Positions 1 through 64,000 of a DNA stretch of 64,000 nucleotides are shown here, piece after piece. The stretch spans positions 129,456 through 193,455 of the forward strand of contig JADZBD010000007.1 of the NCBI GenBank assembly GCA_020852255.1. The letters are read 5' to 3'. The translations under genes were made by a program, and so were the position numbers. How positions within the stretch are numbered: position 1 is the first letter of the stretch; each line of letters starts with the position of its first letter. This DNA comes from Bacteroidia bacterium (GTDB taxonomy: Bacteria; Bacteroidota; Bacteroidia; JADZBD01). The notes under the pieces are model-generated. The model was not told the origin of the DNA. It saw only the letters and a program-made list of their open reading frames with translations, and searched no databases.

Positions 1-2723
1 AAATTGAAAAGCTGATTCGTGAGCAGAAAATCGGCGGATTGATATTTTTTCAGGGTGGACCGGCACGGCAGGCCAGTCTCACCAACCGCTTTCAGAGAAA
101 AAGTAAGGTTCCTCTGATGATTTCCATCGACGGAGAATGGGGGCTGGCCATGCGACTGGATTCCACCGTCTCATACCCACGCCAGATGACCCTGGGTGCA
201 ATCGCGGATGATTCTGTGATCTACAAAATGGGAAAGGAGATCGCAAGGCAATGTCGCCGTCTTGGCATTCATGTGAACCTTGCCCCTGTTGCGGATGTGA
301 ATAACAACCCCAACAACCCCGTAATTGGCACGCGTTCGTTCGGCGAAGATAAATTCAATGTCGCCCGTAAGGCAGTTATGTATATGAAGGGCCTGCAGGA
401 TGGCGGGGTGCTTGCCAACGGGAAACATTTTCCCGGTCACGGAGATACTGACAAGGATTCCCACAAGACCCTCCCTGTCATTTTGCACTCTCGTGAACGA
501 CTGGATTCTCTGGAGCTTTATCCCTTCCGGGAATTGATACGAAACGGACTGGGAAGCATGATGGTGGCGCATCTTTACATCCCTTCGCTCGACAGCTCTG
601 CCAATACCGCTTCCACATTGTCACCCCGGATCGTAAACGAACTGCTGAAAAAGGAATTAAAATTCGATGGATTGATTTTCACTGATGCGCTGAATATGAA
701 GGGGGTGTCAAAGTTTTTTCAGCCCGGGGAAGTGGATGTCAAGGCGCTGCTGGCGGGTAATGATGTCTTGCTCTTCGCGGAAAATGTTCCGCTCGCCATC
801 TCCGAAATCAAAAAAGCCATTACGGAAAACAGAATCACACAAGAGGAGATTGATAAGCGATGTATTAAGATCCTGAGGGCGAAGGAGTGGTGCGGACTGG
901 ATCAATACAAGCCGGTAGATACGAAAAACCTGATAGAGGACCTGAATAATGCCGGAGCGGAATATATCCGCCGGCTTTGTTACGAAAAGGCCGTCACCGT
1001 GCTGGCGAATGGAACGGGAATAATCCCAATCAACGGCACAAATCAGAAGAAAATAGCCACCATAGCACTTGGATCAAAAGAAATAACCGCTTTTCAGGAA
1101 ATGGTTTCACTTTATGCCAAATGCGATCATTACAACATTCCTAAGAACTATAAAAGTGAGCATCTCGACACGTTGAATAAATATCTGGCCACCTACGATG
1201 TGCTGCTGATCAGTATTCACAACCTGTCATTGAAGCCCGATTCCGATTTTGGATTTCAGCCCCGGCTTCAACTGCTGATGAACCGGTTGATCCGCAGCAG
1301 ACCTTCGGTGCTAACCTTCTTCTCAAATCCCTACCTGTTGGGATCGCTGGACTCAGTGCATCTGGCATCGGCCGTTGTGATGGGCTATGAAGAGAATCTC
1401 CATAGCCAGGAAGTCGCTGCGATGGCAATTTTTGGCGGTATAGGGGCGAACGGAATGCTTCCTGTTACATCTTCTCCGCTGTTCAAAGCAGGCAACGGAA
1501 AGAATACAGGTGAGCCTGTGCGGCTTTCTCTCTCTCATCCCGGAGAATTCATGCAGTATGATCTCGGTTTCAGGATCATTGATTCCCTCGTTAAAGAGGG
1601 GATAAGCGAAAAGGCTTTTCCGGGAGCGCAGTTGCTGGTGATGAAAAACGGGAAAGTGATACGCTACTCCACCTATGGTGCCCACACTTATACCGGGAAG
1701 CGGGCGGTTAAACGAACGGATTTGTATGACCTGGCTTCGGTTACAAAGATCGTTTCCTCCACGGCGGCACTGATGAAATTGTGCGGAGAAGGAGTGATCA
1801 GTGTGGATCAAACACTCGGGTTTTATCTGCCCGAGTTGGATAGTACCAATAAACGAAATTTGGTGATCCGGCAGGTGCTGGCACATCAGGCAGGGCTGAA
1901 GGACTGGATACCTTTCTGGACAAGAACTGTAAAAAAGGGAGTGTATAAACCGGGGATCTACCAAAAAGATGCTTCGGAAAAATACCCTTTCCGCGTTGCT
2001 GAAAAACTATATATCAATGCCACTTACAAAGACACCATCTGGAAGCGGATTGTGGAGTCAGATATACGGGATTCGGGAGAATTAAAATACAGCGATTTAG
2101 GATATTATTTTCTTCAGCGGATTATAGAGCAGAAGACCGGGAAATCTCTCGACCAGTATGTTCAGGAGTCGTTTTATGATCCCATGGGACTTCCCACCAT
2201 GATGTACCGGCCGAGGAATAAATATTCACTACGGCAGATTCCTCCTACTGAGTATGATGCACGGTTTAGAAAGCAGCTCATCTGGGGAGATGTGCATGAT
2301 CAGGGTGCAGCGATGATGGGAGGAGTGGCCGGACATGCCGGATTGTTCTCGAACGCCTTTGATCTGGCAGCCATGATGCAGTTATTTATGAATAAAGGGT
2401 ATTTCGGAGGTAAGAAGTACATGGATCCGCGGGTGGTGGAAGAGTTTACGGCATGCTCATTTTGCCCGAACAACAGAAGAGGAATAGGATTCGATAAGCC
2501 TGAACCTGACAGCACAAAGGCCGGTCCCGTTCCGCAATGTGTTTCCCTGAAAAGTTACGGGCACAGTGGCTTTACCGGCACTTTCGCCTGGGCGGATCCG
2601 GGAAGTGGAATTGTAGTTATTCTCCTTACTAACCGCGTCTTCCCGGATGCGGAAAAAAACAAGCTTGTAAAAATCGGCACCCGGAGTAAGGTACTGGAAG
2701 AGGTGTGCAGGATGCTGAAATAA
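1..2723 (+). CDS. Glycoside hydrolase family 3 (NagZ-like beta-N-acetylhexosaminidase) fused to a C-terminal beta-lactamase-fold serine hydrolase; 5' end truncated by window edge
   Basis: N-terminal half carries the GH3 motif KHFPGHGDTDKDSH and LIFTDALNMKGV. C-terminal half (from ~res 520) has the S-x-x-K motif (SVTK), YSD and HSG (KTG-like) motifs of class C beta-lactamase/PBP4*-type serine hydrolases. The reading frame is open to position 1. Confidence 0.8.
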   Translation, partial: IEKLIREQKIGGLIFFQGGPARQASLTNRFQRKSKVPLMISIDGEWGLAMRLDSTVSYPRQMTLGAIADDSVIYKMGKEIARQCRRLGIHVNLAPVADVNNNPNNPVIGTRSFGEDKFNVARKAVMYMKGLQDGGVLANGKHFPGHGDTDKDSHKTLPVILHSRERLDSLELYPFRELIRNGLGSMMVAHLYIPSLDSSANTASTLSPRIVNELLKKELKFDGLIFTDALNMKGVSKFFQPGEVDVKALLAGNDVLLFAENVPLAISEIKKAITENRITQEEIDKRCIKILRAKEWCGLDQYKPVDTKNLIEDLNNAGAEYIRRLCYEKAVTVLANGTGIIPINGTNQKKIATIALGSKEITAFQEMVSLYAKCDHYNIPKNYKSEHLDTLNKYLATYDVLLISIHNLSLKPDSDFGFQPRLQLLMNRLIRSRPSVLTFFSNPYLLGSLDSVHLASAVVMGYEENLHSQEVAAMAIFGGIGANGMLPVTSSPLFKAGNGKNTGEPVRLSLSHPGEFMQYDLGFRIIDSLVKEGISEKAFPGAQLLVMKNGKVIRYSTYGAHTYTGKRAVKRTDLYDLASVTKIVSSTAALMKLCGEGVISVDQTLGFYLPELDSTNKRNLVIRQVLAHQAGLKDWIPFWTRTVKKGVYKPGIYQKDASEKYPFRVAEKLYINATYKDTIWKRIVESDIRDSGELKYSDLGYYFLQRIIEQKTGKSLDQYVQESFYDPMGLPTMMYRPRNKYSLRQIPPTEYDARFRKQLIWGDVHDQGAAMMGGVAGHAGLFSNAFDLAAMMQLFMNKGYFGGKKYMDPRVVEEFTACSFCPNNRRGIGFDKPEPDSTKAGPVPQCVSLKSYGHSGFTGTFAWADPGSGIVVILLTNRVFPDAEKNKLVKIGTRSKVLEEVCRMLK

Positions 2724-2744
2724 ATGGGGGAGGAACACCCGCCG

Positions 2745-3956
2745 TTAAAAATAGGTCGAGAATCCGAATAAGAAGGCACCTGTTCGCGAGGGAGGATTCA
2801 GCAGAATATCTTCTTCCGACTGGAAGTAATAATTAAACCTCAGAACTGTTTCGGGAGTCGGACGCCAGGAAACAACGGGGGTTATACGCATAATATTATC
2901 TCCGATTGTTCCTCCCGTCTCCCGGAAAGTACCCACGTTATAGTCTGCCCCTTCGTACCGGAATCCGGCGTGAAAGCAGCTTTTTTCAAATTGGAGAAAA
3001 GGGCGGTTGAAGATACGCTGTGTAAATTCCAGGTAATAGCCATGTTGTTTCTCTCCGTATTGCTGCGTGTAAGTTTCAGGAATATCCACAGCCACCCAAA
3101 CATATTCTATCAGTAAGCGGGTGCCTTTGTTTGTACTCAGGGTGTGATCCAGCGAGAATACATCCATCCGGCGGCGATCATCAACGGTCAGACCATCCTT
3201 ACGGAATGTATTATACACTCCTCCCATCCAGGATATCCCTGTTTCGCCGCGCAGCGGGTGTTTCACGGCACAGCGTACGGAGGTCAGGGGCATACCGTTG
3301 TTGTTTTCTTCAAAACGATTCGGAGAATCCTTGGAGGCCCCCAGCCAGGTACGGTTTTTTTTGTTGCTTATGATTTCGTCATTGAAGCCGTTAGTAATAT
3401 AAATCTCGTAAGTAACCCTGCTTTTTCCGGCGGTGAAATTTCCGTGTAAACCAAATCCCGCGTTGCTCCAGGTAGAGGGAACGAGTTCTGTAGCGCAAAT
3501 CGGGCGGTCAATAAAATCCCATTTCGGTCCGTCGTGATTCTGATTAAAAGCTCCAATGGGATTTACGATCACTCCGCCACGGAAATTCAACCAGGGTATG
3601 AATTCCAGATCCAGAAAAGCGGATTCCAGATTGATTTCCTTTGCGCCGTCTTCAAATTCCACCTCCGCGGCGAATCGCAGGGAACGCCCGAGCCTTGAAT
3701 AGGTGTAGAGCGTAAAACGCCTCATCTGAAACTGCAACCCTTCAGTAACTCCGTCGGTGCCGGCATAAAGGGTATTACCCTCCGCGTATCCTCCAAGAAC
3801 CAAAGGAAGTTTTTCATTCCATACGCCCGGACGGTGATAAACAGCGTCCTTATTCATTACCGTATCGGCAAATAGCGAATCCTTTGCAATGGAATCCGCC
3901 TGTGCCTGTGTCAGGGCAGGAAGGTAAAACAACAGAGCGATCAGTGTGTTTCTCAC
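2745..3956 (-). CDS. Outer-membrane beta-barrel protein (porin-like, possibly phosphate-selective porin O/P-like)
   Basis: Signal peptide MRNTLIALLFYLPALTQAQA, alternating amphipathic beta-strand pattern, C-terminal aromatic residue (…FSTYF). Start overlaps the stop of the upstream Rieske gene. Confidence 0.5.
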   Translation of the reverse strand: MRNTLIALLFYLPALTQAQADSIAKDSLFADTVMNKDAVYHRPGVWNEKLPLVLGGYAEGNTLYAGTDGVTEGLQFQMRRFTLYTYSRLGRSLRFAAEVEFEDGAKEINLESAFLDLEFIPWLNFRGGVIVNPIGAFNQNHDGPKWDFIDRPICATELVPSTWSNAGFGLHGNFTAGKSRVTYEIYITNGFNDEIISNKKNRTWLGASKDSPNRFEENNNGMPLTSVRCAVKHPLRGETGISWMGGVYNTFRKDGLTVDDRRRMDVFSLDHTLSTNKGTRLLIEYVWVAVDIPETYTQQYGEKQHGYYLEFTQRIFNRPFLQFEKSCFHAGFRYEGADYNVGTFRETGGTIGDNIMRITPVVSWRPTPETVLRFNYYFQSEEDILLNPPSRTGAFLFGFSTYF

Positions 3957-4396
3957 AGGTAGATCTTTATCCGGTTGTCTGAAACTTCTGTACGGTAAGG
4001 GGCCAGATTCACACTGGCCGGTGCCGAGAGCACTTTACCGGTTTGGCTGAATTCACTGCCATGGCACGGACACACCAGCACGGTTTCTGTGGCATTCAGG
4101 TCACAGGCATTGTGTGTGCACATCATTTTCAGCGCAGAGTAGGTGCCGTCTTCCAGTTTATAGACCGCAATACTGAACGGAATAGTGGCATGATTGACGA
4201 TCACCAGGTTTCGTTGCTTTGGTTCACCTTTGGAGAGATAGGAAAATTCATTCAAAGGAAGAATCAGTACGTTCTTTCCGCCTTCGGAAGCCGTAACGGT
4301 ATGTATGGTTTTGCAGGCAGAGAGTGAAAGCAACCCCAGCATGCCTCCGGCGCAGGCTAAGCCCGACTTTATTATAAATTCACGCCGGTCGCTCAT
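3953..4396 (-). CDS. Rieske [2Fe-2S] domain protein with twin-arginine (Tat) signal
   Basis: Tat motif SDRREFIIKSGLA; Rieske boxes CTHNAC…(17 aa)…CPCHGSEF. 147 aa. Confidence 0.75.
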   Translation of the reverse strand: MSDRREFIIKSGLACAGGMLGLLSLSACKTIHTVTASEGGKNVLILPLNEFSYLSKGEPKQRNLVIVNHATIPFSIAVYKLEDGTYSALKMMCTHNACDLNATETVLVCPCHGSEFSQTGKVLSAPASVNLAPYRTEVSDNRIKIYL

Positions 4397-5577
4397 AATG
4401 ATTCTAAAAATTTGAGCAGTTGCTCCTGTTCTTCCTCTGTTAGCAGCTGAAACAGGTTCTTACTGTCCTGGCCTTCTCCTCCGTGCAGCAATATGGCATC
4501 GCGGAGGGTATGCGCCCTTCCGTCGTGCATCAGAAAGTATTCGCCTCCCTGTGAGTTGGGAGATAATCCAAGCCCCCACAAGGGCGGCGTTCTCCATTCA
4601 CTGGTCATGGCACCGCCTTCGGTATAACCATCATCAAGCCCTGGTCCCATATCATGTAAAAGTAGATCTGTGTAGGGATAAAAAGTAATATTGGAAAGGG
4701 CCTGGATATCAGAGACGCCTGTGGTCCAAGAAGGAATATGACATTTTCCGCATTTGATCTGGACAAAGAGGTTTTTTCCGGCCGTTATTTCCGTATCACC
4801 CTGATTTCTGGGTGTAGGTGGTTTAATGGTTCGCAGGTAGAAAACGAGGTCATCTATGGTAGTGCGGGAAATTTCCGGGTCCGGCACACCATCCCCGGGT
4901 CCGCTTCCTGAAGCAGGGTTGTAAGGATCAGTGTTCAGAAATTCGGAGGTGATTCCCATATCCTGGTTATAGGCGTTAACGGTTTGTATCAGCAGATCAA
5001 TCGCAGCGGCTTTTCGTCCGAATCTCCCAATGAACTTTCCATTATTATACTGGTGAATAAAGGTGGGAACAAAGAAAACAGGCGGAGCAATATAGTTCGG
5101 TCGCCCGGAAATACCGTCCCCGTCCGCATCCATCGGATCAGCAAATCCGAGAATCTGAAGGTCCGTGAGTGCCGCCAGGAGTCCGAGGCCGGCATTGGAT
5201 GGAGGAAGAAAAAGTGAATGGGGTGCATTGGAAGGAAGAGATTCGGGAGTATGTCCGGGTATGGCGCGGTGCTGAAGCTGAGGACCGCCCTGCGCAAGAA
5301 AGGTATTTCCCAGTGAATCATTTTGTCCGAAGCGGACAAGGGAAGAAAAGGGGTGACCTTTTCCGTCGGAAGGATGGCAGGAGGCGCAACTGGTGGAAAC
5401 GAAAATGGGGCCCAGTCCGTTTCCTGTGTGAAACACTTCTGCAAAGGCAGCGTCACCACGGAGAAAACGATCCAGTTGTTCCGGGGAGAGACCTTCTATA
5501 GGACCATCAAGTGTTTCAGTGTTGTCCGGAGCTTTTGGAAGGAGCTTGTCGCAGGCCGTAAATCCCGCCACGATCAT
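4393..5577 (-). CDS. Di-haem cytochrome c lipoprotein, DUF1111 family (putative thiol oxidoreductase/peroxidase-like)
   Basis: Two CxxCH haem-binding motifs (CASCHP, CGKCH). Lipoprotein signal …MIVAGFTAC places the likely start at 5577 rather than ORF-track 5793. Stop abuts the Rieske start. Confidence 0.65.
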   Translation of the reverse strand: MIVAGFTACDKLLPKAPDNTETLDGPIEGLSPEQLDRFLRGDAAFAEVFHTGNGLGPIFVSTSCASCHPSDGKGHPFSSLVRFGQNDSLGNTFLAQGGPQLQHRAIPGHTPESLPSNAPHSLFLPPSNAGLGLLAALTDLQILGFADPMDADGDGISGRPNYIAPPVFFVPTFIHQYNNGKFIGRFGRKAAAIDLLIQTVNAYNQDMGITSEFLNTDPYNPASGSGPGDGVPDPEISRTTIDDLVFYLRTIKPPTPRNQGDTEITAGKNLFVQIKCGKCHIPSWTTGVSDIQALSNITFYPYTDLLLHDMGPGLDDGYTEGGAMTSEWRTPPLWGLGLSPNSQGGEYFLMHDGRAHTLRDAILLHGGEGQDSKNLFQLLTEEEQEQLLKFLESL

Positions 5578-5694
5578 CGCACCGCATAGAAACACCCTTA
5601 AAATCAGTCCCTGTCTCACAGGTGCAAAGATAACGCTTCCTGTCAATTCTCCGTCCTCCCTGCCGCTTTGGTGCGGATTTTGTACCTTACATGC

Positions 5695-6633
5695 ATGAAA
5701 CGTTTGTTGTTTTTTACTCTCTTTATTCCGGCGGTACTTATTTCCCAGAAGGGAAATCAGAAGACAGCCGACAAGATCCTGGAGGACGGACAAGTCTTAT
5801 ATACATTGGAGATGGCCAGTGTAACATCCCTGGATGTATTTTACGACAAGGAGTATGATCCGAAACTGGCGAAAGGTTATTTTTCTTATTTCGATAAGGA
5901 CACCATCAAAACGGTATTTTACCGGGAGTTAGATACCACAACGGCTTTGTTCAAAGCAAACGATTCGCTTCGTAAAATGATAAAAGATAAGTTTGATCTG
6001 CTGATTGTAAGTAAAACGATGCGCTATCTGAATAAGAGCATCAATAAGTCGAAAGTATTCGTTTTTGAGAATGACCGGAAGATTACTGACTATGAGAAAA
6101 AACTATTTGACATCCGGTTTAAAATATTTAAGGTCTTTAACGATGATCCCGCTACGTTTATCAAATACGAGAAATCATCCCTTAGCATAGTGATCCGCGA
6201 TCAAAAGAAGTACTTCGAGGCCTATGTGATGAATGTGTTCCGGGATATGAGTTTTGTTCCACTGGGTAACGATTATTATTTTAAGTTCGACAAAGAGGGG
6301 AATATGATAGAGAAGAAGGTGCTTCACAAATCATTCATCCCTCTGGATCCGAAATATTATGGAAAAAAGAATGATGAGATAAAGTCCTCATTTCATAATC
6401 ACAAGGGGGAAGGAGCAGAGGAGTTCATCACTCCAACCGATATCTGCGTGCTTCTGCTATTTAAGCCCATGTGCCAGTGGGATATGCATTATGTCTATGG
6501 CGACAAGTTTGTTTCGGTCTTCAATATGTATAAGAACACGCTTAGTATTATAGACAAAAAGTCCTTTGAGTCTCAGACAAAGCCTAAGGAAGATCCGGAC
6601 GATTTGGATAATCAGATAAAAAAAGAGAAGTAG
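5695..6633 (+). CDS. Hypothetical secreted protein (Lys-rich, low GC)
   Basis: ATG at 5695 gives signal peptide MKRLLFFTLFIPAVLISQ. No recognisable domain. AT-rich codon usage differs from neighbours. Confidence 0.45.
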   Translation: MKRLLFFTLFIPAVLISQKGNQKTADKILEDGQVLYTLEMASVTSLDVFYDKEYDPKLAKGYFSYFDKDTIKTVFYRELDTTTALFKANDSLRKMIKDKFDLLIVSKTMRYLNKSINKSKVFVFENDRKITDYEKKLFDIRFKIFKVFNDDPATFIKYEKSSLSIVIRDQKKYFEAYVMNVFRDMSFVPLGNDYYFKFDKEGNMIEKKVLHKSFIPLDPKYYGKKNDEIKSSFHNHKGEGAEEFITPTDICVLLLFKPMCQWDMHYVYGDKFVSVFNMYKNTLSIIDKKSFESQTKPKEDPDDLDNQIKKEK

Positions 6634-6758
6634 GATAAAGAATGCCTTAATCAACAGGATTCATAAAGGGTTATTGTTTGTGCAAATCTTTGAGAAAATA
6701 CTTATCAAGGAGCAAAGGCCTACTTCAGAATAATGGCAATTAGATGTATTCAGATTAA

Positions 6759-8792
6759 TTGAGAGTACGAATCAAAATGAGCATTAAAAACATACTCATA
6801 TCATTGTTAGTGTGGTTCTGTTTCTGTCCAACTAACTTATTTTCTCAAGTCGAGTGGCAGAAGACAAATGCACAAAGTGCTACCCAATCGAAGCTCGATT
6901 CTTTATGGGTCATTTATAAGAATGCAACTAATATTGATACTATTCGCTTTAAAGCACTTAATGAAATTTTTAAACATTTTAGGAATACGAAACCAGACTC
7001 CGCTTTCGTCTTAATAGAGGAACTATTGGTGTTGGCGCGAAAAGTTAATCGTGCAGAATACGAAGGGAATGCTTTACTATCGCTGGGAATTCTATATGAG
7101 CAGCAGTCTGATTATCCCAAAGCACTAGAGTATTTATTAAGTGCCTTGCAGCTTTTTGAGAAAGTAAAGCATAAGGTAGGGATATATGCTTGTCTGGCGA
7201 ATATTGGCTTTGTCTATGAGAATCAAAAGCAGTTCGATAAATCGATGCTATATAGACAAAGGGCACTCAAAATAAGCAGAGAGATTGGAGAGCCGAAGAT
7301 TATTGGAAAGGCATATAATAATTTAGGATCAGAATATTTTAATGTCGGCCAACACAAGAAGGCATTGGAAAATTTTCTTCTTGCGCTCTCCTACGCAGAA
7401 AAACATGGAGATAAAAGAGAGGAAATTATTAGTCTGAATAATATTGCAAACTGTTACACAGCCTTATCTGATTACAAAACAGCGAAGGAGTATTATCTTA
7501 GATCTCTTCATGAAAGGAAGAAAATCGGAGAGATGAGTATGTTAGGCATGGCGTATTTTAACCTCGGGGAAATGTATTTACGTATGAATAATCTCGGACT
7601 CAGCAAAGCATATTTTGATTCCGCACAATTTGTAAGCGAAAGTTACAATAAAAGGGAGTTGTTAAGTGCCATCTACGAAAACATGTCCAATGTTTGCATC
7701 AAATCGAAAGATTATAAAGGAGCCTACGAATATTTTGTGAAGTATAAATCGATACAGGATAGTATTTATAATCGTGAGAATAGCATCCGGCTAGGAGAAG
7801 TAAAAACAAAATATGAAGTTGAAAAAAGGGAGACTGAGTTAAAACTGAAGTCTGAGAAACAAGAGGCAATTGCTAAAGAAAAGCTTCAACAAGAGCGGAT
7901 GCAACGTAATTACTTTCTGGGTGGGTTTGTTTTAGTGTTTATTGTTGCTGCAATAATCTTTAGAAGTTATCGCCAAAAAAGCAAAGCAAATTCCATAATC
8001 CTTGAGCAAAAGAATGAAATCGAGTCCAAGCATAAGGAAATCACAGATAGTATTAATTATGCGGAAAGGATACAGCGAAGCTTGCTTGCTAGTTCAGAAG
8101 TATTGGACTCCTATTTCGATTATTATTTCATCGTGTTTGAGCCTAAGGATGTGGTAAGTGGCGATTTCTATTGGGTGTCCCAGCTTACCGAGGGCAAACT
8201 CATGCTTGTGGTTGGAGATAGTACTGGACATGGCGTGCCCGGCGCAATTATGAGTATTGTCAATATTACTTCCTTGGAAAAATCAGTAGAATATCAGGGG
8301 ATTTGCGAGCCCGCATTAGTTCTTGATGAAACACGATCAAAAATTATTAATATATTAAAGAGAGATGGAAGCAGTGAGGGCGGGAGGGATGGAATGGATT
8401 GCAGCTTGGCTGTGTTCGATTTTAAGAATAGAAACTTAATTTTCGCGTCTGCAAATAATCCAATTTGGATTGTTCGGGAGAAGAAGGTCATCGAGTTGCT
8501 TCCTGATAAGATGCCGTTAGGAAAAGGCGAAAAGGATATGATTCCATTTAATCAGCACTTTTTTTCGTTTTTGCCGGGGGATTCAGTGTATATGTTCACG
8601 GATGGAATAGCAGACCAGTTTGGTGGACCACAAGGGAAAAAGTTTAAATATAAGCAGCTTAAGGAAATGATAGTTGAGGTGAATAACCTACCGATGAAGG
8701 AGCAAAAGAGGGTAATTTCAGCGCGTTTGAATGCGTGGAGAGGTAATCTTGAACAGGTGGACGATATCACTATTCTTGGACTAAGATGTTAA
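6759..8792 (+). CDS. TPR-repeat sensor protein with transmembrane helix and C-terminal PP2C-type (SpoIIE/RsbU family) serine phosphatase domain
   Basis: Signal/TM at N-terminus, ~7 TPR-like repeats (…AYNNLGSEYFNVGQHKKALE…), a TM helix (FLGGFVLVFIVAAIIF), and PP2C motifs GDFYWV, VGDSTGHGVPGA, DGMDCSL, FTDGIADQ. Confidence 0.7.
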   Translation: MRVRIKMSIKNILISLLVWFCFCPTNLFSQVEWQKTNAQSATQSKLDSLWVIYKNATNIDTIRFKALNEIFKHFRNTKPDSAFVLIEELLVLARKVNRAEYEGNALLSLGILYEQQSDYPKALEYLLSALQLFEKVKHKVGIYACLANIGFVYENQKQFDKSMLYRQRALKISREIGEPKIIGKAYNNLGSEYFNVGQHKKALENFLLALSYAEKHGDKREEIISLNNIANCYTALSDYKTAKEYYLRSLHERKKIGEMSMLGMAYFNLGEMYLRMNNLGLSKAYFDSAQFVSESYNKRELLSAIYENMSNVCIKSKDYKGAYEYFVKYKSIQDSIYNRENSIRLGEVKTKYEVEKRETELKLKSEKQEAIAKEKLQQERMQRNYFLGGFVLVFIVAAIIFRSYRQKSKANSIILEQKNEIESKHKEITDSINYAERIQRSLLASSEVLDSYFDYYFIVFEPKDVVSGDFYWVSQLTEGKLMLVVGDSTGHGVPGAIMSIVNITSLEKSVEYQGICEPALVLDETRSKIINILKRDGSSEGGRDGMDCSLAVFDFKNRNLIFASANNPIWIVREKKVIELLPDKMPLGKGEKDMIPFNQHFFSFLPGDSVYMFTDGIADQFGGPQGKKFKYKQLKEMIVEVNNLPMKEQKRVISARLNAWRGNLEQVDDITILGLRC

Positions 8793-8959
8793 TGTCAATG
8801 TATTGAGGTAATCTAGAGGCCATGACAGATGGACCGGATTTAATGTTATTTGTCTGCGTTTTCTTTCCTCTGGCCAGCAAAATTATATTTGGATTAAGTT
8901 CTTGCTACTGATTTGTTGTTAAATTTCAAAGGAATGATGACACTTAACGAGCATTTGAA

Positions 8960-9589
8960 ATGAAAAATTTTGACCGTAAAAAACATTGGGAAGAGATCTA
9001 CCGGACGAAGGAGCTGAGTGAGGTGAGCTGGTATCAGCCCAATCCTGAAACATCCCTGGACTTTATAAGACAGTTTGATATTCCAAAAACAGCGAAGATT
9101 ATCGACGTCGGCGGAGGAGACAGCTTACTGGTGGATCATTTACTCCGGATGGGTTATCTCGATATTACTGTTCTGGATATTTCCTCCGCAGCCATTGAAA
9201 GAGCCAAGTTGCGGCTCGGAAAGCTGGCCGCCATGGTGAAGTGGATCGTAGCGGATGCTGCGCATTTCAAGACGGAGGAAAAGTATGATCTCTGGCACGA
9301 CCGGGCTGCGTTCCACTTTTTGACTGAAGAGAGCGATGTGGCGGGCTATCTGCAGACCGCCAAAGAATCTCTTCGTCCGGGTGCTATGATGGTAATCGGA
9401 ACATTTTCTGAAGACGGTCCCCTGAAATGCAGCGGTATTGAGATCAGGAGGTATTCGGAAACCACCATGACGGAGCGGCTGAAAGCATTTTTTGTAAAGA
9501 TCAGGTGTGTCAGGGTGGAGCACAAAACGCCCTTTAATACTATCCAGAATTTTATTTTCTGCAGTTTTAGAAAACCAATGGCGGCCTGA
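8960..9589 (+). CDS. Class I SAM-dependent methyltransferase
   Basis: Motif I IIDVGGGDSLL; Rossmann-fold MTase spacing; 209 aa. Confidence 0.6.
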   Translation: MKNFDRKKHWEEIYRTKELSEVSWYQPNPETSLDFIRQFDIPKTAKIIDVGGGDSLLVDHLLRMGYLDITVLDISSAAIERAKLRLGKLAAMVKWIVADAAHFKTEEKYDLWHDRAAFHFLTEESDVAGYLQTAKESLRPGAMMVIGTFSEDGPLKCSGIEIRRYSETTMTERLKAFFVKIRCVRVEHKTPFNTIQNFIFCSFRKPMAA

Positions 9590-9670
9590 GCAGTAAAAAG
9601 GGGAGAGCTACATCCCTGAGAATCCCTTCACCGGGAAACCGTATCTTCGGGGAATCAATCTATCAACAAT

Positions 9671-10060
9671 ATGAACTACTATCATTCTAAAAGAATAGGC
9701 GGAACCAGCATAGAGGCACTACGCCCGAAAGTGGAGGAGGCCTTAAAAGCGGAGGGGTTTGGTGTGCTCACGGAGATAGACATCAAAGCGACCATGAAGA
9801 AGAAGCTGGATAAGGATTATCTCCCGCATGTGATCCTCGGCGCATGCAATCCTGTTTATGCCGATAAGGTACTCACCACGGAACCCACAATCAGCACTAT
9901 GTTGCCCTGCAATGTTACCCTGAGACAGATGGAATCCGGGGAGATCGAGATCGCAATAATCAACCCGGAGGCGGCCATTGGGGCCGTCGGGAATCCGAAC
10001 CTGGTAAGTTTCGCGAAGGAAGTGAATGAAAAACTGATGCGTGTATTGGGAAATATCTGA
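9671..10060 (+). CDS. DUF302 domain protein
   Basis: 129 aa. Pattern …FGVLTEIDIKATMKKKLDKDYLPHVILGACNP… is typical of the DUF302 family. Confidence 0.55.
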   Translation: MNYYHSKRIGGTSIEALRPKVEEALKAEGFGVLTEIDIKATMKKKLDKDYLPHVILGACNPVYADKVLTTEPTISTMLPCNVTLRQMESGEIEIAIINPEAAIGAVGNPNLVSFAKEVNEKLMRVLGNI

Positions 10061-10067
10061 CCGGTGA

Positions 10068-11477
10068 TCAGCAGTCAGTGACCAGTTCCACCACGTTCTC
10101 CACATGCGCAGTGTGAGGAAACATGTCCACAGGCTGTGATCGTAGCAAACGATATTTTTCGCCAAGTATTCGGATGTCACGCGCTTGTGTGGAAGGATTG
10201 CAGCTGACGTATACTATTCGTGGTGTTTCCAACTCAAGTAACAAGCGGCAGGTTTCTTCATCCATTCCTGCACGGGGCGGGTCTGTGATCACCACCGACG
10301 GTTTGCCGTTTAGCAAAACAAAGTCACGTGTAAAAATCTTCCGCATCTCACCGGCGTAAAAGGAAGTATTTTGGATTCCGTTCAACACTGAGTTCTCTTT
10401 CGCCGCCTCAATCGCTTCGGGAACGGATTCTACACCAATCACCTTTTTTGCACGGCGGGCTACAAAATTGGCAATGGTGCCGGTGCCGGTGTACAAATCA
10501 TACACCACATCGGGTTCCTGAATGCGTGCAAAATCCCTTGCCACTTTGTAAAGTTCCAGCGCTTGTACAGGGTTTGTCTGATAAAAGGATTTAGGCCCCA
10601 CCCTGAATTTCAGTCCCTCCATTTCCTCAGTGATATATCCCTGGCCGGCATAGGTGACCACGTCCAGATCATACATGGTGTCATTCGCCTTAAGATTTAC
10701 AACATAAAGAAGAGAAGTAATGAAATTAAAGGAGGTGCTCAGGTATTCCATCACTCTTTGGATGTGTTCCGGATGATCTTCCCCAAACATCATCATTACC
10801 ATGCATTCTCCGGTCGTAGTTGTCCGAATAATCATTCCCCGGAGCAACCCGGACTTTGCTTTATGATCATAAAAGGAAAACCCGTTCTTTAGCGCCAGAC
10901 TCCGGACTCCGTTGCGGACTTCGTCGTTTAATGGCGGCATCAAATGACAGCGTTGAATATCAATGATACGGTCGAACATTCTTGGAACATGAAACCCCAG
11001 CGCATTGCCAGAAGGCTTTTGTTCCATATTCATTTCTGCTTCCGTAAACCATCTGCGGCTGGAAAAGGAAAAGTCAAGACGATTGCGGTAGGCATAATTG
11101 TTTTTGCTCCCGATTATTGGCAGTACATCCAAACCGGCCGACTCTATTCCTCCGATTCGTTCAAGGCAATCCCGTACCATCTTCTCCTTGAATCTGAGCT
11201 GGGCGGCATAATTCATATTTTGCCATTTGCATCCACCGCAGGAACCGAAGTGCGCACATGCAGGATTCACCCGGTCTTCTGATCGTTTTTGGTAGTGAAG
11301 TACGCGTCCGGACCAGAATTTACGCCGCACTTTCCAGGTCTCCGCTTCAATTACATCCCCAGGTACAGTCCCGGGGATGAAATAGACGAGGTCATCATGC
11401 CGGCATATGCCCCATCCATCGGACGAAGTGTCAAAAATTTCAAGACCGGAAATGATTTTTACAGCAGATCTTCCCAC
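10068..11477 (-). CDS. rlmD: 23S rRNA (uracil-5-)-methyltransferase RlmD/RumA (TRAM + 4Fe-4S + MTase)
   Basis: N-terminal TRAM-like segment, Cys cluster CAHFGSCGGCKWQ, SAM motif DLYTGTGT, and a catalytic region near the C-terminus. 469 aa. Confidence 0.8.
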   Translation of the reverse strand: MGRSAVKIISGLEIFDTSSDGWGICRHDDLVYFIPGTVPGDVIEAETWKVRRKFWSGRVLHYQKRSEDRVNPACAHFGSCGGCKWQNMNYAAQLRFKEKMVRDCLERIGGIESAGLDVLPIIGSKNNYAYRNRLDFSFSSRRWFTEAEMNMEQKPSGNALGFHVPRMFDRIIDIQRCHLMPPLNDEVRNGVRSLALKNGFSFYDHKAKSGLLRGMIIRTTTTGECMVMMMFGEDHPEHIQRVMEYLSTSFNFITSLLYVVNLKANDTMYDLDVVTYAGQGYITEEMEGLKFRVGPKSFYQTNPVQALELYKVARDFARIQEPDVVYDLYTGTGTIANFVARRAKKVIGVESVPEAIEAAKENSVLNGIQNTSFYAGEMRKIFTRDFVLLNGKPSVVITDPPRAGMDEETCRLLLELETPRIVYVSCNPSTQARDIRILGEKYRLLRSQPVDMFPHTAHVENVVELVTDC

Positions 11478-11492
11478 GAGACAGATGACAGG

Positions 11493-12200
11493 TTATTCTT
11501 CATCCTTTATTTCCTTCTGCTCCTTCTTTTTAAAATCCCCGTTCTTCCAGGCCTTAATGAACTTGGCCCAGGCTATCGGGTTCAGCAGGTTGTTGGGAGG
11601 ATACTGCCCGGCATAGTATAATTTGGAATAGGTTTCCTGCATGGAGGCCTTAAAGTTCATGTTGCCGTCCATAGGCATGGTTTCATATTGCATCACCATG
11701 TTCTGCTGATCCAGATTCTTTGCCGCCCGATCCAGATCATCTTCCGGAATTTTGGTTTCGAGGAATACTTTTTTGAATGATTCCTTTGAAGGCCAGGGAT
11801 AGATCACGGTTTCTTTTAGCAAAATGGTATCCGAGTGCATGATCTGGATCAGAGAATATTTATTGGTAGTGAGTGAATCAGGAATAATAAATAGCATGCT
11901 CTTAAATCCTACTGCAGTAAATTCAATGGTATCTTTCTCCTGCGCCACAAAGCTGAAAAAGCCAAAGTAGTCCGCCAGTGTCCCGCGCTGCTTGTTTTTG
12001 ATGATGATTTTGGCAAAAGAAACCGGTTTCAGGCTGTCGCGTTCCACCACCACCCCGGAAAACTGTATGAGCGGACGATCGTCCTTCTTAACATCTTTTT
12101 TTGGTTCATCTTTTTTAAGCGGCGGATCCTTCTTAAGTGTCTGAGAATCAGCGCATAAGAAGGAGGCGAGCAAGAGAAGAATGATTCCCACATGTTTCAT
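11493..12200 (-). CDS. Hypothetical secreted protein (CarboxypepD_reg-like beta-sandwich segment)
   Basis: Signal peptide MKHVGIILLLLASFLCADS; K/D-rich linker; no catalytic motifs. Confidence 0.4.
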   Translation of the reverse strand: MKHVGIILLLLASFLCADSQTLKKDPPLKKDEPKKDVKKDDRPLIQFSGVVVERDSLKPVSFAKIIIKNKQRGTLADYFGFFSFVAQEKDTIEFTAVGFKSMLFIIPDSLTTNKYSLIQIMHSDTILLKETVIYPWPSKESFKKVFLETKIPEDDLDRAAKNLDQQNMVMQYETMPMDGNMNFKASMQETYSKLYYAGQYPPNNLLNPIAWAKFIKAWKNGDFKKKEQKEIKDEE

Positions 12201-12326
12201 AGGAGCAAATTTACGTTTTATGTTTAATCAATAAACGTGCTAAAGTCAGTGTTTATTATGACCTTGATCGCAGCCCCCGGGGGGGGATTTTTTTGGAAAG
12301 TCAGGTGTACTTCCTATATTTGTAAG

Positions 12327-13031
12327 ATGCGTTTGTGTTACAAACTCCTTTTACTGAACCTTATCCTGCCTTTTGCGGTTTGGTCACAAAGTTTTTCTGT
12401 TTCTTTTCCGGATACTATTGCCTACGGCCCGGCCATTGATAGTTCCGCCCTGAGTTGCTGGACGAACGATTTGGTTACCAATCTTACTTCACAGGTGATC
12501 ACGCTGGATGTGGTGAGGGTAGAAAACGTTGCGGTAACGGGATGGAATACCGCTTTCTGTTTTCAGATATGTTCCCAGCCTACGGTTGACAGTATTCGCG
12601 CTACGATGGGCCCGAATGAGGTGGTAAATGTAGCTTTCCATTTTATGATTAATGGTGTTCCTGACAGCGGCACGGCCGTACTTAAGTTTAAGAATGTGAA
12701 CAACCCATCCGAAGTGTATTACCAGCGCTTTTACGGAATAAGTCAGTCTACGGCATCAGTAGGATCTTATTTACTTACTGCCCCGGTCACACTTTACCCT
12801 AATCCTGCAAGGCAGGGGAGTGAAATTTATCTGAACATTGCAGGTAAGGAGGCATGCGATCTTATTATTTCAGATGCATCCGGAAAAGTAGTGGAGAGGA
12901 GAGCTTCGCTGGCTCCTGGCACGAACAGTTTTACTACAACGCTTACGGCGGGAATATATTTCTATTCTATGGTGTCTCCTTCCCGCGTTTTCACCGGGCG
13001 CCTGGTGATAGTAGGAGCTAACCAGGACTGA
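12327..13031 (+). CDS. Secreted protein with C-terminal T9SS (Por) sorting domain
   Basis: Start at ATG 12327 gives signal peptide MRLCYKLLLLNLILPFAVWSQ. C-terminal ~80 aa (LYPNPARQGSEIYL…GIYFYSM…GRLVIV) matches the type-A T9SS C-terminal domain. Confidence 0.55.
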   Translation: MRLCYKLLLLNLILPFAVWSQSFSVSFPDTIAYGPAIDSSALSCWTNDLVTNLTSQVITLDVVRVENVAVTGWNTAFCFQICSQPTVDSIRATMGPNEVVNVAFHFMINGVPDSGTAVLKFKNVNNPSEVYYQRFYGISQSTASVGSYLLTAPVTLYPNPARQGSEIYLNIAGKEACDLIISDASGKVVERRASLAPGTNSFTTTLTAGIYFYSMVSPSRVFTGRLVIVGANQD

Positions 13032-13034
13032 TTC

Positions 13035-15044
13035 CTAATCGTCCTTAAGAATCTTTTCCATTGCTTTGATCTCATCTCTCAGTCTTGCTGCTTCCATAAA
13101 GTCCAGCTCCTTGGCAGCCTTTTCCATGGCACGACGCGTGCGCTGAATCATTTTTTGCAAGTCTTCTCTGGGCAGGTATTTCAGTACAGGATCTGCTGCC
13201 GCTGACACTTCGTTTTTCTCAATATAAGCGGCTCCTTTCCGTGTGGATCTCATTGCTTCAGAGAAAACATCTCGGTTGGCTTTTACAATTTGCCGCGGGC
13301 TGATACCATGCTTGTAATTGTATTCGATTTGTTTTTGCCGGCGGCGCAGTGTTTCATCAATGGTTTTCTGCATGCTAACCGTTACTTTGTCCGCGTACAT
13401 GATCACCCTACCATTAATATTACGCGCAGCCCTTCCTACGGTTTGCACCAGCGAGCGCTCGCTGCGTAAAAACCCTTCTTTGTCGGCGTCGAGGATCGCC
13501 ACAAGCGATACTTCCGGAAGATCCAGTCCTTCCCGCAGCAGATTGATACCTACTAAAACATCGAACAACCCGTTTCGCAGGTCGCGCATAATCTCCACGC
13601 GTTCCAATGTGTCCACATCCGAATGAATGTAACGGCAGCGGATGCCCAATTGTGACATATACTTACTGAGTTCCTCAGCCATGCGCTTGGTCAGTGTGGT
13701 TACCAGCACACGTTCATCTTTTTCTGCTACCAGTTTCACCTCTTCCAGAAGATCATCCACCTGGTTGTTGCAGGGGCGAACTTCAATAAGAGGATCCAAC
13801 AGCCCCGTCGGTCGGATCAGCTGTTCTACCACCACGCCCTCGGAGCGCTGCAGCTCAAAATCGGCAGGAGTTGCGGATACATAGATCACCTGTCCCAGCA
13901 TTTCTTCAAATTCATCAAATTTGAGCGGACGGTTATCGAGGGCTGAAGGCAATCTGAAGCCGAATTCTACCAGTGTTTCTTTGCGGGATCGGTCGCCACC
14001 GTACATGCCGCGGATTTGCGGAACGGTCACGTGACTTTCGTCAATGACCATGAGGAAATCATCCGGAAAATAATCGAGGAGGCAGTAGGGACGTGTACCC
14101 ACTGTTCGTCCGTCAAAGTATCTAGAATAGTTTTCTATACCGGAACAATATCCCAGTTCTCGCATCATCTCAAGGTCGTAGGAGACGCGGTCTTCTATCC
14201 GTTTGGCTTCGAGTGGTTTCCCTATCTCCTTTAAATAGTCGGATTGTTTCACCATGTCCTGTTGTATTTCCCATAAGGCGCCTTTGAGTGTTTCCTGGGA
14301 AGTGACAAAGATATTGGCAGGATAGATGTTAAAACTTTCAAAGTATTCCAGTTTTCTTCCTGTCGCAGATTCAAAGGTGTGAATGTCTTCGATTTCGTTT
14401 CCGAAAAAGGATACCCGCACGCTGTAATCAGCATAGGCCAGGTTGATATCCACGGTATCTCCTTTTACCCTGAATTTTCCGCGTTCAAAATCCCCTTCGG
14501 TCCGGGAGTATAGTGTATTAACCAGTTGGAGAAGGAAATTGTTTCGTGTGATTCCCTGACCCTTCCGGATTCTCACCACGCTGCTGCCGAATTCATTAGG
14601 GTTGCCGATACTATAGATGCAGGAAACGCTGGACACTACGATGATATCCCTTCTTCCGGAGAGCAGGGAAGAGGTGGTGGCCAGCCGCAGTTTCTCTATT
14701 TCATCGTTGATTGCCAGGTCCTTTTCTATATAGGTGTCGGTGGTGGGAAGATATGCTTCCGGCTGGTAATAATCATAATATGATACAAAGTATTCCACTG
14801 CGTTCTTCGGAAAAAAGGTTTTGAATTCCCCGTAGAGCTGAGCGGCCAGCGTTTTATTATGACTAAGTATAAGGGTGGGGCGTTCCACTTCCTTGATCAC
14901 GTTTGCAACGGTAAATGTTTTTCCGGATCCGGTAACACCCAGTAACGTTTGTGCAGGGGTACCGGCTTTCAGTCCGGTCACGAGCTGCCTGATGGCCTCC
15001 GGCTGATCTCCGGTGGGCTCAAAGTCGGATGTAAGTTGGAACAT
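13035..15044 (-). CDS. uvrB: Excinuclease ABC subunit B
   Basis: Walker A GVTGSGKT, helicase motifs, C-terminal UVR domain (…EKAAKELDFMEAARLRDEI…). 669 aa. Confidence 0.95.
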   Translation of the reverse strand: MFQLTSDFEPTGDQPEAIRQLVTGLKAGTPAQTLLGVTGSGKTFTVANVIKEVERPTLILSHNKTLAAQLYGEFKTFFPKNAVEYFVSYYDYYQPEAYLPTTDTYIEKDLAINDEIEKLRLATTSSLLSGRRDIIVVSSVSCIYSIGNPNEFGSSVVRIRKGQGITRNNFLLQLVNTLYSRTEGDFERGKFRVKGDTVDINLAYADYSVRVSFFGNEIEDIHTFESATGRKLEYFESFNIYPANIFVTSQETLKGALWEIQQDMVKQSDYLKEIGKPLEAKRIEDRVSYDLEMMRELGYCSGIENYSRYFDGRTVGTRPYCLLDYFPDDFLMVIDESHVTVPQIRGMYGGDRSRKETLVEFGFRLPSALDNRPLKFDEFEEMLGQVIYVSATPADFELQRSEGVVVEQLIRPTGLLDPLIEVRPCNNQVDDLLEEVKLVAEKDERVLVTTLTKRMAEELSKYMSQLGIRCRYIHSDVDTLERVEIMRDLRNGLFDVLVGINLLREGLDLPEVSLVAILDADKEGFLRSERSLVQTVGRAARNINGRVIMYADKVTVSMQKTIDETLRRRQKQIEYNYKHGISPRQIVKANRDVFSEAMRSTRKGAAYIEKNEVSAAADPVLKYLPREDLQKMIQRTRRAMEKAAKELDFMEAARLRDEIKAMEKILKDD

Positions 15045-15053
15045 GCCGTAAAT

Positions 15054-16217
15054 TTAGGAATAATTCATCCCTGCACCCGCGGCGCGGCGCACCGCATCGC
15101 TTCCATAGCGTTTGCGCAGTTTATCCATGGCCTGATAGAGTCGCACCACCTCTTCGGAATCTTCAAAGAGGTCAATTTGATGATGACCACCCACGAGATG
15201 ACTGAAGCGCACGCCGATGAGGCGGATGAGGAGGCGGCGATTGTATAGTTTTCCGAAGAGCTCCTTTACCGTAGTCAGCAACGTATGATCGCAGGCAGTA
15301 TAGGGGATTCTCATCTGCATGGTGTGGGTGTCAAAATCGGAGTAACGTATTTTTACCGTAACGCAGGCGGTGAGTTTGTGCTCTGAACGAAGCTGGAAAG
15401 CGATCTTCTCGGTCATACTCACCAGCGTGCTGTAGAGTTTTCCCATGTCGGTGGTGTCCTGCTCAAAGGTTTCTTCTGTAGAAATAGATTTTCGTTCGGA
15501 GTAGGGGATCACCGGGCTGTTATCAATACCATTCGCCTTTTTCCACATGCTGATTCCGTTATCGCCAAATACTTTTTCCAGCAGTTGTGGAGGCATTTGC
15601 TGCAGGGTGAGTACTTTGTCCACACCCATGGTGCGAAGGGTGAGGGCGGTTTTCTCTCCGATCATGGGGATCTTGCCTACGGGCAGCGGCGCGAGAAATT
15701 CTTTCTCCGTCCCGTAATCAATCTGCAGTTGTCCGTTCGGCTTGGCTTCATTGGTAGCCACCTTCGATACGGTTTTGTTTTCCGACAAACCAAAGGAACT
15801 GGGAAGCCCCGAATGCTTTGTTATCTTTTGCCGCAGTTCGGAGGCAAAAGCGTAGCATCCGAAAAAGCGGTCCATACCCGTGAGATCTATGTAAAACTCG
15901 TCAATGGACGATTTCTCGTATAGCGGAACGCTCTCGCGGATGATCTCCGTAACGGTTTCGGAATGCCGGGAATAGGCTTCGTAATCCCCGCGTACGACGA
16001 TGGCCCCGGGACATAGTCTCCTCGCCAGTTTCATTGGCATGGCGGAATGTACCCCGAAGGCCCTCGTTTCGTAACTGCAGGCTGCCACCACTCCGCGGTC
16101 CGACCCGCCTCCCACAATCACCGGTTTCCCGATCAGGGAGGAGTTCAGCAGCCGCTCCACCGAAACAAAGAAGGAGTCGAGATCCAGGTGAACGATGGAG
16201 CGGTTTTGCTGTGTCAT
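15054..16217 (-). CDS. dinB: DNA polymerase IV (Y-family)
   Basis: N-terminal VHLDLDSFFVSVE and catalytic SIDEFYID. 387 aa. Stop is 9 bp upstream of the uvrB start. Confidence 0.85.
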   Translation of the reverse strand: MTQQNRSIVHLDLDSFFVSVERLLNSSLIGKPVIVGGGSDRGVVAACSYETRAFGVHSAMPMKLARRLCPGAIVVRGDYEAYSRHSETVTEIIRESVPLYEKSSIDEFYIDLTGMDRFFGCYAFASELRQKITKHSGLPSSFGLSENKTVSKVATNEAKPNGQLQIDYGTEKEFLAPLPVGKIPMIGEKTALTLRTMGVDKVLTLQQMPPQLLEKVFGDNGISMWKKANGIDNSPVIPYSERKSISTEETFEQDTTDMGKLYSTLVSMTEKIAFQLRSEHKLTACVTVKIRYSDFDTHTMQMRIPYTACDHTLLTTVKELFGKLYNRRLLIRLIGVRFSHLVGGHHQIDLFEDSEEVVRLYQAMDKLRKRYGSDAVRRAAGAGMNYS

Positions 16218-16292
16218 GAGCGGTATGACTTCCCAAAAGTACGGCTGCGCCGGCCCGAAAGGCTTTCACAAAATGTAAAACTTTTCCTCCCC

Positions 16293-17588
16293 TTATAATC
16301 CCGCCTTACGGATCTCCTCTTTGAGCTCTTCCATGCTCACCTCCCTGAATTGCAGGTCCAGGTTCTCCCCTTCGAAACGAATTGTATGTGTGGCCAGCAT
16401 AGGTTTCCCATTTTGCATACGTATGGCCACCACCGTGCCCGTTTCATTCCTCGGTACCCTCGGATAGTGATAGTTATTGTCCTCATCTATGTATGCGGCT
16501 ACCATCATACGGCGGTGTTTAAAAATCAGGCTGACAGACATTTCTTCCTCCACGGGCTGATTAATCTTCTGCTCCACTACCATGGCATCCGACATATGGT
16601 AAAACTCGTCCAGGTTCTTCCAGTTCAGCTTCTGCGTGCTGAAAACATAATAGTTCAGATCCCGGAAACCGGCATTTCCTGTTGCAATCGTATTCTCCAG
16701 TCCTGCCATGTACTCCTTTTGCATTTTAAGAAATAACTGAGGAAGAGAGTGAACACGGTATTGCTTCATCAGCGGCAGATAAACATACCGCAGCAACTGA
16801 TCATAGTTGCGGATATTATACCTTGAGATCAGTGAGTCAATGCCGGCACAACCCAGCGGACTCCAGTACCGTGTATTCAGCGTGGAGGATCTGCGGTAGG
16901 TCTTTACGTTTTTCCGGAAACCCAGGAATTTCCGGAATTTGCACCAAAAGTTGCATTTTTTCACTAACCGCGTGGGGATTTCCCATCCGCAATAGAAGGA
17001 ACCCGATGGCTGAAACCTGCTCACCGGGTTGGGATTGCTTCGCCAGCTGGTGATGCCGGGTGTGCTGCCATTCACCCCATCCCACACTTGCATGTTTCCA
17101 TTGCCCAGTGTATTGGGAACCATCAGGGTCATAGAAGCCCCCGGCTTAAGTTGCAATTCCTGTTTGCCGTCGGTTGCACCCAGGCGAAACATTCCGCGTG
17201 TTTCAAGCAGCCCCGAATCCGTTACGGTGGAAAGCCCGTCTCCCATCATTTCCGAATATTCCGTGGACTCTTTCAGTTTCATCCACACCTTGCCACTCAC
17301 CGCATTTCCGTTTTCGTCCACCAGGGAATTGCCGTAATAATATATCAGCGTTCCTTTCTTTCCTTTGAGCACCGTGTCGCGGTTTGCTGTAATGCGGAAT
17401 ACCTGTTCCTCACTGGCCAGCGATTTCAAAACATCTTGCAGCGATAGCGGAAGAGGTTCTTTCTTCATGGTAATCTTCACCTCCGATTTTCCACCGTAGA
17501 TAATCTTTTTCAGCGGCTGCTCCTTTTGCTGAGCGGACATTGTCGCCGTAACGGCAAGCAATACCATTGCGATCCATGCAGTCTTCAT
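16293..17588 (-). CDS. Hypothetical secreted protein
   Basis: Signal peptide MKTAWIAMVLLAVTATMSAQQ. 431 aa. No recognisable domain. Confidence 0.45.
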   Translation of the reverse strand: MKTAWIAMVLLAVTATMSAQQKEQPLKKIIYGGKSEVKITMKKEPLPLSLQDVLKSLASEEQVFRITANRDTVLKGKKGTLIYYYGNSLVDENGNAVSGKVWMKLKESTEYSEMMGDGLSTVTDSGLLETRGMFRLGATDGKQELQLKPGASMTLMVPNTLGNGNMQVWDGVNGSTPGITSWRSNPNPVSRFQPSGSFYCGWEIPTRLVKKCNFWCKFRKFLGFRKNVKTYRRSSTLNTRYWSPLGCAGIDSLISRYNIRNYDQLLRYVYLPLMKQYRVHSLPQLFLKMQKEYMAGLENTIATGNAGFRDLNYYVFSTQKLNWKNLDEFYHMSDAMVVEQKINQPVEEEMSVSLIFKHRRMMVAAYIDEDNNYHYPRVPRNETGTVVAIRMQNGKPMLATHTIRFEGENLDLQFREVSMEELKEEIRKAGL

Positions 17589-17701
17589 AGCCTGTGGTTT
17601 TTAGTTTACGAACGAATCCGGGGGATTGAACTTATAACGGAGGAAACGCAAAAAGGATACATTCATTTTAAAAAAACAATGAAATTGATACCTTCGCCGG
17701 A

Positions 17702-18556
17702 ATGAAAGAAAGGTTTTGTATTGTGGGAATGGGACTGATCGGGGGATCACTGGCTATGGCATTGAGGCAGCGCTTCCCCGATGCGGAGATATGGGGGGTA
17801 GATAATCATCCCGAGAACGCATCCTATGCCCTTTCCTCCGGAATGGTGAACAGAATGGTGGAGACAGAGGAGCTGTTTCCGGAACCCTTCATACTGTTCC
17901 TGGCCCTGCCTGTGGATGTAATTCGTGATTTATTGCCCGGACTATTGGACCGGATCCATGGAACAGAGGCCGTGGTGGTTGATCTGGGCAGTACGAAGTC
18001 AGCCATCTGCGAAGCCGTTGCCGGACATAAGGCCCGACCCCGGTTTGTGGCGGCGCACCCCATCGCCGGAACCGAGCATTCAGGTCCGCAGTACGCACTG
18101 CCCGATCTTTTTCGTAACAAAAGAATTATCTTATGCGAGGAAGAGCGCTCGTCACCTGAGGTGTGGAAACGGGTGAAAGCAGTTTTTGAAGAGCTTGGAA
18201 TGCAGGTTACTGTGCTGGATCCCATCATTCACGATCGCAGCTATGCCTATGTTTCTCATTTAAGCCATGCCATTGCGTATGCATTAGGACTCTCGGTATT
18301 GGAAATGGAAAAAGAAATCGAAGGATTAAGAGAACTTTCGGGCACCGGCTTTTCAAGCACGGTGCGATTGGCAAAGTCCAGTGCTAAAATGTGGGTTCCG
18401 GTACTGAGTCAGAATGCGGAAGAGACGGGCAAAGCCATTGATGCGTTCATTGCAAAACTGGAGGAACTGAAGGTTTTGATGCAGGCCGGCGATGAAAAGG
18501 GGCTGCGTGCCTATATTGAAAAGGCGAACAAGATCAGCAAGCTGACCGGAAATTAA
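17702..18556 (+). CDS. tyrA: Prephenate dehydrogenase
   Basis: NAD-binding IVGMGLIGGSLAMAL and the conserved HPIAGTE segment. 284 aa. Confidence 0.7.
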   Translation: MKERFCIVGMGLIGGSLAMALRQRFPDAEIWGVDNHPENASYALSSGMVNRMVETEELFPEPFILFLALPVDVIRDLLPGLLDRIHGTEAVVVDLGSTKSAICEAVAGHKARPRFVAAHPIAGTEHSGPQYALPDLFRNKRIILCEEERSSPEVWKRVKAVFEELGMQVTVLDPIIHDRSYAYVSHLSHAIAYALGLSVLEMEKEIEGLRELSGTGFSSTVRLAKSSAKMWVPVLSQNAEETGKAIDAFIAKLEELKVLMQAGDEKGLRAYIEKANKISKLTGN

Positions 18557-19815
18557 TTCCCCTGGAATTTATTCTTGTGCACTATTCCGAGCACTTTTCC
18601 CTGCATTGTTTTAGCGATCAGGGGATTGTTCTTCGATTTTGATTTGAAGTCGGTCGCCTGAATAGTGTTCTGTAGTGTAGGATCAAACACCGTAAGATTC
18701 GCTTTTTCTCCTTTTTTTATTTGTGGGATGGGAAGGCCTAGCAGCTTCCGCGGATTCACCGAGAATTTTTCAATCAGCTTCTCCAGACTCATTCGCCCCC
18801 GGCTCATGTTCGCCATGGCAAACATGGTCTCGATACTACTCATTCCAAAGGCCGCATGATCAAATTCTACCACTTTGTTTTCTACATCTTCCGGACGATG
18901 GTCCGAAGCGATCACATCAATCGTTCCATCCGCAACTCCCTTTAGCAATGCTTCCTGGTCTGCCTGATTCCTCAGTGGGGGTTTTACTTTCAGATTCGTG
19001 TCAAATTCCCGCAGCGCACTGTCATTGAAGAACAGATTCGCGCAATTCGCAGAGGCGGTAACTTTGATTTTTTTCTTCTTCGCTTCCCGTATCATCTGTA
19101 CTGATTTTGCAGTCGAAATTCCACACAGATGGATTCGCGCATTGTTGTATTCGGCAAGGAAAATATTTCGGGCAACCATAATTTCTTCAGCAAGTCCGGG
19201 AATTCCTTTTAATCCCAGCTTGGTGCTTTCAACCCCCTCGTTCATTTTCCCATCTCCGGAGATCGCCGGATCATCACAGTAGGCCAATATCAAACCTCCA
19301 AAGTTGTTGGTATACTGAATTGCCCGGTTCATCAACCCTGCATCCTTCACAGCACACAGGTCGTCTGTGAAGGCGCGGGCGCCCGATTGATACATATCAA
19401 ACATTTCTGCCAGATCTTTTCCTTCCTGAAGTTCAGACAGCGTTCCGGCAGGCACAATTTCTACTATTTCCTTCTCCGACTTGTTCAGTACGTATTCGAC
19501 CTGGGCTTTAGAACTGATAGATGGTTGGGTAGAGGGCATGAGAAGAACACCGGTAAAACCTCCGGCTGCGGCGGCACGACAACCGGAACGTATATCTTCT
19601 TTATATTCCATTCCCGGGTCACAAAAATTAACCTGCATGTCGAACCATCCCGCCGACACATGGAGATGTTCGGATTCGATCACACGGGCAGTGGAGGAGC
19701 GGATTCCTTTCCTTATATCAGTTATTACTCCGTTCTCGATTAATATATCCGTGATTTTTCCGGAAAGTACCGAGCGGGAGTCCGTAATGCGTGCAGAGCG
19801 TAAGATCAGTTCCAT
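18553..19815 (-). CDS. pyrC: Dihydroorotase-like cyclic amidohydrolase
   Basis: Amidohydrolase fold with metal ligands (…DMQVNFCDPG…, VIASDHRPED). 420 aa. Confidence 0.65.
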   Translation of the reverse strand: MELILRSARITDSRSVLSGKITDILIENGVITDIRKGIRSSTARVIESEHLHVSAGWFDMQVNFCDPGMEYKEDIRSGCRAAAAGGFTGVLLMPSTQPSISSKAQVEYVLNKSEKEIVEIVPAGTLSELQEGKDLAEMFDMYQSGARAFTDDLCAVKDAGLMNRAIQYTNNFGGLILAYCDDPAISGDGKMNEGVESTKLGLKGIPGLAEEIMVARNIFLAEYNNARIHLCGISTAKSVQMIREAKKKKIKVTASANCANLFFNDSALREFDTNLKVKPPLRNQADQEALLKGVADGTIDVIASDHRPEDVENKVVEFDHAAFGMSSIETMFAMANMSRGRMSLEKLIEKFSVNPRKLLGLPIPQIKKGEKANLTVFDPTLQNTIQATDFKSKSKNNPLIAKTMQGKVLGIVHKNKFQGN

Positions 19816-19819
19816 AGTA

Positions 19820-21868
19820 TTATTTCATAAAGCGGATTAAACATACTTCTGTTCCCAAAAAGAGCAGGCATAGAGCGATAAACCATTTCCAAAGTGGTGT
19901 GCCTTGTTCGGCAATGCGAATGATTTCCGCCAGATTTTTCTCGCCGGCTTCAATTACCCGGATGTTTTTCAGATCCCCGGAGCTGATCATTTCTTTTAGT
20001 TCTTCTGCGGTGAAGCAGCCCGGATCCGATTCCCGGCGGTCGTAATTGTACGAGATGCCGCTCAGTACACTGTCGCCGGAATACAGGCTGTAGTTTCCCG
20101 CTTTCCTGACCAGATTTCCGGGATAAACCGTCGAGAAATTCCCTTCACTGCGCGTTTCAGGAATCAGATCCGACTGATCCGGTCCTTTCAAGTGAAAAAT
20201 CTTCTCTCCTCCTGCTCCGGTGGAAATGTGTTCTATTCCTTCCCCTTTCCCAATGGTGTAATATAGTTTTTCTGCCGGTGTAGCATGCAGTGCCGATTGA
20301 AAGAATACCGGCACGAACAGCGCATGACGAGTGAAGTTGGACCAGGAAGGATGCAGGGCAACCGCGGAAAGGTAGAGCCTGCCGTTACCAATTGGGATCA
20401 CGCTAAGGAAAGATTCCCCGTTTTGCAGTTGCAGAAGCGGCTCTTCTGTACTGCGAACTGCTCGGGAAAATGTATACCTCCGGGTGACAACCGGAAGATC
20501 CGGGTTCTCCGGTTTTTTGTCAAACACATTCTCAAAAAGAGGGTGCTCGTAAAAAAGTTTCCCTGTTTTTATCCTGGAAGTGTCCGTACTCTCAGGGAAA
20601 GGGCATGACAGCGGTTGTAAGAAGTTTTTATAGGATGGCAAATCAATTTCAGTGCCGGGGATCAAAAATACGGAACCACCGCCGTCAGTAAATTTTTTAA
20701 GCTCGGAGGAAAGCCCGCTGGAAATGCTTTTTAATCCGTTCAGTACAATAAGCGCATAACGGGGGAAGGAGGAGTAGTCAATGCTCTTAGCGTCTGCTTC
20801 TAAATAGCGGAACAGGCTGTCGGAATAAACTGCGCGCAGACTTTTTACCGTACTGTCAGCTGACTGTTCATGGATGGCGAGCACCGGAATGGTGTTACGA
20901 AGTGTGAATGAAAAATAGAAGGCGTCGTCGAAAGTGAGCGGATGATCCTGAATTTCAACACGGCAATTCTGTATGCCGCTTTCCTTGCAGACAAAGCTGA
21001 GGAAGTATTCACCGGCTGCGCCCGGTTCAAGAGAGAAAGATCCGGGAGCACGCTGCTGTCCGTTGATGAATAGCTTTACCGGAATATTCTCCAGCAGATT
21101 GAGCGAAAAATTGCGGATGCGCAGAAACACCCGTTCGCTCCTGTTCTTTTGCCTTACCGGTGTGGGAAACCAGACGGAATCCACATAGACGTTACTCACG
21201 GAATTGCTCTCAAGGGGCACAAGATGAATGCGCACCGAAGTGTCGGCAGGCACAGAACCGAGATTACTGATGCTGCGCTGAAAGTCGGAAAGGAGATACA
21301 CCGCTTTTTGCAAAGTTCCGGCTCCGGCCAGTGCATCTTTTTGACGTGTGAGAACGGAATTAAGGTCGCGGGCAGCCGGACTCAATTGCACCTCTTCGAG
21401 CAGTTCCAGAAATTCTTCCTTGTTTACAAGCCGCTGGTGCTTACCCTCAAAATCATTGGTCACCAGCTGAAAAAGATCGGAGTTACTGAAGGTAGAGGCA
21501 ATCTCACGGGCTTTGTTTCGCGCATCTTCCAGCAGTGTACCGTTTCGTCCCAGAGCATCCATACTGAATGAATTATCCAGGTATACACTCAGCGCCCTTT
21601 GTCCGGCCGGTACATGTCCTTCTTCCGCGGCAAGATAAGGTTGCGCAAAGGCGAAGATCAGTGCGGCAAGAGCGATCAGTCGCGAGGCAAGGATCAGTAA
21701 ATACTTGAGACGGTTTTTACTCTGCGTGTCTTTTTTAACTTCCTTCAGGAAGCGGACATTCGTAAAAAGAACGGTCTTGTATCTCCGGAAATTGAATAGG
21801 TGTACGAGAATGGGAACAGATAGTGCGAGGAGAGCAAAAAGGAAGCCTGGGAAGAGAAAGGCCATCAA
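19820..21868 (-). CDS. Membrane protein with BatA-like N-terminal double-transmembrane domain
   Basis: N-terminus FLFPGFLFALLALSVPILVHLFNFRR followed by a second TM (LILASRLIALAALIFAFAQP), as in the TIGR02226/BatA family. 682 aa. Confidence 0.5.
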   Translation of the reverse strand: MMAFLFPGFLFALLALSVPILVHLFNFRRYKTVLFTNVRFLKEVKKDTQSKNRLKYLLILASRLIALAALIFAFAQPYLAAEEGHVPAGQRALSVYLDNSFSMDALGRNGTLLEDARNKAREIASTFSNSDLFQLVTNDFEGKHQRLVNKEEFLELLEEVQLSPAARDLNSVLTRQKDALAGAGTLQKAVYLLSDFQRSISNLGSVPADTSVRIHLVPLESNSVSNVYVDSVWFPTPVRQKNRSERVFLRIRNFSLNLLENIPVKLFINGQQRAPGSFSLEPGAAGEYFLSFVCKESGIQNCRVEIQDHPLTFDDAFYFSFTLRNTIPVLAIHEQSADSTVKSLRAVYSDSLFRYLEADAKSIDYSSFPRYALIVLNGLKSISSGLSSELKKFTDGGGSVFLIPGTEIDLPSYKNFLQPLSCPFPESTDTSRIKTGKLFYEHPLFENVFDKKPENPDLPVVTRRYTFSRAVRSTEEPLLQLQNGESFLSVIPIGNGRLYLSAVALHPSWSNFTRHALFVPVFFQSALHATPAEKLYYTIGKGEGIEHISTGAGGEKIFHLKGPDQSDLIPETRSEGNFSTVYPGNLVRKAGNYSLYSGDSVLSGISYNYDRRESDPGCFTAEELKEMISSGDLKNIRVIEAGEKNLAEIIRIAEQGTPLWKWFIALCLLFLGTEVCLIRFMK

Positions 21869-21903
21869 AAGTCAAAGGTACGAATAATTCCCATCTCTTT
21901 GAG

Positions 21904-22734
21904 ATGTATCTTTACAGCGTGAGGAATGTGTTCAGTCAGGTATGGATTGGTCTTGCCGCCTATTTCAGAAGCGTAATCTTTGTTGTAAAACACGGGCTTT
22001 GGCTCTATTTCCTGGTGCCCGCCATACTCTCCGTTTTGGTTTGGTGGGGTGGCGACTTGACCCTGCGCCAGCTCCGAACGGAGAATTTTCAAAACCTGGC
22101 CGATGATGAAATAGACCGCTACCTGATCATCGGGCTTCAGTCCTTGTTTGTTTATGTGGCTTTTAAGCTGAATAAATACCTTGTGATGATCCTGCTTTCA
22201 CCCGTACTGACGCAGCTATCCGCACGTACTGAACGTCTCCTTACTGCGAATGTCTACCCCTTCCGATTTAAACAGTATCTCCACAATCTGCTTCGCGGAC
22301 TTCAGATCGCATTCCGGAACCTGTTTCTGCAAATGATTATCATCCTGCTATGGCTGACATTCGCCGCCTTCATTCCAAACATGCAGGCGGCAACCCCGGT
22401 GATCGTTATTATTATTGGATTCTATTTCTACGGATTTTATTTCATGGATTATGTCAGTGAGCGGCTGGGATATTCTCTCGATGAAAGTGTCACTTTCATA
22501 CGGAAAAACGCTGCGCTCTCCTTCACTATCGGAGGAATATTTACCGCCCTTTTTCTCATTCCTTATGCCGGAGTTATTATTGCCCCCGTGCTGGCTTCGG
22601 TCGCCTCTACGATTGCAGTAGACAGAGTGGTTGGACTGAAAAATGTGATCCGTGGAAGGTTCGAAAAGGGAGAGAAAGGAGCTGATCCTAGATCTGACCA
22701 GGCATTTTTTTCTAAGGGTGGGAGAAATATTTGA
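21904..22734 (+). CDS. Polytopic inner-membrane protein (EI24/CysZ-like topology)
   Basis: Start moved to ATG 21904 to avoid overlap with the upstream gene. Six or more predicted TM helices. No catalytic motif. Confidence 0.4.
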   Translation: MYLYSVRNVFSQVWIGLAAYFRSVIFVVKHGLWLYFLVPAILSVLVWWGGDLTLRQLRTENFQNLADDEIDRYLIIGLQSLFVYVAFKLNKYLVMILLSPVLTQLSARTERLLTANVYPFRFKQYLHNLLRGLQIAFRNLFLQMIIILLWLTFAAFIPNMQAATPVIVIIIGFYFYGFYFMDYVSERLGYSLDESVTFIRKNAALSFTIGGIFTALFLIPYAGVIIAPVLASVASTIAVDRVVGLKNVIRGRFEKGEKGADPRSDQAFFSKGGRNI

Positions 22735-22815
22735 ATATCAGCGTGTTGCGGAGTGCAACCATACGGCCTGGTATATCGTCTTACAATAAAGGAGCAATGA
22801 TGGCGTTCCATTTGG

Positions 22816-22823
22816 TATATTTG
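22816..22823 (+). promoter_or_regulatory. Bacteroidetes sigmaA -7 element (TAnnTTTG) candidate
   Basis: TATATTTG lies 21 nt upstream of the GTG start of the T9SS cargo gene. Confidence 0.2.
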
Positions 22824-22843
22824 CTTATTACACAGCTACTTAA

Positions 22844-24874
22844 GTGAAATTTTCTATTACCGGCCTTACAATTCTGCTGTGGTTATTTACCACCGGCTCT
22901 GATATTTCTGCTCAGCAGGTTGCTGCTCCTGAATTAAGATGCCTGTCGGTGAACTGTGCGAACGGGAATGTCACGCTTACCTGGACTATCCCTCCGGATC
23001 CGGGCAGTACTTTTGTTGCCTATCATGTTTTTAAAGGGGGATCCTATCTGGCTTCCGTCGGTAACCGCCTTACCAATACCTATACTGACATTTCCGGATC
23101 GGCCATGTTCCAGTCGGAATGTTATTACGTTGAAACGGAATCGTTCATTGGCAATCCTGTTACATCTCCTGCGCTGGACACTCTTTGCACCATGTTTCTC
23201 ACGATTTCTAATCCGGGTGGGCAGGTCGCGACATTGAACTGGAACGCCCCGCGGAACCCGCTCCTTTCTACCATGCAGCCCTGGTATAAGATCTATTGTG
23301 ACTATCCGGTGAATGGTACATTCGTTGACAGCACACAAGCGTTGACCTATGTGGACACCCAGATCGTTTGTAACCGTACGATCAGTTATTCTATCGAATT
23401 GGCGGATAACATGCCCTGTTTCAATATTTCAATGTGCGCCGCCAGTCTTTTTAAAGATGCCACCCCTCCCGCCACACCGGTCATTGATTCTGTCAGCGTG
23501 AACGCATTGAACAATGCCACCATCGGATGGACACCGCCAACAAGCGGAGATGTTACAGCCTATGTCATCTATCAGTTTGTGAACAATCTCTGGGTTGCAA
23601 TAGACACAGTGTACGGATACGGGAACACTTCTTACGGAAATCCAAATTCTGCTGCAGATGTGCAAAGTGAATGGTACTGCATTGCAGCCATGGATTCATG
23701 TGGCAATCTGAGCCCTCTCGGTAATTATCACAACACGATGTACCTGACCGGCAGTGTTGATCCTTGCAGTGCTTCCACTAACCTCAGCTGGAATCCCTAT
23801 ATTAATTGGCCGGGAGGCGTGAGCGGTTATGAAATTTGGGTTTCGGTGGATGGCGGTCCGTATTCGCTTGCTGGCACAACCACCTCCGGCGTTACCAACT
23901 TCTCTCATACTTCACTCAATAACGGATCGGTTTACTGTTATAATATTCATGCTATTGAAAATGCAAGTACGCGAACATCCACTTCCAATACCTTATGTCT
24001 CAATGCCGCGCTTCCGACCGCACCCGTTTTTACGTACGGACAAAGCAGCTCCGTAATCGCACCGGAAAATGTCAGAATTGATGCTTATGTTGATATTCTG
24101 GCGGATGTGACCTCGTATGTGTTTGAGCGTGCTGATGCGCTAACGGGTCCTTATATGGTAGTCGGTACCGTTCCTTTTACAGGTACACCAAATATTTTTC
24201 TGCTGGATGGCTCCGCCTACACTGAGACGCAGTCGCACTACTACCGGATCATTTCCATTGACAGCTGCGGCAATCCGGTCCAAACCAGTAATATTTCCAG
24301 AACTATTTTTGCGACCGCCACTGCCAATAATAATATGACGAATACCCTCACATGGAATGATTATGAAGGCTTCGATGCCGGAGTACTGAGCTACGATATT
24401 TACCGAAGTGTGGACTTCGCACCTTTTACACTGATCTCTACTGTCGGACCAGGTAATACGGTTTTCGTGGACGATGCCGTTCCGTTTATTCAGGGTAGCG
24501 GACGCTTCGAATACTATATTGTTGCAAACGAAGACGCAGGTAACCAGTATAATATCACAGGCTTGGCCGCTTCAAATATTGCCGAAGCGTTCCAGACGGC
24601 CAAGTTCTATGTTCCCAATGCCTTCGTTCCCGGTGGAGTGAACTCTGTTTTCCTTCCTAACGGCTCCTTTTATGATAAAAGTGAATTTACAATGACAATT
24701 CATAACCGGTGGGGCCAGTTGTTGTTCACAAGCGATAATCCTTTTATCGGATGGGATGGCACCTTTGAAGGTTCTGTTTGCCAGGAAGATGCTTATGTAT
24801 GGTTCATCAAGTACAAAACCGCTGCAGGCGAGTACATTGAACAATATGGAACGGTCTCCTTGATCGGAAAGTAA
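22844..24874 (+). CDS. Large secreted Ig/FN3-like repeat protein with T9SS type-B (gliding-motility-associated) C-terminal domain
   Basis: GTG start, signal peptide, repeated ~90-aa modules with conserved Cys pairs. C-terminus FYVPNAFVPGG…NRWGQLLF…GWDGT…YVWF matches the type-B T9SS CTD (TIGR04131-like). Confidence 0.6.
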   Translation: MKFSITGLTILLWLFTTGSDISAQQVAAPELRCLSVNCANGNVTLTWTIPPDPGSTFVAYHVFKGGSYLASVGNRLTNTYTDISGSAMFQSECYYVETESFIGNPVTSPALDTLCTMFLTISNPGGQVATLNWNAPRNPLLSTMQPWYKIYCDYPVNGTFVDSTQALTYVDTQIVCNRTISYSIELADNMPCFNISMCAASLFKDATPPATPVIDSVSVNALNNATIGWTPPTSGDVTAYVIYQFVNNLWVAIDTVYGYGNTSYGNPNSAADVQSEWYCIAAMDSCGNLSPLGNYHNTMYLTGSVDPCSASTNLSWNPYINWPGGVSGYEIWVSVDGGPYSLAGTTTSGVTNFSHTSLNNGSVYCYNIHAIENASTRTSTSNTLCLNAALPTAPVFTYGQSSSVIAPENVRIDAYVDILADVTSYVFERADALTGPYMVVGTVPFTGTPNIFLLDGSAYTETQSHYYRIISIDSCGNPVQTSNISRTIFATATANNNMTNTLTWNDYEGFDAGVLSYDIYRSVDFAPFTLISTVGPGNTVFVDDAVPFIQGSGRFEYYIVANEDAGNQYNITGLAASNIAEAFQTAKFYVPNAFVPGGVNSVFLPNGSFYDKSEFTMTIHNRWGQLLFTSDNPFIGWDGTFEGSVCQEDAYVWFIKYKTAAGEYIEQYGTVSLIGK

Positions 24875-24949
24875 TTAACAATTTCCCTTTTTTTGTTCAT
24901 CACTTTTTCTGCCGGGTTAGGTCGTATGCCCGCATCTTAATAGTAACTT

Positions 24950-25035
24950 TAATGTGACTTTAGGGGTGTCCGCAAGCGGTCTGAGAACAAACCCTTGAAC
25001 CTGATCCGGGTAATGCCGGCGAAGGGAAAAGTTTG
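24950..25035 (+). promoter_or_regulatory. TPP (THI-box) riboswitch
   Basis: ACTTTAGGGGTGTCCGC…GGTCTGAGAACAAACCCTTGAACCTGATCCGGGTAATGCCGGCGAAGGGAAAAGT matches the THI element consensus (GGGGUGC…CUGAGA…ACCCUUUGAACCUGAUC.GGUAAUGCC.GCG.AGGGA). The P1 stem is ACTTT/AAAGT. It sits directly upstream of thiS-thiC. Confidence 0.85.
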
Positions 25036-25072
25036 AACCTGTCGGTTCATCCCAGGGGTCGATGTAAATCCT

Positions 25073-27714
<2,642 letters not shown>

Positions 27715-27742
<28 letters not shown>

Positions 27743-28461
27743 GCATCGCCGGATACGATCCTTCCGGAGGAGCCGGCCTGTTGGCCGACATTAAGACCTT
27801 TGAGAACTGTAAAGTGTATGGCCTTGGCGTGCAGTCGGCGCTTACCTGGCAAAACGAAATGGAGTTTTCGGAAATACGATGGGAAAGTACGGATAGCATC
27901 CTGCAGCAAATGAACCTGCTGGGGAAAATGCATCGTGTTCGCTTTATCAAAGTTGGGCTGATCCGGGATATCGAAGCACTGGAAACGCTCTTGGAGCAAG
28001 CCGGTCAATTATGGCCGGGAGTAAAAGTAATTTGGGATCCGATTCTGTCTGCCTCCGCCGGTTTTGAATTTCACAAGGCGTTTAATCCTGCCGTACTGCA
28101 ACGTGTACTGAAGAAAATATATATTGTCACTCCCAATATACCTGAATCGGTCATTTTATCCGGTATCCCTGACGCCATTGAAGCCGCAAGAGAACTCGCC
28201 CGCCATTGCGTGGTGTATTTAAAGGGAGGACACAGTGCATCGGGAAAGGATTATGTTTTTCGTGGGAAAGATTTTTTTGTGCTGCGTCGGATGGCAGCAC
28301 CTGCATGGCCGAAGCATGGGAGCGGGTGCATTTTTTCTGCGGCATTCACAGCCCAACTCGCAAGGGGATTCAAGTTGCATCCTGCCGCGCTACGGGCGAA
28401 GTCTTATATACACCGTTATCTCTCCAGTTCAAATTCACTTTTAGGATACCACAAACGATGA
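27715..28461 (+). CDS. thiD: Hydroxymethylpyrimidine/phosphomethylpyrimidine kinase
   Basis: N-terminal SIAGYDPSGGAGLLADIKTF and ribokinase-like fold. 248 aa. Confidence 0.85.
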
Positions 28462-29096
28462 ACAAACGAAAAATATCCCAATTGCATGTGATTACGGCAG
28501 AGTTGCCTGGCCGCGATCATGCAACGGTCGCTGAACTCGCCTGCAAAGGGGGGGCCGACTGGATTCAACTGCGTATTAAGGATAAGAAGGAAGCGGAAGT
28601 GGCTGTGATCGCACGCCAGGTGAAAGCGATCTGTGATAAATACCACGCGGTACTGATTATAAATGATCATGTAAGGCTGGCTCAGGCGATCGGAGCGCAC
28701 GGCGTTCACCTTGGAAAGGAGGATATGCATCCGGTGGAAGCGAGGCGTATCCTCGGACCAGAGGCAATTATAGGTGCCAGTACGAATTCTGAAGAGGATA
28801 TTCTGCTTCAAAACTCGCTTCCTGTGGATTATATCGGACTGGGTCCTTTGCGCTTCACCCGCACGCGCGAAAAACTGAATCCTGTTCTGGGTGCGGAACG
28901 ACTTGTCCGACTTGCACGAATCGCTACTGTACCGGTAATTGCCATCGGAGGGATCACGATGGAGGATGTGTTCTTTCTCCGTCGCCGCGGTTTGCACGGT
29001 GTTGCGGTTGCTTCGGCCATCGCTTCAGCACAGAATCCGGTTGCAGCGACAGCGGAATTTTTAGCAGAATGTCAAATGAAAGAAGCAATGCTATGA
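28458..29096 (+). CDS. thiE: Thiamin-phosphate synthase
   Basis: ATG at 28458 overlaps the thiD stop (ATGA). Motifs LRIKD…, [21 protein letters not shown]…K. 212 aa. Confidence 0.85.
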
Positions 29097-29872
29097 ACAG
29101 ATCGGTATTGAAACTCGGAGACAGGGAATTCTCCTCCCGGCTTTTTACAGGAACTGGAAAGTTTGGGTCATATAAGATCATGGAGGAGGCCATTTTGGCA
29201 TCCGGATCCGAACTGGTTACGGTCGCACTCAGGCGAATTGACATGGAAAGTGAAACGGATGAGATTATTTCACATCTTCAGCACTCCCATATTCAGTTAC
29301 TTCCCAATACCAGTGGCGCACGAAATGCAAAAGAAGCCATATTCGCCGCGCAAATGGCACGGGAAGCACTCGAAACGAATTGGCTGAAACTGGAGATACA
29401 TCCGGATCCGAAATACCTCATGCCCGACCCCTTGGAAACACTGCTGGCAACCGAAGAACTGGCGCGAATGGGTTTCATTGTATTACCGTATATTCATGCA
29501 GACCCTGTTTTGTGCAAACGGCTCGAAGATGCAGGAACAGCCGCGGTGATGCCGCTGGGTTCTCCTATAGGCAGTAACAAGGGATTAAAAACTATTGACT
29601 TCTTAAAGATCATCATCGAGCAAAGTAATGTTCCGGTAATCGTGGACGCCGGTATCGGCGCACCTTCTGATGCTGCCTATGCCATGGAGGTCGGGGCAGA
29701 TGCTGTACTCGTGAACACAGCCATTGCTGCAGCAGAAGATCCTGTGCGCATGGGAGAGGCTTTTCGCCTGGCGGTGGAATCAGGACGCATGGCCTTTGAA
29801 TCCGGGAGAGGCCGTACTTCGCATACCGCTGTAGCAAGTAGCCCGCTGACTGAGTTTTTAGATATGAACTGA
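29093..29872 (+). CDS. thiG: Thiazole synthase
   Basis: [19 protein letters not shown] and the later lysine/TIM-barrel signature. ATG at 29093 overlaps the thiE stop (an alternative in-frame ATG lies at 29069). Confidence 0.9.
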
Positions 29873-30987
29873 TGTTCGCAGACGAGTTTGATAAATATTC
29901 CTGGGAGGAAACGGGAGAAAGAATTCAATCGGTTTCCTTACCTGAAGTGGAACGCGCTCTTTTTAAAGAAGAGCAAAGAGACCTGGCTGATTTCCTCGCA
30001 CTGATCTCACCCGCTGCCGCCCCTTACCTTGAGGAAATGGCGCAGCGCTCCTCCAAGATTACCCGGAAGCGTTTTGGGAAAACGATACAGATGTATGCTC
30101 CTCTTTACCTTAGCAACGAGTGCCTTAATATATGTACCTATTGCGGTTTTTCCATGGAGAACAAGGTCAGGAGAAAAACACTATCGCGAGAAGAGTTAAT
30201 GATCGAGGTAAGCACCCTGAAAGAAATGGGCTATGACCACGTGCTTCTTGTTACCGGCGAAGATCAGGTGAAGGCCGGGGTAGAGTATATCCGTCGGGCA
30301 GTGGAGTGGGTTCGGCCTTTTTTTTCCCACATCTCCATTGAAGTCCAGCCCCTGAGTGAAGCAGAATACACTTCTTTTCTTCCTTTCGGACTGAATTCCG
30401 TTCTGGTATATCAGGAAACTTACCACGAACAAAAATACCGCGACTACCATCCCAGGGGAAAGAAATCAAATTTTCGCTACCGGCTGGCTACACCGGACCG
30501 GGTGGGAACTGCGGGAATGCATAAGATCGGACTGGGTGTTTTGCTCGGACTGGAGGACTGGAGAATTGATTCATTTTTTTGCGCACTTCATCTTTCTTAT
30601 CTGGAGAAAACCTACTGGAAAACAAAATATAGTATCTCTTTCCCTCGGATACGACCACATAGGGGAGAGGATAAATTCCGGCCGGGACTGATTACGGACA
30701 GGGAATTGGTGCAGTTGATCTGCGCCTGGAGAATATTTAATGAGGAAGTGGAACTCTCCGTCTCCACCAGGGAGTCCGAAAAATTCAGAGATCATATCAT
30801 TCATCTTGGCGCTACCACATTCAGCGCGGGATCAAAAACAAATCCCGGCGGTTACGCCGTAGAACCGGAATCGCTGGAGCAGTTTGAAATATGCGATGAA
30901 AGAGAGCCGCATGAGATTGCGGCAATGATACGCAGGAACGGGTATGAACCGCTGTGGAAAGACTGGGATCGTACACTTCAATTATGA
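29872..30987 (+). CDS. thiH: 2-iminoacetate synthase (radical SAM, tyrosine lyase)
   Basis: Radical-SAM Cys triad CTYCGF, 371 aa, follows thiG. Confidence 0.9.
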   Translation: MFADEFDKYSWEETGERIQSVSLPEVERALFKEEQRDLADFLALISPAAAPYLEEMAQRSSKITRKRFGKTIQMYAPLYLSNECLNICTYCGFSMENKVRRKTLSREELMIEVSTLKEMGYDHVLLVTGEDQVKAGVEYIRRAVEWVRPFFSHISIEVQPLSEAEYTSFLPFGLNSVLVYQETYHEQKYRDYHPRGKKSNFRYRLATPDRVGTAGMHKIGLGVLLGLEDWRIDSFFCALHLSYLEKTYWKTKYSISFPRIRPHRGEDKFRPGLITDRELVQLICAWRIFNEEVELSVSTRESEKFRDHIIHLGATTFSAGSKTNPGGYAVEPESLEQFEICDEREPHEIAAMIRRNGYEPLWKDWDRTLQL

Positions 30988-31553
30988 GTTTTACAGCAAC
31001 CGATACCAGCGCTTCCTACCGCATCAATTCCCTGCTTCCGCTCAAAGAAGAGTATTTGCAAACGGATGTTCATCTCGTACTCCTGCATGCCAATCGTATT
31101 CCCCCGCATCTGGTACTCCTGGTTTCCGGAAAGGTGTTCACGCTCACAGTGAGAGGAGGAACGGTGGATTCGGACGTGGAATCTTTGTTACGTCTTATCC
31201 GGAGGAACCGGATTGAAACCGTATTCGTTCGGCTGAATATTCCCTCCGTTTTTACTATCAGCGTTTTGAGAGAACATATAAGAAAACTGATCATGTCCTA
31301 TCCGAAAGTGGCAGTGGGTATTGCCACCTGCCTGGATCCCATCAGAGAATTTTGCGGAGCAGTATACGATCCCTCTGCCAGAGACGTGAATTTCGTTTAT
31401 GAATTACTCCCGCGCCTGGAAAGATCGGGTGTGATAAAGGATTCTTATCATTTGTTTCTAGACCCCTATTTGAGAAAGGGCAGCTATGAAATTCAAAAAT
31501 ACAGCATGAATGATATTTTCGAAGGGATCCGGAAAGCTAATGAGGTGCTTTAA
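30984..31553 (+). CDS. Hypothetical protein occupying the thiF position of the thi operon
   Basis: ATG at 30984 overlaps the thiH stop (ATGA). 189 aa. No E1/MoeB GxGxxG motif and no recognisable domain. Confidence 0.45.
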   Translation: MSFTATDTSASYRINSLLPLKEEYLQTDVHLVLLHANRIPPHLVLLVSGKVFTLTVRGGTVDSDVESLLRLIRRNRIETVFVRLNIPSVFTISVLREHIRKLIMSYPKVAVGIATCLDPIREFCGAVYDPSARDVNFVYELLPRLERSGVIKDSYHLFLDPYLRKGSYEIQKYSMNDIFEGIRKANEVL

Positions 31554-31586
31554 TGACGATTATTCCTAAATTTGTATTCCCGCTCT

Positions 31587-33125
31587 ATGAAACAGCAATC
31601 TATATTGATCTTTGATTTCGGTTCCCAATACACGCAGCTCATTGCACGCAGGGTGAGGGAGTTGAATGTATATTGCGAGATCCATCCTTTTACGGATATT
31701 GGAAAGGAATTTTCCCATGTTGAGGTTAAGGGTGTAATACTTTCCGGCAGCCCTTTTTCCGTTCGGGATTCACGCGCTCCGCACCCCTCCCTGGAAGCTT
31801 TCCGGGGGAAATTTCCGCTACTGGGTGTCTGTTATGGCGCCCAACTTCTGGCGCATCAGAATAAAGGCGAGGTGGTGCCTTCCCGGATCAGGGAGTATGG
31901 CCGCGCCAACCTTACAACACTCAACACCTCCAATTCCCTGCTGAAACAAATGTCTGCTAATTCCCAGGTGTGGATGAGCCACGGGGATACGATTTCAGGT
32001 GTGGCACCTGATTTTGAAATTATTGCAAGTACCCCGGATGTTAAAGTAGCGGCTTTTCAGGTGAAAGGGGAAGCTACTTACGGAATACAGTTTCATCCGG
32101 AAGTATATCATTCCGAAGAAGGCATGGTGCTGTTGCGGAATTTTGTAGTGGATATTTGCGGATGCCGGCAAGATTGGAATCCCTCCTCCTTTATTGAATC
32201 TACCGTTCGCGAACTGCAAGAGAAACTTGGAAATGATAAGGTAGTGTTGGGGCTTTCCGGAGGGGTGGACTCCTCCGTTGCAGCTGTGCTCCTGCACAAG
32301 GCGATCGGAAAGAATTTGTATTGCATTTTCGTAGACAACGGATTGCTCAGGAAGAATGAATTCGAAAATGTACTTGAATCATATGTTGCGCTCGGACTGA
32401 ATGTGAAGGGAGTAGATGCGAAGAAGAAATTTTATGATGCGTTGATGGGCGAAAAGGATCCCGAAAAGAAGCGGAAGGCGATCGGAAGGGTATTCATAGA
32501 AGTGTTTGACGAAGAGTCACATCGAATACAGGAGGTTAAATGGCTGGCGCAGGGTACAATTTATCCCGATGTGATCGAGTCGGTTTCTGTCAAAGGCCCC
32601 AGTGCTACAATTAAGTCACATCATAACGTTGGCGGACTTCCTGAAAAAATGAAGTTGAAAGTGGTGGAACCCCTGAATACACTTTTTAAAGATGAAGTTC
32701 GAAAAGTGGGAAGGGAGCTTTCGATCCCGGATCGTATTTTGAACCGTCACCCATTCCCGGGTCCGGGCCTGGGAATCAGGATTTTAGGGGATGTTACCGC
32801 AGAAAAGGTACGGATATTGCAAGAAGTGGATTATCTTTTTATCGAAGGATTGAAAAACCATAACCTCTACAAAGATGTCTGGCAGGCGGGTGCCATCCTG
32901 CTTCCCGTGCAGAGCGTGGGTGTGATGGGTGACGAGCGAACCTATGAACAGGTAGTTGCGCTTCGCGCTGTAACATCAACTGACGGAATGACGGCCGACT
33001 GGTGTCATCTTCCGTATTCTTTCCTCTCCGCTATTTCGAGTGAGATTATTAATAAAGTTAAAGGCGTGAACAGAGTGGTATATGATATTAGTTCGAAACC
33101 GCCGGCCACCATTGAATGGGAATGA
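31587..33125 (+). CDS. guaA: GMP synthase (glutamine-hydrolysing)
   Basis: GATase ([20 protein letters not shown]…GVCYGAQ…) plus ATP-PPase motif [10 protein letters not shown]. Start taken at ATG 31587. Confidence 0.9.
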
Positions 33126-34753
33126 AAAACGTGTATATCATATTTATGTTTTTGTTGCCGGTCTTTATTTCGGCGCAGGAAATCGTGCGGTCGGAACAAA
33201 CAGTCAGTATGGATGGGAAAATGTATTACGTGCATAAAGTCGAGGCGGGCCAAACACTTTACAGTATTGCCAAGGCGTACAATGTGAGCGTGAAGATGAT
33301 TGTAGATGCCAATCCGGATACTGGAACCGGGTTGCAGCCCGGACAGGAGTTGAAAGTTCCTTACATACAGGTTCCGCAAGATCCGGAAATTGTAAAGCAG
33401 GAAGAGAAATCACCGAAATGGAAGTGGCACAAAGTACTTAAAGGAGAGACCTGGTATAGTATCTCCAAAAAATACAACCTTACAGTAGAGCAGATTAAGG
33501 CGTTGAATGCGGAGGTAAAAGATGATCTCAAAGCCGGTCAGGATATCAGAATTCCCACCATAGGGGCCATCAAGAAGGAAACAGTGAAGAGGAATGAACC
33601 GGTGCAGATCAAAGATCCGGTGATCGGCACCCCACCGTCCTTATCCGATACCATTACAATAAGAAAAGAGGAATATAAAATTGGATTTCTGCTCCCATTC
33701 AATCTTGGTCTTACAGATCTCATCGAACCGGAAAAGATAAAAAAAGGCACTCGTGCCTTTCCTGAAAAGGCCCGCATTGCTATTGAGTTTTACCATGGAG
33801 TAAAAATGGCAATGGATTCTCTGCAGAAATCCGGCATAAAAGTGCAGGCCTATTATTTTGACACCGGCTCCGACTCGGCCGGAAGCAAGTGGATGAAGGA
33901 CCCTGAGCTGAAAAATATGGACCTGCTGGTAGGCCCGCTGTTTACCAATTCATTCATGGAAGGAGTGAAGCTGGCAAAACAGCTTGGGATTACTATTGTT
34001 TCTCCCACCCTGCAGAATAACAAGCTGCTGATTGGAAATCCTGAGGTGAACAAAGCATCGGCGTCTACTTATACTCAGATGGAGGAAATAGGAAAATATG
34101 TGGCGGCTAACTTCGCAGAGCAGAATATTATGGTTGTCTCCTCGGGCGGGCCCAAAGATATGACCATCGTTAATGCCGTACGTAATGCCGGAAGCAAAGT
34201 GCTCATCGGGATGAACAAGGATTCAATGCGACTGGTAAATGGTCTTAGTGGTGTAACCGCTTCACTGGTAAAGGAGAAGATTAATGTGGTGGTGCTTCCC
34301 AGTAATAATCAAAGCTATGTGACGGATGTTCTGTCAAAACTTTATAAACTGCACATCGATCGAAAGGATAGCATTATTATTGTTGGTATGAATGCATGGT
34401 CCTCTTTTGAGAACCTGGATATGGAATACCTGAACGGAATGGCTTTTCACTATCCGTCCAATTCATTCGTAAATTACACCGATACGGGTATTGTACATTT
34501 TATTCATAGCTACCGCGGATTATATAAGTCCGAACCGACAGATTATACGTTCGACGGATTTGATATTGCGCTGTTCTACGGATCACTGCTTTGGAAGGAA
34601 GGAGTGAAATTCAGTCCGAAGCTGGAGCAAATGACCGGAGAAGGAATGAATATGCGTTTCCGCTATGTGCGTTCAGGTACTGATAGCGGTTACGAGAATA
34701 CCGGAGTGTTCATCCTGAGGTATAAAGATTACCATCTGATTCGTGTGAATTAA
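33122..34753 (+). CDS. LysM (x2) peptidoglycan-binding domain fused to a type-1 periplasmic binding protein (ANF-receptor/Leu-Ile-Val-BP-like) fold
   Basis: Two LysM units ([29 protein letters not shown] and [27 protein letters not shown]) followed by a ~350-aa PBP-like region. ATG at 33122 overlaps the guaA stop. Confidence 0.6.
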
Positions 34754-34801
34754 TGCCCTGATATTTCTGTCAGGCTCTGTTGTCTGAAAAATTCCGTATC
34801 C

Positions 34802-35758
34802 ATGCACATGATCCGTTTTGCAGCCCTGTTTTTTCTCCTGATCAGGACCTCTTTTCTTTTTTCAACTACCTGGAATGAACCCTGGCACCGGGAGGTGGTA
34901 AAAAAGTCCGAATCCTTTGTAAAGGCGAAAATCATTTCTTGCCACGAGGATAAGGGGATTAAAATCAAGATACTCAAAACCCTGGCCGGAACTGAGCGCA
35001 GCGGGGAACTGGAGGTGCAAGGTTTTTTTCTTCTTGATTTGTGCAGTGTTTCCGGCGGACACGGCCCTGAGTGGCACTTCGAAAAGGGGGATGAGTATTA
35101 TTTTTTTATCGGGAGCGACAAGAAAGGGAAACCGGCTATCGCCACACCTACCACCGGTTTTGCCCTTGTAATGGACGATGAAGTAAAGGCAACATACCGT
35201 CACAGCTATCACCAGGCCATGGTTCCGGTTGGAGTGTATGAGATGACGATGACCGCCATCTTCAGGTCCTCGCACGGCCAGCCGTATGATACCCTCGCCA
35301 TCCGGGAGTACATTTCTAAATGGCTTTTGCAGGCTCCGGCAGCCATTCAGAAGGAATCCATGAAGATTTTTTTTGCACAACATGTGGCGCTGGAATGCGT
35401 GTATCATCTGAATTTGAGCGGTTATTACAAGCAACTGGTGATTTTTCTCTCCGATACCCTCAACCATCACAATCAAATATCTGCAGCGCGGGCCCTTGCA
35501 TCTTATGCGAGCGATGATTGCACTAGAGAGTTGGTGCGCCTGATAGAAAGTCCGGCAACGCGGAATTTTGTGAAGGTGATCTGTATTTGGAGTCTTGCTT
35601 CTCAAAAACCCACCGGGATAAAGGAGAAGTTAAAAGAGATGGAAGGAAATGCCAGCGATGAGGAATCCGGTTTCGGAGGAAATATCATGGATCCGCGCGT
35701 TTGCACACACTTTCCAAGTGTGAAAGAAGCGCTGGCGGAACTTATTAAGAATCTTTAA
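34802..35758 (+). CDS. Hypothetical secreted protein with HEAT/armadillo-like C-terminal repeats
   Basis: Signal peptide MHMIRFAALFFLLIRTSFLFS. C-terminal helical repeats (…SAARALASYASDDCTRELVRLIESPATRNFVKVICIWSLAS…). Confidence 0.4.
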   Translation: MHMIRFAALFFLLIRTSFLFSTTWNEPWHREVVKKSESFVKAKIISCHEDKGIKIKILKTLAGTERSGELEVQGFFLLDLCSVSGGHGPEWHFEKGDEYYFFIGSDKKGKPAIATPTTGFALVMDDEVKATYRHSYHQAMVPVGVYEMTMTAIFRSSHGQPYDTLAIREYISKWLLQAPAAIQKESMKIFFAQHVALECVYHLNLSGYYKQLVIFLSDTLNHHNQISAARALASYASDDCTRELVRLIESPATRNFVKVICIWSLASQKPTGIKEKLKEMEGNASDEESGFGGNIMDPRVCTHFPSVKEALAELIKNL

Positions 35759-36001
35759 ATGAGCATGCATCATTCTTCCTTTCGCTGGATTACTGTTGCA
35801 AGTTTTAACGCTCCGCACGATGCTTATATCATGAAAGCATATTTGGAATCCGAAGGGATAGAGTGTTTTTTGAAAGACGAATTGACCGTGCAGGTGAATA
35901 TCTTTTACTCCAATGCTATCGGTGGTGTGAAACTTCAGGTTCGTGAAGAAGATGTTGAAAAGGCAAAAGACGTGCTCCGTGAAGGTGGATATGCAGTCTA
36001 A
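35759..36001 (+). CDS. DUF2007-like small protein (putative signal-transducing protein fold)
   Basis: 80 aa. …ITVASFNAPHDAYIMKAYLESEGIECFLKDE… resembles DUF2007. Start codon directly follows the upstream stop (TAAATG). Confidence 0.45.
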   Translation: MSMHHSSFRWITVASFNAPHDAYIMKAYLESEGIECFLKDELTVQVNIFYSNAIGGVKLQVREEDVEKAKDVLREGGYAV

Positions 36002-36007
36002 TAGACG

Positions 36008-37591
36008 TCAGATATCCTCACTGGTAAAGTGAAATTCTATTTCAGGATTTTTTTCCTGCGCCATTTGTAATGCCCAGGCGCTCTCCGCGAGAAACACCGG
36101 ACGATCGTCCTTGTCGGTGGCCATATGATGGATCTTGTCCTCGATGAAGGCTTCCAGTTTCTTTTTATCCTTGCAGGTGATCCAGCAGGCTTTGTGCAGT
36201 GTAAGAGGTTCAAAGTCGCAGCTGGCATTGTATTCCGCCTTCAGCCGGTGCTGGATGACCTCAAACTGCAAAGCTCCCACGGTGCCCAGGACCTTACGAT
36301 TGTTGTTTTTCTTTGTAAAAAGCTGAGCAACGCCTTCGTCTGTCAGTTGCTCCAGCCCCTTGTGAAGCTGCTTCGTCTTCATCGGATCTGTATTCACAAC
36401 ATACTTGAAAATCTCAGGTGAAAACCGGGGAATGCCTTTGAATTCCAGTTTCTCTCCCTCCGTCATTGTATCTCCTATTTTGAAATTCCCGCTGTCATAA
36501 AGTCCTACAATATCTCCGGGATAGGCCACATCTATCAGATTCTTTTCCTGTGCCATGAAAGCCGTTGGGTTGGAGAATTTCATCTGACGGCCTTCCCGCA
36601 CATGGTAGTAATTTTTATTTCGCTCAAAAACTCCTGAACATACCCGCATAAAGGCAATCCGGTCGCGGTGTTTCGGATCAAGATTCGCATGAATCTTAAA
36701 CACAAATCCCGTTAGTTTCTTTTCCTCCGGCGCAATCTTTCTTTCCGCCGTTTCCCTGCCACGCGGAGGTGGAGCAACTTGAATAAAGCAATCCAGCAAT
36801 TCACGCACTCCAAAATTGTTTACGGCTGATCCGAAAAACACAGGGCTGATCTGTCCTGCCAGGTAGCGTTCCTTGTCAAATGGATCATAAACTCCGTCGA
36901 TCAGTTCAATGTCGTGCTGAAGTTTACCGGCAAAATCTTCTCCCACCATTTCCGTTAACACAGGATCTGACAGATCCGAGACCTCCACTGTTTCTCGCGA
37001 TAGTTTCCGTGATGAAGGTTCAAAAAAGATGAGTTTTTTTTCAAAAAGCGAATAAACTCCTTTGAATGTTTTTCCGATGCCGATAGGCCAGGAAAGGGGA
37101 CGCACCCTGATTTTGAGTTCCTTTTCGATTTCATCCAGAAGATCGAAGGGGTCGCGCCCTTCGCGATCCATCTTGTTGATGAAAACAATAACCGGGGTGT
37201 GTCTCATGCGGCATACTTCCAGCAACTTCCTCGTCTGAGGTTCCACTCCTTTAACGCAGTCAATCACCATTATAACCGAGTCCACCGCGGTGAGCGTGCG
37301 GTAGGTGTCCTCTGCAAAATCCTCGTGACCGGGAGTGTCAAGCAGATTAATCTTAACTCCCTTGTACTCAAATCCCATTACCGAAGTAGCTACCGAGATT
37401 CCGCGCTGCCTTTCGATTTCCATGAAATCTGAAGTGGCATGCTTGCGGATCTTGTTGCTTTTAACTGCGCCCGCTGTTTGAATGGCGCCGCCAAAGAGAA
37501 GCAGTTTCTCCGTCAGTGTTGTTTTTCCTGCATCCGGGTGAGATATGATGGCGAAAGTCCTGCGCCTGCTGATCTCCTGATGTATGTCCAT
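36008..37591 (-). CDS. prfC: Peptide chain release factor 3
   Basis: GTPase motifs [30 protein letters not shown]. 527 aa. Confidence 0.9.
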
Positions 37592-37650
37592 GATAAAAAG
37601 CCAAAAGCCCCGATCCCGGAGGAAGGAGGCTTTCGGAGATAAATGAAACG

Positions 37651-38007
37651 TTATTTCAGATCCTCAAAGTTAACGCTGGAGTAGCCGCTGCCGGTTCCGT
37701 TGCTTCCGGCATTGGTTTCACTCGCAACCGCGGGGCGGGCATTTTTAATGTAGGCAACCACTTCACTCAGCCCCTCTGCAAATTTATCGAAGTCCTCCTT
37801 ATACAGGAACAACTTGTGTTTTTCATAGAAGAACTTCCCGTCTTCGCCCATTCTTTTCTTACTCTCTGTTATGGTCAGGTAGTAATCGTTCCCTTTGGTG
37901 CTCTTAACATCAAAGAAATACGTCCTTTTTCCGGCACGCACAGGCTTGGAAAAGATCTCGTTCTTTCCATCGGCACTATATCCGTCCTTATTTTCTGAAC
38001 CTTCCAT
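37651..38007 (-). CDS. DUF3276 (PUR-alpha-like nucleic-acid-binding) protein
   Basis: 118 aa. …[25 protein letters not shown]…[11 protein letters not shown]… is typical of the Bacteroidetes DUF3276 family. Confidence 0.55.
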
Positions 38008-38117
38008 CGTTTATTTTTTTGGTTTGGTCTAGCAAATATTCATAGAAGCAGGGACATAACCAAATTCCAAAGCCCTGATTTTTAGGTAAAAATGAGAAAA
38101 AACGTGATTTTTTATGC

Positions 38118-39881
38118 CTAAACAGGGTTTTTCTCTGATTCCAGCAGTTGTTTGAGGTGTAAATCGTAATAACGGCCTTTCAGCGCCAGCAGTTCCTGAT
38201 GTGAGCCTTCCTCCCGGATTTTGCCCTCTTCCATGTACAGGATGTGGTTCGCACCTTTTACTGATGAGATCCGGTGAGAAATGATCAGGGTGGTTTTTCC
38301 TTTCATTACGCGGTCCAGGTTTTTAAGGATCTGGTCCTCTGTTTCCGTATCAACCGCCGAGAGACAATCGTCAAATACCAGAATTTGCGGTTCTTTCACG
38401 ATGGCACGGGCGATCGAAACCCTTTGTTTTTGTCCGCCGCTCAACGTAATGCCCCGTTCTCCGACCATCGTTTCATAACCCATTGGAAACTCCAAAATGT
38501 TCTGGTGAATCACAGCATCTTTTGCGGCTTGTTCAACCGCCTTGCGGTCCGGAATTTTTCCGGATGTGAAGGCGATGTTGTTGGCAATGGTATCTGAAAA
38601 AAGGAAAACTTCCTGAGGCACGTAACCTGTCCCTGACCGGAGGGCTCCAAGCTGAATATCCCGCAGGTCGTGGGCCCCAATCGAAATTGTTCCGGAGTCA
38701 GGCTCCATAAGCCGGACCAGAAGTCCTGCGATCGTTGATTTTCCGCAGCCCGTCCTTCCCACAATAGCCAGCGAATTCCCCTGCGGAATCCGAAAGGAAA
38801 TGCCTTTTAGTGCTTCTATACCGGAGTCAGGATAGCGCAGAGATACATTCTCAAAACATATATCCCCTTCTAATTGCTGCACCGCGTTCTTCCGGTCGTA
38901 AATCACTGGAGCCGTATGTAGAAATTCGTTAATCCGTACCTGAGATGCAGCTGCTCGTTGTATGAGTGATGTAACCCAGCCCAGGGAAGCGACAGGCCAA
39001 AGCAGCTTGTTTACATATAAAATAAAGTCAGGAATCTTTCCGCCGCTGAGATTGCCGTTAATGGTCTCAAGTCCGCCGATATAAACCACCAGCAGGGTGC
39101 TCAATCCGATCATCAGGATCATAGCAGGTTGAAAAAACGCTTCCGTTTTTGCCAAAGAAAGTGCTGAAGTCCGGTAATCATCTGCGCGCACACGGAAACG
39201 TTCTGTGTTTTCGTCTTCCAGCGCAAACGCTTTCAGCACGCGGATTCCGGAATAGGTCTCCTGGGAATGCGTGGAGAGATCAGAAAGACGCGACTGAACA
39301 AGATTGCTTTTGCGGTTAATTACGTTGCTCACTTTGTACACTACATATGCCAGTACAGGTAGCGGGAGAAGAACGTAGGCTGTATAGGCCATATCTACTG
39401 TTCCCATAAATGAAATGACGGTGATGAGTGTTACCGTAGTATTCACCAGATACATGATCGCCGGACCTATATACATTCGTACCCGGCTTACATCTTCACT
39501 GATCCGGTTCATCAGGTCCCCGGTACTGTTCCTTTTGTAAAAGCCTGTGTCCAGCCGCTGGTAATGGGTGAAGATGTCATTCTTCATGTCATATTCTATC
39601 ATGCGCGACATCACTATGATGGTTTGTCGCATCAGGAACATGAAAACACCGGAGATCACCGCATACAGAATTACAGTCACTCCAAGGGTGAGCAGTTGGG
39701 TGCTGAGCTCCCCTTCAGGTAATTTTTCCTGCAAGGCCTGCTGGGCCAGATCAACACCTAGGCCTACTTTAGGAATGAGGAGCACCCCGAAGAAATTGGA
39801 TAAGCCTACGAATACAACGCCCAGGAGCAGACGCCACTTATAGCGAAAAAAATACGGATTCAGTGAGCGGAGGTCCTTCAT
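38118..39881 (-). CDS. ABC transporter, fused permease/ATP-binding exporter (MsbA-like)
   Basis: Six-TM N-terminal domain. Walker A GRTGCGKST, signature LSGGQKQR, Walker B ILVFDD. Start taken at ATG 39881 (MKDLRSLNPYF…). Confidence 0.8.
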   Translation of the reverse strand: MKDLRSLNPYFFRYKWRLLLGVVFVGLSNFFGVLLIPKVGLGVDLAQQALQEKLPEGELSTQLLTLGVTVILYAVISGVFMFLMRQTIIVMSRMIEYDMKNDIFTHYQRLDTGFYKRNSTGDLMNRISEDVSRVRMYIGPAIMYLVNTTVTLITVISFMGTVDMAYTAYVLLPLPVLAYVVYKVSNVINRKSNLVQSRLSDLSTHSQETYSGIRVLKAFALEDENTERFRVRADDYRTSALSLAKTEAFFQPAMILMIGLSTLLVVYIGGLETINGNLSGGKIPDFILYVNKLLWPVASLGWVTSLIQRAAASQVRINEFLHTAPVIYDRKNAVQQLEGDICFENVSLRYPDSGIEALKGISFRIPQGNSLAIVGRTGCGKSTIAGLLVRLMEPDSGTISIGAHDLRDIQLGALRSGTGYVPQEVFLFSDTIANNIAFTSGKIPDRKAVEQAAKDAVIHQNILEFPMGYETMVGERGITLSGGQKQRVSIARAIVKEPQILVFDDCLSAVDTETEDQILKNLDRVMKGKTTLIISHRISSVKGANHILYMEEGKIREEGSHQELLALKGRYYDLHLKQLLESEKNPV

Positions 39882-39993
39882 ATTGTGCTCAAAATGAGGG
39901 ATAAAGATAAGAATTGCTAACGGAGGCGCGGTAGTCGGGATAAAAAAAGAGTACATTTGGATCCCTTCCCAAAGGGCTGGCAATTCGGATTTT

Positions 39994-41052
39994 ATGGATA
40001 AAACGAGGCAACAGGAGGCCGGAGTTTTGGCTCAGATGGGCACGTATGATCACGAGGAGGTGTTGTTTTGCAACGACAATGCCCTTGGATTACGCTCCAT
40101 CATTGCAGTTCACAGCACGCGGCTCGGACCATCACTCGGTGGTACGCGGATGTGGAATTACACAAATGAACAAGAGGCGCTTACAGACGCCCTGCGCCTG
40201 AGCAGGGGTATGACATATAAAGCAGCGGTGGCAGGACTGCCCTTGGGCGGGGGCAAAGCGGTTATTATTGGCGATAGCCGAAGCATGAAATCGGAGAAGC
40301 TATTCCGTCGTTTCGGACAATTTGTTGAAAGCCTGAACGGCAGGTATATTACTGCGGAGGATGTGGGAATAGGACCAGCAGATATGGTTCATGTATCCCG
40401 GGAAACCAGGCATGTTACCGGTCTGCCCGGAAAGTCAGGTGATCCTTCACCCGTAACAGCCTATGGCGTTTATATGGCGATGAAGGCTGCGGCAAAGAAA
40501 AGATGGGGCAGTGATTCGCTGGCAGGAAAGAAGGTGGCTGTTCAAGGGGTGGGTCATGTGGGCGAAGGATTGGTCGGACACCTCATGCACGAAGGCGCCA
40601 TAGTGAGCATTACGGATATTTTTGAAGACAGAATTCGAGAGGTTTCGTCGAAATTTAAGGTGCAGGTAGTGGGAAAGGATGATATCTTTGGGACGGATGC
40701 GGACATTTATGCTCCCTGCGCATTGGGAGCAACGGTGAATGATCGTACCATAGAACAGTTTAAGTGCAGTATCATTTGTGGGGCGGCTAACAATCAGCTG
40801 GCGGAGGAAAACGTTCACGGAAGGGCAATAGAAGCGAGAGGAATTATTTATACCCCGGATTATGTGGCAAACGGTGGCGGGTTGATGAATGTATGTTCCG
40901 AAATTACGGGAGTGAGCAGGGAGAAGGTGATGGAGCAGGCGAAAGGGATTTATGATACGGTACTGAAGATCTTCGCAATCGCGGAACGGGAAAAGATACC
41001 CAGTTATCTTGCCGCGAACCGGTTGGCGGAGGAGCGGCTGAGCGGGAAGTAG
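39994..41052 (+). CDS. Leucine/valine/phenylalanine dehydrogenase (Glu/Leu/Phe/Val DH family)
   Basis: Catalytic-lysine region KAAVAGLPLGGGKAVI, NAD-binding GVGHVGEG. 352 aa. Confidence 0.8.
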   Translation: MDKTRQQEAGVLAQMGTYDHEEVLFCNDNALGLRSIIAVHSTRLGPSLGGTRMWNYTNEQEALTDALRLSRGMTYKAAVAGLPLGGGKAVIIGDSRSMKSEKLFRRFGQFVESLNGRYITAEDVGIGPADMVHVSRETRHVTGLPGKSGDPSPVTAYGVYMAMKAAAKKRWGSDSLAGKKVAVQGVGHVGEGLVGHLMHEGAIVSITDIFEDRIREVSSKFKVQVVGKDDIFGTDADIYAPCALGATVNDRTIEQFKCSIICGAANNQLAEENVHGRAIEARGIIYTPDYVANGGGLMNVCSEITGVSREKVMEQAKGIYDTVLKIFAIAEREKIPSYLAANRLAEERLSGK

Positions 41053-41063
41053 CTTTTTTGTTA

Positions 41064-41083
41064 TTTCCGGCACCGTAAGGTGC
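41064..41083 (+). terminator. Stable GNRA-loop hairpin between ldh and nusB (possible terminator/attenuator)
   Basis: CCGGCACC-GTAA-GGTGCCGG is a perfect 8-bp stem, preceded by TTTTTTGTTATTT. Confidence 0.25.
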
Positions 41084-41106
41084 CGGGCCAAAGTTAGAGA
41101 CCAGGA

Positions 41107-42054
41107 ATGTTAAACAGGAGACAACTCCGCGTCAAGGTATTACAGGCCTTGTACGCCTTCTTTCAGTCGGGTGATCACGATCTTCCCAGAGGAGAGCGTG
41201 AACTTCTCACCGGCGTAAGAAAATCATTTGAATTATATTTCTATTTACTTACGCTCCTGATCGAACTTCGTTTTCAGGCTGAGCGGTCGATGGAGGATGC
41301 AAAAACCAGACTGCTTCCGGGACCCGATGACCTGAACCCTAACCGGAAGTTTACCGAGAATATGGTGATACGACAAATTGCATCGAACAAGGAACTGGAA
41401 CGAAAGAATAAGGAGATGGGGATTTCCTGGCAAAATGACGCGGAGTTGGTAAGGAAAATATGGCACAATGTTCGTTCTTCTCCGGCTTATGAACAATACA
41501 TGAATTCAGGTCTCCGCGATCATTTTGAAGATAAACGGTTTGTTTCGGAGCTTCTTCGCAATCAGGTGGCCGCCTTTGAACCGCTTGAAAATGCAATGGA
41601 GGATAAAACGATCTTTTGGGCGGACGAACTGGATTTCTGGACCTCTATGGCGATTAAGTCCGTGAACTTCTTTGATCCGGCCAATCCCGAAGGCGGACCC
41701 CTGCTGACGCTCTTTAAGAATGAGGAGGAGGACAAGGAGTTTATGCTCCAGTTATTCCGGCTGACCATTATTCATTCCTCTGCTCACGAAAAATTAATTG
41801 GCGAAAAAACCCGCAACTGGGAAATTGACCGGATTGCCCTGATGGATATTATTCTTATGAAGATGGCGATTAGCGAACTTCTCTATTTTCCCAGCATCCC
41901 GGTCAAAGTAACACTGAACGAGTACATCGAGCTGTCTAAGATGTTCTCTACACCTCGAAGCAAAGTATTTATTAACGGAATTCTGGATAAGCTGGTTCAG
42001 GATTTCCGCGCTTCTGAGCTGATTAAAAAGGAAGGCAGGGGCTTGATAGATTGA
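41107..42054 (+). CDS. nusB: Transcription antitermination factor NusB (long Bacteroidetes form)
   Basis: N-terminal RRQLRVKVLQALYAFF NusB signature. 315 aa. Confidence 0.8.
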   Translation: MLNRRQLRVKVLQALYAFFQSGDHDLPRGERELLTGVRKSFELYFYLLTLLIELRFQAERSMEDAKTRLLPGPDDLNPNRKFTENMVIRQIASNKELERKNKEMGISWQNDAELVRKIWHNVRSSPAYEQYMNSGLRDHFEDKRFVSELLRNQVAAFEPLENAMEDKTIFWADELDFWTSMAIKSVNFFDPANPEGGPLLTLFKNEEEDKEFMLQLFRLTIIHSSAHEKLIGEKTRNWEIDRIALMDIILMKMAISELLYFPSIPVKVTLNEYIELSKMFSTPRSKVFINGILDKLVQDFRASELIKKEGRGLID

Positions 42055-42079
42055 TCTTTTGCCCTACCTTTGTATACTG

Positions 42080-42535
42080 ATGAATAAGTTCGTTTTTCTG
42101 TTTTGCGCCATGTTCCTGTTTTTACTTTCCTGCGAACCCGGGAAAGAGTCCAAAGGGGTGGATACAGATATTGTTAACATTCCTACTGACGGTTCTGGAA
42201 ACACACGATTGCCGGTGATCAGTTTCGATCATACGGAGCATGATTTCGGAACGGTGACAGACGGAGAAAAAGTAACCTATAACTTTCGTTTTACCAATAC
42301 CGGAGAATCGGACCTTGTGATCACCAGCGCTAAAGGCAGCTGCGGTTGCACGGTAGCGGATCCTCCGGCCAAGCCCGTCCCTCCCGGAGGAGAAGGGTAT
42401 ATCTCTGTAACCTTCGATAGCCAGGGTCGGGAAGGTTTTCAGAAAAAAGAAGTGACCGTGGTAACCAATTGCCAGCCGAACACAAAGATCCTTCAGTTCC
42501 GGGTGAATGTGATCAAGGCGGAAGATAAAAAATGA
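42080..42535 (+). CDS. DUF1573 domain lipoprotein
   Basis: Lipobox FLLSC. …FDHTEHDFGTV…YNFRFTNTGESDLVI…GSCGCT… matches DUF1573. Confidence 0.6.
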   Translation: MNKFVFLFCAMFLFLLSCEPGKESKGVDTDIVNIPTDGSGNTRLPVISFDHTEHDFGTVTDGEKVTYNFRFTNTGESDLVITSAKGSCGCTVADPPAKPVPPGGEGYISVTFDSQGREGFQKKEVTVVTNCQPNTKILQFRVNVIKAEDKK

Positions 42536-42876
42536 ATATGTTCTACACAGTATTTTTACAGGCACCTGCCGGCGGCGGAGGGGGAGGAATGCAATCCCTG
42601 ATCTTTCTGTTGTTAATTTTCGCGGTTTTTTACTTTTTTATGATCCGCCCTCAGATGCGCAAACAAAAGGATGCACAGAAGTACCGCGACGGAATTCAGA
42701 AGGGTGATAAGATCGTAACCATTGGAGGAGCCCATGGCACCATCGTGGAAGTGGCCGACACCACCATACTGGTGGAAGTGGACAGCGGGGTGAAGATTCG
42801 TTACGAAAAATCTGCCGTAAGTCCCGAAGCTACCAAAGCCCTTGCTGAGGGTAAAGGGAAGGACGCGAAAAAATAG
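42532..42876 (+). CDS. yajC: Preprotein translocase subunit YajC
   Basis: Single TM plus FMIRPQMRKQK…GDKIVTIGGAHGTIVEV. ATGA overlap with the upstream stop. Confidence 0.8.
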   Translation: MNMFYTVFLQAPAGGGGGGMQSLIFLLLIFAVFYFFMIRPQMRKQKDAQKYRDGIQKGDKIVTIGGAHGTIVEVADTTILVEVDSGVKIRYEKSAVSPEATKALAEGKGKDAKK

Positions 42877-42882
42877 ACCCGA

Positions 42883-43848
42883 TTGGAAACCCAACGGCCG
42901 GTACAAAAGCATCCAGCCCGCGAGTTGCGCCTCAACCGGCGCGCCATCACTTTTCTTGTATGCCTGCTCATCGCTTGTATGCTCTGGGTGGTTATCTCGC
43001 TCTCTGAAAGTTATGTAGAACGCCGGTATTTTCATGTTGAATATACTCATCTTCCGGCCGATGTGATCCGGAGTACATTGCCCGATACCTTGTCGGTTGA
43101 ATTCAGTGCTACTGGCTTTAATCTGATGTTCCGCGACCCGGGGCACGCTTCGGTTCGCATTGATCTTACTGGAGCACGGATCACACAGAATCAGTTGTTT
43201 TATTTCTTGCCGGGTACCATGCTGGCCAAACAGTTTTCGCGGCAGTTTGGTTCCGGAATGGCGGTAACCCGTATACAGCCCGATACACTGAAAATTATGC
43301 GGATTCGGGGAGAGGGCCAGTGGATGAAAGTGCGGTTTAAAGGAGAAATTCAGCTGGGTGTAAATCTTGCCGTGGCAGATAGTATTCGTATTTCTCCTGA
43401 TTCGGTGCTGGTGAGAGGCTCGGTGATGGGTTCCGAGATTTATACTGTGAAAGTACCCCTCAGGGGTCAGGAAGGTCGTAATGCGCTAAGGGTACGGCTG
43501 GATATGCCAGAGAAGAATGCAGTGCCGGAAACGGATTCAGTGACAATCCAGTTTACTTTGGAAAAATTCACAGAAAAGGAATTCTCCGTTCCTGTATCGG
43601 TCAAAAATCTTCCCCCGGATCGCTCCTTCAAGCCGGTGCCTAAAACCGTTAATGTTAAGTGCCTGGTTCCTTTTTCCCTCCTTCAAGAGGTGGATGCGGC
43701 AATGTTCACGGCCTCCGTAGATTATAATGAAATCGCCGGTCAGAATTTGAACAAGGCGAAGGTAACCCTGCTTACGTCGCACCCGAAAATCCGCAGCCTC
43801 CGCTGTACACCGGAACGTGTTGATTTTATTCTTCGTAAATTAAAGTGA
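42883..43848 (+). CDS. YbbR-like domain protein
   Basis: N-terminal TM, repeated YbbR-like beta-rich modules, conserved yajC–ybbR–coaE neighbourhood. Confidence 0.5.
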   Translation: METQRPVQKHPARELRLNRRAITFLVCLLIACMLWVVISLSESYVERRYFHVEYTHLPADVIRSTLPDTLSVEFSATGFNLMFRDPGHASVRIDLTGARITQNQLFYFLPGTMLAKQFSRQFGSGMAVTRIQPDTLKIMRIRGEGQWMKVRFKGEIQLGVNLAVADSIRISPDSVLVRGSVMGSEIYTVKVPLRGQEGRNALRVRLDMPEKNAVPETDSVTIQFTLEKFTEKEFSVPVSVKNLPPDRSFKPVPKTVNVKCLVPFSLLQEVDAAMFTASVDYNEIAGQNLNKAKVTLLTSHPKIRSLRCTPERVDFILRKLK

Positions 43849-44429
43849 TGTTAAAAATCGGTCTAACCGGAGGTATTGGCAGCGGAAAAAGTACGCTGGC
43901 GAAAGCATTTGCCGCTCTGGGTGTGCCGGTTTTTAACGCGGATGAGGAAACTAAAAAACACCTGGATGACCGGGATATTTTAAGCAAGATCCGGGAGTTA
44001 TTCGGAGACCAGGTGCTGGATAATAACGGGAAAGTTGATCGCAAAAAGCTGTCGGCCATCGTTTTTGCGGATAATGTAATGCTGAACAAACTGAATGAAC
44101 TGATGCACCCTGTTGCTGCGAAGGCGTTTTCCGGATGGGTGGCTCGTCAACGGTCTGAATATGTGATCAAGGAAGCGGCCATACTGTTTGAGAGTGGAGC
44201 CGATGCGCAGGTAGATGAAGTGATCACGGTTTCCTGTCCGGAATCCGAGCGAATCACCCGTGTATGCAAGAGAGACGGTGTAAGTGAGACAGAAGTTCGA
44301 TCACGTATGAAATACCAGTGGACGGACGCGCAACGGGAGGCAAAATCACAGTACGTGATTCTGAACGATGGCTGCCCGGTACTGGAGCAGGTGCTTCATC
44401 TTCACGAACAGTTCAGGCGAAAAAAATGA
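43845..44429 (+). CDS. coaE: Dephospho-CoA kinase
   Basis: IGLTGGIGSGKST P-loop and the conserved DAD/lid pattern. 194 aa. Confidence 0.85.
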   Translation: MMLKIGLTGGIGSGKSTLAKAFAALGVPVFNADEETKKHLDDRDILSKIRELFGDQVLDNNGKVDRKKLSAIVFADNVMLNKLNELMHPVAAKAFSGWVARQRSEYVIKEAAILFESGADAQVDEVITVSCPESERITRVCKRDGVSETEVRSRMKYQWTDAQREAKSQYVILNDGCPVLEQVLHLHEQFRRKK

Positions 44430-45811
44430 AAATTCTCAGTGCATCACAAATCCGGGAAGCTGATGCGTATACGATCGCGCATGAACCGGTAAGTCCGGAT
44501 GCACTCATGGAGCGAGCTGCCGGGAAGTGTTTCGAATGGATTGTCCGCCATTTTTCTTCTGTCAGAAAATTTACGGTGTATTGCGGTCCGGGGAATAATG
44601 GGGGCGATGGGAAAGTGTTAATACATATGCTTAAGGAAGCCGGCAGGGAAGTAGGCGAAAACGGAGAAGTGATAATTGATGCACTTTTTGGTACCGGATT
44701 GTCCCGCCCCCCGGAAGGAAAATGGGCCGAACAAATAGAAGCGATTAACAAAAGCAAAAAGCCGGTGATAGCGATTGATATTCCTTCCGGACTTTTTGCG
44801 GATGACAACGGTGCAGGCGACCCGGAACATATTGTATGGGCCACCCACACGCTCACCTTTCAGTGCCCGAAACTATCCATGATGCTGCCCTTCACAGGGA
44901 AATATTGTGGCAAGATACATGTGATAGATATTGGACTTCATCAGAGATTCATAGATACTGTCCGGACGAAATATTATTATACGGATGAGAGGTCAGTGAA
45001 AGAAATTTACAAGCCCAGGGAAAAGTTTTCCCATAAGGGAACCTACGGACATGCATTGATCGCCGCCGGAAAGGAAGGGATGATGGGTGCAGCAATTCTG
45101 GCGGGTAGGGCTTGTCTTCACTCAGGAACCGGGTTGCTGACCATGCGAATTCCCGGAGGTGAAAAGGTGGTGATTCAAACCGCTCTTCCGGAAGCCATTG
45201 TTGATGCGGACACTGGCGTTACTTGTCTTTCCGGCCGTATCCGGTTTGTAAATGAGACGGCTGTGGGTGCGGGGCCCGGTATCGGCACCGGAGAGGACAC
45301 AAACTCTTTTATAAAATTATTGATTCAGGAATGCCCCGTGCCTCTGCTGCTGGATGCCGATGCGCTGAACATTCTTTCCGCTAATCCCACCTGGCTGGCA
45401 TTTATTCCAGCCGGCACAATACTTACTCCTCATCCGGGAGAATTCGCCCGGCTCTTTGGTGCAGAACCGGACGACCTTAAACGTTTGGATCAGCTGATAC
45501 GACAGGCGGTGCGGCTTCGCAGCGTAATTGTTTTAAAAGGAGCGCATACCTGGATTGGATTGCCAGACGGAACGGTGTGGTTTAACGCAACGGGTAATCC
45601 AGGGTTGGCCAAAGGCGGCAGCGGAGATGTGCTAAGCGGTATTATCACTTCACTGCTTGCACAAGGCTATCCTCCTTCACATGCAGCGATTTTCGGTGTG
45701 TATCTCCACGGTCTGGCGGCTGATATTGCAGTCAATGCCTCATCGGAGGAGGCGTTAATACCGGGTGATGTGATCTCCCACCTGGGAGATGCGTTTAAAG
45801 CCTTAGCTTGA
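44426..45811 (+). CDS. nnr: Bifunctional NAD(P)H-hydrate epimerase/dehydratase (YjeF-N/YjeF-C)
   Basis: ATG at 44426 overlaps the coaE stop (ATGA). YjeF-N (…VYCGPGNNGGDG…) and YjeF-C carbohydrate-kinase motif GSGDVLSG. Confidence 0.8.
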   Translation: MKILSASQIREADAYTIAHEPVSPDALMERAAGKCFEWIVRHFSSVRKFTVYCGPGNNGGDGKVLIHMLKEAGREVGENGEVIIDALFGTGLSRPPEGKWAEQIEAINKSKKPVIAIDIPSGLFADDNGAGDPEHIVWATHTLTFQCPKLSMMLPFTGKYCGKIHVIDIGLHQRFIDTVRTKYYYTDERSVKEIYKPREKFSHKGTYGHALIAAGKEGMMGAAILAGRACLHSGTGLLTMRIPGGEKVVIQTALPEAIVDADTGVTCLSGRIRFVNETAVGAGPGIGTGEDTNSFIKLLIQECPVPLLLDADALNILSANPTWLAFIPAGTILTPHPGEFARLFGAEPDDLKRLDQLIRQAVRLRSVIVLKGAHTWIGLPDGTVWFNATGNPGLAKGGSGDVLSGIITSLLAQGYPPSHAAIFGVYLHGLAADIAVNASSEEALIPGDVISHLGDAFKALA

Positions 45812-47774
45812 TTCCCGCATTGAACACAAACCCATCCAGCGGTGCCCAAACTTCTGTGTACTGTGGGGTGAAATGGGGCGAACGGATCATGTTTTCATAC
45901 CTTGTTTGCCGTACGTCAGTAATGTTTTCTGCATTACCAAAAAAGGTATACTGCCTGTAAGTGTATTCCACTACCGTTCCGAAGGTCCAGATGCCAGGTG
46001 TTGTGCGCCCATCGGACAATTTCTGGGCGCCCTTGTATTCATAATCAGCACCTATACGCCACTTGCCGGGCAAGCTATAAAGCAGATCGCCTTTCAGACT
46101 GTGCTGCGGGGTGAGGGGAAGTGTCGTGTAACCTGAATTTTCAGAAAGTAAAAATGCGTTGGTATAGGTATAGCCTGCGAAAAAGACAAATTTAAAGAAT
46201 CCGAATTTTAAAAAAGTTTCAGCACCATGACTCCTTACCATGCCGTCGAAATTTTTGTAATGGTAAATCCCGGAATGAAAACCGGTATCGGCCAGTTGGA
46301 GCGGCCGGTTAACCCTTGTTAAAAAAAACATTTGGTTGAAGGAAATAAAGTAATGTTTACCTATGGGAAATTTCATCCCAATATCAATACTTCCTCCCGC
46401 AGACATCTCGGTTTCCAGCTCCGCATCGCTGACAGGCAACACGTTCCGGAAATATATCTGCTCGGCTTCCTGATTAAAAAGCGTGGGCGTGCGATAACCC
46501 ATTCCTCCTCCGAAACGAGTGGTAATGTTCTCCGTCCATTTAATCAGAAAAAATGACCGGGGTAGCCAAAATAATTCTCTGTTCGACTGCGCATCCAAAC
46601 GCATGCCGGTTTCACCGTGAATTTTCTTGAAGAGAGTATAAGTAAATTGAACGAATGCACCAAGGGTTATACTTTCTTCATCTCTCGCAGGAAAGGAATC
46701 GGGACGGAGCTCACGAAATTCATGTGTATAAACATTCGCTCCGGCGATGAAGGTGGTGTTTGGCCACTTGCCACCGTAGGTAACCTCAGAAAAGGAAGAG
46801 AGCTGTATCCCGGTAAAACGGGTCGTCTGTAATGGTGCGAAGCGGCTGTTCATGTCCCTGTAGGACCGTGAAACGCTGTTTTTAAGTGTCCATACGCGAT
46901 CCTTTACCGTGAGGCACTCCAGTTTCAGCTGTGATGTGACACGCTTCACATCGTTGCCTTCGAAGAAGAAATGCAGAGAATCTGGTTGTTCGCCACGTAC
47001 AAGATGGGTGTCGCCACCTTTTCTTATCTCGTCTGTAAAGGTGGCGCCGGCAACCAGGTGAATCCGGTCAGTAATGTTGAACCGGAGGCGGGGATTCAGG
47101 TTGTATTTTACCAGATTTGGAAGATCAGTGAAACCATCTCCGTTCACATCATACATGGCGTGGGAATTTCGTTGGGCAAGAATAGAAAAGCCTATTTTCC
47201 CTTTTTTCCGGCTGACATATGAATTCAAATCGAATGCGCCCACATGTGAAGCATTCACATGAAGCAGGTGTTCTTCCTTCATTGGATCCTTGCTGATCAG
47301 GTTGATGAGACCGCTTATTGCTCCGGCGCCATATAGGGTGGAAGCGCCACCCTTAATGTACTCTATCTGTCGCAAATCGAGCGGGGGAATTTGCATAATG
47401 CTCAGGCTGCCGGTGAATCCTCCGTAGAGTGGAAACCCATCTTTCAGGATTTGGGTGTATTTTCCGTCGAGTCCCTGTATCCGGACATTGGCGGTGTTAG
47501 ACGCAGCTGAAGTGGTCTGAACCTGGATACCGGTGCTGTGGGTCAAAAGGTGCGCAATCTTACTGGGATCCATTGTTGCTGACTCATCAATTTCTTCTGT
47601 TAGCACCTCCACTCGTGTGGGTATATCGGCTATGCTCTTGCTGGATCGGGTTCCTTCCACTACAATCTCCTCCATTTCCTGGATCGAATCATTCTGTGCA
47701 TGCAATATGCCACCAGGGTTCAAACAGAAGAGAACAAGAGTAGATTTTAAAAGAAATACCGTATGCTTATTCAT
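45795..47774 (-). CDS. TonB-dependent outer-membrane receptor
   Basis: Signal peptide, TonB-box/plug (EEIVVEGTRSS…) and a 22-strand barrel pattern. 659 aa. Directly downstream of the ABC-2 permease. Confidence 0.75.
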   Translation of the reverse strand: MNKHTVFLLKSTLVLFCLNPGGILHAQNDSIQEMEEIVVEGTRSSKSIADIPTRVEVLTEEIDESATMDPSKIAHLLTHSTGIQVQTTSAASNTANVRIQGLDGKYTQILKDGFPLYGGFTGSLSIMQIPPLDLRQIEYIKGGASTLYGAGAISGLINLISKDPMKEEHLLHVNASHVGAFDLNSYVSRKKGKIGFSILAQRNSHAMYDVNGDGFTDLPNLVKYNLNPRLRFNITDRIHLVAGATFTDEIRKGGDTHLVRGEQPDSLHFFFEGNDVKRVTSQLKLECLTVKDRVWTLKNSVSRSYRDMNSRFAPLQTTRFTGIQLSSFSEVTYGGKWPNTTFIAGANVYTHEFRELRPDSFPARDEESITLGAFVQFTYTLFKKIHGETGMRLDAQSNRELFWLPRSFFLIKWTENITTRFGGGMGYRTPTLFNQEAEQIYFRNVLPVSDAELETEMSAGGSIDIGMKFPIGKHYFISFNQMFFLTRVNRPLQLADTGFHSGIYHYKNFDGMVRSHGAETFLKFGFFKFVFFAGYTYTNAFLLSENSGYTTLPLTPQHSLKGDLLYSLPGKWRIGADYEYKGAQKLSDGRTTPGIWTFGTVVEYTYRQYTFFGNAENITDVRQTRYENMIRSPHFTPQYTEVWAPLDGFVFNAGIKLRL

Positions 47775-47778
47775 GACT

Positions 47779-48927
47779 CTAGTGAAGGTTAAACAGATTC
47801 CTACGGAAAAGCATTAACGCAATTCCGTTGAATACCCCTCCTATGACCAGCAGTACAATCAGGCGCTGCAGAAAAACCGGATCGCTAAGGGATAATTGTC
47901 TCCAGAAAATATCGTAGAATCCCTGTATTCCCCAGTAGTTCACGGAGAGAACGGATATCTTCTGCATGAACTCCGGCATCACAAAACTTGGAACCATACT
48001 CCCGCCGACGGCACTCATCACGAGTACAATGAGCGTGGAAAGGCCCTGTACCTGCACACGTGTCCGTGCCAGTGAAGCGAGAAAAACACCAAATGATGAA
48101 CAGGCGAAGGCTGTGCAGAGAATCATCAGAAAAGTTGGAATGATCACAGGAATAATTTGAAGTCCGAATGCCACCCAGGCGAAGAGAAACATGACCGTGA
48201 GCTGGGCAATTGACATAATATTGGCAAAAAGCATTTTTCCAAGCAGGATGCCGTTGGGTGTTACCGGAGAGTACAGCAGCCGCTTTAATGTTCCCTCGCT
48301 TTTTTCGTCCAGCAGCCCGGCGCCGATTGCGGAAACAGAGAACAGCATCATCATGATGGAGGTTCCTGCCACTGCCTGTATGAGGCCGGGAGAATTTCCC
48401 TGCTCTGCCACCACGGGTACAGACCGGATGAAGGTTTTTCGATGCTGCGGCTGAAGGTTTAAGGGTCGGATAGAGTCGGGAATAAGTAAAGGTTCAATGA
48501 TTGAAGCCAGGGTATTATAAAGGGCGCTCTGAAGAATGGTTGTTGAAGGCCCCTCTGCTTCGTCGTATAGAAACTCCAGACCGGGAAAATTCTTCCTGCT
48601 TATGGAATCACCGGAACCCGGTCCGATCAGCAGAACCGCGGCTCGTTCACCTTTTTTCACCATCTCCCTCGCGGAGTCGGAGGTGGTCTGCAATACGGTA
48701 AATTCAGGCATGGAATCAATGTGCCGGATAAGCATTTTACTGAATGGGCTACTGTCTCCGTCAGCTATCACTACCTCTCTGGGTTTTGGAGCAGGCGAAG
48801 ACTTTCCTACCCCGCCGAACGCATAAGCGAACAGCGAGATCAGGGCGATGGGCAGTGCGAATCCCAGCAGCATCCCGCGTTTGTCGGACAGTACTAACCG
48901 TAAGTCTTTTAGAGCGAGCTTAAACAT
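47779..48927 (-). CDS. ABC-2 family transporter permease
   Basis: N-terminal TM, large periplasmic loop, five C-terminal TMs. Stop overlaps the upstream ATPase. Confidence 0.7.
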   Translation of the reverse strand: MFKLALKDLRLVLSDKRGMLLGFALPIALISLFAYAFGGVGKSSPAPKPREVVIADGDSSPFSKMLIRHIDSMPEFTVLQTTSDSAREMVKKGERAAVLLIGPGSGDSISRKNFPGLEFLYDEAEGPSTTILQSALYNTLASIIEPLLIPDSIRPLNLQPQHRKTFIRSVPVVAEQGNSPGLIQAVAGTSIMMMLFSVSAIGAGLLDEKSEGTLKRLLYSPVTPNGILLGKMLFANIMSIAQLTVMFLFAWVAFGLQIIPVIIPTFLMILCTAFACSSFGVFLASLARTRVQVQGLSTLIVLVMSAVGGSMVPSFVMPEFMQKISVLSVNYWGIQGFYDIFWRQLSLSDPVFLQRLIVLLVIGGVFNGIALMLFRRNLFNLH

Positions 48928-49850
48928 CAGTCACGAAGTTGTTTTCCGGTGAGTGCAAGAAATACGGATTCGAGATTTATTTTTTTAATCTCCACCTGAA
49001 TAATATCCAGGCCCAGTTCAGAACATTTCAGCACGAGTTTCCCCAGGTCCGTTTTTACGCTGTGCGACGGAAGCGTAATCAGTTGACCGGCGTAAATCAG
49101 TGAGGGAAATTCTAGTTTTAGGTGATCCAGTTCAGCCCCCGTCAGGTTGGTCAGCTGAATATCTATGCTCTCTTTGACAGGACTCAGCGCCTTGAGTTCA
49201 TCAATTGTTCCGCACGCTATGAGTTTTCCGCTTTCTATGATCCCAATGCGGTCGCAGAGTCTTTCGGCTTCTTCCATGTAATGGGTGGTATAAATCAGGG
49301 TCATACCTTCTTTATGGAATTTTTCCACCACTTCAAAAATCAGATTACGACTCTGCGGGTCAATGCCTACGGTGGGTTCGTCCATGAAAAGGATATGTGG
49401 ATGATGGAGAAGCGCAGCAGCGATATTGATGCGCCTTTTCATACCTCCGGAATAGGTCTTGACTTTATCATGCCGACGGTCGCTCAGACCTACCAGCGTC
49501 AGGATTTCTTCCGCGCGATCCCGAAGTTTCTTTCCGCTTACACCGTAGAGTCCTCCCCAGAATAGCAGGTTCTGCCAGGCGGTCAGCTCTTCGTAAAGTG
49601 CAATTTCCTGGGGTACAACCCCTATGCTTTTTTTACACTCCGGGGCCTGTGTTTTTATATCGAAGCCAGCCACACTTACCGAGCCGGCATCTGCCGGGAT
49701 TAAGGTGCTGAGTATGGAAAGGGTTGTGGTTTTCCCCGCGCCATTTGGTCCCAGCAGCCCGAAACATTCTCCCTGCCGTATATCGAAGCTGATATCGCTC
49801 ACAGCGACATTGCTGTTATAGGATTTACTAAGATGCCGTACAGAGATCAT
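48927..49850 (-). CDS. ABC transporter ATP-binding protein (ABC-2/DrrA-like)
   Basis: Walker [13 protein letters not shown], signature YSGGMKRR, Walker B LFMDEP. Confidence 0.85.
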   Translation of the reverse strand: MISVRHLSKSYNSNVAVSDISFDIRQGECFGLLGPNGAGKTTTLSILSTLIPADAGSVSVAGFDIKTQAPECKKSIGVVPQEIALYEELTAWQNLLFWGGLYGVSGKKLRDRAEEILTLVGLSDRRHDKVKTYSGGMKRRINIAAALLHHPHILFMDEPTVGIDPQSRNLIFEVVEKFHKEGMTLIYTTHYMEEAERLCDRIGIIESGKLIACGTIDELKALSPVKESIDIQLTNLTGAELDHLKLEFPSLIYAGQLITLPSHSVKTDLGKLVLKCSELGLDIIQVEIKKINLESVFLALTGKQLRD

Positions 49851-49892
49851 AATCGCTTATATGGTAAAAATAACTATTTTTGGCGTCCTTTT

Positions 49893-49969
49893 CGGGGTGT
49901 AGCGCAGCCTGGTAGCGTACCAGCATGGGGTGCTGGTGGTCGTCGGTTCAAATCCGGCCACCCCGACCA
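49893..49969 (+). tRNA. tRNA-Pro (anticodon GGG)
   Basis: Cloverleaf folded by hand: acceptor CGGGGTG/CACCCCG, D-arm GCGC…GCGT, anticodon stem CCAGC/GCTGG with loop ATGGGGT (anticodon GGG), T-arm GTCGG-TTCAAAT-CCGGC. 3' CCA is encoded. Confidence 0.85.
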
Positions 49970-50036
49970 ATTTTCAGGAGGAGGTTCTGTCATCGTGAGT
50001 CAAGCGAATGACGGCCACTCCAACCACATCAGATAA

Positions 50037-50058
50037 TAGCCTTCAGAAGTGAAGGCTA
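50037..50058 (+). terminator. Rho-independent terminator downstream of tRNA-Pro (possibly bidirectional)
   Basis: TAGCCTTC-AGAAGT-GAAGGCTA is an 8-bp stem followed by TTTCTTCTTCTT. Its 3' arm overlaps the stop codon of the convergent acyltransferase gene. Confidence 0.4.
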
Positions 50059-51258
50059 TTTCTTCTTCTTGCCCTTTACCTTCTTTACCGTCTCCATTTT
50101 AAAGAGCTTCTTTGTAAAGTGAATACTGAAGCGATCCACGGTGATTGTCATGATCCATGCGAGTAGGCCCGACAGCAAGAGATAGAGAATAAATGTAATC
50201 AGTCCGGTTTTATTATAACCCCAGTCGAGATGATGATCCAGGAAGAACGAGGAGGCGAAAGAACCCAGTACGAGGGGATGAAGCAAGTAAAGCGAAAATG
50301 AAATGTTACCCAGGAAAAGCAACGGCTTTGTGCCCAGGATCTTTTGCATGATCGGGCTCATGATAACCGCCGCAACCACCATTATTGCGCCGATTGAGTG
50401 TATGAAAACGAAGTGATCCAAAATAGCCTGATTCTTTATAAAATCCCACCAGCTCATATACGCCCAGGCGAGCGACGGAAAGGAGCCGAGCAGCAGACCG
50501 CCTGCCATGAGTGTCCAGGGCAGAACCGTGCGGGAAAGAATACCTTCCGACTTTAGCGCGAGTTTTTCAAGAGAAAAAAGCATCATGCCGGCAAAAAAGC
50601 CAATGTAATGATCCATGTCGAATAAGAAGGCCAGGATGATAGCTGCCAGGAAGGCAATATTTTTTGATTTCAGTTTATGGGTTATTGCCAGCAATCCGAA
50701 TACCAGAAAGGATCCGTAAAGCTCTTTTGACATCGTCCACATAGAGGTGTCATAATCATGCCATCCCTGAAACATCACCCGGTAAAAGAAAAATTCCAGC
50801 CAGGTGCCGAAGGAAGGATCCATGCGCCAGAGAGTTCCCATCCATGGTTCAGAGTGAGCGATTACGGATACTTCCAGGTGTTTATAGGCATTCAGGCGAA
50901 GGAGAATAAAAGAAAGGAGCAGGGTAAATCCTACCGGGATGAAAAGCCGGAAGTATCTTCGTTTGGCTGCATTCGTAAGAATGGAAAAATCCCCCTGGCT
51001 GAGGTATTTATGACTCAGCACGAACCCGCTCAGCACAAAGAAGATCATGACGCAGAAATTTCCGTTGGCGATGACATTGAGTGGACTCGAATAGAACCAT
51101 AGTTCCAGCCCTTCGGTATGTGCTCTTTCGGGATTCCCGTCGTAGGCAGCGGTGTAAAATCCCAGCATAAAGTGGTGCGCAACCACGGCCAGAGCCGCTA
51201 ATCCCCGCAAACCTTCAAGGTATCCTATTTTGTTCTGGTTGTCCGGGAGCAGCATCAT
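50056..51258 (-). CDS. Acyltransferase family 3 membrane protein
   Basis: N-terminal GLRGLAALAVVAHHF and ~10 TM helices. 400 aa. Confidence 0.75.
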   Translation of the reverse strand: MMLLPDNQNKIGYLEGLRGLAALAVVAHHFMLGFYTAAYDGNPERAHTEGLELWFYSSPLNVIANGNFCVMIFFVLSGFVLSHKYLSQGDFSILTNAAKRRYFRLFIPVGFTLLLSFILLRLNAYKHLEVSVIAHSEPWMGTLWRMDPSFGTWLEFFFYRVMFQGWHDYDTSMWTMSKELYGSFLVFGLLAITHKLKSKNIAFLAAIILAFLFDMDHYIGFFAGMMLFSLEKLALKSEGILSRTVLPWTLMAGGLLLGSFPSLAWAYMSWWDFIKNQAILDHFVFIHSIGAIMVVAAVIMSPIMQKILGTKPLLFLGNISFSLYLLHPLVLGSFASSFFLDHHLDWGYNKTGLITFILYLLLSGLLAWIMTITVDRFSIHFTKKLFKMETVKKVKGKKKK

Positions 51259-51264
51259 GGCAGG

Positions 51265-52035
51265 TCAGTACCTCTTTAGGACACGTAAATGATGCGTATA
51301 GTTCCCGAGTTCCTCTTGAAAGATTCCCTGGTGATCGATCTTGTCGATCCTCACCTTGCCAGAAGCATGTAAAATACGATCAGGGGATAGCAGGATTCCC
51401 ACGTGAATGATTTCTCCGTCTTTATTATCGAAAAATGCAAGATCGCCTGCTTTGCTTTCTTCTAAAAAACTTAACACCTCTCCGAACTCCGCCTGCTGCC
51501 GGGCATCGCGCGGTAGCGGAATGCCGCAGTACCGGTAAACGGATTGTACAAAGCCGCTGCAATCTACGCCGAAGGGAGTGCGTCCGCCCCATAGGTAAGG
51601 CGCATGGATAAATTTCATTGCATAAGGAAGAAATTCACTGAGATCAGGTTTTTCCGGCTGGTGAAAATCACCCTGGAATGAATAAATGTTTTCGCCAAGC
51701 AGGAAACTCCCTGCAATCAGTCCTGGCAAAAGACAGCCGGCCGTAACGGGATATTCCTGTGTAAGCTTCCTGTCTTTGACCATACCGGTAATTCCGCTGC
51801 AAAGGCATACAGGATGGGTAGAAATATCCAGAAACTGTGAGTGGGAGAGGGAGGTTGCTTGCGCACTGTTTATCCAGCCTTCATACCGGTCGTGGGTGAT
51901 CCGGATCCTGTGCCATTCTTTACCTGACTCCAGAATTTCCGCTGTTTCACCAAAGAGCCATTGTGATACAAGTTCGGACTGGGAACGAGGTTCTTTCCGT
52001 ACGGGGACAATGCTGAGGGTTGAAACTACATACAT
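51265..52035 (-). CDS. NlpC/P60 (C40) family peptidase with SH3-like N-domain
   Basis: Catalytic Cys context DCSGFVQSVY, His in GDLAFF…HVGI. 256 aa. Confidence 0.75.
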   Translation of the reverse strand: MYVVSTLSIVPVRKEPRSQSELVSQWLFGETAEILESGKEWHRIRITHDRYEGWINSAQATSLSHSQFLDISTHPVCLCSGITGMVKDRKLTQEYPVTAGCLLPGLIAGSFLLGENIYSFQGDFHQPEKPDLSEFLPYAMKFIHAPYLWGGRTPFGVDCSGFVQSVYRYCGIPLPRDARQQAEFGEVLSFLEESKAGDLAFFDNKDGEIIHVGILLSPDRILHASGKVRIDKIDHQGIFQEELGNYTHHLRVLKRY

Positions 52036-53216
52036 TACAGGCTTTCAATTACCATTGCGCTGGCGCCTCCGCCTCCGTTGCAAATTCCGGCTGCGCCTAT
52101 CTTCGCATTGTTCTGCTTAAGTACATGGAGCAGTGTAACGACGATGCGTGCCCCTGAGCAGCCGAGTGGATGCCCCAGGGAAACGGCTCCGCCGTTTACA
52201 TTCACTTTTTTCGGATCCAGTTTCATTTTTTGCATGTTTACCAGTCCTACCACCGAAAACGCTTCATTGAGTTCGTAAAAATGAACATCCTCCATTTTTA
52301 AACCCGCTTTCGCTACCGCTTTGGGCACAGCGAGCGAGGGGGTAGTGGTAAACCATTCCGGAGCCTGTTCTGCATCAGCATAACCCCGGATTTTTGCGAG
52401 TGGCTTTAATCCGAGTTGTTCCATTTTCTCTTTACTCATGAGCACCACAGCGGCAGCACCATCATTCATTGTGGAGGCATTAGCGGCTGTAACTGTTCCC
52501 TCTTTACTGAACACTGCCCGTAACTCTGGAATCTTGTCGAATTTTACGCTTTTGTATTCCTCGTCCTCCTTGAAAAATACCGGATCTCCTTTCTTCTGAG
52601 GAATACCGACGGGAACGATCTCTGCAGTAAATTTTCCGTTTTTCCAGGCGTCGGCGGATCGTTTGTAAGATTCGATGGCAAAATCATCCTGCTCTTTCCG
52701 GGAGATATTGCATTCTTTGGCGCACAGGTCTGCAGCTACTCCCATGGCGTAATTATGATAAACATCCGTGAGCCCGTCTTTTGCAAGGCCGTCAATGGCG
52801 CTGGCATTTCCGTATTTACTTCCCCAGCGCATGGTGTCCAGATAAAAAGGAACCTGGCTCATATTCTCCATTCCTCCTGCGATCACCACATCGGCGTCGC
52901 CTAGTAAAATGGACTGTGCGCCCTGCATAATGGCCTTCATCCCCGAGGCGCATACTTTATTGACCGTCGTACATTGAACATGATCAGGAAGCCCGGCAAA
53001 TTTGGCGGCCTGGCGGGCGGGTGCCTGTCCCAGGTTGGCTTGTATGACACAGCCCATGATGACTTCCTGTACTTCGCCGGGAGCGAGCCCGATTCTATCC
53101 AACGCTCCTTTAATTGCAACAGCCCCCAGGCGGGGTGCAGGTACAGAAGCAAGAGAACCTCCAAAACTTCCAAGAGGAGTACGAACCGCGCTAACTATGA
53201 ATACTTCTTTTGCCAT
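52035..53216 (-). CDS. Acetyl-CoA C-acetyltransferase (thiolase II)
   Basis: VSAVRTPLGSFGG, active-site NKVCASGMKA, C-terminal GLVNMQ…CNGGGGA. 393 aa. Confidence 0.9.
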   Translation of the reverse strand: MAKEVFIVSAVRTPLGSFGGSLASVPAPRLGAVAIKGALDRIGLAPGEVQEVIMGCVIQANLGQAPARQAAKFAGLPDHVQCTTVNKVCASGMKAIMQGAQSILLGDADVVIAGGMENMSQVPFYLDTMRWGSKYGNASAIDGLAKDGLTDVYHNYAMGVAADLCAKECNISRKEQDDFAIESYKRSADAWKNGKFTAEIVPVGIPQKKGDPVFFKEDEEYKSVKFDKIPELRAVFSKEGTVTAANASTMNDGAAAVVLMSKEKMEQLGLKPLAKIRGYADAEQAPEWFTTTPSLAVPKAVAKAGLKMEDVHFYELNEAFSVVGLVNMQKMKLDPKKVNVNGGAVSLGHPLGCSGARIVVTLLHVLKQNNAKIGAAGICNGGGGASAMVIESL

Positions 53217-53219
53217 AAA

Positions 53220-53930
53220 CTAAAAGTTTGGTTTCAGTGTGTATTTGGAATAAAAATCAGCGATAACCTTAACTGCCTCATCGGCCGTATCCACAATGGA
53301 AAAAAGATCAAGATCTTCCGCACTTACATTATTTTCCTCGTTCAACATGGTATTGCGGATCCAGTCAAGAAGTCCTTGCCAGTATTTTTTTCCCACCAGT
53401 ACAGTTGGGAAGTGAGCGATCTTGTTCGTTTGAACCAGCGTGAGGGCTTCGAACAATTCGTCCATGGTTCCAAAACCACCCGGCAAGGCAATAAAACCCT
53501 GCGAATACTTCAAAAAGATGGTTTTGCGGACAAAAAAGTAATCGAAGCTGATCAGCTTATCGTAATCGATGTAGGGATTGTGTTTTTGTTCGAAGGGAAG
53601 CACGATGTTAAGTCCAACGGATTTTCCCTGGCCGGCTTGTGCGCCCTTGTTGGCCGCTTCCATAATACCCGGGCCTCCGCCGGTGATTACGCCGTAGCCT
53701 TCTTTGGTCAGTTTATAGGCGATCTCCTCTGCCAGCTTATAATAGCGGGTGCCGGGCTTTGTACGGGCGGATCCGAAAACAGAGACGCAGGGACCGATAC
53801 GCGCCATCTTTTCAAATCCCTCCACAAACTCTCCCATGATCTTGAAGAGTTGCCAGGAATCCCGGGCTTTGATTTCACTCCAGTCCTTGGATTCGAATGC
53901 CCGTCGGATCTTGTCGTCCTGTTCCGACAT
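53220..53930 (-). CDS. LOG family protein (TIGR00730; cytokinin riboside 5'-monophosphate phosphoribohydrolase-like)
   Basis: GGGPGIMEAANKGA and PGGFGTMDELFE motifs. 236 aa. Start overlaps the stop of the upstream 177-aa gene by 1 nt. Confidence 0.8.
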   Translation of the reverse strand: MSEQDDKIRRAFESKDWSEIKARDSWQLFKIMGEFVEGFEKMARIGPCVSVFGSARTKPGTRYYKLAEEIAYKLTKEGYGVITGGGPGIMEAANKGAQAGQGKSVGLNIVLPFEQKHNPYIDYDKLISFDYFFVRKTIFLKYSQGFIALPGGFGTMDELFEALTLVQTNKIAHFPTVLVGKKYWQGLLDWIRNTMLNEENNVSAEDLDLFSIVDTADEAVKVIADFYSKYTLKPNF

Positions 53931-54463
53931 CAGGCTGTGGGTTGCTGTTCCTCCATTCTTTTGCGGGCGAGGTCGCGGGCAAAATCAATAAACACCTTAT
54001 ACGCAGGCGTGAAGGTGAATTTTTCTTCCGAACGTTTTTCAATGATTGATCTACGGCTGAGCATATTGATAAAGTTTTTTCTGGAATCTTTATCCTTCAG
54101 TTGTTTGTTGGAGTGGATCAGATCAATATAAGCAGAATTGGCAAAGTAATTTTCCACCTGGCTGATTTCGAATTCCGCATAGTTCAGCTCATCAATAAAG
54201 TTCTTCCCGTCGCGATCCAGTTCATAGCAGATCAATGCAAAAAATATGCAGATATCGCGGGAGGTGATTTCGCTTGTTTCCGAACTGATGAGGTAGGAGT
54301 AGTCTGTGGTAACTTTCAGCTCATAATCGAAAGAGGCCTTAAAGAATTCTGAATAAAATTCTTCCTTTTCGCGGAGTTCAATGAATTCCGGCTCGTTGCG
54401 TAACAGGAACTTCCCGTCAAGCAGGCTTTGCACGATGGTTTTGTGATACTTAGAATATTCCAT
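53930..54463 (-). CDS. Hypothetical helical protein, third gene of the SMC-like ATPase module (KITE/MksE-like by size only)
   Basis: 177 aa, no signal peptide, acidic. Overlaps the upstream 397-aa gene by 14 nt and the downstream LOG start by 1 nt. Confidence 0.5.
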   Translation of the reverse strand: MEYSKYHKTIVQSLLDGKFLLRNEPEFIELREKEEFYSEFFKASFDYELKVTTDYSYLISSETSEITSRDICIFFALICYELDRDGKNFIDELNYAEFEISQVENYFANSAYIDLIHSNKQLKDKDSRKNFINMLSRRSIIEKRSEEKFTFTPAYKVFIDFARDLARKRMEEQQPTA

Positions 54464-55643
54464 TTTTGTCTACTTTGATCTTTGGTACACGATAGGTCAT
54501 ATTTTCGGTCCGAATCCGGTGTTGGGAGGATTTATCGGGGAACTCCAGTTTCAAGTCCTCCTCAAACAGCAGTGTGGTAAATGCAAAGAATTTTTCTTCG
54601 TCGAATACTTCTTGTTTTTCGTTCCATTCTGTCCCGAGAAAATCAAAGAAATCCTCAACGGGGAGCGACTTGTCCAGCTTATCCTTATAGGCTTCGCGGT
54701 CGAACAGCCAGGCAGGCTTGCCACTTCCGGCTTCATTGATATATACTTTTTCCACCCGTTCGAATTGTTCCCAGAATTCTGTAGCGTTCAGCTCCATGTG
54801 GCGATTGTATACCATGTCGCGTGAGGTTTTGAGCATCTGAGGCACAGGCACATCGAAAGGATCCTTAAGAAACTCGATGAATCCGGAAAGAATGATGGAT
54901 TCCGTACGAATACGCTCGATCAGCGGTAACAATTCATTGGTAAGGATCTTCGATTGCCGCAGCAAATCGTCGTTGGTCTGCAGCAGAAAGTAATATAATT
55001 TTTCGAAGGCCTGGCGTGTTTGTTCTTCACTTACCAGTAATCGTTTCTCGTTAGCGAAATTGGCAATCTCGAAGAGCTTATTGGCGATGGAACTCGTATG
55101 GTGGATATCCAGAATTTTATTCATCGGGAGGATATAATATTCTATCCATTCCGATGCCTTCCGGATCTTATCGCGGTAATCTACTTTTTCCATATTGGCC
55201 TTCAGCTCCCGGGTCTTAGCGAGCAGCTTGAGGGTATTGTTTTCCACACCTTCAGAGAAATCGCGGGTTTCCGAGGTAAGGTCCGTCAGCCGCTGCATCA
55301 GTATGAACTTCTCCTCGTGTACGCCCTTTCGGATTTTCCGGAAAAGTTCTGAGATCGAGTGGTGATACTTCTCGATCGTTTCCGGAAGCATAGGTTTGAA
55401 TTCATTCATGATGAATTCCAGCAACCCGTAAAACACGGTGCGGAATTCATAATCCGTATTCACATTCTTCAGGATCTTGTACTCAGTGAGCTTTCCTTCG
55501 ATATCGTGCCCGTGACGTCCGCAGATTTCCTTCAGGGTTTCCTTCCGGATATAACCATCACGCGACTGCGCGTCGAAGAGCTCCTGGATCGGTTCATAAT
55601 AATGCCAGAGGAAATAGAGTATGGTTTTGGGTTCGGTCCTCAT
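54450..55643 (-). CDS. Hypothetical all-helical protein, second gene of the SMC-like ATPase module (kleisin/MksF-like by size only)
   Basis: 397 aa, K/E-rich, predicted helical, no enzymatic motifs. Starts 3 nt after the ATPase stop. Confidence 0.5.
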   Translation of the reverse strand: MRTEPKTILYFLWHYYEPIQELFDAQSRDGYIRKETLKEICGRHGHDIEGKLTEYKILKNVNTDYEFRTVFYGLLEFIMNEFKPMLPETIEKYHHSISELFRKIRKGVHEEKFILMQRLTDLTSETRDFSEGVENNTLKLLAKTRELKANMEKVDYRDKIRKASEWIEYYILPMNKILDIHHTSSIANKLFEIANFANEKRLLVSEEQTRQAFEKLYYFLLQTNDDLLRQSKILTNELLPLIERIRTESIILSGFIEFLKDPFDVPVPQMLKTSRDMVYNRHMELNATEFWEQFERVEKVYINEAGSGKPAWLFDREAYKDKLDKSLPVEDFFDFLGTEWNEKQEVFDEEKFFAFTTLLFEEDLKLEFPDKSSQHRIRTENMTYRVPKIKVDKNGIF

Positions 55644-55646
55644 GGC

Positions 55647-58316
55647 TTAGTTCTCGTTGACGTAGGACGGCGACCGTTCACCGTAAATGGCATTCACATT
55701 CTCGGAGATCGTGATCTTTCCCTTCTGCGGATAGATCATGTAATACTTGCTGAAGCCCGGAACGGGGTCGGGTGCTGCAAAGATGGGAATGAACTGATGC
55801 TGCCTGCAGAATTTAACAAGCTCCGGACGATTGTGTTTGTCGATGGTGGCTACCTCGTCAATAAACAGGGCGATCTTGTTCTCTGTGTCGTGAAGGGCCA
55901 GGCGGTTGATGATGCTCATGATGATCACCAGGCGGATCATCCGGTCCGTACCATCGGATTCTACCTGATGGGCCAGATCCACTTTCTTGATGGTTCCTTT
56001 GATGTCGAGATGTAATTCTATATCAAATAGTTCATCAAAAGAAATCTTTCTGGAATTGTCCAGGTACTGACTCAGGATCTTCAGGTTTTCACTTTCATGA
56101 TCGAGTTCAAGGATGAGCTGATCTGTGAATTCCTGGATCACAGAAATCGCTTTGATTTCATCCAGAAGCTTTTTATTGTCGACCAGTTCGATGCGTAGCG
56201 ACTCAATATCTGAGATGCGCGTTTTACTCAGACCATAGTTGAATTTATTGTAGATATAACTCTTGAACTCTTCATACCGGCGGAGGAGGGTATAAGCCGG
56301 ATTGGCGAATTGTGTGGATATGGACTTCAGCAGTCCGTCGATACTCCGCTCTTTGTCGCCAACACACGCAATTTCCTCCTCAAGGAATTTGATAAAGAGT
56401 TCCTCGTCGGCAATATTGCTGTCGATTCGGTACCTCAGATCATGGAATGCTGCATCCTTTTTGGATTTGAGGTCGGCACGATCGTGTTGGTGTACTTTGA
56501 TTTTATTGTAAAGCGCTTCCAGTGCTTCATTGCTCTCGTATTCTGCCGGTTCGATATTCATTTCCTCAAGTTCCAGCTTTTGGTGCTTAAGTTCACGGGC
56601 GCGCTCCTCCAGTGCCAGTTTTTCCCGTAGCAATTCATCCAATGACTCTTCCTTTCTAACGCTTTCCTGTTTCACATCGGAGAGTTCCCTTTCCAGCTTA
56701 CTTTTCTCATCTGTAAGTTTATCCAGCTCTGCTTTGATGCTGTTCAGCTGTGTTTCCAGCTTGGGTTTATTCCGGATACGCCGAAGCTTTTCGTTAATCA
56801 GGTCGATTTCTGATTTTACCTGCGTGAGATCCTTCTGAGCTTTGTCAAGATCCTTCACTACTTTATAGATTTTCTGAAGGCTGTCTCTTTCTTTGGTTTT
56901 ATATTCAAGCTCCGATTTGATTTCTTCCGCACTCCGGAATTCTTCAAGCTCCAGGTTTTTGGAAATGTCAATTTCTCCGTCGAAAATCTTAAGCGTTTTA
57001 CCCTTTTTTGTGATTTTGGAAACCACCTGTTTGCCGGGCAGGGATTTCATTTGTTCAGAAAAAACCGAGTTCATCAGTTTCCGGACTTCCGGCTGATCCG
57101 AAATCTGATTGATGAGAAGGTCCTCGTAGTTCTTGATCTGCGTTGCAAGCTGATCAATTTCAGCATCAAGGGCAGCAATCCTTCCTTTCAGTTGGTCTGC
57201 GGTATAGTTTTGATTCTCGATCTGGGTAACAGACACTTCGATTTCTTTTCTCTTTTTATCCAGGTTCTCCAGCGCTTCCAGTAAAAACTTTTCCGGCTCA
57301 AAGGCATTGATCTCTTTAAGTTCTTTGTCGAGATGGTCAAAGAACTGCGCCTTATTCCGTACATCGGAGATCTTCTCTCCCATTCGTTGGTTCAGCTCAT
57401 TTTCTCTTGGCTTCAACACTTCATGCAGCTCCGTTTTTACTTTAGTAATGTCGGTGTCTTTCTTAATTGCCTTTTGTTCCAGTTCGGGAACGATTTTGGC
57501 GTAATTATGGTTAAATGCGTAAAGAAGTTCCCGGACCACATTGGTTTTTGAGTTGTACAGGTTCACCTTGTCACGGAAAGCCAGAAAATCTTCTTTAATA
57601 TGCCGGATTGCACGGATCTGCTGATTGATTTTCAGTAGATCTGCGATATCTTTTTTATTCTTTTGGGAAAAATTCAGGTTATCGTTCTCCCTGTTATCGG
57701 AAATGATGAGTGCTTCCTTGAGCGACTTATTATTGATCAGCTTTGTATTGATCAGGTAGCGGTAAACTTTGGAAAAATTATTCGAGAGGCCTTCCGTTTT
57801 TACGGTGTCTTCCAGCCACACCACCGAATTGTTCTTTCTTCCACGTTGGTAGACGTAATTAAAAACATCCGTCTTGGTACGAAACTGCATGGGAGGGAAC
57901 CCTTCGTTGGAGAGCGTTTCTTTGATCTCATCAAAGTCCATGAGTCGTTGTCCCCCTTTCTCCGTCACAAAGAAATGTTCCTCACGGTAAGGAGTTTCGA
58001 ATTTGAAATACTCCAGCTCACCTTCGCTGTCGCGCTTTACCAGAATGCAGTAATGTCCTTTTTTGGTGACTTCAAAAACAATAAACGAGTTATTGGGACT
58101 AGGAAAATAGTGGTGGATCGTGTCTTTATCGCCCCGGCGGTTTCCGGAGAAGGTCATTTTATTCCCATCCACAATGAATAGAAAGTTGAGGGCGTAGATG
58201 AGGGTAGATTTCCCGATGTTATTCGGTCCAACCAATTGCAGGGAATCGCAGTCGTCCATGCGAATCTCTGCTTTTCCATATAATTTGGAGTTAAGTACTA
58301 CAATTCTGCTCAGCAT
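55647..58316 (-). CDS. SMC/Rad50/MukB-like coiled-coil ABC ATPase
   Basis: N-terminal Walker A LVGPNNIGKSTLIYALNFLF (AAA_15/23-like). ~550 aa of heptad-rich coiled coil (…ELEEFRSAEEIKSELEYKTKERDSLQK…). C-terminal signature-like ESDGTDRM, Walker B IALFIDEV, D-loop. 889 aa. Confidence 0.7.
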   Translation of the reverse strand: MLSRIVVLNSKLYGKAEIRMDDCDSLQLVGPNNIGKSTLIYALNFLFIVDGNKMTFSGNRRGDKDTIHHYFPSPNNSFIVFEVTKKGHYCILVKRDSEGELEYFKFETPYREEHFFVTEKGGQRLMDFDEIKETLSNEGFPPMQFRTKTDVFNYVYQRGRKNNSVVWLEDTVKTEGLSNNFSKVYRYLINTKLINNKSLKEALIISDNRENDNLNFSQKNKKDIADLLKINQQIRAIRHIKEDFLAFRDKVNLYNSKTNVVRELLYAFNHNYAKIVPELEQKAIKKDTDITKVKTELHEVLKPRENELNQRMGEKISDVRNKAQFFDHLDKELKEINAFEPEKFLLEALENLDKKRKEIEVSVTQIENQNYTADQLKGRIAALDAEIDQLATQIKNYEDLLINQISDQPEVRKLMNSVFSEQMKSLPGKQVVSKITKKGKTLKIFDGEIDISKNLELEEFRSAEEIKSELEYKTKERDSLQKIYKVVKDLDKAQKDLTQVKSEIDLINEKLRRIRNKPKLETQLNSIKAELDKLTDEKSKLERELSDVKQESVRKEESLDELLREKLALEERARELKHQKLELEEMNIEPAEYESNEALEALYNKIKVHQHDRADLKSKKDAAFHDLRYRIDSNIADEELFIKFLEEEIACVGDKERSIDGLLKSISTQFANPAYTLLRRYEEFKSYIYNKFNYGLSKTRISDIESLRIELVDNKKLLDEIKAISVIQEFTDQLILELDHESENLKILSQYLDNSRKISFDELFDIELHLDIKGTIKKVDLAHQVESDGTDRMIRLVIIMSIINRLALHDTENKIALFIDEVATIDKHNRPELVKFCRQHQFIPIFAAPDPVPGFSKYYMIYPQKGKITISENVNAIYGERSPSYVNEN

Positions 58317-58562
58317 AAAATGGTGATATTTAGGTGGTTCACCCGGCTTATAGGCCGGATTTCATTGCCCCGCTAAATTAACAGAATGAGGGTGCAGAAC
58401 CCGGAAGGATTATCCACAAAAATGAGGCATTGTTAATAACTGATTCGGAGGTTTTCAACAGGACTCAGGCCTTGACTTAAAGTATTTCTTTAATATGGTT
58501 GTAGTGCCGGAAATTGGATTATAACTCCCTCATTTTTTAGCCTTTATGACAATTTGACTGTG

Positions 58563-58570
58563 TATATTTG
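58563..58570 (+). promoter_or_regulatory. Bacteroidetes sigmaA -7 element (TAnnTTTG) candidate upstream of grpE-dnaJ
   Basis: TATATTTG lies 66 nt upstream of the grpE ATG. Upstream TTG-containing sequence is at 58554, but the spacing is not ideal. Confidence 0.2.
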
Positions 58571-58635
58571 ACCGCTTGTCATGTTTTCCTCAATGGTCAG
58601 TATTTTGATAATTAAAGGAAAAAATTTGTAATAGA

Positions 58636-59139
58636 ATGCAAGAGCAAAAGGAAGAAAAGGGTCAGCCTCTGGAGGAGCAATCTCCGGTGGAGGAGCAGAA
58701 TGTTACACCTGAGACGAGGTTAGCGGAGATAAATGATAAATACATTCGCCTCTATTCCGAATTCGACAATTTTAAGAAGCGCTCTCTGAAGGAGCGGGTC
58801 GAATTTGCGAAATTTGCGGCAGAGGAGGCGATTACCGCCATTCTACCGGTTTTGGATGATTTGGAACGGGCACTGAAAGTTGGCCAGAATAGTTCGGACC
58901 CAAAATTTGTGGAGGGTATTCAGCTGATCCACCATAAATTTCTTAACGCACTAAAGCAAAAAGGAGTAGAGGAGATTAAAGCGGAACAAGAGGATTTTAA
59001 TACGGATATTCACGAAGCCATTACGAATATTCCGGCTCCTTCGGAAGACAAGAAGGGTAAGGTTATTGAATGTGTGGAGAAGGGATATTATTTAAACGGC
59101 AAGGTTATCCGATTCGCAAAAGTAGTGGTAGGGATATAG
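58636..59139 (+). CDS. grpE: Nucleotide exchange factor GrpE
   Basis: …[16 protein letters not shown]…[12 protein letters not shown]… GrpE signature. 167 aa. Confidence 0.9.
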
Positions 59140-59158
59140 CCTGCTGATAAATGAATCT

Positions 59159-60292
59159 ATGAGTAAAAGAGATTTCTACGATGTTTTAGGTGTTCCGAAA
59201 GGAGCCACTTCCGACGAAATTAAAAAAGCGTATCGGAAAAAGGCCATTGAATTCCATCCGGATAAGAATCCCGGCAACAAGGATGCGGAAGAGAAGTTCA
59301 AGGAAGCAGCGGAAGCGTATGATGTGCTGAGCAACGCGGATAAAAAATCACGCTACGATCAGTTCGGGCATGCCGGAATGGGTGGGAACGGAGGAGCGCA
59401 CGGCTATGGTGGCGGAATGAACATGGATGATATTTTCTCACAGTTCGGAGATATTTTCGGTGGGCATTTTGGTTTCGGCGGAGGGGGCGGACGACGCGTG
59501 AACCGGGGTTCAAACCTGCGTATAAAGGTTAAATTAACGCTTGAAGAGATTGCTTCGGGGGTCGAAAAAAAGATTAAAGTCAACAAATATGTTGCCTGCG
59601 AGCCCTGTAAAGGCACAGGTGCCAAGGCGGGATCCGGATTTAATTCCTGTGGAACGTGCAAAGGTTCCGGAGTTGTGATGCGCGTGACTAGCACCTTCCT
59701 GGGCCGAATGCAAACGACCACCACCTGTCCGGATTGTGGAGGAGAAGGTCAAACGATCAAAGACCGATGTACGAAATGTCACAGTGATGGTATTATCAGA
59801 GGTGAGGAGGTGATCAGCATTAATATTCCTGCCGGAGTAGGGGAGGGGATGCAACTTTCTGTTGGTGGAAAGGGAAATGCCGCGGCACGCGGCGGTGTGA
59901 ACGGCGATCTGATCGTAGTGATCGAAGAGCAGGAACATGAACACCTCGTGCGGGAAGGCAATCATCTCCTTTATGATCTTCATATCAGCATTCCGGACGC
60001 CGCGCTCGGAACTTCCTGCGAAATTCCCACCCTTGACGGAAAGGCGAAGATTAAAGTAGAACCGGGCACACAAGGAGGAAAAGTGCTTCGCCTGAAAGGC
60101 AAAGGTATTCCGGATATCAACGGCTATGGCAAAGGAGACTTGTTGGTCAGTGTGAATATTTATACTCCTGCACATTTGTCTGCAGAGGAAAAAAAGATAA
60201 TGGAAAAACTGAAGGATTCCAAGAACTTCAAACCCGATCCCGCCAAAAACGAAAGAAGCTTTTTCGATCGGATGAGGGAGTACTTTGAATGA
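59159..60292 (+). CDS. dnaJ: Molecular chaperone DnaJ
   Basis: J-domain with HPDKN, G/F-rich linker, four CxxCxGxG zinc-finger repeats, C-terminal domains. 377 aa. Confidence 0.95.
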
Positions 60293-61239
60293 GCACCCCG
60301 ATTATTTCCACCGAGAACGTTGTGAAACGATTTGCCGGGCATACCGCCCTGGATGATATAAGTATTTCTGTGCCGGAAGGGAGCATTTACGGCCTGCTGG
60401 GCCCTAATGGTGCAGGAAAAACAACACTAATCCGGATTATCAATCAGATTACCGGACCCGACTCGGGTGTGGTACTTTTTAAGGGCGAAAGGCTAAATCC
60501 CGGCCACGGCGAACAGATCGGCTACCTGCCGGAAGAACGCGGCCTGTATAAGAAAATGAAAGTGGGAGAGCAATTGTTGTACCTGGCCAGGTTGAAAGGG
60601 CTCAGCCGGAAGGAAGCAATGAACCGGCTTCAGTACTGGTTCGAGAAATTTGAAATAACCGGCTGGTGGCATAAAAAGGTAGAGGAACTGTCAAAAGGAA
60701 TGGCGCAAAAGGTTCAGTTTATTGTGACCGTGCTTCACGAGCCTAAGCTTCTGATTCTCGACGAGCCATTTTCTGGTTTTGATCCCATCAACGCTTCCCT
60801 GATCAGGAATGAGATCATGGAGCTGCAGCGGAAGGGCGCTACGGTGATTTTTTCTACACACAATATGGGAAGTGTCGAGGAACTTTGTGATCAGATTGCA
60901 CTGATTAACCGGTCAAAAAAAATCCTGGAAGGTTCTGTCAGGGAAATCAAAAATAAATACAGGATGAATGTGTACGAAGTGGAGTTTACAGGCAACTGGA
61001 TCGGGTTTGCGAACGCCCTGTGGTCGGGAGCGGAATTGATGGAAAAATCCGAAGACGCAGAACTTAAAAAGGCTAAGATCCGGCTCCGTAATGATCATAC
61101 ACCCAATGATCTGTTGAACGCGATCCTGCCTTTCGCAAAAATCCATGCGCTTCACGAAGTGATTCCCAACATGAATGATATTTTTATTAAGTGTGTCACC
61201 GACGGAAACGCAGGTAGTCACTCAGCTTTCACCGAATGA
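60289..61239 (+). CDS. ABC transporter ATP-binding protein
   Basis: Walker [13 protein letters not shown], signature LSKGMAQK, Walker B LILDEP. Overlaps the dnaJ stop. Confidence 0.85.
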
Positions 61240-62600
61240 GCAGAGCTAAAAATAAGATCGGAATCATTATTCAGCGGGAATATTTTTCACGCGTGCTGAA
61301 AAAGTCATTCTGGATTATGTCTTTCCTGCCACCGATTCTGATCACCGGGCTTTTCGGACTGATCATTTATTTTGCGCTTCAGGATACCTCGGTAAGCAGG
61401 GTGGCGGTTGTCAACGAAAGCCCCATCTACTCAAAGGAAGATTTTAAAAACACATCGTACGTGCATTACGATTATGTTGAAGGATTGTCGGAAAACGAAG
61501 GTAAAAAGCTCCTCTACGCTTCTGATTATACCGCTTTTCTGTGGATCCCGCCCGGACAAGGGGTGCTAACGGGTCATGTGAATATGTATTACAAAAAGCA
61601 GCCCGGAATCATTATTGAGGGTACGATCCGATCTAATCTGGAAAATGTACTGTATAATTTTCTTCTTGAACAGGACAGTATTGATCCCCAAAAAGTAGCT
61701 AATGCACGAAAGCCCGTACGAATGGTAACCCAGAAGATCGACGAGCAGGGTAATGAGAAGACAATCAGCTCCGAAGTGAATATGTTCATCGGTTTCGGAA
61801 GCGCGATCCTGATATATATGTTCATTTTTCTATATGGGGTTCAGGTAATGCGGGGAGTGATCGAGGAGAAAACGAACAGGATTGTAGAGGTCATAGTAAG
61901 TTCCGTAAAACCTTTTCAACTGATGCTTGGAAAGATCATTGGCGTTTCACTGGTTGGTCTCACGCAACTGTTGTTATGGGGAGCACTTACAGGAATACTT
62001 GTTTCTTTTACGGGCGGAATGATTGCCGACAATCCCGACCTGGTTCTTCAGCAGGTGCAGCCAAAGCAGGAGATTATTAAAATGGGTGCCAATGTAAACG
62101 CGCTGGATCTGACACCGGAAAGAAGGGATGATCCAAAAAATACCATTGCAAATATCTACAGTGCGCTTGCGAATCAAAATATTCCTTTGCTCGTAGTGTC
62201 ATTCCTGTTCTATTTTCTTGGCGGATATTTGTTGTATGGCGCATTTTTCGCGGCCTTTGGCAGCGCGGTTGACAGTGAAACAGATACGCAGCAATTTATG
62301 CTGCCGGTTTCCATTCCGCTAATCATGGGATTTATGGCAGCACAATTCGTGATGCAGAACCCCGAGGGATCAGTTGGTTTTTGGCTTTCTATATTCCCCC
62401 TTACCTCCCCGGTTGTTATGATGGTTCGCCTGCCCTTCGGGGTTCCCGGATGGGAACTGGCTTTGTCCATGTTCCTTCTGGTCATTGCATTTGTATTTAC
62501 TACCTGGCTGGCCGGAAGAATTTATCGCACTGGAATTCTCATGTACGGAAAGAAAACAACGTGGAAGGAATTAGGTAAATGGTTATTTTATAAAGGATGA
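61236..62600 (+). CDS. ABC-2 family transporter permease
   Basis: N-terminal TM, ~150-aa periplasmic loop, five C-terminal TM helices. Start overlaps the ATPase stop. Confidence 0.7.
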   Translation: MSRAKNKIGIIIQREYFSRVLKKSFWIMSFLPPILITGLFGLIIYFALQDTSVSRVAVVNESPIYSKEDFKNTSYVHYDYVEGLSENEGKKLLYASDYTAFLWIPPGQGVLTGHVNMYYKKQPGIIIEGTIRSNLENVLYNFLLEQDSIDPQKVANARKPVRMVTQKIDEQGNEKTISSEVNMFIGFGSAILIYMFIFLYGVQVMRGVIEEKTNRIVEVIVSSVKPFQLMLGKIIGVSLVGLTQLLLWGALTGILVSFTGGMIADNPDLVLQQVQPKQEIIKMGANVNALDLTPERRDDPKNTIANIYSALANQNIPLLVVSFLFYFLGGYLLYGAFFAAFGSAVDSETDTQQFMLPVSIPLIMGFMAAQFVMQNPEGSVGFWLSIFPLTSPVVMMVRLPFGVPGWELALSMFLLVIAFVFTTWLAGRIYRTGILMYGKKTTWKELGKWLFYKG

Positions 62601-63535
62601 TCGTCGGCATTATTGATCTGGGTACCAATACTTTTAATCTGTTGATTGTTGAATCGAACAGGGAAGAGCAGAAACGTCTGTTCAAGACAAAGATACCGGT
62701 GAGGCTGGGGGAAGGTGGGATGGAAAAGAAGAATATTCAACCGGCCGCCTTTGAGCGGGGGATTTCTGCACTGAAACAATTCAAGGACATTGGAAAAGCA
62801 AGAGGAGTACAGAACTGGGTTGCCTATGGTACCTCCGCACTTCGAACCGCCAAGAATGCAGCAAAATTTATTGCTGAGGCAAAAAAGCTAACCGGATTGG
62901 AAATTACAATCATTCCGGGTTTCAAAGAAGCGGAATTCATCTACCGCGGAGTGAAGGCCGGGATTGAAATAGGAGAGGAGCCCGTTCTTATTCTGGACAT
63001 CGGCGGAGGAAGTAATGAATTTATTATTGCCAACAGTAAGGAGGTATTCTGGAAGGAGAGTGTTGATCTCGGGATGCAACGGCTAATGGAAAAATTTAAG
63101 ATCAAGGATCCGTTCAATGAGACCGTACAGGAAAAACTGACTGCCCACTTTGACGCTTTCCTGAAAAATCTGGAAACGGCCATTGCCCTTCACAAGCCGA
63201 AAGTACTCATCGGCGCAGCCGGATCATTTGAATCCTTTGTGCTTATTCTGAATAACGCAGATAAGTTTTCTGATGTTGCCGGGAAGAATTCCTACTGCGA
63301 CATTGACATTAAAAAGTTCATGCTTCTGGAGGAACAACTGCGGAGTTCAAAACATGCCGAGCGCGAAAAAATGAAAGGACTGGAGTCTTTCCGCGTAGAC
63401 GCCATTGTGCCGGCGGCATTCTTCACGAGGTACATTTTAAAAAAATGTAACCTGCGCCAATTCCGTATGACTACTCATAGTCTGAAGGACGGAATTGACA
63501 CAGGCCGGATGATTTTTAAGCCGGTTAGGATCTGA
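62597..63535 (+). CDS. Ppx/GppA family exopolyphosphatase / guanosine pentaphosphate phosphohydrolase
   Basis: N-terminal GIIDLGTNTFNLLIVE and actin-like ATPase-fold phosphate loops (LDIGGGSNEF). 312 aa. Confidence 0.8.
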   Translation: MIVGIIDLGTNTFNLLIVESNREEQKRLFKTKIPVRLGEGGMEKKNIQPAAFERGISALKQFKDIGKARGVQNWVAYGTSALRTAKNAAKFIAEAKKLTGLEITIIPGFKEAEFIYRGVKAGIEIGEEPVLILDIGGGSNEFIIANSKEVFWKESVDLGMQRLMEKFKIKDPFNETVQEKLTAHFDAFLKNLETAIALHKPKVLIGAAGSFESFVLILNNADKFSDVAGKNSYCDIDIKKFMLLEEQLRSSKHAEREKMKGLESFRVDAIVPAAFFTRYILKKCNLRQFRMTTHSLKDGIDTGRMIFKPVRI

Positions 63536-63550
63536 TGCCTTGTCCGAAGG

Positions 63551-63988
63551 CTATAATTTTTTATACACACTTGTTCCAATGAATTTCTGGCTGCATTGGT
63601 ATTCTTTCAGCCGGAGTTCGGAGGAAGAGGCTTTGAGTACCTCCATCTCCCTGGGATCAATGGTTACCGCCGGATCATCAGGCATATCTTTGCAATCGTA
63701 AAATTTTAGCGTGGAAGTGCCGCGAAAAGTCCATTTGCCCATCTCAATAACCTTCCCCTTAAGTTTGATGGAATAAGTACTGTCCTTGCTGATCTGAAGC
63801 ATGGGAAGATGTATCCCAAAATCACATTCATGCTCCACATCTTTGTCCTTTCCCTTCACCATCTCCTTGATGATGTAGGTGTGCTTGTCCATTTTCCATA
63901 AGCCAACAAGGTTATGTGGGTCAATAGCTTTTTGTGTGAAAGCGAACAGGAGAAGTCCGCCTATGGAGTATAAGAATAGCTTTTTCAT
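63551..63988 (-). CDS. Hypothetical lipoprotein (lipocalin-like size)
   Basis: Signal peptide MKKLFLYSIGGLLLFAF. 145 aa. No recognisable domain. Confidence 0.4.
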   Translation of the reverse strand: MKKLFLYSIGGLLLFAFTQKAIDPHNLVGLWKMDKHTYIIKEMVKGKDKDVEHECDFGIHLPMLQISKDSTYSIKLKGKVIEMGKWTFRGTSTLKFYDCKDMPDDPAVTIDPREMEVLKASSSELRLKEYQCSQKFIGTSVYKKL

Positions 63989-64000
63989 TTCCCGAATGTA

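Follow-up and report, generated by a model that had tools for sequence, protein, structure and literature searches.

What kind of machine is encoded by three tightly packed genes, an SMC-like ATPase followed by two smaller proteins, in a 64-kb stretch of Bacteroidia DNA (64,000 nucleotides, hereafter the window)? The sequence-only reading likened them to MksB/MksF/MksE or Wadjet JetC/JetA/JetB and could not place the module with confidence. The locus contains the following features:

55647..58316, minus strand: gene of the JetC/MksB-like SMC ATPase, 889 aa (ORF and structure-model match)
54450..55643, minus strand: gene of the MukF/JetA-type kleisin, 397 aa (ORF and structure-model match)
53930..54463, minus strand: gene of the KITE subunit (MksE family), 177 aa (ORF and Pfam PF21980)
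53220..53930, minus strand: LOG-family gene, overlapping the KITE gene by 1 nt
58317..58635, no strand: intergenic region separating the ATPase gene from the divergently oriented grpE gene, presumed from its position to hold the operon promoter

The ATPase and kleisin genes are separated by 3 nt, and the kleisin and KITE genes overlap by 14 nt; this overlap is kept in most related loci and suggests translational coupling of the KITE gene with the kleisin gene. These ORF positions and spacings, together with the 1-nt LOG overlap, agree with what had been claimed from the sequence, as do the translated ATPase motifs and the absence of a Toprim, HNH or Mre11-type gene from the three-gene module. 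Hundreds of full-length homologues of each ORF and dN/dS values of 0.00–0.05 in close pairs show that all three are genuine genes rather than chance ORFs. Promoter and terminator scans returned no more sites than shuffled controls, with a sigma-70-type tool whose coverage does not extend to Bacteroidota promoters. The LOG gene was considered as a functional partner and rejected: LOG and thiolase genes adjoin the module in no related locus other than that of the closest relative (L001), which makes LOG an incidental neighbour.

The ATPase is arranged as two head halves separated by a coiled-coil arm:

residues ~1–217: N-terminal head half
residues 30–38 (58203..58229, minus strand): Walker A GPNNIGKST, translation checked
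residues ~218–397 and 463–696: antiparallel coiled-coil arm
residues 398–462 (56931..57125, minus strand): arm apex, a small non-coiled insert (~65 residues)
residues ~697–889: C-terminal head half
residues 786–791 (55944..55961, minus strand): signature-like ESDGTD, invariant in two family alignments
residues 817–821 (55854..55868, minus strand): Walker B LFIDE, from translation and alignment

The Walker A motif is invariant in a 34-sequence alignment except for I34, which is at least 90% conserved, and ESDGTD is also found in four of five distant clades. Judged by their position after Walker B, D826 and the invariant H840 would be the D-loop and H-loop. The motifs are invariant in family alignments that span both nuclease-bearing and nuclease-less loci. 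The AlphaFold model of the ATPase finds its best PDB matches in MukB (among its entries, 7nyw_A and 3euj_A) and JetC, ahead of Rad50, Smc, SbcC and LmuB. At 180 residues x 0.15 nm, the arm would measure ~27 nm. As to whether the arm carries a hinge or a zinc hook, the latter is absent, as the four cysteines (23, 90, 651 and 837) form no CxxC, and the apex is a putative mini-hinge. It contains a conserved motif, F445-D446-G447-x-I449 by alignment columns, and a predicted β-hairpin (residues 441–450), for which the model is tentative at pLDDT 50–67. Searches of the PDB by sequence, with single sequences and with profiles, were of no use for the three subunits and the JetD-like protein described below; for the ATPase, the hits, Beclin-1 among them, were chance coiled-coil matches. 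NCBIfam and PADLOC gave sub-threshold matches only, and these to the ATPase. Some ATPase homologues are called 'SbcCD ATPase subunit' in the JGI annotation.

The 397-aa protein had been described as all-helical, which the AlphaFold model corrects by showing β-hairpin winged-helix domains at both ends:

residues 8–81: N-terminal winged helix
residues 87–260: helical bundle
residues 261–315: disordered linker
residues 316–393: C-terminal winged helix

The best PDB matches of this model, by two methods, are MukF (3rpu_A and 1t98_B) and JetA. The 177-aa protein, which had been taken as free of motifs, matches the Pfam family PF21980 (MksE) over its full length (E = 8.6e-19, 68.9 bits, cut-off 27), with residues 5–162 aligned to profile positions 1–162 of 163. 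By this match the protein is an MksE-family KITE subunit. PF21980 is detected in all 81 of 81 KITE homologues, some of which are named 'condensin complex protein MksE' by NCBI; a literature search with this name or with 'PF21980' found no papers. The Pfam scan of the 177-aa protein reported no other KITE family, and Pfam did not match any of ten distant kleisin relatives. Comparison of the family alignments with E. coli MukF and MukE by hhalign gave probabilities <1%, but with a single sequence on one side and an Neff of ~2 on the other this negative carries no information. The Wadjet models of PADLOC, proposed earlier as a check, miss the window's system: the JetA and JetB models match neither the kleisin nor the KITE subunit, and the JetC model reaches the ATPase at E = 0.0026.

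The operon was compared across 80 related genome loci and five more distant clades. All 80 loci carry the kleisin and KITE genes and 77 of them the ATPase gene, the contigs of the other three stopping short. The three genes stay together in related loci, and the order ATPase-(nuclease)-kleisin-KITE on one strand is kept in all 80 loci and the five distant clades. This bears out the remark that the ATPase comes first, unlike in MukFEB, MksFEB and JetABC. Subunit identities co-vary among all three proteins across the five distant clades, and the three-gene form is retained across deep branches at ~50% amino-acid identity. The flanking genes are housekeeping genes that differ from locus to locus, and the module diverges at the same rate as its flanks. 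No fourth flanking gene is conserved in the related loci; the commonest neighbour family, found in 13/80, reads from its sequence as a radical-SAM/MiaB-like housekeeping gene. Searches of IMG/VR viral contigs and PLSDB plasmids found no relatives of the module.

In four of the 80 loci (L054, L064, L067 and L072), the ATPase gene is separated from the kleisin gene by a gene of 260–280 codons, and the same position is occupied in three of the distant clades (those of L081, L087 and L090). Its product is JetD-like, matching JetD_C (Toprim) with 26.3 bits (cut-off 22) and the PADLOC JetD model at 2.4e-6, and bears an invariant E155 and D198-Y-D200. A profile of these JetD-like proteins found no match in the window's 64 kb (best E = 0.13). 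The gene comes and goes between close relatives: L054 has the nuclease gene (~800 bp) and L061, at 92–93% DNA identity, cleanly lacks it, while L064 and L070, at 89% DNA identity, have 814 bp in one and 23 bp in the other. In L068 an internal deletion has left a remnant of ~11 codons from the start of the gene and ~54 from its end. The presence of JetD in some loci and the presence/absence pairs indicate a compact Wadjet-type JetC-(JetD)-JetA-JetB system that repeatedly loses its nuclease, and the nuclease gene has been deleted in the window's lineage and independently in several others. A four-gene version is >90% identical in Chryseobacterium, Aequorivita, Daejeonia and a Chitinophagales MAG, which points to horizontal transfer; its cultured carriers are Chryseobacterium sp. 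RR2-3-20, Aequorivita lutea and Daejeonia sp. YH14. In L081 the four-gene locus has genes for an AAA_11/AAA_12 helicase-like protein and an AAA ATPase next to it, and that of L090/L091 has an integrase.

Between close nuclease-less pairs, the dN/dS values of the three core genes are 0.00–0.05 at dS 0.1–2.3, which indicates strong purifying selection on the ATPase, kleisin and KITE core. The corresponding values of the nuclease gene are 0.10–0.16.

The module has the SMC ATPase head and arm, MukF-type kleisin, MksE-type KITE and co-directional operon of the MukBEF-like group. The MksE match and the structure models support the Mks- or Wadjet-like interpretation first drawn from the sequence, and the module that could not then be placed belongs with high probability to the MukBEF-like (Mks/Wadjet) family. 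We read it as belonging to a compact branch of this group confined to Bacteroidota, as lacking the nuclease and as having a chromosome-folding role, at a probability of roughly 0.6. In its ancestral or complete state, the operon of the family would run JetC-JetD-JetA-JetB, a short Toprim gene following that of the ATPase and preceding that of the kleisin. If the complex works like MukBEF, MksBEF and JetABC, two ATPase subunits would join at the apex, and the kleisin would bridge their heads, its N-terminal winged helix and bundle binding the neck and probably dimerising and its C-terminal winged helix binding the ATPase cap. A KITE dimer would sit on the kleisin. ATP binding and hydrolysis would load DNA into the ring and allow loops to be extruded. 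With JetD gone, the DNA would not be cut, and we infer that the complex most likely entraps or extrudes DNA without cleavage. It would then fold or help to segregate the host chromosome rather than destroy plasmids, as the nuclease-less MksBEF and MukBEF do; taken separately, such a chromosomal role has, by this analogy, about an even chance of being correct.

The module could instead still be a defence against plasmids or other mobile elements, either with a nuclease encoded elsewhere or by non-cleaving entrapment and compaction of small circles, as has reportedly been proposed for Smc5/6 silencing. The four-gene JetD-bearing versions within the family, the apparent horizontal transfer of one of them and the helicase-like, AAA ATPase and integrase neighbours described above speak for it, and the nuclease search covered 64 kb of the genome. 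However, every nuclease gene seen in the family is part of the operon, and a partner at another site would be without precedent there. The nuclease has also been lost repeatedly from a core under tighter constraint (dN/dS ~0.02 versus 0.10–0.16), the neighbours in the window's clade are housekeeping genes, and none of the relatives lies on the plasmids or viral contigs searched. Moreover, the Wadjet operons tested in B. subtilis needed all four subunits to suppress plasmid transformation (PMC10586767), which argues against a three-gene defence. We consider a defence role unlikely.

A functionless, decaying Wadjet remnant might explain the missing nuclease gene in the window and the deletion remnant in L068, but none of the three ORFs is disrupted, the ATPase motifs do not vary, deep branches retain the three-gene form, and dN/dS between nuclease-less pairs is 0.00–0.05; on these selection data, decay is highly improbable and already effectively refuted. 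Equally improbable, and already disfavoured, is an ATPase of Rad50/SbcC, RecN or LmuB type with two unrelated accessory proteins, for which there are the JGI names, a top PADLOC match to LmuB (E = 5.9e-6, 23.8 bits) and Pfam matches that are all sub-threshold and generic (AAA_29, AAA_15 and AAA_21), against structural matches led by MukB and JetC.

On a more tentative reading, in which the family is a separate type within the Wadjet group, it would offer a natural, ongoing case of a defence system domesticated into a condensin. MksBEF and MukBEF have been proposed to originate in this way, by descent from plasmid-cutting Wadjet through loss of JetD (PMC10586767, PMC7617805). The nuclease would be undergoing repeated loss in one freshwater Bacteroidia lineage while JetABC remained under housekeeping-grade constraint, and the family may show an anti-plasmid system becoming a chromosome organiser. 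So far this transition has been argued only from deep phylogeny; genome pairs of ~90% DNA identity that differ by the nuclease, a remnant, and a core under strong selection make it testable, and the cultured strains with the four-gene version make experiments feasible. The 'currently unidentified SMC complexes' that have been suggested to exist in some Bacteroidetes (PMC10197239) could, on the same tentative reading, include this family. It is small for a MukBEF-like machine, with an ATPase of ~885 aa and an apex of ~65 residues, and it is overlooked by both PADLOC, in which two of the three subunits find no match, and the 2025 survey. At the survey cut-offs (MksB >890 aa, MksF >=400 aa; PMC7617805), the ATPase (889 aa) and kleisin (397 aa) of the window are left out, as are most of their relatives.

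Among known systems, Lamassu LmuB and Rad50/SbcCD resemble the window's ATPase in having ABC-type heads whose halves are separated by an antiparallel coiled coil, but the module has neither the CxxC zinc hook and Mre11/SbcD partner of Rad50/SbcCD nor the LmuA effector and LmuC that accompany LmuB. Smc-ScpAB does not fit: Pfam finds no ScpA or ScpB domain, and the ATPase reaches 25 bits with TIGR02169 (SMC_prok_A), whose cut-off is 729. Compared by description, P. aeruginosa MksBEF is likewise a three-subunit, nuclease-less, MukBEF-like complex from a single operon, and the window's KITE subunit sits in the Pfam family named after MksE; the window's order is B-F-E, however, and its subunits are much smaller. 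Nuclease-less members of the Wadjet group exist, and that of P. aeruginosa organises the chromosome (PMC7617805, PMC10586767). The FEBG operons of Flavobacterium psychrophilum and Chryseobacterium indologenes, as given by the coordinates in the accessible part of the survey (PMC7617805), share the phylum and a short MksG (~280–320 aa versus 260–280 here) but are ordered F-E-B-G, with MksB of ~1080 aa and MksF of ~440 aa.

E. coli MukBEF provides the best structural matches for the ATPase and kleisin and also lacks a nuclease. It differs in its mukF-mukE-mukB order and in size, the K-12 mukB gene being ~4.46 kb against 889 aa here. The hinge of MukB is far larger than the ~65-residue apex of the window's ATPase, and the Muk families of Pfam and NCBIfam (MukF, MukE and MukB) do not match the window's proteins.

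Wadjet type I, JetABCD, is known from E. coli GF4-3 and P. aeruginosa PA14 and is the same system as MksBEFG/EptABCD. Its Toprim nuclease is missing from the window's module and from the 64-kb window, and its order is A-B-C-D, whereas the window's family has C-(D)-A-B. In the accessible part of Data S1 of the survey (PMC7617805), FEB, FEBG and GFEB are the only orders, and neither BFE nor BGFE is listed. The usual order is a habit of the MukBEF-like group that its mechanism does not demand. The family's proteins are shorter throughout than those of the Bacteroidota operons in the same part of Data S1 (PMC7617805): ~885 versus ~1080–1130 aa for the ATPase, ~400 versus ~440–490 aa for the kleisin, ~175 versus ~190–215 aa for the KITE subunit and ~265 versus ~280–400 aa for the nuclease. 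A fourth, miniature and Bacteroidota-specific type of the Wadjet group, ordered JetC-JetD-JetA-JetB and still losing its nuclease, is possible, and we propose it only tentatively. The likeness to Wadjet type I extends to an SMC ATPase, a MukF-like kleisin (winged helix, bundle, linker, winged helix), a KITE subunit and, in relatives of the window's locus, a Toprim (JetD_C) nuclease. The JetC and JetA structures match the models of the window's ATPase and kleisin, and the 295 Å arm of E. coli JetC (bioRxiv 10.1101/2025.03.10.642339) is close to the ~27 nm estimated for the window's ATPase.

The module on the minus strand of the window belongs, with a probability of about 0.85, to a compact family of the Wadjet/Mks group that is restricted to Bacteroidota and has the gene order JetC-(JetD)-JetA-JetB; the window's copy lacks the nuclease. 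In this notation JetC (MksB) is the SMC ATPase, JetD (MksG) the Toprim nuclease, JetA (MksF) the kleisin and JetB (MksE) the KITE subunit. The module genes and the genes that follow them are listed below in the direction of reading.

55647-58316, minus strand: SMC ATPase, 889-aa ORF
54450-55643, minus strand: kleisin, 397-aa ORF, 3-nt gap after the ATPase ORF
53930-54463, minus strand: KITE subunit, 177-aa ORF, 14-nt overlap with the kleisin ORF
53220-53930, minus strand: LOG-family gene (Pfam), 1-nt overlap with the KITE gene
downstream of the LOG-family gene after a 3-nt gap, minus strand: thiolase gene (Pfam)
51265-52035, minus strand: ORF resembling NlpC/P60 proteins by eye, 1-nt overlap with the thiolase gene
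after the preceding ORF, within 50056-53930, minus strand: 400-aa ORF, acyltransferase-like by eye

The ORF positions, the gap and the overlaps up to the LOG-family gene are as the sequence-only reading had them. The three module ORFs are genuine genes. Database relatives number 979 for the kleisin, 730 for the ATPase and 81 for the KITE protein, and the top matches are 100% identical proteins of a 'Bacteroidia bacterium' MAG, all annotated as hypothetical. Close same-strand packing continues downstream of the module (50056-53930). Because the LOG-family gene, the thiolase gene and further ORFs are also tightly packed there, such spacing looks like a general trait of this genome rather than evidence that the genes work together. 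The G+C content is 0.428 at 56001-58000, within the ATPase gene, against 0.45-0.50 across most of the window, which may just reflect a Lys/Glu-rich coiled coil.

The 177-aa protein is a full-length match to the MksE family of Pfam (PF21980; E = 8.6e-19; 68.9 bits, cut-off 27). This domain is present in all of its homologues, some of which are named 'condensin complex protein MksE' by NCBI. The earlier statement that the two smaller proteins carry no recognisable motifs thus holds for the 397-aa protein only, which has no match in Pfam, NCBIfam, PADLOC or PDB sequence searches. The 397-aa protein was modelled with AlphaFold2 from 30 homologues (pLDDT 71.7). The model begins with a winged helix (residues 8-81), continues with a long bundle of helices (87-260) and a linker without order (261-315), and ends with a second winged helix (316-393), so that the protein is not all-helical as had been described, and this predicted layout matches that of the MukF/JetA kleisins. 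The ATPase and kleisin models are both of moderate confidence, and the ATPase apex is badly predicted. The ATPase motifs noted earlier are present in the translation: GPNNIGKST at residues 30-38, ESDGTD at 786-791 and LFIDE at 817-821. Alignments show that Walker A, Q218, ESDGTD, LFIDE, D826 and H840 are conserved family-wide; within Walker A, I34 is at least 90% conserved and the other positions are invariant. The proposed check for a zinc hook found none in the ATPase, which has four cysteines only, all of them away from the apex, and lacks a CxxC motif.

A GTDB scan with one genome per species identified 265 stretches with a kleisin relative, the best 80 of which were fetched and examined. 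All 80 come from Bacteroidia/Bacteroidota-type MAGs. The record titles of L002, L004, L020, L061, L067, L071 and L075 (Bifidobacteriaceae, Gemmatimonadaceae, Vulcanococcus, Methylacidiphilales, Bifidobacterium and Competibacteraceae are the labels in question) are at odds with their clearly Bacteroidota-type operons, and these MAG contigs are probably mislabelled or contaminated public bins. In every fetched locus with enough contig, the three genes share a strand and follow one order, with an ATPase of 880-897 aa first, a kleisin of 394-406 aa second and a KITE subunit of 173-192 aa last. Most of the 80 retain the 14-nt kleisin/KITE overlap. When the flanking ORFs of these 80 loci were clustered, the three core genes were the sole common genes, and the next commonest neighbour family occurred in 13 loci. 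The neighbours read as putative housekeeping genes (a MiaB-like enzyme, chorismate synthase, topoisomerase I). Among the 80, the LOG-family, thiolase and grpE/dnaJ genes adjoin the module only in L001, the closest relative; the coupling to the LOG-family gene, remarked on in the sequence-only reading, is hence incidental, and LOG was rejected as a functional partner. The ATPase-kleisin gap is filled in L022 by a 206-aa ORF (7384-8004) that by eye resembles RDD-type membrane proteins, and in L031 by a 120-aa ORF (7612-7974) with MORN-like repeats by eye; the two are unrelated and have no homologues among the other loci. In L066 the same slot (7628-7994), where sister genomes have the JetD-like gene, consists of 4.1 tandem copies of an 88-89-bp unit with 90-91% matches; by eye every unit includes a segment able to form a hairpin, and the element may be REP-like or terminator-like.

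Four of the related loci (L054, L064, L067 and L072) carry a gene of 260-279 aa between the ATPase and kleisin genes, which matches Pfam JetD_C (PF09983; 26.3 bits, cut-off 22) and PADLOC JetD (2.4e-6). A nuclease-family profile search of the 64-kb window found nothing, in agreement with the missing nuclease partner of the sequence-only reading. More distant clades (22-41% kleisin identity), whose loci were looked up via the encoding contigs, include both forms of the operon, with or without the nuclease gene:

L081-L086: four-gene form, 886-264-403-174 aa
L087: four-gene form, 891-270-399-176 aa
L090: four-gene form, 874-280-390-178 aa
L089 and L093: three-gene form

The identities of the three core subunits co-vary across these clades, and the core genes are one co-evolving unit. 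Alignment of seven nuclease proteins, four of which match JetD_C, revealed a VEN/IEN motif with an invariant E155, followed by an HxYGR motif and D198-Y-D200; E155 is the counterpart of the Toprim Glu and D198-Y-D200 that of the DxD.

Close pairs of loci differ precisely in this gene. L054 has the nuclease gene and L061 lacks it; the two differ by a clean ~800 bp, and to either side of this their DNA is 92-93% identical. L064 and L070 share 89% identical DNA with a slot of 814 bp in one and 23 bp in the other. In L068, an ORF (7567-7998) fuses the initial ~11 codons to the final ~54 codons of the nuclease gene carried by its sisters L067 and L072; it is an internally deleted JetD-like remnant from which the Toprim core is gone. 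In the kleisin and KITE tree, nuclease-bearing loci stand beside nuclease-less sisters in two sub-branches. With an identity of only ~35% between the two nuclease lineages, the nuclease gene is old within that clade, and several losses have taken place.

Selection was estimated as dN/dS by the Nei-Gojobori method in nine close pairs, some with both members nuclease-less. The three core genes gave 0.00-0.05; the nuclease gene gave 0.10-0.16, where the kleisin gene of the same pair had 0.016. The module has diverged as fast as its flanks, and neither the viral contigs of IMG/VR nor the plasmids of PLSDB contained relatives. Horizontal transfer of the L081-clade version is suggested by its kleisin, which keeps >90% identity between Chryseobacterium, Aequorivita/Vitellibacter, Daejeonia and a Chitinophagales MAG. 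Cultured strains that have the four-gene form include Chryseobacterium sp. RR2-3-20, Aequorivita lutea and Daejeonia sp. YH14. In L081 (1-6127) the four-gene operon adjoins a 1348-aa AAA_11/AAA_12 helicase-like gene, an AAA ATPase and two genes without a Pfam match, a layout typical of defence islands, and in L090 and L091 a tyrosine integrase gene lies downstream. The L081-type four-gene version thus looks mobile and defence-like.

By analogy, the window complex would be an SMC ring bridged by its kleisin and able to entrap and extrude DNA with ATP. We favour a non-nucleolytic host function, because the nuclease is absent, constraint is very strong and the chromosomal contexts are stable; on the same grounds, an MksBEF-type role in chromosome folding or segregation is the likeliest, at roughly even odds. 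The main rival, a complex that is still defensive without an operon-encoded nuclease, is considered unlikely. A decaying remnant is disfavoured, since the selection data count against it. A Rad50/Lamassu-type assignment is likewise disfavoured by the predicted folds.

Wadjet (JetABCD/MksBEFG) is an SMC-based plasmid-cleaving system of which three types are recognised; the nuclease is absent from MukBEF and several other members of the group, and the MksBEF chromosome organiser of P. aeruginosa is thought to derive from JetABCD through loss of JetD (PMC10586767; PMC7617805; bioRxiv 10.1101/2025.03.10.642339). For two Bacteroidetes, a Hi-C study reported no known condensin and suggested that SMC complexes still to be identified are at work (PMC10197239). 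The 2025 survey of the Wadjet group required MksB >890 aa, MksF of 400-1200 aa and MksG in a flanking position only (PMC7617805). The accessible portion of its Data S1 holds the operon structures FEB, FEBG and GFEB only (letters for MksF, MksE, MksB and MksG), BFE or BGFE being absent there, and its Bacteroidota entries are canonical FEBG with an MksB of ~1080 aa (PMC7617805). The window ATPase has 889 aa and the kleisin 397 aa. Most relatives, too, are under one or more of the survey's size cut-offs, and in the compact family the nuclease gene sits not at the flank but in the middle of the operon.
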